DNA of 64,000 nucleotides, from the NCBI GenBank assembly GCA_020054235.1, contig JAGVLQ010000018.1, positions 22,421-86,420 on the forward strand, given 5' to 3'. The notes below the pieces were generated by a model, which saw only the letters and a program-made list of their open reading frames with translations, was not told the origin of the DNA and did no database searches. The position numbers and the translations under genes are program-made. The DNA is from Candidatus Babeliales bacterium (GTDB lineage Bacteria > Babelota > Babeliae > Babelales > JACPOV01). This document shows, one piece after another, positions 1 to 64,000 of this stretch (position 1 is the first letter of the stretch; every line of letters starts with the position of its first letter).

Positions 1-9600: not shown

Positions 9601-10300
9601 AATTCTTACTAAAGATTATCGAAGTGTTCTTTTTAATGCCGCACAGAGCATTGCTAACCGCATTATTGAATCAGAAACCAAATTTGAATCAATAGAATAT
9701 ACCTATAAAACACTTGAAGACACTATTCAACAAGCAATGAATGCGAGCGATAAAAAAGTTTTTCTAAAACAAGATTTTAGTAAGTATTTACCGAACATCT
9801 CTAAATTAAGTTTTCAACTAATGCCAGAAATCTTAAATACAGAATTGCAAAAAAAATATCCAAACAAAACCGAAGATCTTGATGGTGATGAAATTAAACA
9901 TTTGCTCGATCTAACTCCAAACTCAGAACAGCTAAAGCAAAACTTCACCATCATTGATGACATTGAGGTAGCAAAACTTCAAGAAAATTTTGATAGCGCA
10001 GCAGAAAAATGGCACAATCATGATAACAGTATGCATATTTTCTTACTTGGAACCATGAGTCAAAATTATAGCACTGCAAGTGGCCACTGGTATATGGTTG
10101 CTACTCAAAAAATAAATGGTCAAAAAACAATTTTTACGGCCGATTCTTTAAATATTGATCGTACAAAGGATCCAAGGGTTCAAAAACTTATTGAAAAACT
10201 CAATGAAGAAGATAAAAACGATAAAAGAGAAATCAATAAAAAAGAGAAAAAAAGTGATGAAAAAGACAATGATTGGTGGAGAATTTTTTTAGGACTTTAA
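6680..10300 (+). CDS. secreted MutS-core/ABC-type ATPase fused to a C-terminal papain-fold cysteine peptidase (paralogue 2)
   Basis: Signal peptide MKKIIASLFIFYFSFATA|MDP. Walker A GSNANGKT (8654-8677) and Walker B LLINDEP. C-terminal QGLNSQCGYYSLRNGL (Cys codon 9362-9364) ... SGHWYMVA (His codon 10085-10087). The C-terminal third is about 90 percent nt-identical to paralogue 1 by eye. Confidence 0.75.
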   Translation: MKKIIASLFIFYFSFATAMDPEENFYYENFIETLDRMNNQIMGTLIKINTEIHHPYSLNDLQSMLKNAKKYKAFTEKYIKGDTVFNHLKHNDSDPKKSLYMKQKIKTLDETLLRLEICQKNLIEEQDHYDKGFLQSLLEAESNAQETLKKLDTAKNPYTLKDLLLILKQTQECIEFTTTYLKGESEFHSGKNPILTNPVKLTMKEKLPLLKNHYNTLLIKTESLNLETVKEFMKKALPDDLPRCQPEGFKELPYSAQFEWYVDGQLNLTNQDKRRLNRIFSLMAKVNIIPPFIDPLDDIIDPISLDELDIFASSGQDKKHSIMNNVDYTKLHIGRAVLGRHFLQIKKPENVQRLQKELVLLKKNAPQQSKPLYKLIRDELEQIKPLEDNFLSFYEEGYRFLGNFIERKEFKKFNFYNILNLNKKANNSPITVQIGQLWDFATPIMMLPISIGVTAASALSPTTSWMGLLGGSAFTYNSASGLPVVWSDLRLQVKALALFQRNLIGIVKFIEKLENFHQYLEKNNILPEIRKDLLIPTDTQEMKNLVELLKKDTFQGEESFFSHWGNILAAWRKMDENKDMFLKAYYTLGIIDFLTGLNELYDSQTANNPYCFGKFDKNENISIQAKGVWSPLLKQKEKAVLNDFIFGRPDHPKTGIITGSNANGKTFFMRALAGAALMVITLGIGPAQELSIPEMLNFLTSMNIADKPQNGLSLFAAVVERMAHIINTLKNNPDKNYLLINDEPFVGSSQTISTPSAATLIACVTNMKKVLALFTTHLDVTKLEQEFPKLIGNYHLNKYKINHGVDQNSEDYYAAPLKIFADSGLPEEFIKDFNQRLEKEKTKKNEKEEKKEPAKKSEKKPYTPEPTSPQEKPENKLETSYQHIPVIHQGLNSQCGYYSLRNGLIALKYGVTNQPIDTNDERFKASGNQQILETQTWDQLFPNWQQEIIKYRKKRALAAWIQEKIKPYIAEHDPILTKDYRSVLFNAAQSIANRIIESETKFESIEYTYKTLEDTIQQAMNASDKKVFLKQDFSKYLPNISKLSFQLMPEILNTELQKKYPNKTEDLDGDEIKHLLDLTPNSEQLKQNFTIIDDIEVAKLQENFDSAAEKWHNHDNSMHIFLLGTMSQNYSTASGHWYMVATQKINGQKTIFTADSLNIDRTKDPRVQKLIEKLNEEDKNDKREINKKEKKSDEKDNDWWRIFLGL

Positions 10301-10315
10301 TTTTAGGACTTTAAC

Positions 10316-10420
10316 ATGAAAAATATGATAATTATTGGAAGCGCTACCGAACTAACCCTAGGAATAGGTGGCCCTAATTTTGAATATGATGGAATACAAT
10401 GCAGGCCACGCCCCTGCTAA
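10316..10420 (+). CDS. lasso-peptide precursor A1
   Basis: MKNMIIIGSATELTL|GIGGPNFEYDGIQCRPRPC, with Thr -2, Gly1 and Glu8 (Asp10 also present). It starts 15 nt after the stop of 6680..10300. Confidence 0.75.
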   Translation: MKNMIIIGSATELTLGIGGPNFEYDGIQCRPRPC

Positions 10421-10435
10421 AATTAAAGGATTACT

Positions 10436-10540
10436 ATGAAAAATATAATAATTATTGGCAAAGCAACTGAACTTACCCTAGGCATTTGTGGCAACAGTCT
10501 AGAAATAGACCTATTGAACCAACTTAAAGAGAGGTCATAA
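10436..10540 (+). CDS. lasso-peptide precursor A2
   Basis: An AAAGGA RBS precedes MKNIIIIGKATELTL|GICGNSLEIDLLNQLKERS, with Thr -2, Gly1 and Glu8. Confidence 0.75.
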   Translation: MKNIIIIGKATELTLGICGNSLEIDLLNQLKERS

Positions 10541-10544
10541 TTTC

Positions 10545-10652
10545 ATGAAAAATATTATAATTATTGGAAACGCTTCTGAACTAACCCTAGGCCCACTCGG
10601 CATAGGCATAGAAATAAATACAAAAGGCGAGGTCAGACCGTGGGGTTGCTAA
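10545..10652 (+). CDS. lasso-peptide precursor A3
   Basis: A GAGAGG RBS precedes MKNIIIIGNASELTL|GPLGIGIEINTKGEVRPWGC, with Thr -2, Gly1 and Glu8. Confidence 0.75.
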   Translation: MKNIIIIGNASELTLGPLGIGIEINTKGEVRPWGC

Positions 10653-10679
10653 AAAAAAATAATTTAAATAAGGATTACT

Positions 10680-10790
10680 ATGAAAAATATAATTATTATT
10701 GGTAAAGCAACTACTTTAACGCTTGGATTCGTTGGAAACTGCATTGAATTCATAGGTCAAGGTTCTATGCCAAGCCCTATAGAATACTAA
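10680..10790 (+). CDS. lasso-peptide precursor A4
   Basis: A TAAGGA RBS precedes MKNIIIIGKATTLTL|GFVGNCIEFIGQGSMPSPIEY, with Thr -2, Gly1 and Glu8. Confidence 0.75.
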   Translation: MKNIIIIGKATTLTLGFVGNCIEFIGQGSMPSPIEY

Positions 10791-10832
10791 AGTATCTGAA
10801 GCGTAAGAACAATAAAATGGAGGTTTAATTTT

Positions 10833-11588
10833 ATGCATTATTTTTCACTCAATAAAAACGTATATGCAACGCAGTATGAAGATGCAATCATCATCTTAGA
10901 CGTTGAACGCGATAATTATTTAAGCCTTATTGATGATGCTGCAAAATATTTTAACCTCATTCTTTCAATTCCTTTTGAAAAAAGTAATGAAACTTATATT
11001 CCTGCCATCAAAGAAACACCGCAAAACGCTGAATCTTATAATACCTGGATTGCAGAATTTCTAGAGCAAGGGCTCATTATACCAACTAAAACAGCTTCAC
11101 AAAAAATTGTTAATCCAGCTGCGCAGGTTTCGGGCGGCTTGCGTGAATATAAATGGGATACCAAAAAAAATTGGAACCCAGAAAAAAATGCATCTTACGT
11201 TGCTATAGCAAAAGCTTGGTTTACCTTAATGAAAGTAAATAGAGCAATAAAAAAAGGTGGCATGAAAAAGCTTTTTACTTTAGTTGCACAAACAAAAAAC
11301 ATAAAGAAGGCTATTAAACCTTCGCAACAAGATCTTGAAAATATTAGTGCTGCAGTCGATGCTGCTACCAAACTTTCTTTCCAGAAGACCTATTGCCTTG
11401 GCTGGGCAACTGCCTTTGTAATAGAAGCACGCAAACGCGGTATTGATTGCAACCTAAAAATTGGCATTCAAACAAACCCATTTTATGCGCATGCCTGGGC
11501 AGAATTTGAAAATAAAGTGATTCACGATGATCAACAAGTAGCACAAGTACTAGCAACGATCGCAACACTTCCGAAAGAATGCTCATGA
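10833..11588 (+). CDS. lasso-peptide leader peptidase B (N-terminal PqqD-like RRE fused to a transglutaminase-like Cys protease)
   Basis: GGAGG RBS. The N-terminus AIIILDVERDNYLSLIDDAAKYF is PqqD/RRE-like. The C-terminus is YCLGWATAF...FYAHAWAEFENKVIHDD. Cys188 (11394-11396), His220 (11490-11492) and Asp232 are spaced 32 and 12 residues apart, as I recall for McjB. Confidence 0.8.
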   Translation: MHYFSLNKNVYATQYEDAIIILDVERDNYLSLIDDAAKYFNLILSIPFEKSNETYIPAIKETPQNAESYNTWIAEFLEQGLIIPTKTASQKIVNPAAQVSGGLREYKWDTKKNWNPEKNASYVAIAKAWFTLMKVNRAIKKGGMKKLFTLVAQTKNIKKAIKPSQQDLENISAAVDAATKLSFQKTYCLGWATAFVIEARKRGIDCNLKIGIQTNPFYAHAWAEFENKVIHDDQQVAQVLATIATLPKECS

Positions 11589-13318
11589 CTTTTTTTGTTG
11601 GTGGTTTTGGCAAAAAAGCAAACCAACTCATCAAAGATTTTTTTGATAAAAATGAGAACTTAAACAATGATACCATCACGGTTACGAGTAACGATAGTCT
11701 TTTTACTGCCAGAGCGCAGCATGATAACCAACGCGATGCTATTAAAGTTGGCGATGAAGGTTTATTGCGAGGAAAGTTATTTACTAAAGAAACCTACGCT
11801 CCAATACATACCTTTGAAAAAACAATAGAACCAACTATTCTTATGAATAACTATTGGGGTAGATATTCTGGTGCATTGTATAACGCAAAAACAAAAACCG
11901 TTTCATTGGTGCGTGATCCCCTAGGCCTTGAAACACTTTTCTATATGCCTTTTGAAGGCAACATGCTTTTTAGTACAAAATTATCATTATTAATTGATAT
12001 TCTTAAAACTAAACCCTCAATTGATTGGGATTACTTTGCTGAATATCTTTTAGAAAAAAATTATTTAATTCCTCAAACGCCTTTCAAAGGTGTTTCTGAA
12101 CTCTTACCCGGCATGCATTTGACCTATAATGCTGAAGGCAAACTTGACCAAACGTTTGAATGGCAGATTCCAACTGAAACAATAACTGATGAAAAAGCTA
12201 TTGAGGATTTAGTTTTTACTACGTTCAAAAAAAGTACTGAAGCTTGGCTTGGTAATAATAAAAAAATTACGTTACAACTTTCAGGTGGCGTTGATTCATC
12301 GTCTATTCTGTGCATGCTAAAACATATTAATCCTGAACTTTCTATACAAGCACTCCATTATAATGATAGTAAAAATGTTGCATCGCAAGAAATTGCTTAT
12401 GCACAAAAAATTGCTGATGAATGCCAAGTGTCTCTTACGCAAATGGACTTACAAGAAAGAAAACTCTTTGAGCCAGCACCCGCTGATTGGCGCCCAGATA
12501 AACCACATACTGGCATGACCGGCTCTCAATCAACGAAAAAAATAAAAGATTTTGCGCAGAATACCATGTTATTTTCTGGTCAGGGAGGTGACCATGTGTT
12601 TTTAGCACCACCACCACAAGAAAGTATCGCCGACTACTGGTTAGACAAAGGCTTATGGGGTATTTCTGGTATTATCAATGAATTGTGCAGTTTATTTCGC
12701 ACTTCATGGTTAGCTCTTGTAAAAACAAATGTAATAGCACTCAAAAATTATTATTTAGGGCAAGCAAAAAACAAGCATGATTATATTGAAGATCATCAAG
12801 GCATGCTATCACCAGCAATCTTAGAAAGAGTGGAGCAAAAACCATTTTACTTAGACTCTTATTTAAAAAATTTTTCACCCGGTAAAGCGCAACACATTAA
12901 AATGCTCTATCATGCTATTGCCTATGCAGATAAATTAGATGAAACGATGGTAACCTATCCATTATTGTCATTACCGGTGGTTGAGGCTGGATTAAAGATA
13001 CCTACCTACAAATCAATAAAGGACGGCTTTAATCGCTACTATTTGCGAAAAGCAGTCAGTAGAATAACCCCGACTCAAGTAATTTGGCGCCGTAATAAGG
13101 GTGAAGTTTCTGCTTCAATTTTACAAACAATGCGCAAAGAATTTACGCCACTTGTTGATCTTATTATGCAAGGATTACTGGTCAAAAATGGCATTGTCGA
13201 AAAAAAATGGATTGAAGACAGGCTCAATCAGGTACGCCATGGCAATCCACGAAATTTAATTGTTCTCTTCCGCATTATTGGCGCTGAGTTGTGGTTACAA
13301 CAATGGGGTATAAAATAA
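11579..13318 (+). CDS. lasso-peptide cyclase C (asparagine-synthetase-like lactam synthetase)
   Basis: 579 aa, overlapping B by 10 nt. PP-loop motif LQLSGGVDSSSIL (SGGVDSS = 12281-12301). The N-terminal part resembles an amidotransferase domain but lacks an N-terminal catalytic Cys. Confidence 0.8.
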   Translation: MLMTFFVGGFGKKANQLIKDFFDKNENLNNDTITVTSNDSLFTARAQHDNQRDAIKVGDEGLLRGKLFTKETYAPIHTFEKTIEPTILMNNYWGRYSGALYNAKTKTVSLVRDPLGLETLFYMPFEGNMLFSTKLSLLIDILKTKPSIDWDYFAEYLLEKNYLIPQTPFKGVSELLPGMHLTYNAEGKLDQTFEWQIPTETITDEKAIEDLVFTTFKKSTEAWLGNNKKITLQLSGGVDSSSILCMLKHINPELSIQALHYNDSKNVASQEIAYAQKIADECQVSLTQMDLQERKLFEPAPADWRPDKPHTGMTGSQSTKKIKDFAQNTMLFSGQGGDHVFLAPPPQESIADYWLDKGLWGISGIINELCSLFRTSWLALVKTNVIALKNYYLGQAKNKHDYIEDHQGMLSPAILERVEQKPFYLDSYLKNFSPGKAQHIKMLYHAIAYADKLDETMVTYPLLSLPVVEAGLKIPTYKSIKDGFNRYYLRKAVSRITPTQVIWRRNKGEVSASILQTMRKEFTPLVDLIMQGLLVKNGIVEKKWIEDRLNQVRHGNPRNLIVLFRIIGAELWLQQWGIK

Positions 13319-13379
13319 AGTACTTCATTTGAAAAGTAATTTTTATTCAACATAATTTTATATTTCTATAAAGGTTTCT

Positions 13380-14663
13380 ATGAATATTCTTTATATGGCA
13401 ATTTTCATTTTTTTTACAAATATTACTCAAGCTATGGAGATAGAAAAAATAGAACGAAAAGGAATTAATCCTCCGTCTCTAAAATTTTTAGCTGCAGTAA
13501 AAGTACCTAATAATGCTAATAAAAAAAAGTTACCACAAGAACTTATTGAATATCATAAAACTATTGAAAATATAATAAAAAATCCTACAAAAGCTCTATG
13601 TAAAACATTCAAAGAAAAAAAATATGATATAAGTGCATATTTAATAACTCATGGCGCTGATATTAATGAAAAAGAATCAGGAGAGATTATAATTAAGAGT
13701 ACTACAATTGATTTAGCTGCAATGCATGGAAATAGTGCCCTAGTAAAGCTATTACAAAATAATGGTGCCAAAATCTATAGAGAAGGTCATAGGAAAACGA
13801 GTGGTTTTTTTTCGATGTGGGAGCCTGCTACTTTGGTGCCACTAGATTATGCTATCTTTAATAGAAATAAGGAGACGGCTTATTATTTAATCCAAGAATT
13901 AACAAAAATTGAAAAACAAGAAGTACTTACAAATCGTTCATTTCGAGCTAATAGAGACTTTTCTAGTCTTGATTTAGCATCAACTTTAGAAGAAAAAGAT
14001 ATTGAAAAAGCAATTTGTGAAGTTACAGGTTTTTTACAACCAAAATTAATTCCATTAAATGAGGTACTTTATTATGGAATAGCTATTGGTGCAGTTAATT
14101 GTGTTAAAGAGTTAATTGAAAAACATCAAATAGATATCTCTACATTTAAAGTTAAAGCCTGGCCTCATAATCCATTAAGTCTTTCAGCTAGATATAATCA
14201 AATTGAAATGATGAATTTCTTAAAAGAAAATGGTACCGATATAAATGAATTAGAAATTTCAGGTGACTCTGCTTTACATTTTGCAGCATTAGAGGGAAAT
14301 AGTGATGCTACAAAGTGGTTGCTTGAAAATGGTGCAAATGTTGATCGTCATGATCAACATAAAGTTACACCTTTACTTGAAGCAGCCAATTATGGCAATA
14401 ATGATATTATTGAAATATTACTTCAACATGGTGCATCCATAGAATTTCAAGATCCTCAAGGATGTAGACCTTTACATCGTGCTGCTCAACGTGGAAATAC
14501 CGAATCAATTAAAATTTTATTGAAACATGGTGCTCAAATAAATCCTTGGGATAATTCTTACCTTACTCCTTTGTGGTATGCAGAAAATAATAGACACCCA
14601 GAAACTGCTGATTTTTTACGTAATTATAACAGCTCGTGGACTTCTTATTGCCAAATTGTATAG
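13380..14663 (+). CDS. ankyrin-repeat protein with signal peptide
   Basis: N-terminus MNILYMAIFIFFTNITQA|ME. The C-terminal half holds consecutive ankyrin repeats (GDSALHFAALEGNSDATKWLLENGANVD, KVTPLLEAANYGNNDIIEILLQHGASIE, GCRPLHRAAQRGNTESIKILLKHGAQIN). Confidence 0.8.
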   Translation: MNILYMAIFIFFTNITQAMEIEKIERKGINPPSLKFLAAVKVPNNANKKKLPQELIEYHKTIENIIKNPTKALCKTFKEKKYDISAYLITHGADINEKESGEIIIKSTTIDLAAMHGNSALVKLLQNNGAKIYREGHRKTSGFFSMWEPATLVPLDYAIFNRNKETAYYLIQELTKIEKQEVLTNRSFRANRDFSSLDLASTLEEKDIEKAICEVTGFLQPKLIPLNEVLYYGIAIGAVNCVKELIEKHQIDISTFKVKAWPHNPLSLSARYNQIEMMNFLKENGTDINELEISGDSALHFAALEGNSDATKWLLENGANVDRHDQHKVTPLLEAANYGNNDIIEILLQHGASIEFQDPQGCRPLHRAAQRGNTESIKILLKHGAQINPWDNSYLTPLWYAENNRHPETADFLRNYNSSWTSYCQIV

Positions 14664-14689
14664 AAGAAAGCACAAGAAAAGCAACACGG

Positions 14690-14851
14690 GCGCTTCTCCT
14701 CAATGAACAAAACGAGCTTTTACTCATGTGCATCGAAGACTTTGATATCAGCACTGTTGAAGAAAAATGAAACAAACGTTTTTTGTGCACACGTGGTAAC
14801 GGCATAGAAGCTGAAGAAATTGTTGAACAAACAGCATTACGAGAAATTTAT
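14690..14851 (+). pseudogene. NUDIX hydrolase relic
   Basis: One frame reads ALLLNEQNELLLMCIEDFDISTVEEK*NKRFLCTRGNGIEAEEIVEQTALREIY. The second part aligns position by position with the Nudix box GGxxExxExxxxxxxREUxEE. There is an in-frame TGA at 14768-14770 and no start codon, and the C-terminal half is replaced by the 3' end of the convergent trxB-like gene. Confidence 0.35.
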
Positions 14852-14865
14852 TTAGCTAGATTATT

Positions 14866-16362
14866 TTATGCCGCCATTGCTTTGCCAGCATTAACAAAAC
14901 GTAGCACAAATTCATGCAACTCCTTTTTGTCCATAGCCTGGGTATAACGACCGACCACTTGGCCTTTGTTAAAGACGAGCAATGCCGGAATAGATTTTAC
15001 ATTATATTTTTCAGCAATTTCCTTAGTAGACGGTACATCCATATCAACCTTGTAAAAGTTTACCTGCTTATCTAATTGATACGCTACTGATTCAACAACC
15101 GGCAACATGCGCATACAGCTCGGGCAATATTCTGCATAAAAATCAAGAATCACGGGCCCTTCTGCTTTATTCAAAATTTCATCGAGTTCTTGCTTTGAAT
15201 TAATCATGGTAATCGGTTTTGTCTGTTCATCGGGAACGACAAAAAAATTCTTTGCCAGTCTTTGTGCCATTTTAGGTGAATAACCAAGATCTTGTAATGC
15301 TGCTAACGCATCGAGTGCAGCTTTGATTCCATCACCGGCTGCAACACCCGCTTGTTTGTAATGATCATCCGCAACATCTCCGGCTGCATAAATAAATGGC
15401 ATAGATGTTTGTTGGGAACGACCATCCAGAAGGATATAGCCATTATCATCAATATTAACAAAATCTTGTACTAATTTGGTATTCGGATTATGCCCAATTG
15501 CCAAAAACACTCCTTGCACAGGCATTTTTGATGTTTCATGCGTTTGACTATTTTCAAGAATTACCTGCGTTACGTGGTCACCATCGCCCTGGATTTCTTT
15601 GACTATTTTATTGTATTCAATAGAAATGTTTGGATAATCTTTGAGGCGATCTTTCATAGAAGCGCTTGCACGCATTATGCCAGAACGTACTAAAATCGTA
15701 ATATTTTTTGCATAGGAAGCTAACTGCATTGCTTCTTCAGCTGCGGTGTCACCTCCACCAACAACAACGACATCAAAACCTTTTACAAACGGCGCATCAC
15801 ACACAGCGCACGTTGTCACCCCTTTGCCCCAGTATTCACGCTCACCAGGAACCCCAAGGGTACGTGGTGTTGAACCGGTTGCTACAATTATGGCCATGGC
15901 ACGAATCTTTTTGCCAGCATCAGTAATAATGGTATACGGCCATTTTGAGGTGTCTATTTTGGAAACGGTATCATTTAAAAATTCGGTACCAAACTGCTTA
16001 ACTTGTTCATGAAGCTCTTCCATTAATGTGGTCCCTAAAACTTTCATACGTCCCGGCCAATTTTCAATATAGCTGGTTTCTGTCAATGCTCCGCCTGGCT
16101 TATTGCCACGGATAACCAAGGTATTAACACCCCCGCGCGAAGCATAAAGCCCGGCACTTAATGCTGCAGGACCAGAGCCAATAATAACGACCGGCTTCAC
16201 ATCTTTTGCCTCAAAGGCATCTTCTATGTTTATTGAACACGTTCCGTGATCGCAACGCTCAGCATAGACCTTGGTAAAGCCTGCATATTTCAGGGTAAGC
16301 GCAGTGGTAATCAGAATGGAAGCCAGAAGGCTGGCACTAATAATTCTTTTTGTAATGTTCAT
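14866..16362 (-). CDS. trxB: thioredoxin reductase fused to a C-terminal thioredoxin domain, with N-terminal signal/anchor
   Basis: VVIIGSGPAALSAGLYA (FAD site), redox CAVC (15799-15810), VVVVGGGDTAAEEA (NADPH site), GDVAD. The C-terminal about 110 aa is thioredoxin fold with CPSC (15115-15126). The N-terminus is MNITKRIISASLLASILITTALTL. Confidence 0.8.
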   Translation of the reverse strand: MNITKRIISASLLASILITTALTLKYAGFTKVYAERCDHGTCSINIEDAFEAKDVKPVVIIGSGPAALSAGLYASRGGVNTLVIRGNKPGGALTETSYIENWPGRMKVLGTTLMEELHEQVKQFGTEFLNDTVSKIDTSKWPYTIITDAGKKIRAMAIIVATGSTPRTLGVPGEREYWGKGVTTCAVCDAPFVKGFDVVVVGGGDTAAEEAMQLASYAKNITILVRSGIMRASASMKDRLKDYPNISIEYNKIVKEIQGDGDHVTQVILENSQTHETSKMPVQGVFLAIGHNPNTKLVQDFVNIDDNGYILLDGRSQQTSMPFIYAAGDVADDHYKQAGVAAGDGIKAALDALAALQDLGYSPKMAQRLAKNFFVVPDEQTKPITMINSKQELDEILNKAEGPVILDFYAEYCPSCMRMLPVVESVAYQLDKQVNFYKVDMDVPSTKEIAEKYNVKSIPALLVFNKGQVVGRYTQAMDKKELHEFVLRFVNAGKAMAA

Positions 16363-16476
16363 TCGATACTCCTATATTAGGTTCAAAAGGGTAAAAAATG
16401 TCATATTGAGTGCTTTTAGCGTACCACTTCGCCGCCAAAAGAGCAAAGGCGCCTCCAGGAGCACTCATCGCTGGAT

Positions 16477-16504
16477 TTGACAAATAATGCCAAAAGCGTA
16501 CAAT
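16477..16504 (+). promoter_or_regulatory. sigma70-like promoter
   Basis: TTGACA (16477-16482), a 16-nt spacer, then TACAAT (16499-16504), about 60 nt upstream of the 16565 ORF. Confidence 0.4.
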
Positions 16505-16564
16505 TACTTGCACAAAGAGTCGTTGTATAATCTCAAAACTTATAGTTAAAAAGGATTTCCAGCT

Positions 16565-16921
16565 ATGAAAAAATCACTGAATTCATTCACTCTTGCAGCA
16601 GTTATTTTGGCAGCTTCAAGCAATATTGCAGCAAATGAATCTCGTGTAGATGCACCAACTAAAGCAAAAGAAACTTACTGCTATGTTAAAAAATCAATGA
16701 AAGCCGTTCTACCTTATATTATTGCAATTGTTAGTTATAAGTTTGTTGAAAAGTTCATAAAAGATAACATAACTGATGAAGGTTATCAGACTGGAGCAAA
16801 AGAAATCTATAAATGCTTTACAGGTATATGGCTCATGGATAAAATAAAAAATCACGCAAAATACTTTGATAAATTGATGGGCAACCCATTTGATTTTGAA
16901 GAAGAAAAAGCCGCTGCTTAA
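16565..16921 (+). CDS. hypothetical secreted/membrane protein
   Basis: 118-aa ORF with a signal peptide (FTLAAVILAASSNIAA), flanked by a promoter-like site and a terminator. Confidence 0.5.
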   Translation: MKKSLNSFTLAAVILAASSNIAANESRVDAPTKAKETYCYVKKSMKAVLPYIIAIVSYKFVEKFIKDNITDEGYQTGAKEIYKCFTGIWLMDKIKNHAKYFDKLMGNPFDFEEEKAAA

Positions 16922-16943
16922 TTCCATTCAATAAATTTACAAA

Positions 16944-16973
16944 AGGCCTCAAGAAATTCTTGGGGCCTTTTTG
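16944..16973 (+). terminator. rho-independent terminator
   Basis: The hairpin GGCCTCAAGA-AA-TTCTTGGGGCC is followed by TTTTT. Confidence 0.55.
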
Positions 16974-17082
16974 CTTTCATAAAACTCCGTTGGTCATTTG
17001 ACAAATACTTCTCAATCGTTATCTTGTATACATATCTGTACGTACAATAAATTTTAATCTCGTGTTACGTTAGGGAATTTCT

Positions 17083-19521
17083 ATGCAAAAAATATCTAAT
17101 TGCATTTATATATTTTTCTTAAGTTTATTTGTCAGCGCAAACGTCATTTCCACAACGCTTTATGCCGCAGAAACAGAGCAAACTTCACAACCACAAATTC
17201 CCATTTCTGTTATCAATGAATATTTGGAAGCTAAACTCAAGCCAACCTTAAAATTGTATGAACAGTTAGATTTTATTTGCGAGCACCTTGCCCAAGTAAT
17301 TAACAATCACCAAGTACGTAATATCGACAAAAAATTAGTCCTGCAGCACATCACTTCTATTCGTAAAAATATTCAAGAAATTAAAAAAGGTGCCTATGTG
17401 GTCGTTGATCCGTACAGCATCAAAGTTCTTTTAAGCATTGCAGAAGCACTTATTGAGCACATGCGCACCATTGTTGGTACCGGTTTGAAAAAACTACCTG
17501 AACTGCAACTTGATCAAGTTATCAAACGCAGCCTGGCATCTGATGACTTCAACTTTGAGCACCTTGAGCAGCAGTTAGAAACCAACGAAAATACCTTAAA
17601 ACAATTGGATACAGAAGCTCAAAATGTTGGTCTTTCATTTTTTAATCGCAGCTATCGCCGCTTAGAAAAATTTATTAGCGATTACAGCTTGGTTAAACGA
17701 GGCTCAGTGGGATTATTTTTAGGTCTTGGCATTTATTGGATTCTCTCTCGAATCGACAAAGAAACTACTGAAAAATTGCCTGGATTCCAAAAACCCGATG
17801 AAAATAGTTTCATTGCAAAAATAAAATCATTTAAAGAAAACTATATCGGTACCGCCCCTCGATATAATAAAGTAACGGGGGATTTGGTTACCAAAAAAGA
17901 TGAACTTAAAGGGGGTAGTGCTATAGAATCATTTTTTGGTGGTCATGGTATTGTCGACCTCACAATGCCTGCACTCATCACATGGCCTCTCCTTGCAAAA
18001 CCTTTTGAAAATAACTGGAAAGAGTTCAAGGGTTGGACCGCAAAAAAATGGGAAGGCATTCGCAGCTACTTGCGTGGTGGCCCGGTTGAGAAAAAAGCAG
18101 AATATTGGAAAAGAGAGCCGCGCATTCGCTTTAATGACATCATTGGTAAAAATCATCATAAAAATGTCTTGGGGCGCGTAGTTGATTACATTCGTGACCA
18201 TGAGCGCTATGACCGCGCGGGTATTTCACCGGAAGCCGGCTATTTACTTGCAGGTCCATCGCGAACCGGTAAAACATATTTAGCTGAGGCAATTGCTGGC
18301 GAAATTAAAGACGTATTGCTTGAAAAAGGTGTCTCAGATCAATTCAATTTCTTTGCCTTTAATGCTGCTGATATTGCAGAATTTGGCATTGAACTTATTA
18401 TGAATCTTGCAAAGGATAGTGCGCCATGCGTCTTGTTTATTGATGAAATCGACATGTGCGGCTGGCAGCGCGAACGTGATGCAAAAAGTTTAAGCCAAGT
18501 ATTAACCGCAATGAGTGGTTGCATGAACAAAGATCGCTCTAAAACGGTTATTGTTATTGGTGCTACCAACAAGCCACAAAACCTTGACCAAGCATTATTG
18601 CAAAAAGGTCGCTTTGGTAAAATATTATGGTTTGATTATCCAACTTACGAAGATCGTCTTGCGTACTTGGTACGTGAACTTGAAAACCGTAGTATTATGT
18701 CTATTGACGAAAACTATATCAAAAAGCTTGCACAAGAAACAGATCGCTGTTCTTTTGATGACTTAAATTCAATCATCGTTACCGCATTGCAAAAGTCAAA
18801 AGCGCAAGGACGCATACTTGAAGCACAACACTTAGAAGAAGCATTTGACGAAGAAATCAGACACGTGATGCTTGATGAAATTCCATTGCCTGATGAACAA
18901 AAGAAAATATTGGCCGTACATCAGGCTGGCCACACATTGGCAACCATGCTCTTGGACGATGCTGAATTTTTAACAAAAGTTACTATTCGTCCAATTACCA
19001 ATAAAGTACAAGAAGAAAGCGTTTGGTCTAAATACGCAAATGATGGTAAATCGAAAGATGATAAACCAAAAGAGCAAATTGAATACGGCAAACTCTTTTC
19101 ATCAAAACCAAATCATAACGACACCATTAAAACGCAACAGGAAATCTTAAATATGATTCGCATTGAACTTGCCGGCCATATCGCAGAAAAAGTACTCTTG
19201 GGCTCAAGCGGTTATACCTATCATAAAGAAGATAAAGCTAAAGCCTTGCATATGGCAAAATATGTGGTCTTTGAAGGCATGAGTGAGCGGGATTTACCAA
19301 AAGAAACTTGTTCTGCATTAAATACAAAAGCATACAGTTTATTGCAAGCATGCCAAGATGAAGTTCAGGAGTTGCTTGAGCAGCATAAAGATCAGTTAGC
19401 TTCTATTGCTACTGCCTTGTATGAAAAGCTGACGCTTTCGCAGGCTGAGTTAGTAGAACTTTTACAAAAGAAAGAAGAAACACCAAAAGTTCAAGAAGAA
19501 CTGCAAACAACAAATAGTTAA
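17083..19521 (+). CDS. FtsH-like AAA+ ATPase with degenerate (HQxxH) M41 peptidase domain and long N-terminal extension
   Basis: Walker A GPSRTGKT, Walker B VLFIDEID, SRH GATNKPQNLDQALLQKGRFG. The peptidase motif reads HQAGH (18919-18933) where FtsH has HEAGH. About 380 aa of N-terminal extension carry a signal peptide and a TM segment (GLFLGLGIYWIL). Confidence 0.7.
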   Translation: MQKISNCIYIFFLSLFVSANVISTTLYAAETEQTSQPQIPISVINEYLEAKLKPTLKLYEQLDFICEHLAQVINNHQVRNIDKKLVLQHITSIRKNIQEIKKGAYVVVDPYSIKVLLSIAEALIEHMRTIVGTGLKKLPELQLDQVIKRSLASDDFNFEHLEQQLETNENTLKQLDTEAQNVGLSFFNRSYRRLEKFISDYSLVKRGSVGLFLGLGIYWILSRIDKETTEKLPGFQKPDENSFIAKIKSFKENYIGTAPRYNKVTGDLVTKKDELKGGSAIESFFGGHGIVDLTMPALITWPLLAKPFENNWKEFKGWTAKKWEGIRSYLRGGPVEKKAEYWKREPRIRFNDIIGKNHHKNVLGRVVDYIRDHERYDRAGISPEAGYLLAGPSRTGKTYLAEAIAGEIKDVLLEKGVSDQFNFFAFNAADIAEFGIELIMNLAKDSAPCVLFIDEIDMCGWQRERDAKSLSQVLTAMSGCMNKDRSKTVIVIGATNKPQNLDQALLQKGRFGKILWFDYPTYEDRLAYLVRELENRSIMSIDENYIKKLAQETDRCSFDDLNSIIVTALQKSKAQGRILEAQHLEEAFDEEIRHVMLDEIPLPDEQKKILAVHQAGHTLATMLLDDAEFLTKVTIRPITNKVQEESVWSKYANDGKSKDDKPKEQIEYGKLFSSKPNHNDTIKTQQEILNMIRIELAGHIAEKVLLGSSGYTYHKEDKAKALHMAKYVVFEGMSERDLPKETCSALNTKAYSLLQACQDEVQELLEQHKDQLASIATALYEKLTLSQAELVELLQKKEETPKVQEELQTTNS

Positions 19522-19526
19522 CAAAC

Positions 19527-19561
19527 TAAAAAGCCCCATTCAAATCGAGTGGGGCTTTTTT
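19527..19561. terminator. bidirectional rho-independent terminator between convergent genes
   Basis: Stem AGCCCCA (19532-19538) with TGGGGCT (19550-19556), flanked by A5 upstream and T6 downstream. Confidence 0.6.
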
Positions 19562-20018
19562 AAATAACAATCTCTTCTATCATTTCTAACCGCTTTTCAT
19601 ACCGACCATCCTTTTTTTGAGCGACCAACCATGCTTGCAACATCCTTAATGCATCTTCATTGCTGACATAATCTGAAGGAAATACTAACACATTCACATG
19701 ATCATGCTCTTTGGCAATAGCTGCAATATCCGCATTCCAGACAACACCCGCATAAATGCCGGGATACCGATTTGCCGTAATTGCCATGCCAATACCGCTG
19801 CCGCAAATGAGCACTGCTGAATCTGCTGCTTTTTCACGCATCGCAGCAACGGCACGAATAGCATACTTTGGATAATCAGAGCGTTGATCATCAACGGCAC
19901 CAACGTCTTGCCATTCCACCGTTGTTGTATCAAATTCTTTGTGCTTTTTTAAAAATTCTTTCATGGAATAACCACGATGATCAGCTCCAATTGCAATTGA
20001 TCGCTTTTTTTTGTTCAT
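19560..20018 (-). CDS. rpiB: ribose-5-phosphate isomerase B
   Basis: IAIGADHRGY...VLICGSGIGMAITANR motifs of the RpiB/LacAB family; 152 aa. Confidence 0.8.
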   Translation of the reverse strand: MNKKKRSIAIGADHRGYSMKEFLKKHKEFDTTTVEWQDVGAVDDQRSDYPKYAIRAVAAMREKAADSAVLICGSGIGMAITANRYPGIYAGVVWNADIAAIAKEHDHVNVLVFPSDYVSNEDALRMLQAWLVAQKKDGRYEKRLEMIEEIVI

Positions 20019-20050
20019 GCTACTTCCTTTTTTTAATCAAACTTAATTAG

Positions 20051-20542
20051 TTACTTGTTAAAGTGCTCTACTAAATTTTTATAAATGGCTACAAGATCAA
20101 ATGAAAGTGTTTTGGTTAATGCACAAGTAGCCAAAAAGTTTGCATCGCCAATAAAACGTGGCACTATGTGAATATGGATATGATCATTCACACTACCGCC
20201 TGATGCTTTTCCCTTATTTAACCCCATATTTATGCCATCACAACCAAAATGATCTTCAAGGATTGCCATACTTTGCGCCATTACATCCATAAGCTGATAT
20301 TGTTCTTCTTTTGGTAAATCAGTAAGACATTTAACATGTTTATAAGGAATTACGAGAATATGGCCCAGCCCATACGCATAAAGATTAAGCACAACAGCAC
20401 AGTAAGAATATCGTTTAATAATTAAATTTTGATCATCAGCCTTTTGGGTAAACATTGCACAAAACGGGCATTGATCAGCTCTTTTTTGAGAATTTTTATT
20501 TTTTAAATAAACGTCACGCCAAGGAGCATAGAGATAGTTCAT
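20051..20542 (-). CDS. HIT-family nucleotide hydrolase/transferase
   Basis: Histidine triad DHIHIHIVPR, plus an N-terminal CPFC. Confidence 0.75.
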   Translation of the reverse strand: MNYLYAPWRDVYLKNKNSQKRADQCPFCAMFTQKADDQNLIIKRYSYCAVVLNLYAYGLGHILVIPYKHVKCLTDLPKEEQYQLMDVMAQSMAILEDHFGCDGINMGLNKGKASGGSVNDHIHIHIVPRFIGDANFLATCALTKTLSFDLVAIYKNLVEHFNK

Positions 20543-20592
20543 TGCTATAATTTCCTAAAAATTGTTATTGATGTATTTAAAAAATATTAAAA

Positions 20593-21345
20593 TTACAGAC
20601 AACATTCAAGATCATATAACAATACATCCGGATCTTTTTTCATATCTCGGCAGATCAAATTGCCATCCGCATTTAAGCACCAAGTCAAATAAACTTTTCG
20701 GTCAGGCCGAGAAAACACTAAATCAATATGACAAATTCCCGATTTCAGCAATGATTCACCGCTTTCATCATTTGCTGGAAATTTTACTAAAAATGAACTT
20801 TTAAATCGAGTATAGGTTTTGCCAAAAAAAAGCATATATTCCGGAGGCAACTGAACTTCAGCAATTTCTAATGGACTATACAGTCTACCACCAAGAGATA
20901 AACAAACCGACCATTCTGGATCTTCATCAGAAAGTAATGAATTATTACACGATGGCATCGCAGTCAAAACATAAAAGGAAATATAGTTTGAATTTTCAGC
21001 AAACTGCTCTTGCAGCAATTGCCTGTATTGTTGTTCGTTAAAACAATATTTGCAGGAATAAACGTGTGCATATGCATGGCGCACTTGATTAGAAAGCCAG
21101 AGCGCCGTAAAATGGCCTAACGTATCAAATTGGTCATATACATGCTTCGTGCGGCGATATTGCCTCACTAAGGCAGTTTGCGAGTCAATCGGCTCTCCTT
21201 GATTAAAAACATCCTTGAGCCATGGCTGATATGGTGTGCAACCAAATAAAAAAAGTAAGCTAAGCAGGACTAAAGGCTTTGCAAAGGATTCACTCCGTTC
21301 ATCCTGAGCTTGTCGAAGGATGTAGCGCATTATATACTTTATCAT
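20593..21345 (-). CDS. hypothetical lipoprotein
   Basis: Lipobox-like LLFLFGC. The N-terminal codons (ILRQAQDERSE) are supplied by the 29-bp repeat at 21295-21323. An alternative start is the ATG at 21330. Confidence 0.5.
   Translation of the reverse strand: MIKYIMRYILRQAQDERSESFAKPLVLLSLLFLFGCTPYQPWLKDVFNQGEPIDSQTALVRQYRRTKHVYDQFDTLGHFTALWLSNQVRHAYAHVYSCKYCFNEQQYRQLLQEQFAENSNYISFYVLTAMPSCNNSLLSDEDPEWSVCLSLGGRLYSPLEIAEVQLPPEYMLFFGKTYTRFKSSFLVKFPANDESGESLLKSGICHIDLVFSRPDRKVYLTWCLNADGNLICRDMKKDPDVLLYDLECCL
21295..21323. repeat. 29-bp inverted repeat, left arm
   Basis: CCGTTCATCCTGAGCTTGTCGAAGGATGT is the perfect reverse complement of 21431-21459. Confidence 0.9.
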
Positions 21346-21430
21346 AATATTCGTTTTCTAAATTTATTTTTTAAATACACTAATATTTGTACTATGCAAA
21401 GTCTAGTGTATGTCCCACTAAATTTTGCAT

Positions 21431-21459
21431 ACATCCTTCGACAAGCTCAGGATGAACGG
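21431..21459. repeat. 29-bp inverted repeat, right arm
   Basis: ACATCCTTCGACAAGCTCAGGATGAACGG is separated from the left arm by 107 nt of divergent promoter region. Confidence 0.9.
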
Positions 21460-21506
21460 ATGTTTATTAGGATATAATAACTTTGTAAAATATTGACAAG
21501 CTTCAC

Positions 21507-22727
21507 ATGCCAAATCTTACCTTTCTTCTTGCCTGGCGCTATCTAAATGGTGCGCGTAAAACAACTATCGGCACCATGTTGCTTATTTCATTTTTCAGTA
21601 TTTATCTTTCTACCACTGCCCTTACGTTGGTTACGTTTATTATGGAAGGTTTTGAGCAAAAAACGCACGCTACACTCAAAGGCATGCACGCAGATCTGAT
21701 TATGCGAGCCGGCGGACAACACATTGATTTTAAATCGGTACAAAATGTACTTGCAAAAGATTTTCCAGAAATTAATTCAGCAAGTCCTTCTGATACTCAT
21801 CAAGGATTAATTAAATCAAATAACACAGAAATAACGGAAATAATTATGCTGCGCGGCATTGATCCAAAAACAGAACAGCAAACTAGTTCCCTTGGCAACA
21901 TGCTTGAAAACAAAGAAAAAAATCTATTTATGTTATTAAAAAAGCCACAATCAGCGCTCATTGGCCACAAATTAGCAAAACATCTGAAAATAAAACGTCA
22001 TGAACCTCTTCAGGTTCTCGTTGCCGATGAGCAATCACTCACCAAAAATGCCATTACTTTTAGTCCACATACTTTTATTGTTACAGGTATTTTCAAAACG
22101 GGGATCGAAGAACTTGATAGTAATTTAGTCATCACAAGTTTATCATCATTGGGCAACATAATACCTGAAAGTGGCCCAACTACCATTCATCTGAATTATG
22201 CTTCGGGTACTCATGAAGCGCACTTGATAAAAAAATTAAAAAAAAGGTTTGGCTTGCAGATCTATGCATGGAAAGATTTATATCCTGCACTGGTTGAAGC
22301 TTTAGCTTTAGAAAAATATACCATGATCATAGTTTTAGGTTTAATGGTCTTGATTGCCAGCATGAGTATTGTAGCATTGCTCTTCATGTTGATTACTACA
22401 AAACGAACTGATCAAGCAATCTTGCTTGCAATGGGTTTTTCTAAAAAATCATGTTACAGTGTTTTTATCATCATTGGCTTAATAGTAAGCTTAAGTTCCT
22501 GTTGTGCCGGTTTGCTCACAGCATTATTGGTTGGCTTATTGCTGCAACGCTATCCTATTATCAGGTTGCCTGATGCGTATTTTGTAAGCCAACTACCGAT
22601 TGTCATTCAACCTTCTGTTTTTTGGGCAATGCTTTTATTTATTTTTGCAATAAGTTTATTGGCAAGTTTTTTAGCGGTACGAAAACAGAAAAATATTTCT
22701 ATTTCTCAGTTGTTGCGCCAACCATAA
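21507..22727 (+). CDS. LolC/LolE-type (FtsX/MacB family) ABC transporter permease
   Basis: N-terminus LLAWRYLNGARK, a large periplasmic loop and a C-terminal FtsX-like 3-TM bundle; 406 aa. Confidence 0.7.
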   Translation: MPNLTFLLAWRYLNGARKTTIGTMLLISFFSIYLSTTALTLVTFIMEGFEQKTHATLKGMHADLIMRAGGQHIDFKSVQNVLAKDFPEINSASPSDTHQGLIKSNNTEITEIIMLRGIDPKTEQQTSSLGNMLENKEKNLFMLLKKPQSALIGHKLAKHLKIKRHEPLQVLVADEQSLTKNAITFSPHTFIVTGIFKTGIEELDSNLVITSLSSLGNIIPESGPTTIHLNYASGTHEAHLIKKLKKRFGLQIYAWKDLYPALVEALALEKYTMIIVLGLMVLIASMSIVALLFMLITTKRTDQAILLAMGFSKKSCYSVFIIIGLIVSLSSCCAGLLTALLVGLLLQRYPIIRLPDAYFVSQLPIVIQPSVFWAMLLFIFAISLLASFLAVRKQKNISISQLLRQP

Positions 22728-22729
22728 TT

Positions 22730-23746
22730 TCATTTATTTAAAAGAGCTAACAGATCCTTTTGTTTTACAAACATAGTGATATCGCGCTCTATAAATGGAA
22801 TTTCTGCCGTAGATCTTTTTGTAATGCTACTATTGGCATAATCAAACCACGAACGACCTTCCGGCGCACGCGGTGAACCTTTGAAATCTGGAAATCGATT
22901 CGATTTACCAAGTTTTCCTTTAAAATTCTGCCATAGCTGTTGATCTAAAAATTGAGTATGTTCATGGCATCGCCAAACAGCACCCTTACCATCAGCTGAA
23001 TCACCAAGTAAATTAACGAGCGGGACTTTTTCAGCATAACTTGCATGGCCACCTTTTGCTACAAACACCAGTGGATGCGTTCCGTTAAATACCAAATTTT
23101 TTGCATGCACATAGGTACCTTCATCTCCGTGGCGGGAAAAATACATTTGTTGAATAACAACTGTTCCTTTCTTTGTTTTTTTTAAATACACTTCTACTTC
23201 TTCAACATCACCCTCGTGCTTTGCTTTTGTCTTTTTTTCAATAAACTTTTTAGTATCGAAAACTTTATCCGGAATATTCAAAACTAGATCACCCTGCAGC
23301 AATGCTTGCTTTAAAACATACAATGCTGGTGTAATGTTATTAAAGGGATACAAAAAGAAAAATTGCAAGACAGCAGATTCAGGATCAACAACTTGATAAT
23401 TAAGATAGCATGGTACATGCACTTGGTTATGTTGAGGTTTTTGTCCTCGATATGATTGTTCTAAATTCTTGCCATCAAGCATAAGATAAAAATCAGTATC
23501 CGTATGTTTACCAAGATCTTGAACAGTAAGATTTCCTGAAGGGATAATTGCATCCGTTGAACCATCTTGATACAAACCTGAACGCTCCACAAGCCATTCC
23601 ATAGAATTTGGAAAATTCTGCTCATTTTTATCAAAAAAAAGGGTCGGTGCAAACTGTTGTACCATTTTTTCACGATTGGTAAAATCATCTTGCATGGTCG
23701 GTTGCAATAGCAAAAGCAAAAGTGCATAAAAACAAAACAATGACAT
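22730..23746 (-). CDS. secreted protein, Vps62/DUF946-like (tentative)
   Basis: Signal peptide. FAPTLFFDKNEQNFPNSMEW resembles the conserved N-terminal motif of the Vps62 family. This is a recollection-level match only. Confidence 0.35.
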   Translation of the reverse strand: MSLFCFYALLLLLLQPTMQDDFTNREKMVQQFAPTLFFDKNEQNFPNSMEWLVERSGLYQDGSTDAIIPSGNLTVQDLGKHTDTDFYLMLDGKNLEQSYRGQKPQHNQVHVPCYLNYQVVDPESAVLQFFFLYPFNNITPALYVLKQALLQGDLVLNIPDKVFDTKKFIEKKTKAKHEGDVEEVEVYLKKTKKGTVVIQQMYFSRHGDEGTYVHAKNLVFNGTHPLVFVAKGGHASYAEKVPLVNLLGDSADGKGAVWRCHEHTQFLDQQLWQNFKGKLGKSNRFPDFKGSPRAPEGRSWFDYANSSITKRSTAEIPFIERDITMFVKQKDLLALLNK

Positions 23747-23911
23747 AAAAATTCCTTGGTAATGAATTTACAACACTATTACATGATATAGGTATTTTAT
23801 GTTTTAAATAATTAAATTCTTCAATGTCAATATGTTATCTGGTTATCTGAATTGAAAATTACTATACTTTGGTCAGTCTGACAAACGGTAGATTTAAAAA
23901 AAAGGAAATCA

Positions 23912-25084
23912 ATGAACGCCATCACATCATCGCTACGATCTATGGCTTTAGAGAACAAAACAGTTTTTCTCCGAGCTGACCTGAACGTACCACTTTCAAA
24001 AAGAACTATCGTTAATGATTTTAAATTACAAGCTTCACGCCCTACCCTTGATTTTCTTTTACAAAAGAGAGCAAAAATTGTTCTTGCAACACATCTGGGC
24101 AGACCAAAAAATGCAGAAGATGAACTTTCAACCAAAAACCTGACCAACTGGTTTAAACAACATGGGTACATCGTAACATTTGCAAAAAATCCACAGGAAG
24201 CCGCTCAGAAAGTTCATAGGCTAAAAAAAGGTTTTATATTACTGGAAAACTTACGCTTTTTTCCTGGAGAAAAGGACCAAAGTTCAGAATTTGCTAAAGA
24301 ACTAAAAGAGTGTGGCGAAATTTATGTTAATGATGCCTTTGGCACACTGCATCGCAACGATACTTCTATCACCTCGTTACCCGAACTCTATGAAAAAAAA
24401 GATAAAACAATTGGTTTTTTAGTTGAAAAAGAAATAAAACATTTGCAAACGTTAACCAATAAGCCAGAAAAACCCTACGTAGTAATTTTAGGTGGTGGCA
24501 AAGTTTCAACAAAATTACCTTTTATCAAAGCAATGCTGCATAAAGCCGACAAAATTCTTTTATGTCCAGCCCTTGTTTTCACGTTATTAAAAGCACTGGG
24601 CAAACCGGTTGGTAAATCTTTGGTCGATCCTGCACAATTTGAAGCAATGAAAGAACTTTGGCAACTATCCAATAGTTCACAAATAATTCAACTGCCAACC
24701 GATTATCAAATTGCACTGAATTCTCCTGAAGGAAACATATCACTTACTGCTGATGATGAAATTCCTGACAATGCACTCGGTACAGCAATTGGGCCAAAAA
24801 GCATAATCAACTTTGGCGAGATAATCAAACAAGCAAAAACTATTTTTTTCAATGCCGCTATGGGCTTTGCTAACAGGCCAGAAACAACGCAAGCAACCAA
24901 CCTTTTATTGCAAACCTTAGCAAAATCTGATGCTTACACTGTTGTTGGTGGTGGTGATTCGGTAAGCGCAGCATTTGCCGCCGGCGTTGCAGGCAACATA
25001 AATTTTCTTTCGACCGGCGGCGGCGCTACGTTGGCCTATTTGAGTGGCGAAAAACTGCCAGGGCTTATTGCAATCGGCGATTAA
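23912..25084 (+). CDS. pgk: phosphoglycerate kinase
   Basis: VFLRADLNVPL, ATHLGRP, NDAFGTLHR and GGGDS...STGGGA motifs; 390 aa. Confidence 0.9.
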   Translation: MNAITSSLRSMALENKTVFLRADLNVPLSKRTIVNDFKLQASRPTLDFLLQKRAKIVLATHLGRPKNAEDELSTKNLTNWFKQHGYIVTFAKNPQEAAQKVHRLKKGFILLENLRFFPGEKDQSSEFAKELKECGEIYVNDAFGTLHRNDTSITSLPELYEKKDKTIGFLVEKEIKHLQTLTNKPEKPYVVILGGGKVSTKLPFIKAMLHKADKILLCPALVFTLLKALGKPVGKSLVDPAQFEAMKELWQLSNSSQIIQLPTDYQIALNSPEGNISLTADDEIPDNALGTAIGPKSIINFGEIIKQAKTIFFNAAMGFANRPETTQATNLLLQTLAKSDAYTVVGGGDSVSAAFAAGVAGNINFLSTGGGATLAYLSGEKLPGLIAIGD

Positions 25085-25614
25085 TGCACTGGACACAAGC
25101 CCAGATAATACACGCCATGCTCAAGATGCTCTTCGATCAATTCAGCATCGCCATCTTCAGCTTGAAACAATAAAATACCATGATTATCATGTTTCATCGG
25201 CCAAATAAGATAACGTGGATCTGAAAATCCAAGTTGCTGTGCAATTTCATTGATCGCTTCTTGTTCTGATTTTTTATTTTTTAAGCTTTCACACGCAAAA
25301 GAGCATACTTTGTTGTTAAATTCTGATTCTTGTAAATATGAACAATACTTTTGTTGTTCTCGCCAAACATCTTTGACATCAGCACAATAACCTTTTTCAT
25401 GCTTACAAATACCAGCAACTCCTTTGATGCAATTAAAATCAGGATTATCTATAAGATAGGCAACTTTGCTAAGATTAAAACAAAGTTCATGACAAAAATC
25501 ATGCAATACTAAATGGGGAACATATTCTTGCCCGTGACATTCAATAATCTTTCTTGGCAAACAGTTCAAGAACTTAAGTAATGCCATATGTTTATTGGCA
25601 TGCTTCATACTCAT
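25081..25614 (-). CDS. hypothetical Cys/His-rich protein
   Basis: 177-aa ORF whose stop overlaps the pgk stop by 4 nt. No recognisable family. Confidence 0.45.
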   Translation of the reverse strand: MSMKHANKHMALLKFLNCLPRKIIECHGQEYVPHLVLHDFCHELCFNLSKVAYLIDNPDFNCIKGVAGICKHEKGYCADVKDVWREQQKYCSYLQESEFNNKVCSFACESLKNKKSEQEAINEIAQQLGFSDPRYLIWPMKHDNHGILLFQAEDGDAELIEEHLEHGVYYLGLCPVH

Positions 25615-25861
25615 CCTTTCTTAACGGTTAAAAAATTTTTACCGCATATAAGAACTCCTTTCTCCTTTTCATTACTCAGATTACTATGATAGCTTGAGGT
25701 ATGCAAATGGTTGAACTTCTTGAAATTTATAGTTTTTTTGCAAATAAATAAGATTTTTAGATTATTTTACAAAAAAATTAGTACGAATCTTTTGTTCCAT
25801 GCAAAATTTAGCTAAAGTAGTCATAAAGCAAAATCGACAATAAAAAAAAGAAAAAGCGAGA

Positions 25862-26914
25862 GTGAAGATCAAAAAGCTTCTTTTAATTATTATTCTTTTA
25901 TTTGCTTCATCAAACCTTCTTAGTAGAAGTGTTTTTAGATTACGGAGTCCTCTTGAACCTTCGATTACTGCTCGATGGCAAGGAGATAATCTTGGCCATA
26001 CCCTCGTTCATTCTCATCTTCAAGAAGGGCCGTATTTTAATTTATTTGATCAAAACTATTTTTTTTCTCATCTCCTGCCATCAGGTTCAATTTCTTTTCG
26101 AAATAACCCTGATAAAACGGTAACAGGAAAACAACTTTCTTTACTTGTTGAAGAACTTTTGCAAGAGGTAGAACAGAAAAAAACACATTATAGGCATTTT
26201 ACAATTTTAAAGCGGCGGGATTTTAATACTCATGATCAAACAGGCTTAATCATTGCAAAATTTAACGATTATCCCTTTGTGCTTAAAATTTTTATCGAAA
26301 CTCCAAAGAGTTTTGTTGAACCATTGTCAAAAGGCTTTGAAACGACGGGTCTTTTTTTGCTAGGTGGTGGCATCACACGCCATTTAAGCGGTTTTACTCG
26401 GATAAAAAATTTAGAACGTTTACAAAAAAAGGTTCAAACTGATCCTTACTGGTCAAAAATAGTTGAATTTCCTCGCAAGTGGTATTGGCTTCCGCAAAAT
26501 CCTCGGTGGATGGAAATAACCGGAAAAAACATGGGGCCAGAAAAAGAACGTACCACAACCATCCCGGCTATTTATGGTTTAATTTGCGATTACATTCAGG
26601 TCGAACGAATGTACAGCCTCCTCAATCATGAAGATCGCAAAATAGCTATGCAATTAAGTAATTTTTTAGAGCAGCAAATAGATCCGCACATTAACAACTA
26701 TGCCGTTGAAAAAGAAACTAAAAAGATTGTTCCCATTGATACTGAGCATTTTCCCACCATGGTCGGCTATGATGTTCCACCGCCTTGTAACAATTATGTG
26801 CAATGGTATTGTCAACTCGGCTTTAAAATGATTATGGATACTATGACACGCAGTAAAGCTCATCGTCGCATGATACAAGCACGCCAAAATTGGCCAATGG
26901 GAAAATTTGATTAA
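25862..26914 (+). CDS. hypothetical secreted protein
   Basis: 350-aa ORF with a GTG start and a signal peptide (LLLIIILLFASSNLLS). Confidence 0.5.
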   Translation: MKIKKLLLIIILLFASSNLLSRSVFRLRSPLEPSITARWQGDNLGHTLVHSHLQEGPYFNLFDQNYFFSHLLPSGSISFRNNPDKTVTGKQLSLLVEELLQEVEQKKTHYRHFTILKRRDFNTHDQTGLIIAKFNDYPFVLKIFIETPKSFVEPLSKGFETTGLFLLGGGITRHLSGFTRIKNLERLQKKVQTDPYWSKIVEFPRKWYWLPQNPRWMEITGKNMGPEKERTTTIPAIYGLICDYIQVERMYSLLNHEDRKIAMQLSNFLEQQIDPHINNYAVEKETKKIVPIDTEHFPTMVGYDVPPPCNNYVQWYCQLGFKMIMDTMTRSKAHRRMIQARQNWPMGKFD

Positions 26915-26931
26915 CGTTACAGGAGCAGTTT

Positions 26932-27015
26932 ATGTGGTATACCATATTGGCGGTTTTATTGACAATGTTTGTACTTCAAGGTTTATATTATTTTTGGAAA
27001 AACAGAAAAAAATAA
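26932..27015 (+). CDS. possible 27-aa single-TM peptide
   Basis: AGGAG (26921-26925) lies 6 nt upstream of the ATG. The peptide is MWYTILAVLLTMFVLQGLYYFWKNRKK. Confidence 0.3.
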   Translation: MWYTILAVLLTMFVLQGLYYFWKNRKK

Positions 27016-27017
27016 TA

Positions 27018-27530
27018 TTACGTCGTAACCCTAGAACCTTTTAAGGTACTTACCCATGAAATCACTTTGTTGCCGGCATCTCGCATATATGATTTTGTCT
27101 TGGTCAAAATACTTTTTTGTTTTGCAGCTTTTTGTTGTAAAAATTCTTCATAGACACCAAAACGATACCATAATGTTTTTATTTTCCTTTCTTGGGCTTT
27201 ATCGAGATGTTTACTACATAAAGTTTTTTTAGCATCTGCTGCTAACACTGGATTTTTTACTTGAATGGCTATGCGACCCTGCTCTTGAAAATTCGCAACA
27301 TTTTGCTGTATCTTTTTTAAGTCTTTTTCTTTGCCTACTAACTTTTTTTTCTGCTGACCGCGCACTAAATCAGCATAAAATCTTGCAAATTCTTTCTGAT
27401 CTTCTTGCGCAACTACCTCCATTAAAAAATTATCAAAAGTTCCCTCATGAACTTTTAATGAAGTTTCCGCAAAGCAAGTACTGGTAAATATGAGTACCAA
27501 AAGAATAGCACGAACAATTTGTGATCCCAT
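27018..27530 (-). CDS. hypothetical secreted protein
   Basis: 170-aa ORF with a signal peptide; Lys-rich. Confidence 0.45.
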   Translation of the reverse strand: MGSQIVRAILLVLIFTSTCFAETSLKVHEGTFDNFLMEVVAQEDQKEFARFYADLVRGQQKKKLVGKEKDLKKIQQNVANFQEQGRIAIQVKNPVLAADAKKTLCSKHLDKAQERKIKTLWYRFGVYEEFLQQKAAKQKSILTKTKSYMRDAGNKVISWVSTLKGSRVTT

Positions 27531-27544
27531 AGACCCTCCTTTAA

Positions 27545-28939
27545 TTAACGAGATTGTAAATCCTGTTCAATTTTACTTAACTTTTCATTAAGCAACATAT
27601 CATCCTTTAATCGTTGCTCTACTTGTCGAAAGGCATGAATAACTGTTGAATGATCCTGTCGATTTAAATAAAAAGCAATTTCATGCAACGACTTGGTGGT
27701 AAACTTCTTCATACAATACATAGCAACTTGGCGCGCTAAAGACAACTGTTTGCTTCTATTTCGCGATCGAAGATCTGAAAGGCCATACGAATAATGATTT
27801 TCAATCAAAGAAACAATGCGTTCAAAATCAACAACAGCTTGCGTTGTGCTCTGTGGTCGTAATAAAACTTTTTTTGCCAATTCTAAACAAACAGGTTGTT
27901 TCGTTAGGGTAGCAAAAGCTATAATACGAATTAAAGCTCCCTCAAGCTCTCGAATATTAGAATTAACTCGTGATGCAATGAAAGCAGCAACTTCATCAGG
28001 AATTTCTTGATTATTAAGATCTGCCTTGCGCTTTATAATAGCAATTTTTGTTTCTATTGTTGGCAATTGAATGTCAGCAACCAAACCCCATGCCAGGCGA
28101 GATTGCAACCGCTCAGCAAGGCCATCAATATCAGCAGGGTACGAATCACTGGTAAAAACAATTTGCTTATGTGCATCATACATGGCATTGAAAATATGAA
28201 AAAATGCTTCTTGGGTTTGCTCTTTATTTGAAATCGATTGAATATCATCTACCAAAAAAACATCAATAGCCTTATATTTTGCTTGAAATGCATGGACTTT
28301 GTCAAAACGAATAGCATTAATAAATTCATTCACAAAACGTTCTGCAGGCTGATATAAAATTTCAATTTTTTCATAGTGATCCAAAATTTCATTGGCAATA
28401 GCATGTAAAAGATGTGTTTTACCAAGTCCGGACCCTCCATAAATAAAAAGAGGATTATATAGCTTACCTAATTTTTGCGTAATTGCTTGGGCTGCTGCAT
28501 AAGCCATCTGATTATTTGGCCCCTTTACGAAGGTTTCAAATCTATAATTTTTATTAATATGATAACGACCACTTTTTCCGGCCTTTTTTTTCACTAAACC
28601 TGTTCGCGGTGCTTCTGGCAAACGATGAGCAGGAATTATGGCACTACTATTATTTTCAAATGAAGAAGGTAAAACGACTGACCCAGCTTGTGGTGCATCA
28701 ATAAAAACAATCTTGATAACATCAACATGCAACAAACGCTTGAGATGCACTTCAAATAATGTTGTGTAATTGCTCTTTAGCCATTCTTTAACAAACGTGT
28801 TGGGCGCCAGCAAATAAACAATCTTATGCTGAGAGTCCCATTGATAAAAAGAAACCGCTTTCAACCATGTTTCAACAACACGACTTCCGGCTTCTTGGCT
28901 CACAATCGTTAAAAATTGTTCCCAAATCTTTGATAACAC
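27545..28939 (-). CDS. dnaA: chromosomal replication initiator DnaA
   Basis: Walker A GGSGLGKTHLLHA, Walker B FLVDDIQ, sensor NIRELEGAL, and a C-terminal DNA-binding helix (ARQVAMYCMKKFT...IAFYLNRQDHSTVIHA). Confidence 0.9.
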   Translation of the reverse strand: MLSKIWEQFLTIVSQEAGSRVVETWLKAVSFYQWDSQHKIVYLLAPNTFVKEWLKSNYTTLFEVHLKRLLHVDVIKIVFIDAPQAGSVVLPSSFENNSSAIIPAHRLPEAPRTGLVKKKAGKSGRYHINKNYRFETFVKGPNNQMAYAAAQAITQKLGKLYNPLFIYGGSGLGKTHLLHAIANEILDHYEKIEILYQPAERFVNEFINAIRFDKVHAFQAKYKAIDVFLVDDIQSISNKEQTQEAFFHIFNAMYDAHKQIVFTSDSYPADIDGLAERLQSRLAWGLVADIQLPTIETKIAIIKRKADLNNQEIPDEVAAFIASRVNSNIRELEGALIRIIAFATLTKQPVCLELAKKVLLRPQSTTQAVVDFERIVSLIENHYSYGLSDLRSRNRSKQLSLARQVAMYCMKKFTTKSLHEIAFYLNRQDHSTVIHAFRQVEQRLKDDMLLNEKLSKIEQDLQSR

Positions 28940-29274
28940 ACTAACTTTCTAAGTTTTTATTTTTACGAAAAGTTTTTGATTACAACCCTAAATATACATG
29001 AAGTTTATCATGGTATTATAAAAAGAGGCAATACGTTTTTCAAGTTTAAAAATATTAGAAAAAATTCTGTCTCTTTTGTAAATATTACAATAGCGATTTA
29101 AAAGAAAAAAGTAGCCAAAAAAGTTGCCTGTTTTTTTAACACTAAATCTATTATTCTACTATCATTCTGTTTTATAAAGCTGGATTTCATAGATATCAGC
29201 AGCACTCAACGTTCCATGGGGTAAAAAACAATCCATTTGGTTGACCCACGATACTATTGAATTTGTTGAATAAT

Positions 29275-30426
29275 TTAAAGAATTTTATTTTTTTCCAAAT
29301 ACCCCTCAATCCCCTCCACAATACCCTGAGCCAGGAGCTGCTGATAAGAAGGGTTGCTCAGACAACTAGTTTCTGCTTGATTGGTTAAAAAACCCATTTC
29401 AATTAAGGCAGAGGGCACATCGGTACCAAAAAGGACCTGTGCCACTGATTGCTTTACGTTACGATTGTTAACTGGATGATTTTTTGAAACTGTTTTGATA
29501 ACGTTTTCATGTATAGCCTGCGCAAAAGAAAGGCTGGAAGTATCAAGTTTTTGTTGTAAGGTTGCAACTATTTTTTGAACAGAATTTGATGTTGTCCCTA
29601 CCTGCTTCCAAGCAAGTGGTGCACGCGCACTCCAGTACGTTTCGATACCTGAAACAGTTGGTGTTGAGCACCCATTAGCATGTAAGGAAAGAAATAAATC
29701 CACCTTCATAGTATTTGCTTTTGTAGTACGTTCATCAAGCGCAACAAAAACATCGGTATCGCGCGTCAAAGAAACATGATACCCTTTTTTTTTTAACAGA
29801 TGCGCAAGTTTGTTACCAACTTGCAAGTTGATATCTTTTTCTTTAATCATATAATAACCAATTTTTCCTGCATCCTCACCCCCATGGCCAAAATCTAACA
29901 TGATATGAGGTTTACTTTTGAGAATATTATGGTGCGCATTCCGCAGAATGGAACCGTTATGTAGCTGTACTGCTTCCAATGCTTTTTTATTGTGAAAACT
30001 AAAAGCCAAACTTTTCTGATTACTGATTGAATCACAGGTTGCATAATCACAAACAATATATTGTGGATTATATTCTATTGAAATTTTAATACCCTTGACT
30101 GGTTTTTCTTCTTCACTCATTTTAACTCGGTAATGCTCACGCTTTGTGTCATTTAATTTTTGCATCATTTTACGGGCATCATTGTTAGCCAAAATTGCCA
30201 TGGGTAAAAAAAATTCAACTTTTTTATGTGCGCTCCCTGGTGCAATCTCTTCTTGTAAATTTGGCAACGTATTGCATAACGGTGTCTTATCAAAATAACA
30301 AACCACTTTGTCACCAAGCATACCTTGATGATAAAATACTTTGGTCAATTGTGTTGGTATATAGCTTGCAGTAAAGCTTAATCCATTTATTAAAAAAAGA
30401 TAAAGCAATCGATTAACTTTTTTCAT
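29275..30426 (-). CDS. N-acetylmuramoyl-L-alanine amidase (Amidase_3)
   Basis: IMLDFGHGGEDAG, FLSLHANG, GIETYW and LIEMGFLTN motifs, plus a signal peptide. Confidence 0.75.
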   Translation of the reverse strand: MKKVNRLLYLFLINGLSFTASYIPTQLTKVFYHQGMLGDKVVCYFDKTPLCNTLPNLQEEIAPGSAHKKVEFFLPMAILANNDARKMMQKLNDTKREHYRVKMSEEEKPVKGIKISIEYNPQYIVCDYATCDSISNQKSLAFSFHNKKALEAVQLHNGSILRNAHHNILKSKPHIMLDFGHGGEDAGKIGYYMIKEKDINLQVGNKLAHLLKKKGYHVSLTRDTDVFVALDERTTKANTMKVDLFLSLHANGCSTPTVSGIETYWSARAPLAWKQVGTTSNSVQKIVATLQQKLDTSSLSFAQAIHENVIKTVSKNHPVNNRNVKQSVAQVLFGTDVPSALIEMGFLTNQAETSCLSNPSYQQLLAQGIVEGIEGYLEKNKIL

Positions 30427-30564
30427 AGGCCCCCCTCATAAACCCTCGTTCTTTTCAATTAAAGGTTACCAATTTAAATTTCTGTTAGTCAATAAATTTA
30501 TTTTTAAAAATAAAAAAAGGTTGTGTCCGAACAACACAACCAAAATAGTTGAATTTTCTAAAAC

Positions 30565-31593
30565 TTAATTTTTTTCACATACATAAGCCAAGCGTCGAGA
30601 ACGCTCCCATGCTTTTAAAAAAGAATCGATTGGGTAGGTAACACAGGTTTTGCCGTTCGTTTCAAAAGCAGGATCATGGCAAATTATTTTTTGCCCCGTT
30701 TTGTCCCATCCAACGACGACTAATAAATGACCATCATTGTAATCTTTTGGCGCCCCTTCCAATGAACCTCGCACACTTACCACCACCGGAATTTTTCTTT
30801 GCAATAATTTATGTAACGCTTGAAATGATGATAATCTTTGGACATAAAAGCCAAAATCCCCTTTACAATATTCAAACGCATGCGCAATATTAAACGGCCA
30901 ACTACCATACGCATCAAGGCCTTTATCATGGGCTTTATTGGCAAAGTCAACCGGATCTACCTGCTCTTTGAGCAAATAACTCAGTAACATGCTGCACGAA
31001 GTTGGTGAACAAAGCACTTCTTTTTTAGGATGATCAAGTGTCATTTGAGAAAATTCAGGCACATGACGCACATGAAACGATGCTAAATCTTTTAACCCAT
31101 TTACTGATTCATTTTTAAAGTTACATAAATTAGAAATGGAAACAAACAAACCACGCAAGCCTGAACATTCAGCCCCTTCACATGCTTCAACTTTTATGCA
31201 TAAGCAATCAGCAAGATGCATCTTAGGCATTTCCAAGCGTACATGAAAAAATTGGGGGCCAAATAAGGGCTTATCTAAAAATGAGCGTTGTACTCCTACA
31301 CCCCACTCTGACATCGTGTGCCATTTATGCCAATTTTTGGTTTTAGCATCACGCACACGCACTTTAAAACGATAAAATCCTTTTGTCGGCCGAAAGGCAT
31401 TCCAAGAAAAAATAAGTTGATTAAATTCTGGCGTGTTTTCTTTATAAAACAATAATGAATTACGATATTTGTGGCCTTCAATTTCCCCCATACTAAAATT
31501 TTTTTTATAAAGCCACGTCCATTGATCATTCGAAAAGGTAACCATGAATAGCGAGAAAACGAAAGTAATAAAACAATTTTTTATAATTTCCAT
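30565..31593 (-). CDS. peptidase C39-like (papain-fold) domain protein
   Basis: VPEFSQ...LCSPTSCSMLLSYLL (Gln/Cys), IPVVVSV and GHLLVVVGWDKTGQKIICHDPA (His/Asp), plus an N-terminal signal/anchor. Confidence 0.55.
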   Translation of the reverse strand: MEIIKNCFITFVFSLFMVTFSNDQWTWLYKKNFSMGEIEGHKYRNSLLFYKENTPEFNQLIFSWNAFRPTKGFYRFKVRVRDAKTKNWHKWHTMSEWGVGVQRSFLDKPLFGPQFFHVRLEMPKMHLADCLCIKVEACEGAECSGLRGLFVSISNLCNFKNESVNGLKDLASFHVRHVPEFSQMTLDHPKKEVLCSPTSCSMLLSYLLKEQVDPVDFANKAHDKGLDAYGSWPFNIAHAFEYCKGDFGFYVQRLSSFQALHKLLQRKIPVVVSVRGSLEGAPKDYNDGHLLVVVGWDKTGQKIICHDPAFETNGKTCVTYPIDSFLKAWERSRRLAYVCEKN

Positions 31594-32009
31594 AATTACT
31601 TCACTGGTAAGTTGTTACACTTATTTTTAAATCAATTATCAGCAAATTAATAGTATAAATATTCAGTTCTTGCTGCATTCAATTCAATTTCGATTTCATC
31701 AAAATCACTGATGTCCTAATTGAGTCGCAGCTTGCCCGGCATAGTCTTAGCCTTCAAAACCATCCGAACTCATTATTTTTTAGTAGTAATTTCCGTTCAT
31801 ATGGTTCAACTGGCTCACTATGAGCAGGGGTTTAATTTTTCCTGTTTCAATCATCTTTCCGCTTCAAGGTTAATACATCGGCGTTCTTTAAAGCAATACA
31901 TTAGGCATCTGACAAATCTCTTGAGATTTTATATTCAAATAGAAAATAATAATAATGTAAAATATTTAAACTTACACTAATATGTTTTTTCAAATTGAGA
32001 GGGAGAACC

Positions 32010-33224
32010 ATGAAAAAATCATTATTATTTAATTTTTTGATTATGCACAGTTTTTCTTGCGCCTTACAAACACCCTATCAAGCTGTGGTTATTGTACCAG
32101 TTGCTGACTTAGCTGGCCAGTCATTACAAGAAAAGAGTAAAGAACCGGTAACTTCAATTTATAAAAAACTTTCTATTTGCGGCAAAAAAGGAGAATTTGC
32201 CTGCCCGCGCGTACATCAGGCGCTATTTCATGAATTTGTCACCGTACTAGAAGAGCGCAATCAAGAAGTATTGGTTAAAATAAATAATTTTTTTTTCGAA
32301 ACAGAGAAAGACTCTACGCGCTTCGACACTTTTTGGTCGCTCAAAAAGAACTTTATGCCCCTTGCCCATTTAGAAAAACATAACGTAAACCTTGCCTTAT
32401 TGCCTGAGCCTGTCATGGTTAACCAAACACCAAGACACCAACAAAAAATTACAACATTGCTCTATCCCTATAGAGATACGGTAAATGGCCTTACGTACTC
32501 AGCAGGAACCCGTTTTGTCCAGGCCCCTTTAGAAAATCATGAACGCGTTACTGCTTACGCACTCAATCCACGCAACACGTATGTGCATAAAATTGAATTT
32601 CCCAAAAATTTAGTAAGTTCCACCGAAAATTTAACGTTAGCACAAAGAAAAAAACTCTTTGTTCGCTTGTGCCGCATGTGGGCGCATGAACAAAAAGGCT
32701 TGATCCCCTATGTTTGGGGTGGTTGCAGTTTAACGGCCTTTTATCCACAAAAAGATTTTACAACACATGAAGACAACGATCACCATGGTAATCCGATAAC
32801 GTATTTTAAACGAAGTGATGTACGTCATCCGCATAGTGGTTTTGATTGTGCTGGGTTGATTGCACGTGCTGCGCAAACAGCAGGCTTACCGTATTATTTT
32901 AAAAACTCAACAACGCTTGCAAAGCATCTACCACTGCATACCAAAAATTCGCCGTTGCAAGCTGGCGATGTTATTTGGTTTCCCGGCCATGTTATGGTTA
33001 TGGGAAATATCGAAAAAAATACGGTGATTGAAGCACGGCATTACAGCCATGGCTACGGCAAAGTGCATGAAATACCACTCGCTGAAGCTTTTAAGGATAT
33101 CAGCACCTATGAACAGCTCAAGCAGGCATTTTTAGAAAATAAGCCCTTATTGCGGCTTGATAAAGATAAGAATGTGATTCAGAAAATTAATAATTTTAAG
33201 TTGCTAGAAATGAAGGTCGGTTAG
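32010..33224 (+). CDS. NlpC/P60-family cell-wall peptidase
   Basis: The ATG at 32010 follows GAGGGAG (the track start 31995 is TTG). Signal peptide present. Motifs SGFDCAGLIARAAQTAGL (Cys) and WFPGHVMVM (His). Confidence 0.7.
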   Translation: MKKSLLFNFLIMHSFSCALQTPYQAVVIVPVADLAGQSLQEKSKEPVTSIYKKLSICGKKGEFACPRVHQALFHEFVTVLEERNQEVLVKINNFFFETEKDSTRFDTFWSLKKNFMPLAHLEKHNVNLALLPEPVMVNQTPRHQQKITTLLYPYRDTVNGLTYSAGTRFVQAPLENHERVTAYALNPRNTYVHKIEFPKNLVSSTENLTLAQRKKLFVRLCRMWAHEQKGLIPYVWGGCSLTAFYPQKDFTTHEDNDHHGNPITYFKRSDVRHPHSGFDCAGLIARAAQTAGLPYYFKNSTTLAKHLPLHTKNSPLQAGDVIWFPGHVMVMGNIEKNTVIEARHYSHGYGKVHEIPLAEAFKDISTYEQLKQAFLENKPLLRLDKDKNVIQKINNFKLLEMKVG

Positions 33225-34258
33225 TTCTTAACAACTTGATTCCATTTTGCATCGATAGAAACTTTAGGATTCTTCAATAAATTTTCTTCTCTGTCCGATT
33301 CTTTTTTCTTCTTCTCACCCAAAATCTCACTAACCAAATTTTGCAATGCATAGACGCGCGCATACGCATTGAATAATTGCATGCAAACCTTGGTTGCTTT
33401 TTGAGTGCAGGGGACAAAAGAAATTGCTAATGGATTCCACCAGCGCCATTGAGAAAGATAACATATTGAACTGCCAGCGTGGCCTTGGCATGAATTTTTG
33501 AAACAACCTTCGAAATTTTCATGATCAGGGTTTGAGTTTTTCTCAACAAGAGAGCGCAAAGCAACCAGTGCTTTTTCTGAATCAATAGTATCAGGAAGAG
33601 CTATCTTCAAGTTTTCCTGAGATTCTTTAGTAAGTTGTGCTGGTAAATCAGTATATTGACCAACATATTTGATGTGCGTTTCCAGTAACTCTTTTTCTTC
33701 TTTTAGTTTTTCACTGATCTTTGCAAGATGATCTGTACAATCATTAAATTTAATTTCTTTTAAAGCTTTTTTAACTTCATCTTTATTATCAATAATATTT
33801 TTGTATGTTGCATAATTCGTTTTCCATCGAGCAAACATAAATCGAGGATCGTTCACATCACTTGCCTTTTCTTCAGCTTTAATCAACTGATCTTCAATCT
33901 TGTAAAAGCTATAGTAATGCTTTAAACCTAAACCAATTAAAACAGCCAAGCTTGCACCAAGTGTTTTTTGAGGGCCTAATTGTTCCGCTACTTTATAAGC
34001 ACAAAATGGTGCGGCACCAACAACATTTTTAGTTAATTCTAAGAAATTTCCGGTACCCATAAGACAACTGCCAGAAACAAAAGTTCCAACGGCAAGAGAA
34101 AGTGGCAAGGCATAATCACTCGTAAATTTTTGTAAATTTTTAACGCAAGAACTTGCTTGATTTTTTACAGATTGAAAATTATAAGCCTGGATTGCAGAAG
34201 AAACTGCTACTGTTGAAAAAAGAACAAGTAATAATTTTTTTTGGTATAATCGTACCAT
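33221..34258 (-). CDS. hypothetical secreted protein (paralogue of 34347..35126)
   Basis: The ATG at 34258 is preceded by AAGTGGAGGTTATTATT (the track start 34273 is GTG, inside the RBS). Signal peptide present. KTLGASLAVLIGLGLKHYYSFYKIE aligns with KTMGASMLAALGIYATHAAYVGYQE of the neighbour. Confidence 0.5.
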   Translation of the reverse strand: MVRLYQKKLLLVLFSTVAVSSAIQAYNFQSVKNQASSCVKNLQKFTSDYALPLSLAVGTFVSGSCLMGTGNFLELTKNVVGAAPFCAYKVAEQLGPQKTLGASLAVLIGLGLKHYYSFYKIEDQLIKAEEKASDVNDPRFMFARWKTNYATYKNIIDNKDEVKKALKEIKFNDCTDHLAKISEKLKEEKELLETHIKYVGQYTDLPAQLTKESQENLKIALPDTIDSEKALVALRSLVEKNSNPDHENFEGCFKNSCQGHAGSSICYLSQWRWWNPLAISFVPCTQKATKVCMQLFNAYARVYALQNLVSEILGEKKKKESDREENLLKNPKVSIDAKWNQVVKN

Positions 34259-34346
34259 AATAATAACCTCCACTTGAGAAAATAGCTTAAATACAGCTAT
34301 TACAGTTATTAGTATAGCAGAAACAAAAGAGGCCTCAACGGGCTCT

Positions 34347-35126
34347 CTAGACGCGCGGCCAATAATCCTCTGAAACTTCAGACCTTATCTGGGCAACAAT
34401 ATCGCGAATGACTTCAAGGCGTTTCATCATCTGGACAATTTCAATGTAAAGCTTGGAAGCTCGATTAAAGTTAGGCCATAACATACGCTTCCAGGTTACA
34501 TCAGGGTGAAATGCTTCTGGTTGGTCAACCGTTCGATAAATGGTGGTGTACGCTTGCAAACGCTTTTTGTCTTGCTCAAGATCAAATAGTTCAGCATTCA
34601 GTGCTGTCATAACCTGGCTCGGCTTTGGAGATTTGATTTTTTTTGTTTCGTGGATAATTTCAATGCGCTGTGCATGCACATCACGAATAAATGCTGTACG
34701 TACTAACATTCGTTCTTCATGACATAACCAAGCAGTCGGCCAATAGTAGCCATCGCCATAACGGTCATCAAGCTGGCGCCAACGACAGAATAAAAATTTT
34801 TCTTCAGGATAAAAGTTGTTCCAATAATCGACCGCCTTGGTGGTCAAACAATATTTTTTTTCAATCGCACTTATTTCTTGATAACCAACATAGGCAGCAT
34901 GTGTCGCATAAATACCAAGTGCAGCAAGCATACTAGCGCCCATTGTTTTCCCACCTGCAAAACTGGTTACGCCAACCGTTGATGCTAGAACATAAGGACC
35001 ATAATAACGAATCTGACATTTGGTATCTTCAATGCGCTCTTTGATATAGTTAATACTTGACGCAAAATCTGCTTGTGCGCTAAAAGAAAAAATAAGAAGT
35101 AATGAACAAAAAATTTTTTGCATCAT
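34347..35126 (-). CDS. hypothetical secreted protein (paralogue of 33221..34258)
   Basis: 259-aa ORF with a signal peptide, sharing a Gly-zipper-like hydrophobic segment and a FxFxRW motif with the neighbour. Confidence 0.5.
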   Translation of the reverse strand: MMQKIFCSLLLIFSFSAQADFASSINYIKERIEDTKCQIRYYGPYVLASTVGVTSFAGGKTMGASMLAALGIYATHAAYVGYQEISAIEKKYCLTTKAVDYWNNFYPEEKFLFCRWRQLDDRYGDGYYWPTAWLCHEERMLVRTAFIRDVHAQRIEIIHETKKIKSPKPSQVMTALNAELFDLEQDKKRLQAYTTIYRTVDQPEAFHPDVTWKRMLWPNFNRASKLYIEIVQMMKRLEVIRDIVAQIRSEVSEDYWPRV

Positions 35127-35181
35127 AGATCCTTTTGATATTGAGTAGATAGTATTTTAACAAATAATAAAAAGGAGATCC

Positions 35182-35667
35182 ATGGAAACTAACTATACCT
35201 TGCGCGATTTTTTACCGTTAATCATAATTTTTTCAATTGTTTTTGGGCTAACTGCTGCAAGTCAATACATCCGCGGCTTTTCATGGCAAAGCACTATGGC
35301 AGATTTTATGGGATTCTTTTTTATCATCTTTGGCAGCTTTAAAATCATGAATCTTCATGGTTTTGTAAAAGCTTACAAAATGTATGATATTATTGCCCAA
35401 CGTAGCACAGCCTATACCTACGCATATCCGTTTATTGAAATTTCGCTCGGTATTGCTTATTTGGCTCGCTTGTTTCCTTTTGCAACAAACATTATTACCT
35501 TGCTTATCATGACTATAAGCAGTATTGGCGTTGCCGTAGAATTGGCACAACAAAAACAATTTACGTGCGCTTGCTTAGGAGCATTATTCAATATTCCCAT
35601 GACGTACATAACACTTGCAGAGGACTTCTTAATGGCACTAATGGCTCTCGCAAACATTTTATTTTAA
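35182..35667 (+). CDS. four-TM membrane protein, MauE/DoxX-like (tentative)
   Basis: 161 aa with four hydrophobic helices and a CACLG motif in the last helix. Confidence 0.4.
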
Positions 35668-36281
35668 TTATTTTTTAAATACTTTTTTTTGTTGTTTTGA
35701 TTATGTATTTCATCTTCATGTCGATTACGCGATGAAGAAGTTGTAAAGGCCTTAAAGCATGCTCTACAAGAATAAGGCCTTTCTCCTGTATGTACACGCA
35801 AATGCTCGGTTAGTGTTGATTTTTGCGCAAATCCTTTTTTACAGTAATTGCATACAAATGGTTTTTCACCCGTATGTATTCTAGAATGAATTACAAGATG
35901 CGCTGGGCGCTGAAATTCTTTTCCACACACATGACAGACATGATTTTTATTTTTTTTAAGAGGTTCATGCTGCGGCTTAAAGGGAACTTCAAACTTGGTA
36001 CTTTGAGGAGTTACAAAGTGCTCAATAGCTAAAGGACCATTTTTATTTGAAAATTGGTTCTTATAAGCAGCATATACCGGTAACACTCGCAACACATCAA
36101 CAGGAGACTCGCAGGTTGATTTATCATTAACAAAAAATGATATCGCCATTTTTGGACTTGTATGTGAAGTAGGCGAAACCAAAAATTTAATTGAGGTTTT
36201 ATCTAATTTTTCCATCGACCAAAGCGACACATAATTTACCGAAAACAACGCAAAAAAAACTAACATGTACTTTATTATCAT
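35664..36281 (-). CDS. signal-peptide protein with three tandem Krueppel-type C2H2 zinc fingers
   Basis: [78 protein letters not shown] (nt 35703-35942). The N-terminus is [22 protein letters not shown]. Confidence 0.8.
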
Positions 36282-36400
36282 AATATCTCTTTCCTAAAAA
36301 CAAGAATTGTTGATTTTTTTTATAAAAATAATATCGTATTAATGATACTCAATATTAAAAATAATGTCAAATATAAAATTTATAAATTAAAGTTGAGCCA

Positions 36401-37468
36401 TTGAAAAACATCACATTAATTACCCTGACACCCCCCAAACTTTCCACAGAACATATTCAGCAAAAAATAAGCTGTATTCGCGGACACCGTGAACGTATAT
36501 TTCAAGTTTTTGCTGAAGAACATAGCGGTAAAAAAATTTTTCATAACTATGGCCAAGGCGGAGCAGGGCTCACCTTTCTTTTTGGCTGCGTCGAAGAATC
36601 TATAAAACAGTTTGAAAAATATTGCTCTGCAAAAAACATTTCAAAAAACAATCCTATTTGTGTTATCGGAGCTGGTTGTTATGGGCTTTTGACTGCATGC
36701 ACACTGGCTTACAAAGGATACAACGTAAAAATAGTTGCAAAGCAAACAGAAAATCTTCCTTCTCACAATGGTGCTGGATTCTTCTTTCCGCGCCATCGTC
36801 GCTCATCAACTCCTGAAGAAATAAAAGAATATCAACTTCATAGTATGGCATCATTCATTGCTTACCAAAAAGTTATCAACGGCCAACACCCTTTTATTGC
36901 ACGAGGGCCATGCTTACTTCCTGCTTATTATGACCTTTCCATCAACCCTGGCCTTGAACCATTTATTAAAAAAGGCCTTTTACCAGAACCCAAAAAAGTA
37001 CGCATCACCTTTGGTGGTTCAACCATACATGAAGTTATGCACTATCAAATACTCTTTATCAACGCACATCAATTAATGGAAGAACTCGAAACCGCCCGAA
37101 AAAATTTCAATATCCCTATCGAGCAACGTACGATCCAAAGCTTTGATGAACTTGAGGAGGCAATTATTTTTAATTGTGCTGGTCTTGGAGCACGTCAACT
37201 GGCAAATGATAATTTGGTTAATCCCGTCCAGGGGCATTTAATTGCACTCTACAATCAACCAAAACCAGAAGAACTAAATTATCTTTTGAATGTAAAAGCA
37301 CCTGTTGACCATGCACGCGGCATAGAACCCCACAAACTCATTTACTTCACACCCAAAGGGCAAGGACTTTTAGGCATTACCTTTTTGCGAGGAAAAAAAG
37401 CACTCCAAACAAATGAACATGAGTTTGAAAAAATGCTCACTCGCGCGCAGGCATTTTTTGGATACTAA
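36401..37468 (+). CDS. FAD-dependent D-amino-acid-oxidase-like oxidoreductase, apparently circularly permuted
   Basis: TTG start. FHNYGQGGAGLTFLFGC (36542-36568 covers HNYGQGGAG) precedes the Rossmann motif VIGAGCYG (36662-36685). NCAGLGARQL...PVQGHLI follows as in DAAO. Confidence 0.6.
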   Translation: MKNITLITLTPPKLSTEHIQQKISCIRGHRERIFQVFAEEHSGKKIFHNYGQGGAGLTFLFGCVEESIKQFEKYCSAKNISKNNPICVIGAGCYGLLTACTLAYKGYNVKIVAKQTENLPSHNGAGFFFPRHRRSSTPEEIKEYQLHSMASFIAYQKVINGQHPFIARGPCLLPAYYDLSINPGLEPFIKKGLLPEPKKVRITFGGSTIHEVMHYQILFINAHQLMEELETARKNFNIPIEQRTIQSFDELEEAIIFNCAGLGARQLANDNLVNPVQGHLIALYNQPKPEELNYLLNVKAPVDHARGIEPHKLIYFTPKGQGLLGITFLRGKKALQTNEHEFEKMLTRAQAFFGY

Positions 37469-37525
37469 AAGGCGTCTTATACAGAGTTCATAAATTAAAA
37501 CTACGGTTTTTTGAATAAAAAAAAT

Positions 37526-37604
37526 TGGTGCGCTCGACCGGAATCGAACCGGCGACCTACAGATTAGGAATCTGTCGCTCTATCCTACTGACCCTTCGAT
37601 GCGC
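37526..37604 (-). pseudogene. degenerate tRNA-Arg(CCT)-like copy
   Basis: 57 nt (37535-37591) are identical to 37646-37702 of the intact tRNA. The acceptor 3' strand is changed (CGAGCGC-A-CCA). The 5' strand GCGCATCG needs a bulged A, and the D-stem has a G:G mismatch. Confidence 0.5.
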
Positions 37605-37636
37605 TTCGCTTACTCAGGACTAAAGGCAGCACTTTT

Positions 37637-37713
37637 TGGTATGCCCGACCGGAATCGAACCGGCGACCTACAGATTAGGAATCTGTCGCTCTATCCTACT
37701 GAGCTACGGGCAT
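37637..37713 (-). tRNA. tRNA-Arg (anticodon CCT)
   Basis: Hand-folded cloverleaf: acceptor ATGCCCG/CGGGCAT, D GCTC/GAGC, anticodon stem ACAGA/TCTGT with loop TTCCTAA, T-loop TTCGATT, encoded CCA. Confidence 0.8.
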
Positions 37714-37807
37714 ATTATAATTTTTTGAAAATTAGCCCAAAGAGCGCGCAAAGGATGGCTGCGCCAGGCGTAGCTTGCCGAGCCGGAAGGCCCGGATAAG
37801 CGAAGAC

Positions 37808-37884
37808 TGGTGCGCCCGATAGGAGTCGAACCTATAACCTACGGATTCGAAGTCCGTCGCTCTATCCGATTGAGCTACGGGCGC
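37808..37884 (-). tRNA. tRNA-Arg (anticodon TCG)
   Basis: Acceptor GCGCCCG/CGGGCGC, D GCTC/GAGC, anticodon stem ACGGA/TCCGT with loop CTTCGAA, T-arm ATAGG-TTCGACT-CCTAT, encoded CCA. Confidence 0.85.
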
Positions 37885-37939
37885 GTATAGTTTCAAAAGT
37901 ATTTATTGTTGTACCAAAAAAAAGAAAAAATGGCGAATT

Positions 37940-38680
37940 TTAGGCATTATTTTTTCGCTCAAAATATGCAAGAAATTCTTTATTGCCAGTTGTGCCTTCA
38001 ATGGGGGATTCTATAACACCGATCAATTCAAAACCTTCAGCTTGAACTCCTTCGGTGACTTTTTTAATAACTTCTTGGTGCACCGCAGGATCTTTGACAA
38101 TGCCACCTTTGCCAACTTGATGTTTTTCTGCCTCAAATTGTGGTTTGATGAGCACAATTAGCTTGCCAGCATCCTTTAATAGATTCTTAACTGCATCGAT
38201 TACTTTCAGCACAGAAATAAAAGAAAGATCGAGCGTCACCAAATCAACCTTTTCAGGAAGTGTTTTGATTTGACGCAAATTGGTACGCTCCATAATAATA
38301 ACACGATCATCATGACGAATTTTTTCATGCACTTGGCCGTAACCAACATCAACACCATAAACTCTTTTAGCACCTCGTTGCAAAAGACAATCGGTAAAGC
38401 CACCGGTCGAAATACCCGCATCCATAACCACCAAGTTTTTCACCTCAATGCCAAAATGATCAAGCGCCTTTTCTAATTTAAAACCAGCACGTGACACATA
38501 TTTTGGCTCTACCAAATCAATATGTATTTCAGCAGATGTATTGACTTGCGTCCCGGGCTTTGTTTGTTGCAGACCCTCAACCATTACTTTACCTTGCATG
38601 ATCAAACTTTGAATAAACGTTTTACTTAAATTTGGATAACGCTCAGAAATTAGATGATCAAGTCGTTTTTTTGTAGCCAT
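37940..38680 (-). CDS. tlyA: TlyA-family rRNA 2'-O-methyltransferase (S4 + FtsJ-like domains)
   Basis: N-terminal S4-like KRLDHLISE...GKVMVEG, and a SAM motif VMDAGISTGGFTDCLLQRGAKRVYGVDVG. Confidence 0.8.
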   Translation of the reverse strand: MATKKRLDHLISERYPNLSKTFIQSLIMQGKVMVEGLQQTKPGTQVNTSAEIHIDLVEPKYVSRAGFKLEKALDHFGIEVKNLVVMDAGISTGGFTDCLLQRGAKRVYGVDVGYGQVHEKIRHDDRVIIMERTNLRQIKTLPEKVDLVTLDLSFISVLKVIDAVKNLLKDAGKLIVLIKPQFEAEKHQVGKGGIVKDPAVHQEVIKKVTEGVQAEGFELIGVIESPIEGTTGNKEFLAYFERKNNA

Positions 38681-38695
38681 GGCTCTTTTATAAAA

Positions 38696-40375
38696 TCATG
38701 CTGCAGCATTAGATATGTTATTGACCGATTGCATCTTTGCTTGATTATCAACCAAAATCATACCGGTGTTTTTTTTATCAAGCCCCGCTTTTGCAATTAA
38801 AACCTGCATAGTATCTGAAACTGGAATGAAGTAATCTTTGGCCAATTTCATATCTTCGGTCAATACTTTTTTGAATGGACAAACGACAAAAACACCTTCT
38901 GCTGTTTCAACGGTTAAGTTTTCAGAAGTTAGCCCTTTGTATAATGATTCACGCAAATCTGCTAATGTTTTGACAGATTTGCCATTAATTTCTTTGACAA
39001 TAGCACCTAGTGACAATGAACGCGAGCGTTGTGCTTCAGAGTCCGGGAAAATGTGCGTAATAATCAATGCTGGCTCCATTTGATATTTCATTTCGGTATA
39101 CTTTGCCAAACTCGGTGAGATATTTATTAAAAATGGCAAATGGTTAATCGTCAGTGGCTGAATAACCATGCCGGCCACAATTTCATAATCTATCTTTTCA
39201 TAGCCTGGGTAAATTTTTCTAATAGGTAGTAATTCCGATTGATCAAAAGCAAAACTGAATGTTTTTTGTTTGCCTCGACGATATACCACTAAATCAATTT
39301 TTTGACCTAATTTGAGTTGCGCTACATAATCGATGATAGAAATTTTGTCTTCAGTCCACGCAAATTCACCATAATAATCAAGGCGATGGCCATTAATTTG
39401 ATAAATCATATCACCCTTTTGCACACCAGCTTTATGTAATGGACTGTCTTTATAGACATCGACCACGTACAATCCACCAGGCACCGGATTTCCTAAATAA
39501 CTGGTAAGCGCATCGCTAGCATTATTAAACAAAACCCCTAAGAAAGGCTTACGTAATAATTTTACATGGCGCAAGTCATCAAGAACGATTTTGAGCTCAT
39601 TGACTGGAATTACATAACCAACGTTTTGCGCATCAGGTGCGTACAAAGTATTAATTCCAACTACACGCCCAAGACGATCAACGGATGGTCCACCGGAATT
39701 TCCAGGATTAATCGGGGCATCAATTTGAATTAAATGTGATTCACGGCCACTGACAACACCAACCGTACTTTTTAAACCTTGTTGGCCAAGTGGATACCCA
39801 AGTGTCATAATTTCATCAGCGCGATGAACCATGCTTGAATCCCCCAATGCTAAACACTTAATTTCTCCTAACTCCTTCTTGATCGTTACAAGATCTGCAT
39901 GATTAACTTTGAGCAAAGCAATATCACGATCAGGACTTACACCAACAATATCAACTTTGAATTGATGTTTACCCAATGAAGGAATCTGGACATAGACAGA
40001 CTTTGCTTGATCAACGACATGCGCATTGGTGATAATTTCACCATCAGGATTAATAAAAAATCCACTGCCGGTAGCTTGCCCTTGCGAAGGTGTTTTATAA
40101 GGCTGCAACAAATCAATAGCTGCAATCTGAGAAAAAACTTGTACGATAGTATCTTTGAGCTTAGCTTGCAAATCCGACCATGCCTCAGAAGAACCTGACA
40201 CACGCTCTATAATGATTTCTTTTTGAACAAGATTTTGCATTGGTTGTTCGTTAAGCTTTGCAAGCAACAATGAACGGAGCTCTTCCTGCTCTTTTTGAAT
40301 TTTATTGAGATAAATACTACCACCAACTAAAACTGACAGCAAAAAACCATAAATGCTTGTGTCGATAAACTTCAT
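38696..40375 (-). CDS. htrA: HtrA/DegP-family serine protease with PDZ domains
   Basis: Triad contexts IITNAHVV, DIALLKV and GNSGGP, plus an N-terminal TM and a C-terminal PDZ-like region; 559 aa. Confidence 0.8.
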   Translation of the reverse strand: MKFIDTSIYGFLLSVLVGGSIYLNKIQKEQEELRSLLLAKLNEQPMQNLVQKEIIIERVSGSSEAWSDLQAKLKDTIVQVFSQIAAIDLLQPYKTPSQGQATGSGFFINPDGEIITNAHVVDQAKSVYVQIPSLGKHQFKVDIVGVSPDRDIALLKVNHADLVTIKKELGEIKCLALGDSSMVHRADEIMTLGYPLGQQGLKSTVGVVSGRESHLIQIDAPINPGNSGGPSVDRLGRVVGINTLYAPDAQNVGYVIPVNELKIVLDDLRHVKLLRKPFLGVLFNNASDALTSYLGNPVPGGLYVVDVYKDSPLHKAGVQKGDMIYQINGHRLDYYGEFAWTEDKISIIDYVAQLKLGQKIDLVVYRRGKQKTFSFAFDQSELLPIRKIYPGYEKIDYEIVAGMVIQPLTINHLPFLINISPSLAKYTEMKYQMEPALIITHIFPDSEAQRSRSLSLGAIVKEINGKSVKTLADLRESLYKGLTSENLTVETAEGVFVVCPFKKVLTEDMKLAKDYFIPVSDTMQVLIAKAGLDKKNTGMILVDNQAKMQSVNNISNAAA

Positions 40376-40551
40376 TAAATCCTCAATTCTGTAGAATAAT
40401 ACAACTCTTTACGAACGCAAAATAGGCCTTCATTATAGCACAGCAAAAAAAAATAGACCAGGCTCTAATAAAGCTCATATATTGCCAAACCATACTGATA
40501 AGATTATGCTTGTCTATACAAAAAAATACCCCGTAGACCAAGGAGTTTCTC

Positions 40552-41874
40552 ATGGATTCATCAAGTCCCGTAACGCTTGAAAAAATTATTTCTCTCTGCA
40601 AGAGAAAAGGGTTTGTGTATCAATCTGCTGACATATATGGCGGCTTGAATGGAATCTATGACTTCGGACACCTCGGAACTTTGTTAAAAAATAATATTAG
40701 AAAAACATGGCTTGAATCTATTTATACTGCAAATGATAATATTTTCTTGTTTGAGGGGTCTTTGCTTGGTCCTGAGCCTGTCTGGAAAGCATCGGGTCAT
40801 CTTGATAGTTTTCATGATCCTATGGTTGATTGCATGAACTGCAAACATCGCTATCGCGCTGATGAAATCGATCTTGAAAAAGCATGCGCTCATTGTGGAA
40901 AAAAACAATGGACCGATATTAAAAACTTCAACATGATGTTCAAAACCCAAGTCGGCGCATCACAAGAAAACGCAGCAGTAGGCTATTTGCGCCCTGAAAC
41001 AGCACAAGCAATTTTTATTAATTTCAAAAACGTCATTTCTACCAATCGCGTAAAAATGCCCTTTGGTATAGCACAAATTGGTAAAGCTTTCAGAAATGAA
41101 ATTAACCCAAAACAATTTTTATTTAGAATGCGCGAATTCGAACAGATGGAACTTGAATGGTTTTGTAAACAAGAAGAAGCTGAGCATTTTTTTGAATTTT
41201 GGTGTCAAAAAAGATTGGCATATCATGCATCTATAGGAATCGATCCGGCAAAACTTCGTTTGCGCTTCTATGAAAAAAGTGAACTTGCTCATTATTCGCA
41301 AGCAACTTCTGATATTGAATACCATTTTCCTTTTGGCTGGAAAGAACTCGAAGGCATCGCACATCGTGGCAACTTTGACCTTTCTCAACATACTAAACAT
41401 TCAGGTAAAGATTTAAGCGTCTACGATGAAGAAACAAAAGAATCCTCTATTCCAACCGTTGTCGAATCGTCTGTTGGTGTTGATCGCCTCTTTTTGACGC
41501 TATTATTCGATGCTTATGAAGAACAAGTAGTTGAGGGCGAAGAAGAACGCATTGTTTTGCATTTTGCACCAAATATTGCACCGATAAAAGCTGCTTTTTT
41601 TCCGCTCTCTAAAAAACTAAATGAACCAATGCTCAAAATTTTTCATGCCATACAAAAAAAGGGTTACTCTGTGCAATTTGACGATGCAGGCTCAATCGGC
41701 AAACGCTATCGTCGACAAGATGAAATTGGTACACCTTTATGCTTTACCTACGATTTTGACAGTGAAACTGATCATAAAGTTACGGTGCGCGATCGCGACA
41801 CTATGAAGCAAGAACGAATTGCCATTGATCATATCGAATCTTACTTAAAAAATCATTTAACCAAAAAGGAATAA
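40552..41874 (+). CDS. glyQS: glycine--tRNA ligase (dimeric class II type)
   Basis: FVYQSADIYGGLNGIYDFGHLG, YLRPETAQ, FRNEI.PK.FLFRMREFEQME and GVDRL motifs; 440 aa. Confidence 0.9.
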   Translation: MDSSSPVTLEKIISLCKRKGFVYQSADIYGGLNGIYDFGHLGTLLKNNIRKTWLESIYTANDNIFLFEGSLLGPEPVWKASGHLDSFHDPMVDCMNCKHRYRADEIDLEKACAHCGKKQWTDIKNFNMMFKTQVGASQENAAVGYLRPETAQAIFINFKNVISTNRVKMPFGIAQIGKAFRNEINPKQFLFRMREFEQMELEWFCKQEEAEHFFEFWCQKRLAYHASIGIDPAKLRLRFYEKSELAHYSQATSDIEYHFPFGWKELEGIAHRGNFDLSQHTKHSGKDLSVYDEETKESSIPTVVESSVGVDRLFLTLLFDAYEEQVVEGEEERIVLHFAPNIAPIKAAFFPLSKKLNEPMLKIFHAIQKKGYSVQFDDAGSIGKRYRRQDEIGTPLCFTYDFDSETDHKVTVRDRDTMKQERIAIDHIESYLKNHLTKKE

Positions 41875-41885
41875 GGAGTACATCA

Positions 41886-42479
41886 ATGAATGCCGTTAAA
41901 CAATGGTATGACTGGATGGGCAGACAAGTACATACCATCTATGCTACACCTGTTTTGATTCTCATGTTTTTTATTGAAGCAACCGTTTTTTTAGTCCCCG
42001 TTGATCCTCTACTTATTTTATATTGTTTAGAGCATCGACAACGTAGTATGTACTATGCAACGGTTGCAACATCCGCATCCGTTATTGGTGGAATATTTGG
42101 CTATGGCATTGGTTTTTTATTGTGGCAAACGGTAGGTCCTCTTATTACAACCTATCTGATTTCTGCCGCTACATTTGCACAAGTAGTACACTGGTTTACC
42201 GAATATGAATCTTTAGCAGTTTTGATTGCCGGTTTTACACCGGTTCCTTACAAAGCCGTTACGATTGGCGCTGGCTTTTGTAAGCTACCGCTTACTCCCT
42301 TTGTTTTTTATTCCATTATTGCACGTGGAGCACGTTTCTTTTTATTAGCCGCTATAATTCGTATTTGGGGCGATCAAATTAAGGAATATATTGACCGCTA
42401 CTTTAATCTCCTTGTAATCTTATTTGTAGTAGTAGTAGTAGGCAGTATTTGGCTTATAAAAATTACTTCGGGTACCTAA
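41886..42479 (+). CDS. YqaA/DedA-type (SNARE-associated) membrane protein
   Basis: 197 aa, multi-TM, with a PVPYKAVTIGAG-type motif. Confidence 0.5.
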   Translation: MNAVKQWYDWMGRQVHTIYATPVLILMFFIEATVFLVPVDPLLILYCLEHRQRSMYYATVATSASVIGGIFGYGIGFLLWQTVGPLITTYLISAATFAQVVHWFTEYESLAVLIAGFTPVPYKAVTIGAGFCKLPLTPFVFYSIIARGARFFLLAAIIRIWGDQIKEYIDRYFNLLVILFVVVVVGSIWLIKITSGT

Positions 42480-42496
42480 AAAGGAATTTAACGGTA

Positions 42497-43822
42497 ATGC
42501 CCAAAAAAATTGAATTTTCCCCAGGTCGGACAATCCTTATTTCAATTTTGGCTGCGATTATTGTAGGCACTTTTTTACTTTGGTTACCTGGTTCGCGCAA
42601 TGAATCAATCCCTCTTATTGATCTTATTTTTACTGCTACTTCACTCACAACAGTAACTGGTTTACAAACAGTACCCATTACCAGCTTCAGTCCTTTTGGA
42701 CAATGCATTATTTTGCTCCTTATGCAAATTGGCGGGCTTGGTTTGATTACTATGACCTTATTTATTCTTTCAATTTTTGTTCACCTTGGTTTAACAACAC
42801 AAATGCTTGCAGGACAAATTCTTGAGCTTGAATCTTGGAAAAATATAAAAGCATTACTGTTTTTTATTTTTAAATTCACCCTGCTTTTTGAAGGCCTTGG
42901 AGCTTTAATAACTTTTTTGGCTATTCATCAAGACTACAGTTTTATGTATGCACTTTTTCTTTCAATGTTTCATGCTATTTCTTCATTTTGTGATGCCGGA
43001 TTTTCTTTATTTCCCAATGGCATGATAGGGTTTAATACGAATCCTTTAATGCTCATTTCTACTTCTCTACTTATGTTATTTGGTGGTCTAGGATTTATTA
43101 CTTGGCATGAGCTGATCACGTATTATTCAAATTTTTTTAAGAAAAAAAGAAGATTTTTATCTTTATACAGCAAAATAGCACTTTCTAGTACGTTCATATT
43201 AGTCACTTCTACAAGCATTTTGTATTGGCTATTAGAGCGAAATAACAGTTTTGCTACAATGAGCCCGACCTTGACATTCTTAAATACTATTTTCAATGCA
43301 ATCGCAAGTCGAAGTACGGGCTTTATAACTGTACCAATAACAGAATTACATATTGCAACGCTGTTTGTTGTCATGATTATCGCATTCATTGGTTCTTCAC
43401 CGGGCTCAACGGGTAGTGGGATCAAAACAACAACCTTTGCTGTTTTTCTTGCAACCATCAAAACTGCAGTAATGGGACAAAATTCTGTACAAATTAAAGG
43501 AAGAAGAATTCCTAAAGATCAAGTTTTCAAAGCTATGGCTATAATATCTTTGAGTATTGGCTGGATCATTATCACCACATTTTGTTTATTAATTACGGAA
43601 ACTCGATGGGAATTTTTTGATATTTTCTTTGAAGTAGTTTCTGCGTTCGCAACATTAGGGCTTTCAACGGGAATAACACCGTTTCTTACTGCGACGGGAA
43701 AACTATTCATTATCGCGACCATGATTATTGGACGAATCGGTTCACTTACTTTTATGCTCGCGTTACGTAGAAAATCAGAAGCACAAGAATTTCAATACCC
43801 CGAAGAACGAGTAATGTTATAA
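42497..43822 (+). CDS. Trk/Ktr-type K+ uptake membrane subunit (TrkH/KtrB family)
   Basis: The ATG at 42497 follows AAAGGAA (the track start 42449 overlaps the upstream gene). Repeated pore-loop motifs are present (TTVTGLQT, DAGFSLF, SRSTGF, LSTGITP). Confidence 0.8.
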   Translation: MPKKIEFSPGRTILISILAAIIVGTFLLWLPGSRNESIPLIDLIFTATSLTTVTGLQTVPITSFSPFGQCIILLLMQIGGLGLITMTLFILSIFVHLGLTTQMLAGQILELESWKNIKALLFFIFKFTLLFEGLGALITFLAIHQDYSFMYALFLSMFHAISSFCDAGFSLFPNGMIGFNTNPLMLISTSLLMLFGGLGFITWHELITYYSNFFKKKRRFLSLYSKIALSSTFILVTSTSILYWLLERNNSFATMSPTLTFLNTIFNAIASRSTGFITVPITELHIATLFVVMIIAFIGSSPGSTGSGIKTTTFAVFLATIKTAVMGQNSVQIKGRRIPKDQVFKAMAIISLSIGWIIITTFCLLITETRWEFFDIFFEVVSAFATLGLSTGITPFLTATGKLFIIATMIIGRIGSLTFMLALRRKSEAQEFQYPEERVML

Positions 43823-43840
43823 AAATATAAAGGTTAAATC

Positions 43841-44482
43841 ATGAAATTTTGTGTAATTGGCCTCGGCCACTTTGGTTATCACGTTGCAACAAGACTGGCA
43901 GAAAATGGCATGGAAGTTTTGGGTATCGATACAAATGAATCAGTCATTGCATCAATAAGAGATCAAATAACACAAGCGGTCTGCATGCGCGTAACCGATG
44001 CAGCGTCATTGCGTTCCATCGGTGTTGATGAAATGGATACGGTCATTGTTGCCATGGGAGAAAATTTTGCACAAGCAATTTTGATCACAGCCCTTTGCAA
44101 AAAAAAGCTTAATATTCCGCTTGTTATTACGCGTGCCATTAATGAAATGCACAAAGAAATTTTACAATTGATTGGGGCTGATCGCGTAGTGTTACCAGAA
44201 CAAGAAATTGGCATTAAACTTGCGGATAATTTGAGTTTGCCGTTTTCAGTACTTTCGCGCGTTACCAAAGATTTTTCTATCAGCCAAATTACCGCTCCAC
44301 CATCATTTTTTGGTAAAAAATTAAGCGATTTAAATCTTTTTAAAAATTATCGAGTCCGCTGCATAGGTGTTATTCGCGATAAAAAAATTCATCCCGTTGA
44401 TCAAAACTATTTGATAGAAGAACATGATAACTTAATTGTTGCCGGCAACAACAAGGATCTAGAAGTAATAGCCCAATTGTGA
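43841..44482 (+). CDS. Trk/Ktr-type K+ uptake peripheral RCK subunit (TrkA/KtrA family)
   Basis: Rossmann motif VIGLGHFG; 213 aa; directly downstream of the membrane subunit. Confidence 0.8.
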
Positions 44483-45084
44483 ATACTGTGTTAAGGATTA
44501 AAAATTTAACAGTCTGCTATCAACAAGGTTTTTTTCAAGAACCTCAACCAATACTTCAAGATTTCTCCTTGACCGTTTTTTCTGGCGAGATCATTGCCAT
44601 CGTTGGAGATAATGGTACCGGAAAAACAACTCTATTAAAAACAATTGCAGGTTTAATACCAATCTTTTCCGGATCTATCGAAAAAACTAAAAAACTCAGC
44701 TATGTACCCGAACAATGCAATCCAATGCCTTTTTTAACTGCCTATGATTTTTTGTGGTATGGAACCAACCTTGCAGGAATCAAAAATCCTCGAAGTACTA
44801 TTGAGAATTATCTTGCATTCGTAGATTTGTTGGCTCATAAAAATAAAAAAATAAAAAGCCTTTCAAAAGGCATGCGCCAACGCTTGTCCATTGCCCATGC
44901 GCTATTAACACAAGCAGAACTTATTTTATTTGATGAACCATTTTCTGGGTTGGATCGAGAATCAAAAAAAATTGTAGAGCGACTTTGTTTTGAAAAAAAT
45001 TCAGAGCAAGCGGTTCTTTACACATGTCATGAACAATCCGCTGATAAAAATCACAACGTTATAGTTCTGGAAAAATTGTATTGA
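44479..45084 (+). CDS. ABC transporter ATP-binding protein (no cognate permease adjacent)
   Basis: Walker [10 protein letters not shown], signature LSKGMRQR, Walker [15 protein letters not shown] start overlapping the upstream stop. Confidence 0.75.
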
Positions 45085-45281
45085 GAGGTTCTTTTGATGT
45101 TTTTTTGAATTTTCAACAAGCTCTTCAATCAAATCTGGCTTGTTATTAGTCGGTGAAATTTTTCTATATCAAACTCTTTTATTTCGCCAGTTTCTTTTTC
45201 TATAGTAAATCCCATAAAATCTCGCTTTTATGTAAGTTTTCAAAAATATACTAAATTTGATAGTCAAAAAAAATAGAGTTG

Positions 45282-45983
45282 ATGTGTGTGAAGTATATTA
45301 AATTAGCCATTATTTTGTTTTTAATAATTTCAGTAGTATTATTTTCTAGATTTAGTGGTATTGAAAACTATATCAATTTTCAAATACTCAAGGATAATCG
45401 AGCACATTTGCTTGCTATTGTGGAACACAATTATTGGTCGTCTGTTTTTGTATATATTATTACCTATATTTTTGTTGTAGCCTTATCCCTTCCTGTTGCT
45501 GTTCCTTTAACACTCATAGGGGGATTTGTTTTTGGTGTATTGCCTGCAGTTCTCTACATTAATATAGGTGCAACCTTGGGCGCTGTTGTTACATTTCTTA
45601 TCGTTCGTTATCTTTTGGGATTTGAACTACAAAAGACTTATTCTCAGAACTTAATAGAATTTAACAGAAATATAGCTCTTTATGGTGCTAACTATCTTTT
45701 ATTAGCGCGATTTATAGTTTTAATTCCATTTTTCTTAATCAATATTTTGGCAGGATTAACTAATATACCATTAAAAACCTTTATCTGGACAACTTCTCTT
45801 GGTATTATTCCTGGATCATTAATATATGCTTATGCTGGAAAAAATATTATTAGTATTAATGCCCCTCATGAAATTTTTTCATTGAAAATTATAGCTATTT
45901 TCTTAGTTATTATAACGTTTGGCATTTTTTTACTTCTCTTTAAGAAGCTAAAAGTTTTTAAAAATATAAAGGTGAGTAAGTGA
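45282..45983 (+). CDS. TVP38/TMEM64-family (DedA-like) membrane protein
   Basis: Multi-TM with LIGGFVFG...; overlaps the downstream oxidoreductase by 4 nt. Confidence 0.55.
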   Translation: MCVKYIKLAIILFLIISVVLFSRFSGIENYINFQILKDNRAHLLAIVEHNYWSSVFVYIITYIFVVALSLPVAVPLTLIGGFVFGVLPAVLYINIGATLGAVVTFLIVRYLLGFELQKTYSQNLIEFNRNIALYGANYLLLARFIVLIPFFLINILAGLTNIPLKTFIWTTSLGIIPGSLIYAYAGKNIISINAPHEIFSLKIIAIFLVIITFGIFLLLFKKLKVFKNIKVSK

Positions 45984-47395
45984 GTAATTATTTTGATTTA
46001 ATTATTTTAGGAGGGGGTCCTGCCGGCTTAGTTGCCTCTAAGGTTGCACGAGGTTTTGGTAAGACTGTAGCGATTATAGAAAAAAATAAACTAGGTGGAG
46101 AATGTACATGGACTGGGTGCGTTCCGAGTAAAGCGCTTATTCATTATGCAAGTTTAGTATCAAGTGTTGAAGAGCTACAAAAGCATGGTGTATCTATAAC
46201 CAGACCGACATTTGATACTATTATGACCTTGGTAAAAAGCAAACGAGAAGAAATATATAAAACCCATACACCTGAAGTATTAAAAAAAGAAAATATTACT
46301 ACATATTTTGGGGCACCGGAATTTATTGACAAACATACCGTACGTATTGGCGATCAATTACTAAAAGCTCAGAAATTTATTATTGCAACAGGCTCTCAAC
46401 CGTTTATACCGCCCATTGAAGGTCTTCAAGACGTCAAATTTCTTACCAATGAAACCTTATTTGAATTAGAAAAATTACCGCAATCAATGATAATTTTAGG
46501 GGCTGGTCCTATTGGTGTTGAAATGGCGTGTGCTTTGAATAAGTTTGGTGTGAAAGTAACGATAATTGAAATGAGTGCTTATGTATTACCAAAAGAAGAT
46601 CCTGAGCTGAGCTCCATGCTTAAAGAAAAAATGATCAGTGAGGGGATTGATATAAGGACTTCGTTAAAATTGGTCAAAGTTGTACAAGATGACACCCAAA
46701 TTAAAGGCATAGCTCAAGATTTAAAACAACAACTGGTTGAAGTGAGCGCTGCATCACTTTTAATTGCGGTAGGTAGAAAGCCTAATTTAGATGGGCTTAG
46801 TCTAGAAAGAGTCGGTGTAGCAACAACAAACAAAGCAGTTGTAGTAAATAATAAATTACAAACAACCGTAGCCAATATTTATGCATGCGGTGATATTGTG
46901 GGTCCTTATCAATTTAGCCATATGGCAGAATATCAAGCAGTTATTGCGGCTACTAATGCTTTTCTTCCTTTATTTAAAAGAAGATTGAATTATGAAAATG
47001 TTATTTGGGTAACGTTTAGCGACCCCGAGTTTGCTTCTGCGGGGTTAACTGAAGAGCAAGCACGTGAAAAGCATGGTAACAGTATCGCAGTTTATCGAAT
47101 ACAATATGATGCCCTTGATAGACCTAAAATTGATAATAAGACGTTTGGACTATGCAAAGTTATTTGTACAAAAAAAGGAAAGATTTTGGGGGCTCATATT
47201 TTAGGCGAACGAGCAGGAGAGTTAATCCATGAATTACAAGTGGGTAAATATTATAATTATACATTACCGGATTTTTATAAACCTATCCATGCTTATCCTA
47301 CTTATTCAGAATTAATTTGGCATATGGCAAAGCGTGCATATGTTCAAAACTTAACTAAGAAATGGTATATCAAACTATTAAAAAAGTTTTTTTAA
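45980..47395 (+). CDS. pyridine nucleotide-disulfide oxidoreductase (dihydrolipoamide dehydrogenase / mercuric reductase-like)
   Basis: LIILGGGPAG, redox-active GGECTWTGCVPSK, IILGAGPIGVE and a C-terminal dimerisation domain with HAYPTYSE. Confidence 0.8.
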   Translation: MSNYFDLIILGGGPAGLVASKVARGFGKTVAIIEKNKLGGECTWTGCVPSKALIHYASLVSSVEELQKHGVSITRPTFDTIMTLVKSKREEIYKTHTPEVLKKENITTYFGAPEFIDKHTVRIGDQLLKAQKFIIATGSQPFIPPIEGLQDVKFLTNETLFELEKLPQSMIILGAGPIGVEMACALNKFGVKVTIIEMSAYVLPKEDPELSSMLKEKMISEGIDIRTSLKLVKVVQDDTQIKGIAQDLKQQLVEVSAASLLIAVGRKPNLDGLSLERVGVATTNKAVVVNNKLQTTVANIYACGDIVGPYQFSHMAEYQAVIAATNAFLPLFKRRLNYENVIWVTFSDPEFASAGLTEEQAREKHGNSIAVYRIQYDALDRPKIDNKTFGLCKVICTKKGKILGAHILGERAGELIHELQVGKYYNYTLPDFYKPIHAYPTYSELIWHMAKRAYVQNLTKKWYIKLLKKFF

Positions 47396-47410
47396 AAAAT
47401 AGGAAGAAAA

Positions 47411-48529
47411 ATGAAGATAACACTTTCCGTCATAAAAGCAGATGTCGGTTCGATTGGCGGACATACAAAGCCTTCTCATGATATGATTGAATCGGCTAAA
47501 GCTGAAATAAAAAAAATGGTTGAAATTGGCTTATTATTAGATGGTATGGTTACCTATACCGGTGATGATATTTGTTTGATAATGTCTCATGTTCATGGAA
47601 GCGATAATAAAGATGTACACCAGTTTGCTTGGAAAACATTTTTAAAGGCAACTGAATTTGCCAATGAATGTGGTTGTTATGGTGCTGGGCAGGATTTAAT
47701 TGCAGAAGCGCCATCGGCGAATGTTAGGGGTGCTGGGCCGGGTGTTGCAGAAATTACTTTTGAGTTTAACAGAAAAAATCCGCGACCAGCAGAATCATTT
47801 ATGGTTTTTGCTGCAGATAAATGTGGCCCCGGTGCTTTTAATTTGCCTCTTTCACTAGTTTTTTCTGACCCCATGTATTGTGCTGGACTGATGTTGCCAA
47901 AATTAAGTGAAGGTTTTTCATTTGATATTATTGATATGAATAGCAAGGAGGATCTTACTCTTACCTTACATGCTCCTGAAGATTTATATAAAATTGCAAT
48001 TTTACTACGCGATAATGAGCGCTTTGGTATCAAGGCTATTTATTCCAGAGCTTTTAACGAACAGGTTGCAGCGGTGTCAACTGATAGATTGCATACAATT
48101 GCGGGTAAATATGTTGGAAAGGATGATCCTGTTGCGCTTGTTAGAAATCAAGGAATTTTTCCTGCACCAGAAGAAATAATTTCACCTTATGTAAAGGCTC
48201 ATTATATTGGTGGAGATGCAAGAGGTTCTCATAATATGCCTTTAATGCCGGTTGCTATTAATACAGCAGTGACAGGATTTTATTGTTTGCCCATAATTTC
48301 ATGTTTAGGTTTTTCATTACAATCCACAGGGAAATTTGCTAATAATTATGTGGATTTTTTTGATAATCCAGCTTGGGATTTTGTTAGACTTAGGGCTCAG
48401 GAAAAAGCTATAGAGATGAGATCTCAAGGGTGGTCTGGACCTGCCATGCTACCTTATTCTGAGCTTGAATATAGTGGATTTAAAGAAATTATTGAAGAAC
48501 TTCTGAATAGATTTAAAAAAAGCAAATGA
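47411..48529 (+). CDS. fbp: fructose-1,6-bisphosphate aldolase/phosphatase (class V FBPase)
   Basis: The N-terminus MKITLSVIKADVGSIGGHTKP is characteristic of the class V (archaeal-type) enzyme; 372 aa. Confidence 0.8.
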   Translation: MKITLSVIKADVGSIGGHTKPSHDMIESAKAEIKKMVEIGLLLDGMVTYTGDDICLIMSHVHGSDNKDVHQFAWKTFLKATEFANECGCYGAGQDLIAEAPSANVRGAGPGVAEITFEFNRKNPRPAESFMVFAADKCGPGAFNLPLSLVFSDPMYCAGLMLPKLSEGFSFDIIDMNSKEDLTLTLHAPEDLYKIAILLRDNERFGIKAIYSRAFNEQVAAVSTDRLHTIAGKYVGKDDPVALVRNQGIFPAPEEIISPYVKAHYIGGDARGSHNMPLMPVAINTAVTGFYCLPIISCLGFSLQSTGKFANNYVDFFDNPAWDFVRLRAQEKAIEMRSQGWSGPAMLPYSELEYSGFKEIIEELLNRFKKSK

Positions 48530-48564
48530 CTTTTATTTTTTTTAGTCTTTTTAGGCCAAGCTAA

Positions 48565-49200
48565 TTATTTATCTTGGCCAGTTTTAAACTGTAAATTGGG
48601 TGGAGCAACCGTAAGCTGTTGACTATATTGACTTTGTAAATTTTGAGTTACTGGTTCTTTCAATTCTGCAAAAAGCATCATAGCTATTGGATCTTTTTCT
48701 TTAAGACGTATTCTAAAATTACCAACATTTTTTAGTTCCAATGTTGCCGAATGAGGCACTTTAAATGTCCCATCAATAATTGAAGCTGTAATATGAGTAG
48801 TAAGCCCAAGGCGTGCAATCGTACTTCTGCCGTCGAGTATTGCCAAGATATGGGGAGCAGTTTGAATTGTTTCATAGGTAGAACCCAGCACAAATTGCCC
48901 TGGTTCTAAATAAAACTCTTCCTTTGAAAGATCTACTTTTTTATACCTTAGATCTTGAGCTTGAGTAAGATCTACTATTTGATCTGGATAGGGTACCAAT
49001 ATATCTTTTCCGAGATGCATCCGTATACCAACAGGGCGGATATTATTCTTATCAAAGCATGGTCCAACAACTATGCAACCGTTATCGATATACTTCTCAA
49101 TAGTTTGATGAGATAAAAACATACCATTACACTTTCTATAAAAGAAGATTACTCCAAATGTCATTGTAAATAAGAATAGATACTTTTTCATAATTCTCAA
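48565..49200 (-). CDS. dcd: dCTP deaminase-family protein
   Basis: LSHQTIEKYI..G.IVV.P, IRPVGIRMHLG and DGRSTIARLGL motifs. The first 26 codons look like a TM segment, and the ATG at 49122 (MFLSHQ...) is an alternative start. Confidence 0.7.
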   Translation of the reverse strand: MRIMKKYLFLFTMTFGVIFFYRKCNGMFLSHQTIEKYIDNGCIVVGPCFDKNNIRPVGIRMHLGKDILVPYPDQIVDLTQAQDLRYKKVDLSKEEFYLEPGQFVLGSTYETIQTAPHILAILDGRSTIARLGLTTHITASIIDGTFKVPHSATLELKNVGNFRIRLKEKDPIAMMLFAELKEPVTQNLQSQYSQQLTVAPPNLQFKTGQDK

Positions 49201-49550
49201 AATTTAGAATCAAGACTACGAAGTATTTTTCCAGAACCATTTTTTATTACAGTACTCAAAGAAGAAAAAAAGATAGGTCCATTTTGAGCAATATATTGAA
49301 TTCCTTTGTATATTCCATAATAATATGCGCAAACGAACGCTGCTGCACCTAAGGTTAAACCTACTTGCGCATAAAAAGGAACATTAAAAATAGATACTTT
49401 AGACAGATTATCGATTGAGTATTTGGTGTCGGAAGAATAGTTCGTATTCGATTGGTTTGGCTTTTGACCTTGATCATGATTAGCCGCCAAAAAATGTGAT
49501 GAACTACTCAATAAAAGCAATAAAAGAAGAATTAAACTTTTACGTTTCAT
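49197..49550 (-). CDS. small secreted/membrane protein
   Basis: The ATG at 49550 is preceded by AAGTGGAGGTTATT (the track start 49562 is GTG). It has a Leu-rich signal peptide and a C-proximal Gly-zipper TM (VGLTLGAAAFVCAYYYGIY). Confidence 0.5.
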   Translation of the reverse strand: MKRKSLILLLLLLLSSSSHFLAANHDQGQKPNQSNTNYSSDTKYSIDNLSKVSIFNVPFYAQVGLTLGAAAFVCAYYYGIYKGIQYIAQNGPIFFSSLSTVIKNGSGKILRSLDSKF

Positions 49551-49621
49551 AATAACCTCCACTTAATCATTAAAAGATCTGCAATAAAGAAGGGTATAAA
49601 TTATTTTTCTATACAAAATGT

Positions 49622-50014
49622 TTATAAAAACAATTTATACAAACTAAAACAGGCAACAGAACATAACCCCAAAATTGTAGCATAACCTAGGCCTGTTGGT
49701 TTAAGCGATTCTTCAGTAGTAAGAATTGTATTTTTTTGATTTAAAGTTCTACGCGTTTGATGTACTTGGGAATTAAGTAAATAAGGTATTACTGGTCTTT
49801 CAAGAGTAAGGATCGTTTTTTCGGCTGCAGATGATTGTATATTCTTAAACTGTTTTTTTTCAGGCCTCGTAATATCAACGATCTTCCATTACTTCTTTTT
49901 GTATTCAACAACTTGATTCAGTTGATATTGGTTTTGTTCTTTCTGCTCCATGGCAAAAAGAACAGAAAAACTTAAAATAAACGGTAAAGAGATAAAAAGT
50001 GATTTTGTATTCAT
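49622..50014 (-). pseudogene. secreted/membrane protein gene interrupted by one in-frame TAA
   Basis: AAGTGGAGGTTATC-ATG (50014), then 41 codons (MNTKSLFISLPFILSFSVLFA|MEQ...EYKKK) and TAA (49891-49889). A further 88 stop-free codons in the same frame end in a TM-like GLGYATILGLCSVACFSLYKLFL before TAA (49624-49622). Confidence 0.45.
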
Positions 50015-50045
50015 GATAACCTCCACTTTATCATTGCTAACAAAT

Positions 50046-50390
50046 TTAGATCTCTTCAATACGAATAACCGTTATTGGCTGACGATGTCCTTTTTTTACG
50101 CGAGATTTCTTACGACGTTTAAATTTAAAGACCACGAGCTTTGGCCCTTTGATTTGCTTAACAATCGAAGCTTTAACGGGCTTTTTTAAAAATGGCTGGC
50201 CAATTTCTACTGACTCTGGCCCTGATTTACGCAATAAAACCTGGTTAAATTCGATCGGCTGGCCAACCTCGCCATCGATCTTTTCAATAGCTATGGTTTT
50301 GCCTTTTATAGCCTGGTACTGCTTGCCACCAGTTTCGATAATAGCATAAGCGTCGAAAGTTTCTTGTCCGAGCATTTCTGTATTTTTCAT
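50046..50390 (-). CDS. rplU: 50S ribosomal protein L21
   Basis: YAIIETGGKQYQAIKG...VFKFKRRKKSRVKKGHRQ; no rpmA follows. Confidence 0.85.
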   Translation of the reverse strand: MKNTEMLGQETFDAYAIIETGGKQYQAIKGKTIAIEKIDGEVGQPIEFNQVLLRKSGPESVEIGQPFLKKPVKASIVKQIKGPKLVVFKFKRRKKSRVKKGHRQPITVIRIEEI

Positions 50391-50590
50391 TGATTCACCT
50401 TTTGATGGTCTAAAAATTCATTTTTATAGCTTTAGTATAAGGAAATTAGCACCTCCTGTCTAGCAAGAAAAGCAAAGTGTTTTTATTTCAATTAGAAATT
50501 ATCTTATAAATATTGTTAGCCAAACTTAAAGGCTTTTTCAGAAATTATTTTTTTTGATAAAATATCGCTAGAAAACAGAAAGGACTTGTC

Positions 50591-52096
50591 ATGAATTTGA
50601 AATTTAACATTTTTTTATTCTTTTTTCTTTTTGCTAGCAAAGGAAATCTCATAGGCATTGAGCTCAATAATAAACTTGAACCACAGATTTCCCTGTGCAA
50701 AAAAACTATAGAAATCCTGCAAAAAAATATTATTGAAGTTATGGATAATCTCTATCAAAATCGAAATTATTGGCAAGAAGCTCAATATCGTCCATTTGGC
50801 TATTTTGTAGAGAAAGGCCCACTAAAATGGTTTTCCGGCAACAATCAATGGCGAGAAATTGAAGAAAATCTTGAAATTATCAATTCAGCACTTCTCTATC
50901 AGGCTTCATTTCTTGGTTATTTATATGAAACTCAAGATGAACTTTCGAAAGAAAATTTAGAAGTAAACAAAGAAAAAATTGAGCAAATTACCAAAAAAAT
51001 TCAACACTTCTTGCTAAATGGCAATCAGAATTTCGAGTACTCTCTGGAAGATCTTTTAAAAAAATCACAAAAATATAAAAATAATATATTGGCGAATCTT
51101 TCTGCCATTCAAAACCCAAGTCATTTCCAACGATATTGGCATTATTATAGCATTGCTGCACTCTGCACTCTAGGAGGTTATAATTATTGGGGAAAAAACA
51201 AAAAACAAATTGTAGAGTTTTGTGATGAAACTATTAAGACAGGCAACCATTTCTTCAATCATTATATTAAAGGTCCCATAAAAAATTCAATTGATATCAT
51301 TTACGGGAAAAACAAAAATGGAAATGATAAAATTGTCCCTGAAAATCCCGATGAAATCACTGATGAGTCCGAAAATTCAGAAAAAATCGTTGACGAAATT
51401 ATTACTGAAAGAATCGAACCTCTTTCTGCAGAATATATAAATTTTTATAAGAACAATTCAATGTTGAGTGAAGAGGAAATAACCAGCAAAATAAAAAAAG
51501 TTATAGCGAATCGAAAGTTCCCACCTGATTTGCAAAAAAGAGCTGATGAAGAATCAAGAAATTTAACCTATAATATTTTATGGTATAAAGGAAAAATTCT
51601 CAACCTTCTTTATTTAAAAATTGGCCTATTAGAGCTCATGATGTATGATCGCATCAAAAGAACCGATCGCCTCGTCAAAAGAACTGATCAAATCATGGAA
51701 GCTCATAAATTAAACTTTGAATTATTGGTTGCCCTACCAGCCACAGCAATCATTGGCATTTTAGGCTATCTTTCTTACAAAATTGGTAATAAGCTGTACC
51801 ATTCATTTTTTTCAAAACCCGAACTTTACTTCCAGCCACTGAAAGAGGCACTCGTTAAACTTGAAACTATTCTTAATGCTCACCAAAACATTCAATCGAT
51901 AGATTATGCCGTACAAGGACAAATTTTTTATTGGACCCAAAAACTTTATAATTCACGTACTACTATTCCATTGGTCGATCGCAACAGCTTTGAACTGGAT
52001 CTCCAGGAATTAACCTGTTTTGATTTCACACCTTCTCAAAAATTGAGTACGATACACCGCATGTTTAGGGCTTACCCCTTTTTACAACCAATTTAA
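50591..52096 (+). CDS. hypothetical membrane-associated protein
   Basis: 501-aa ORF with a signal peptide and internal TM segments (YSIAALCTLGGY, LVALPATAIIGILGYLSY). Confidence 0.5.
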   Translation: MNLKFNIFLFFFLFASKGNLIGIELNNKLEPQISLCKKTIEILQKNIIEVMDNLYQNRNYWQEAQYRPFGYFVEKGPLKWFSGNNQWREIEENLEIINSALLYQASFLGYLYETQDELSKENLEVNKEKIEQITKKIQHFLLNGNQNFEYSLEDLLKKSQKYKNNILANLSAIQNPSHFQRYWHYYSIAALCTLGGYNYWGKNKKQIVEFCDETIKTGNHFFNHYIKGPIKNSIDIIYGKNKNGNDKIVPENPDEITDESENSEKIVDEIITERIEPLSAEYINFYKNNSMLSEEEITSKIKKVIANRKFPPDLQKRADEESRNLTYNILWYKGKILNLLYLKIGLLELMMYDRIKRTDRLVKRTDQIMEAHKLNFELLVALPATAIIGILGYLSYKIGNKLYHSFFSKPELYFQPLKEALVKLETILNAHQNIQSIDYAVQGQIFYWTQKLYNSRTTIPLVDRNSFELDLQELTCFDFTPSQKLSTIHRMFRAYPFLQPI

Positions 52097-52261
52097 TCGC
52101 TCTGTTTGAATTTTGAACCTATAGCTATACTTAGGCCAGCTCGGCGCACTTATAAAATATTTTCTTTTTGAATATTTATGTTGAATCTATATATATAAAT
52201 TTGCTATTATTAATATTAATCAAATAATATGCACGTTACTTTCAAAAAAAGGGAGTAAAGA

Positions 52262-52867
52262 ATGAAAAAAATAATAACGTTGTTAGTAGCAATCAGTTTC
52301 CAAGTAACAATTCTTGCTTTGACTGATGCTGAATTTTTCAGCGATGTTCAAACTATTCATACCAATGACAGTCAAAAAACTGTAGATGCTCTTTGTAAAT
52401 TATCTAGTAGTCTTCTGAATTATGAATTCGATCTTTGGCAAAAAAATTATGATACCCCGAAAAAAAGACTTGAAAGTGCTTTTCCAAGCACCGTTTTGAC
52501 TGCAAATGAAGTAAAGGCACTCCGGGCAGCAATCGAAGGATTAAAAAAACTCTCCAATCAAACAGCTATTGATAAATACAATCCAAAACTACCTACAAAC
52601 ATACAGGATATTTTTGATTTGATAAAAAACAGTGCTCTTGATATTAACACCGTAACAAAAAGCCCAAGCGCTCAATTAGCCTATGACAAATTAAAACGAG
52701 TTTATGGATATTGGAAACCGCTCACTCAACGTTATTTTCAACTTGCGATGGCAATTATAGAAGGATTTGGCCAAACAATGAAACTGACTCAAAAACCTAT
52801 AACGCATGGAGATAGCGACCACTATTTTATCTTCTCAAAGCAAGGAGAAGCCTTACGAAAGCTCTAA
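52262..52867 (+). CDS. hypothetical secreted protein
   Basis: 201-aa ORF with a GGGAG RBS and a signal peptide. Confidence 0.5.
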   Translation: MKKIITLLVAISFQVTILALTDAEFFSDVQTIHTNDSQKTVDALCKLSSSLLNYEFDLWQKNYDTPKKRLESAFPSTVLTANEVKALRAAIEGLKKLSNQTAIDKYNPKLPTNIQDIFDLIKNSALDINTVTKSPSAQLAYDKLKRVYGYWKPLTQRYFQLAMAIIEGFGQTMKLTQKPITHGDSDHYFIFSKQGEALRKL

Positions 52868-53008
52868 TACAACAACTTTGAGTTCTTCTATAATTCAAAA
52901 AGGACTATTTGGCGATAACATTTTGCGCTTTGTTGAATGGAAAAAAGAAGCCAAAACAACTTTTGCCTTAGGCTATAGCCATAAATCTTTAATTCTATGC
53001 CTCGATTT

Positions 53009-55618
53009 TTAAATTTTTTCTTTTAATTTCCATAAAATATCAAAGGCCATTTTGGGCGATAATTCCTCAAAATTGAGATTTTTCAATTCACTGCTCAGGT
53101 TTTCTTTTTGCCTCAATTGAAGATAAAGATCATCTATTGTTTTTTGCAAAACAAGCATATCAGTCGAAATAGCACCTTGAACTACAGTATTCGGATTCTG
53201 ATGTTGTGATCCTTGCGCCGTCAACGTTTGTAAAATTTCTTGAGCTCGCTTAATAACACTTTCTGGTAATGCAGCCAACCTTGCCACTTCTAACCCAAAA
53301 CTTCCATCGGCCGCACCCCGTAAAATTTTATATAAAAACAATATACCTTTTTCTGTTTTTTTACTCGCTGCATGAAAACTTGCTATACCAGGACATTGGT
53401 TTTCTAGGGCCGTCAATTCATGATAATGGGTTGCAAATAAACAACGCGCTTTCACCTGACTATATAAATACTCAACAACCGCCTGAGCTATTGCTAATCC
53501 ATCAAACGTACTTGTGCCACGCCCTACTTCATCAAGAATAACCAAACTATTTTCTGTTGCTTGATTACAAATTAAAGCAGTTTCTTCCATCTCTACAAAG
53601 AAGGTACTTTTTCCCTCAGCAACATTGTCACCTGCACCAATGCGCGTAAAAATGCGGTCAAGAATAGGCAAGTTTGCTGATTGTGCCGGAACAAAAGCTC
53701 CACATTGCGCTAAAATCGAAATCAATGCACCTTGGCGCAAATAGGTTGACTTTCCACCCATATTTGGGCCAGTAATAATCAATAAACGTTGCGCATCATC
53801 CATAAACAAATCATTGGCGATAAATCGATTTTCTAATTTACTATCGACAACAGGATGGCGTCCCTCTTTAATAGCTATCGTTTTTGTTTCATTAAAAACA
53901 GGACGAACATATTTTTTATCTGCTGCAAGAGCTCCAAAACTCATAAGAGCATCAAGATGTGCAAGTGCTTGTGCAAGTTTGCGTAATGAACTAATATGAA
54001 CAGCAACCTCTTTTTGTATGCGTTCATAAATTTCTTTTTCCACCCGCTCAACATCAAAACGCGCTGCAGTTATTTCACTTTCGAGTTTTTTTAGTGCTAC
54101 CGTAGTAAAACGTTCTTTGCCAACCAATGTTTGCATGCGAATATAATCCTGCGGCACAAGGGCCAAATTCGGTTTTGTAATTTCAATATAATAACCATAC
54201 ACTTGATTATAACGAATTTTTAATGAATTTATTCTTGTTCGTTCTTGTTCTTGTTGTTCTAAATCAAGAATCGCTTGATGACTATTTCCAGCCAACATAC
54301 GCAATTGATCAAGATGCTGATCAAAACCATTTTTAATAATACGCTGTTGTGAAATTTCATCATCGAGCGCTGCGGTCAACAAAGCATATAGTGGTTTAAA
54401 TGATGCTACAAAAGATACAACTATATTAATTAAACTAAATTGAACATAATTTGCACACAATTCCGCTACTTCCGGCAAAACTTCCAATGCTTTAGAAAGA
54501 AGAACATAATCATATACCGAAGCTCGATTCAGCGCAATTCTCCCTATAATTCTTTCTAAATCACCTACAGATCGCAATAATTCTTGCAGTCTTTGTAATA
54601 AAACAGGCTTTTGAAAAAAAAGCTCAACTATTTCTTGACGTTGTATAATTAAATCTTTCTTGAGCAAAGGACGCACAAGCCATTTTTTTATGCAACGGGA
54701 ACCCATTGCAGTTATTGCTTTATCAACCAAAGAAAAAAGCGTATTCGTTCGTTTGCCATCTTGATTATTCTGAACTAGTTCCAAATTACGCTGGGTTGCT
54801 GCATCAAGCATTAAAAAATCATCGGGCTGATAAAAATGAATCTGCTTAAAATATTCAAGTGCCTGCTGCTGATTTTTTTTTAAATACCAATAAAAATTAT
54901 AAAGAGCATATTGCAAAGCTTGATGCTTACTAATTACAGCTTGTATAGAACTTTGAAAATTTTTACCAAGCCATGCTTGTTCGGGCTCATTGCTAGTCTG
55001 ATCAAAATAATGCATGGTTGTACAAAAACCAAGCTGTGAAAAAAACTTTTTAAAATTTTGTGATTCCTGCACCTCAGGCATTAAAATTTCATCAGGAAAA
55101 AATCGTACTAATTCACTTTCAAGCATGCGCATAGCATCAAATGAAATGGTAGTAGCAAATAATTGGGCTGTTAATAATTCACCAAATAATAACCCACATG
55201 AATTTTCCATGGGAAAAAATGAAAGAAGATAGGAAGCAGATTTTTCGTCAAGCAACTTTTCATCCGTTAACGTTCCAGGCGTAAGAACTTTGGTTACTCC
55301 TCTTTTTACTACTTTACCTGGCTGTGGTTCTTCAAGTTGATCACAAATAGCAACACGAAAACCTCCGCGGACTAGCTTTACCAGGTAATAATCAAGCGCA
55401 TGCACGGGCACCCCGCAAAGAGGTATAGGATCTCCATGGTTATTTTTCCCACGTGTTGTCAACGTAATACCTAAAAAAGCTGCTGCTTTTTTTGCATCAT
55501 CAAAAAAAAGTTCGTAAAAATCACCGACTTGAAAAAAAACTAACGTATCAGAATATTGTTCTTTAATGATACGATATTGTTTTATAAGAGGCGTTACCGA
55601 ATCCAAAGGTTGTGTCAT
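53009..55618 (-). CDS. mutS: DNA mismatch repair protein MutS
   Basis: TPLIKQYRIIKEQY..VFFQVGDFYELF (mismatch-binding domain), Walker A GPNMGGKST, STFFVEME, Walker B ILDEVGRGTSTFDG, FATHYHEL; 869 aa. Confidence 0.92.
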   Translation of the reverse strand: MTQPLDSVTPLIKQYRIIKEQYSDTLVFFQVGDFYELFFDDAKKAAAFLGITLTTRGKNNHGDPIPLCGVPVHALDYYLVKLVRGGFRVAICDQLEEPQPGKVVKRGVTKVLTPGTLTDEKLLDEKSASYLLSFFPMENSCGLLFGELLTAQLFATTISFDAMRMLESELVRFFPDEILMPEVQESQNFKKFFSQLGFCTTMHYFDQTSNEPEQAWLGKNFQSSIQAVISKHQALQYALYNFYWYLKKNQQQALEYFKQIHFYQPDDFLMLDAATQRNLELVQNNQDGKRTNTLFSLVDKAITAMGSRCIKKWLVRPLLKKDLIIQRQEIVELFFQKPVLLQRLQELLRSVGDLERIIGRIALNRASVYDYVLLSKALEVLPEVAELCANYVQFSLINIVVSFVASFKPLYALLTAALDDEISQQRIIKNGFDQHLDQLRMLAGNSHQAILDLEQQEQERTRINSLKIRYNQVYGYYIEITKPNLALVPQDYIRMQTLVGKERFTTVALKKLESEITAARFDVERVEKEIYERIQKEVAVHISSLRKLAQALAHLDALMSFGALAADKKYVRPVFNETKTIAIKEGRHPVVDSKLENRFIANDLFMDDAQRLLIITGPNMGGKSTYLRQGALISILAQCGAFVPAQSANLPILDRIFTRIGAGDNVAEGKSTFFVEMEETALICNQATENSLVILDEVGRGTSTFDGLAIAQAVVEYLYSQVKARCLFATHYHELTALENQCPGIASFHAASKKTEKGILFLYKILRGAADGSFGLEVARLAALPESVIKRAQEILQTLTAQGSQHQNPNTVVQGAISTDMLVLQKTIDDLYLQLRQKENLSSELKNLNFEELSPKMAFDILWKLKEKI

Positions 55619-55769
55619 GCAAATACCAAAAAAGTTGAAAAGAACATAATGAATATCAAAAAAATACCATTAAAAAATATCAACAGCAAGCATCTTTGCT
55701 GAAAAAATTAAAAAAATATTGAGCTCATCAATACATTCATATTAAAGTAGGTGCAAAAAGGAGTTAATC

Positions 55770-64000: not shown

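Follow-up and report, generated by a model that had tools for sequence, protein, structure and literature searches.

A gene on a Babeliales contig encodes three consecutive C2H2 zinc fingers behind a hydrophobic leader, and we consider it on balance probable that it represents a eukaryote-derived three-finger module, domesticated by the bacterium as a basic 21-kDa protein that would be exported through Sec and the type II secretion system (T2SS) and bind host DNA. The same DNA had earlier been described, in a preliminary description, as encoding a horizontally acquired effector candidate, and this overall reading is supported by the homologues of the fingers, by the bacterial context of the gene and by the leader architecture. 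Dependentiae are widespread, almost uncultured protist parasites, and what is known of their effectors amounts to lists of ankyrin-repeat and orphan proteins. If the reading is true, the protein would be the phylum's first candidate for direct, sequence-specific reading of host DNA and, within the searchable literature, a kind of bacterial nucleomodulin so far undescribed; that literature yielded no paper connecting C2H2 fingers with Dependentiae, Endonucleobacter or bacterial nucleomodulins. Given that zinc-finger specificity is measurable and partly predictable, host targets would be experimentally tractable without culturing the bacterium.

The zinc-finger gene is native to a bacterial chromosome

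The contig carries genes for DnaA, an AmiC-type amidase, TlyA, HtrA and GlyRS as well as tRNAs. The GlyRS is 80% identical to Candidatus Babeliales MAG proteins, which places the window (the whole 64-kb stretch of DNA that was analysed) in the Babeliales (Dependentiae/TM6). The zinc-finger open reading frame is convergent with a MauE-like gene that ends at 35667, with the two stop codons overlapping, and it is preceded by bacterial expression signals:

35664..36281, minus strand: zinc-finger coding sequence, 205 aa, stop codon included
36342..36370, minus strand: sigma-70-like promoter match, TTGACA-17 nt-TATCAT, 11/12 matches, ~60 nt upstream of the ATG at 36281
36287..36295, minus strand: Shine-Dalgarno-like AGGAAAGAG, upstream of the first ATG (M1)

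In favour of eukaryotic contamination or a chimeric contig there is one observation, the eukaryotic origin of the best sequence matches. Against this explanation, bacterial genes lie on both sides within a few bases on the same contig, the gene shares stop-codon bases with the MauE-like gene, and it has no introns and bears the bacterial expression signals listed above. Codon usage, which the preliminary description had put forward as a check, is like that of the other 43 ORFs: the codon score ranks 15th of the 44 ORFs in the window, and GC (0.34 versus 0.363 ± 0.027) and GC3 (0.262 versus 0.280 ± 0.044) are likewise indistinguishable from those of the neighbours. On sequence evidence, contamination or a chimera is therefore excluded, and we reject this explanation as extremely improbable on composition, codon usage and gene context. 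The gene is native to the bacterial chromosome, and its composition indicates that the acquisition is old and fully ameliorated.

Outside the gene, the context includes two tRNA genes and a partial tRNA copy, in a region that as a whole spans 37525..37884 (minus strand):

37808-37884, minus strand: tRNA-Arg(TCG)
37637-37713, minus strand: tRNA-Arg(CCT)
37525-37591, minus strand: 96%-identical copy of the 3' 67 nt of tRNA-Arg(CCT)

Gene order is common to two relatives (L029 and L031) from the tRNA-Arg(TCG) and TlyA genes rightwards. Because this shared order stops at the tRNA-Arg region, the zinc-finger gene sits in a variable flank. A search by gene order for an orthologue in relatives with 80–85% identical GlyRS found none: L029 has other genes to the left of tRNA-Arg(TCG), and the contigs of L031 and a further relative (L056) end at this tRNA.

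The C2H2 array and its distribution

The preliminary description had reported three exact C2H2 fingers with HTGEKP and HTGERP linkers. Pattern, Pfam and PDB matches agree on this array, and the span that had been given for the fingers, nt 35703-35942, is exact:

35874..35936, minus strand: C2H2 finger 1, aa 116-136; recognition helix RPAHLVI
35859..35873, minus strand: linker TGEKP, joining fingers 1 and 2; context HTGEKPF
35790..35852, minus strand: C2H2 finger 2, aa 144-164; recognition helix QKSTLTE
35775..35789, minus strand: linker TGERP, joining fingers 2 and 3; context HTGERPY
35703..35768, minus strand: C2H2 finger 3, aa 172-193; H-x4-H; recognition helix TSSSRNR

The three consecutive fingers follow C-x2-C-x12-H-x3/4-H spacing, with 12/12 zinc ligands and both linkers intact. 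When all six frames of the 64-kb window are scanned, matches to the C2H2 pattern occur at this locus only, three in succession in one frame. Pfam assigns zf-H2C2_2 (E = 2.6e-16; 59.4 bits versus a cut-off of 40) and zf-C2H2 (E = 1.2e-13; 51.1 bits versus a cut-off of 25.2), and a PDB sequence search recovers ZNF568 (5e-77), the consensus finger 1MEY (7e-20) and Zif268 (2e-19). As the sole six-frame match in the window, with strong Pfam and PDB matches, the array is not a chance pattern. ROS_MUCR is absent among the Pfam matches up to E = 1, and the protein has three linked fingers instead of one.

With an alignment, AlphaFold predicts three beta-beta-alpha units for the fingers at a pLDDT of 94.5. 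Foldseek superposes this model on DNA-bound 1MEY and Zif268 with a TM score of 0.83-0.88 and an rmsd of about 1.1-1.4 Å, at 41-49% identity to DNA-bound structures of this type, and the predicted fold shares with them three beta-beta-alpha units in a DNA-wrapping arrangement. A single-sequence AlphaFold model of the whole protein has a helix at residues 2-24, is uninformative for residues 18-111 and gives finger 3 low confidence. In sequence and predicted fold the fingers are canonical, and by these measures they belong with the classical DNA-binding C2H2 arrays. Spacing, ligands, core Phe/Leu residues and TGEKP/TGERP linkers are those of eukaryotic Krueppel-type arrays (Zif268/EGR1, 1MEY, ZNF568), with the core Phe (position 4 of x12) in 3/3 fingers and the core Leu (helix +4) in fingers 1 and 2. 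Unlike the eukaryotic arrays, the protein comes from a bacterial gene, has an export-type leader and only three fingers, gives no Pfam match to KRAB, SCAN, BTB or another partner domain, and has Arg at helix +4 of finger 3. The R-N-R-H ending of finger 3 is also found in terminal fingers of Endozoicomonadaceae arrays.

The fingers are most similar to eukaryotic poly-zinc-finger proteins, with at most ~59% identity; these have canonical linkers and are not the all-bacterial set with non-canonical linkers that the preliminary description had named as counter-evidence. The other finger matches are a few arrays from host-associated bacteria only. Identities of the best matches are ~55-59% (arthropod, fish and unnamed metagenome proteins), and an array from Endozoicomonadaceae is 57% identical. 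This is consensus-level similarity from which no donor can be inferred, and the naming of a donor lineage was therefore dropped. Two metagenome matches (P0009 and P0117) lie on gene-sparse contigs without bacterial neighbours, and the P0009 contig looks eukaryotic, given that it also encodes a reverse transcriptase. TGEKP-linked C2H2 arrays appear to be rare in bacteria, as had been claimed at the outset: a scan of 185,579 species genomes, with a four-sequence alignment as the query, gave at least 28 confirmed bacterial loci, nearly all of them in host-associated lineages.

Protein, representative and metagenome searches returned no orthologue of the gene, which is a singleton. This would suit a functionless relic of an old transfer, still open by chance, as would its position in the variable flank near tRNA genes and a tRNA remnant. 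We nevertheless consider a relic very unlikely, given that the array has kept its 12 zinc ligands, its two linkers and its core Phe residues, that promoter and Shine-Dalgarno signals are present, and that the codon usage is host-like in a reduced, gene-dense genome.

Translation start, leader and basic clusters

Upstream of the array, the protein consists of a leader and a region without confident predicted fold, and two basic stretches flank the fingers:

36216..36281, minus strand: hydrophobic leader, signal-peptide- or anchor-like, aa 1-22; candidate cleavage site LWS|ME
35946..36215, minus strand: orphan region, aa 23-112; no confident predicted fold
35946..35957, minus strand: basic cluster KKNK, aa 109-112, just before finger 1
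35667..35702, minus strand: C-terminal tail, basic

Only translation from the ATG at 36281 yields the hydrophobic N-terminus. In the database the gene (P0001) is called as a 183-aa protein that starts at M23 and lacks the leader, which counts against the exported reading. A near-consensus promoter and a Shine-Dalgarno site precede M1, and no Shine-Dalgarno site was found in the sequence upstream of M23; on these signals the long start is favoured, giving the leader-bearing 205-aa form. The signal peptide or anchor that had been proposed for this protein corresponds to a hydrophobic leader served by plausible expression signals, but it is missing from the database form. The leader has the n-region MIIK followed by an 11-residue hydrophobic core with a Kyte-Doolittle value of 2.36, and an uncleaved anchor is also compatible with it.

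Leaders were assessed by hydropathy and eye, and by this criterion, which also picks up membrane proteins, 21/44 ORFs in the window bear a hydrophobic leader, including proteins with ankyrin, Vps62, NCA2 and PLA2_B domains. A DNA alignment of the 5' regions of the zinc-finger gene and the ankyrin gene of the window, made for a shared leader, showed AT-richness only. In several window ORFs a Met stands immediately after the hydrophobic leader. Here and in several of these other ORFs the residues after the leader are Met-Glu, so the leader of the zinc-finger protein may be a later addition in front of an older start codon.

Elsewhere in the lineage, signal peptides occur in 44% of the CDS and 78% of the ankyrin proteins of Chromulinavorax (PMC6561590) and in 79/126 ankyrin proteins of Babela (PMC4378268), and the core gene set of TM6 includes a type II secretion system (PMC4776705). 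Putative effectors of Dependentiae have been described as joining a leader to a domain of eukaryote type (PMC6561590, PMC4378268), and the zinc-finger protein has both attributes, being encoded in a Dependentiae genome and combining a hydrophobic leader with a eukaryote-type domain.

The same start-codon evidence bears on a cytoplasmic bacterial regulator, in which translation would start at M23, nothing would be exported and the protein would serve as a transcription factor or nucleoid protein, its acquired fingers binding DNA of the bacterium itself. The 183-aa database call is of this form, the Met right after the leader in several window ORFs makes dual starts conceivable, and single-finger Ros/MucR proteins (references in PMC12491435) show that bacteria can use C2H2 fingers on their own DNA. 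We regard such a regulator as unlikely, given that the Shine-Dalgarno site and the 11/12 promoter match serve M1 with no Shine-Dalgarno site before M23, that the 22 in-frame codons upstream form a typical n-region and hydrophobic core, and that analogous bacterial arrays bear leaders and KKRKR-type motifs that would be useless inside a bacterium.

The orphan region has no relatives among the 120 best matches or in JGI metagenome contigs. In a search against 1.84 billion representatives it gave, besides itself, only weak, repeated similarity to P0241, a protein with Ig-like repeats, which was judged not meaningful as a relative. Without its leader the protein has a mass of ~21 kDa and a pI of 9.6. 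KKNK is its sole match to the minimal monopartite NLS core K-[KR]-x-[KR], and the protein contains no strong NLS. The C-terminal KKKYLK, described earlier as Lys-rich and NLS-like, is indeed basic, but it does not fit this core and is weak as an NLS.

Proposed role and comparison with known systems

For the preferred reading as an exported host-DNA-binding protein, we infer export, nuclear entry and DNA binding along the following route. The leader would direct the protein through Sec to the periplasm, from which the type II secretion system or outer-membrane vesicles would release the mature form (~21 kDa, pI 9.6). Having arrived in the host cytosol, the protein would be small enough to enter the nucleus by diffusion, possibly aided by the KKNK cluster or by the fingers themselves. 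The three fingers would then read a site of ~9-10 bp, and host transcription could be altered by occupancy of this site or via the unique 90-residue N-terminal region. From the canonical recognition code a target of roughly 5'-GNT CTA NGG-3' may be expected, at low confidence.

The protein could instead be exported without binding DNA sequence-specifically, its fingers contacting host RNA, protein or another ligand, or acting in the host cytoplasm or vacuole. Finger 3 is atypical, the protein has no strong NLS, and classical fingers are able to bind RNA (PMC5100589). Two canonical TGEKP-type linkers and three fingers arranged as in Zif268 are, however, hallmarks of DNA-binding arrays, and a related Babelota family varies mostly at base-contact positions, which makes this alternative quite unlikely in our view.

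The closest functional analogues of the role proposed for the window protein are MoHTR1 and MoHTR2 of Magnaporthe oryzae, small secreted C2H2 nuclear effectors in which a signal peptide is followed by a finger and which enter the host nucleus (PMC12488382). They differ in that the producer is a eukaryote, that MoHTR2 has one finger domain (110 aa) and that homology is limited to the finger motif. Bacterial nucleomodulins include the TAL effectors of Xanthomonas, AnkA of Anaplasma, NUE of Chlamydia, RomA of Legionella and LntA of Listeria. They share the proposed logic of a bacterial protein that is sent to the host nucleus and acts on chromatin or DNA, but none of these five uses classical C2H2 arrays to our knowledge. 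Most of them are delivered by type III or type IV secretion, not by a Sec leader. Ros/MucR resemble the window protein in Cys2His2 zinc coordination and in being bacterial DNA-binding proteins (binding is predicted for the window protein). They have one finger with different spacing in a larger globular fold, and, unlike the window protein, they have no TGEKP linkers and act in the cytoplasm.

Among bacteria, the Endozoicomonadaceae (Kistimonas, Endonucleobacter and Sansalvadorimonas) are, like the Babeliales, host-associated and have TGEKP-linked C2H2 arrays, and Kistimonas is enriched in zinc fingers (PMC12491435). They belong to another phylum, and in most of their arrays the fingers begin directly at the N-terminus, with no leader in front of them and a long C-terminal extension behind. 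Closer to the window gene is a family of six tandem paralogues in a Candidatus Babelota MAG (GCA_965658655.1; L002, L055), each with a common leader, a DKKRKR motif and 4-7 fingers. This family comes from the same phylum and shares with the window gene the order of its parts: a leader with Met-Glu/Asp directly after it, an unstructured linker and a basic cluster, followed at the C-terminus by C2H2 fingers joined through linkers of TGEKP type. Its leader and linker are, however, non-homologous, its fingers are only ~49% identical, and its six tandem copies of 4-7 fingers with a clear KKRKR contrast with a three-finger singleton; it is a separate, non-orthologous gene family, which weakens its bearing on the window gene. 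Across the 31 fingers of the six paralogues neither the zinc ligands nor the core Phe vary, the core Leu hardly does, and entropy peaks at helix +6, +3 and -1, the canonical base-contact residues, which suggests an evolving recognition repertoire.

More tentatively, it is possible that leader, basic cluster and C2H2 array together mark a recurrent, independently assembled class of Sec/T2SS-exported effectors that bind host DNA sequence-specifically and diversify at base-contact residues like animal KZNFs, with the window protein as a three-finger singleton member. Such a class would span host-associated bacteria such as Dependentiae, along with certain Bacteroidota, Campylobacterota and Endozoicomonadaceae, and its members would be the zinc-finger equivalent of TAL effectors. 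The combination of a leader and a C2H2 array also occurs in a Babelota MAG, a Bacteroidota MAG, a Campylobacterota MAG and Sansalvadorimonas.

The finger module

The zinc-finger gene is a single ORF of 205 codons on the minus strand (35664-36281), and the C-terminal half of its product includes three consecutive zinc-finger motifs:

Finger 1, aa 116-136, minus strand, C2H2 motif
Finger 2, aa 144-164, minus strand, C2H2 motif
Finger 3, aa 172-193, minus strand, C2H2 motif with H-x4-H

The linkers between them read H-TGEKP-F and then H-TGERP-Y. A preliminary description of this DNA had placed three linked C2H2 fingers at 35703-35942; pattern matching returns exactly that span, and the array is borne out by motif, Pfam, PDB sequence search and AlphaFold/Foldseek. 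A search for the C2H2 pattern across the 64-kb window, in all six reading frames, gives these three neighbouring matches and no others. Two Pfam models score above their curated cut-offs, zf-H2C2_2 with an E of 2.6e-16 and zf-C2H2 with 1.2e-13, and the PDB sequence matches are DNA-bound arrays (ZNF568 at 5e-77, PRDM9, CTCF, 1MEY at 7e-20 and Zif268 at 2e-19). AlphaFold, run with a small alignment, models residues 111-197 as three beta-beta-alpha units (pLDDT 94.5), which Foldseek places onto DNA-bound 1MEY, the designed consensus protein, and Zif268 with a TM of 0.83-0.88 and an rmsd of about 1.1-1.4 A. Given these results and the single-locus pattern, the array is not a product of chance, and both the sequence of the module and its predicted fold assign it to the classical C2H2 family. 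A KRAB, SCAN or BTB factor was rejected because the Pfam search found no such domain, and a Ros/MucR protein because there is no profile match and several fingers are linked.

Finger 3 is the sole irregular one, with Arg at helix position +4 (the core Leu site) and the H-x4-H ending; R-N-R-H, with which it ends, is also found at the end of the terminal fingers in two Endozoicomonadaceae arrays (L001, L005). The recognition helices of fingers 1-3 are RPAHLVI, QKSTLTE and TSSSRNR, for which we take the canonical recognition code to give, as a rough guess only, something like 5'-GNT CTA NGG-3'. The C-terminal KKKYLK, earlier put forward as a nuclear localization signal, does not fit the minimal consensus.

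Chromosomal setting and origin

The window has a GC content of 30-40% and densely packed bacterial genes, including those for DnaA, N-acetylmuramoyl-alanine amidase, TlyA, an HtrA/DegP protease, dimeric GlyRS, TrkH/TrkA, MutS and UvrA, together with three tRNA genes. Its GlyRS is 80-85% identical to metagenome-bin proteins, the named ones being from "Candidatus Babeliales bacterium" and "Candidatus Dependentiae bacterium"; Babeliales lies within Candidatus Babelota, also called Dependentiae or TM6. An overlapping pair of genes (10833-11588 and 11579-13318) encodes transglutaminase-like (Transglut_core3) and asparagine-synthase-like proteins, a pairing characteristic of the B and C enzymes that mature lasso peptides.

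The gene order tRNA-Arg(TCG)-TlyA-HtrA-GlyRS-VTT-TrkH-TrkA-ABC...MutS, from 37808 to about 57500, is common to the window and two relatives (L029, L031). The zinc-finger gene sits in a flexible part, as the order common to the window and L029 ends just left of tRNA-Arg(TCG). There the window has an extra tRNA-Arg(CCT), whose 3' 67 nt (37636-37702) are repeated 111 nt downstream at 37525-37591 in a 96%-identical copy that Rfam reports as a partial tRNA. Lying at the end of the common gene order, this partial duplicate may be a scar of integration or rearrangement.

Bacterial genes flank the array tightly: the stop codon of a convergent MauE-like gene overlaps its own, and a divergent FAD-oxidoreductase-like gene begins 120 nt upstream. 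The codon-usage comparison proposed in the preliminary description, made against window ORFs of at least 150 aa, finds the gene to be like its neighbours in GC (0.34 versus 0.363±0.027), GC3 (0.262 versus 0.280±0.044) and synonymous-codon score (0.143 versus 0.163±0.035; rank 15 of 44). Contamination is ruled out by this match and the tight bacterial flanks, and an assembly artefact is scarcely credible. Because composition agrees and bacterial genes lie so close, the array is, on sequence grounds, part of the Babeliales chromosome, which would make the gene a long resident, fully ameliorated, or an arrival from an equally AT-rich donor.

Besides the protein itself, high-scoring database matches cover the finger region only, and their taxonomic breakdown, also proposed earlier, yields eukaryotic poly-ZnF proteins (insects, crustaceans, fish, amphibians, mammals) or unnamed metagenome proteins. 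Two of the latter (P0009, P0117) come from gene-sparse contigs, neither with bacterial neighbours, and the P0009 contig looks eukaryotic because it carries a reverse transcriptase. Identities of about 45-59% are at a consensus-like level, so no donor of the fingers can be named from them. For residues 23-112, no relatives appeared among the 120 best matches or in JGI metagenome contigs, AlphaFold predicted no fold, and 1.84 billion representative proteins returned, besides self, one weak repeat-boosted match that we do not trust. That match pairs aa 35-70 (within 35946-36215) with the repeat unit of P0241, an Ig-like-repeat protein of 1,546 aa; its E of 4.5e-6, reached over 7 stretches, probably reflects a chance similarity amplified by the repeats.

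Start codon, leader and proposed action

Translated from M1, the ATG at 36281, the protein begins with a leader followed by MEKLDK. The leader has one Lys, a hydrophobic core of 11-12 residues (Kyte-Doolittle 2.36) and a small residue at a possible -1 position directly before MEKLDK; AlphaFold places a helix at residues 2-24. Judged by hydropathy, it is a possible signal peptide, whether cleaved or retained as an uncleaved anchor. In the database the gene is called from M23, without the leader, as would suit a cytoplasmic regulator. However, many window genes have AGGA/GGAG 5-10 nt before the ATG, and AGGAAAGAG lies upstream of M1 with nothing comparable upstream of M23. The intergenic region has a single promoter-like site, TTGACA-17-TATCAT (11/12 matches), which is correctly oriented and lies about 60 nt ahead of M1. 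Both elements favour the long form, and we regard the cytoplasmic regulator as unlikely.

Those members of the phylum that have been cultured live inside the cells of amoebae and flagellates as obligate parasites (PMC6561590, PMC4378268, PMC4776705). In Chromulinavorax destructans a signal peptide is predicted in 44% of CDS and in 78% of 98 ankyrin-repeat proteins, and Sec is the proposed export route of its effectors (PMC6561590); the TM6 core gene set includes type II secretion components, with two gspD copies (PMC4776705). A crude hydropathy test, which picks up membrane proteins too, assigns a hydrophobic N-terminus to 21 of the 44 window ORFs. Four of these also have a eukaryote-typical domain and are likely further host-directed proteins:

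13380-14663, leader and ankyrin repeats
22730-23746, leader and Vps62
50591-52096, leader and NCA2 (mitochondrial ATP-synthase regulation)
55770-57467, leader and PLA2_B lysophospholipase domain

The zinc-finger gene matches this local effector design. Other leaders occur in two large paralogous ORFs of about 1,100-1,200 aa (2448-5849, 6680-10300), in which nothing but a MutS domain V ATPase is recognizable; each has an MKKIIASL... leader, internal to a longer reading in the first. A thioredoxin reductase-thioredoxin fusion (14866-16362) also has a hydrophobic N-terminus. In about 5 of the 21 leader ORFs (6680-10300, 13380-14663, 22730-23746, 35664-36281, 55770-57467) a Met directly follows the leader, mostly then an acidic residue (A|MD, A|ME, T|MQDD, S|ME, P|MRD; background Met frequency 1.9%). 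This post-hoc observation could reflect either leaders added 5' of older start codons or dual starts.

By sequence analysis, the zinc-finger gene is native and apparently expressible, and its product joins a hydrophobic leader to a unique segment of 90 residues and a canonical module of three fingers; that the gene is a functionless relic seems very improbable. We lean towards a Sec-exported host-DNA-binding protein that alters host transcription. Sec would export the protein, and the type II system or vesicles would then release it; in its mature form (21 kDa, pI 9.6) it could reach the host nucleus by diffusion, or helped by KKNK (aa 109-112) or the fingers. The three fingers would bind a site of about 9-10 bp and might act by occupying it or via the N-terminal segment. 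It is rather unlikely that the protein is exported but has RNA or protein, not DNA, as its target.

The bacterial nucleomodulins known to date rely on different modules for binding DNA or chromatin, and most leave the cell through type III or IV secretion. The nearest described functional case is Magnaporthe MoHTR2, a small fungal protein described as a nuclear effector, in which a signal peptide is combined with a C2H2 domain (PMC12488382). KKKYLK aside, the original proposal of an acquired nucleomodulin is a well-supported hypothesis. Eukaryote-like effectors and nucleomodulins are already known; what is undescribed in the literature searched is a Sec-leader-fused classical zinc-finger array in Dependentiae.

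Comparable arrays in bacteria and viruses

A scan for [RK][IVG]HTGEKPF-type patterns in 185,579 bacterial and archaeal species, one genome per species, gave at least 28 confirmed loci, and those listed are almost all in host-associated organisms. They include Endozoicomonadaceae (among them Kistimonas, Sansalvadorimonas and Candidatus Endonucleobacter, an intranuclear mussel parasite), Xenorhabdus mauleonii, a Candidatus Babelota MAG, and single contigs binned as Bacteroidota and Campylobacterota. Protein searches add two named bacterial proteins, from Thalassotalea sp. G20_0 and Salinisphaera sp. G21_0. The literature searched held no paper tying C2H2 fingers to Dependentiae, Endonucleobacter or bacterial nucleomodulins. 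TGEKP-linked C2H2 arrays (up to 52% identity) were also found on 21 IMG/VR contigs (L032-L052), including giant-virus bins and contigs of 150-320 kb, so such arrays also circulate in viruses sharing protist hosts.

Several bacterial arrays have the same order of parts as the zinc-finger protein:

L002 (Babelota), leader MNKVWMFGLLFISIGQLNG then METG..., DKKRKR, five fingers
L003 (Bacteroidota bin), leader MLKKYLYYTPFLLLLTSSLYA, Lys-rich stretches, five fingers
L024 (Campylobacterota bin), leader MKKLLFFITIISLAQPLA, KKPKRKKRR, five fingers
L018 (Sansalvadorimonas), leader MAFRLNFIITSLCIVIGLPTSA, five fingers

L002 adjoins genes for FtsH, ribosomal protein S20, PBP2 and XerC/D on a 521-kb contig, and the neighbours of L024 and L003 are compact and prokaryote-like. 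Searching with the L002 protein revealed that contig 2 of the same MAG (GCA_965658655.1) opens with five tandem paralogues (L055 157-3897), giving at least six with L002 5731-6438. In all six, the same leader MNKVWMLGLLFISIGQLNG is followed by an acidic linker, and the 4-7 fingers are immediately preceded by a basic cluster (DKKRKR in five, DKKHER in the sixth, L055 970-1680). The zinc ligands and core Phe are invariant over their 31 fingers, and the core Leu is kept in 29 (0.41 bits). Entropy peaks at helix positions +6 (3.02 bits), +3 (2.73) and -1 (2.50), the canonical base-contacting residues of Zif268-type fingers, as expected of a family diversifying its DNA-sequence specificity. Inside a bacterium, a KKRKR motif would serve no obvious purpose. 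The window gene and the tandem family are not orthologous, so what the family shows applies to the class, not directly to the window protein.

A different architecture is seen in an Endozoicomonadaceae MAG (CBDDPF01; L001, L005, L007, L010, L013), in which the proteins begin directly with 3-5 fingers (MPEYxCKIC..., MGEHTCHFC...). Unlike the Dependentiae type, this family lacks a leader and has a conserved Thr-rich C-terminal extension.
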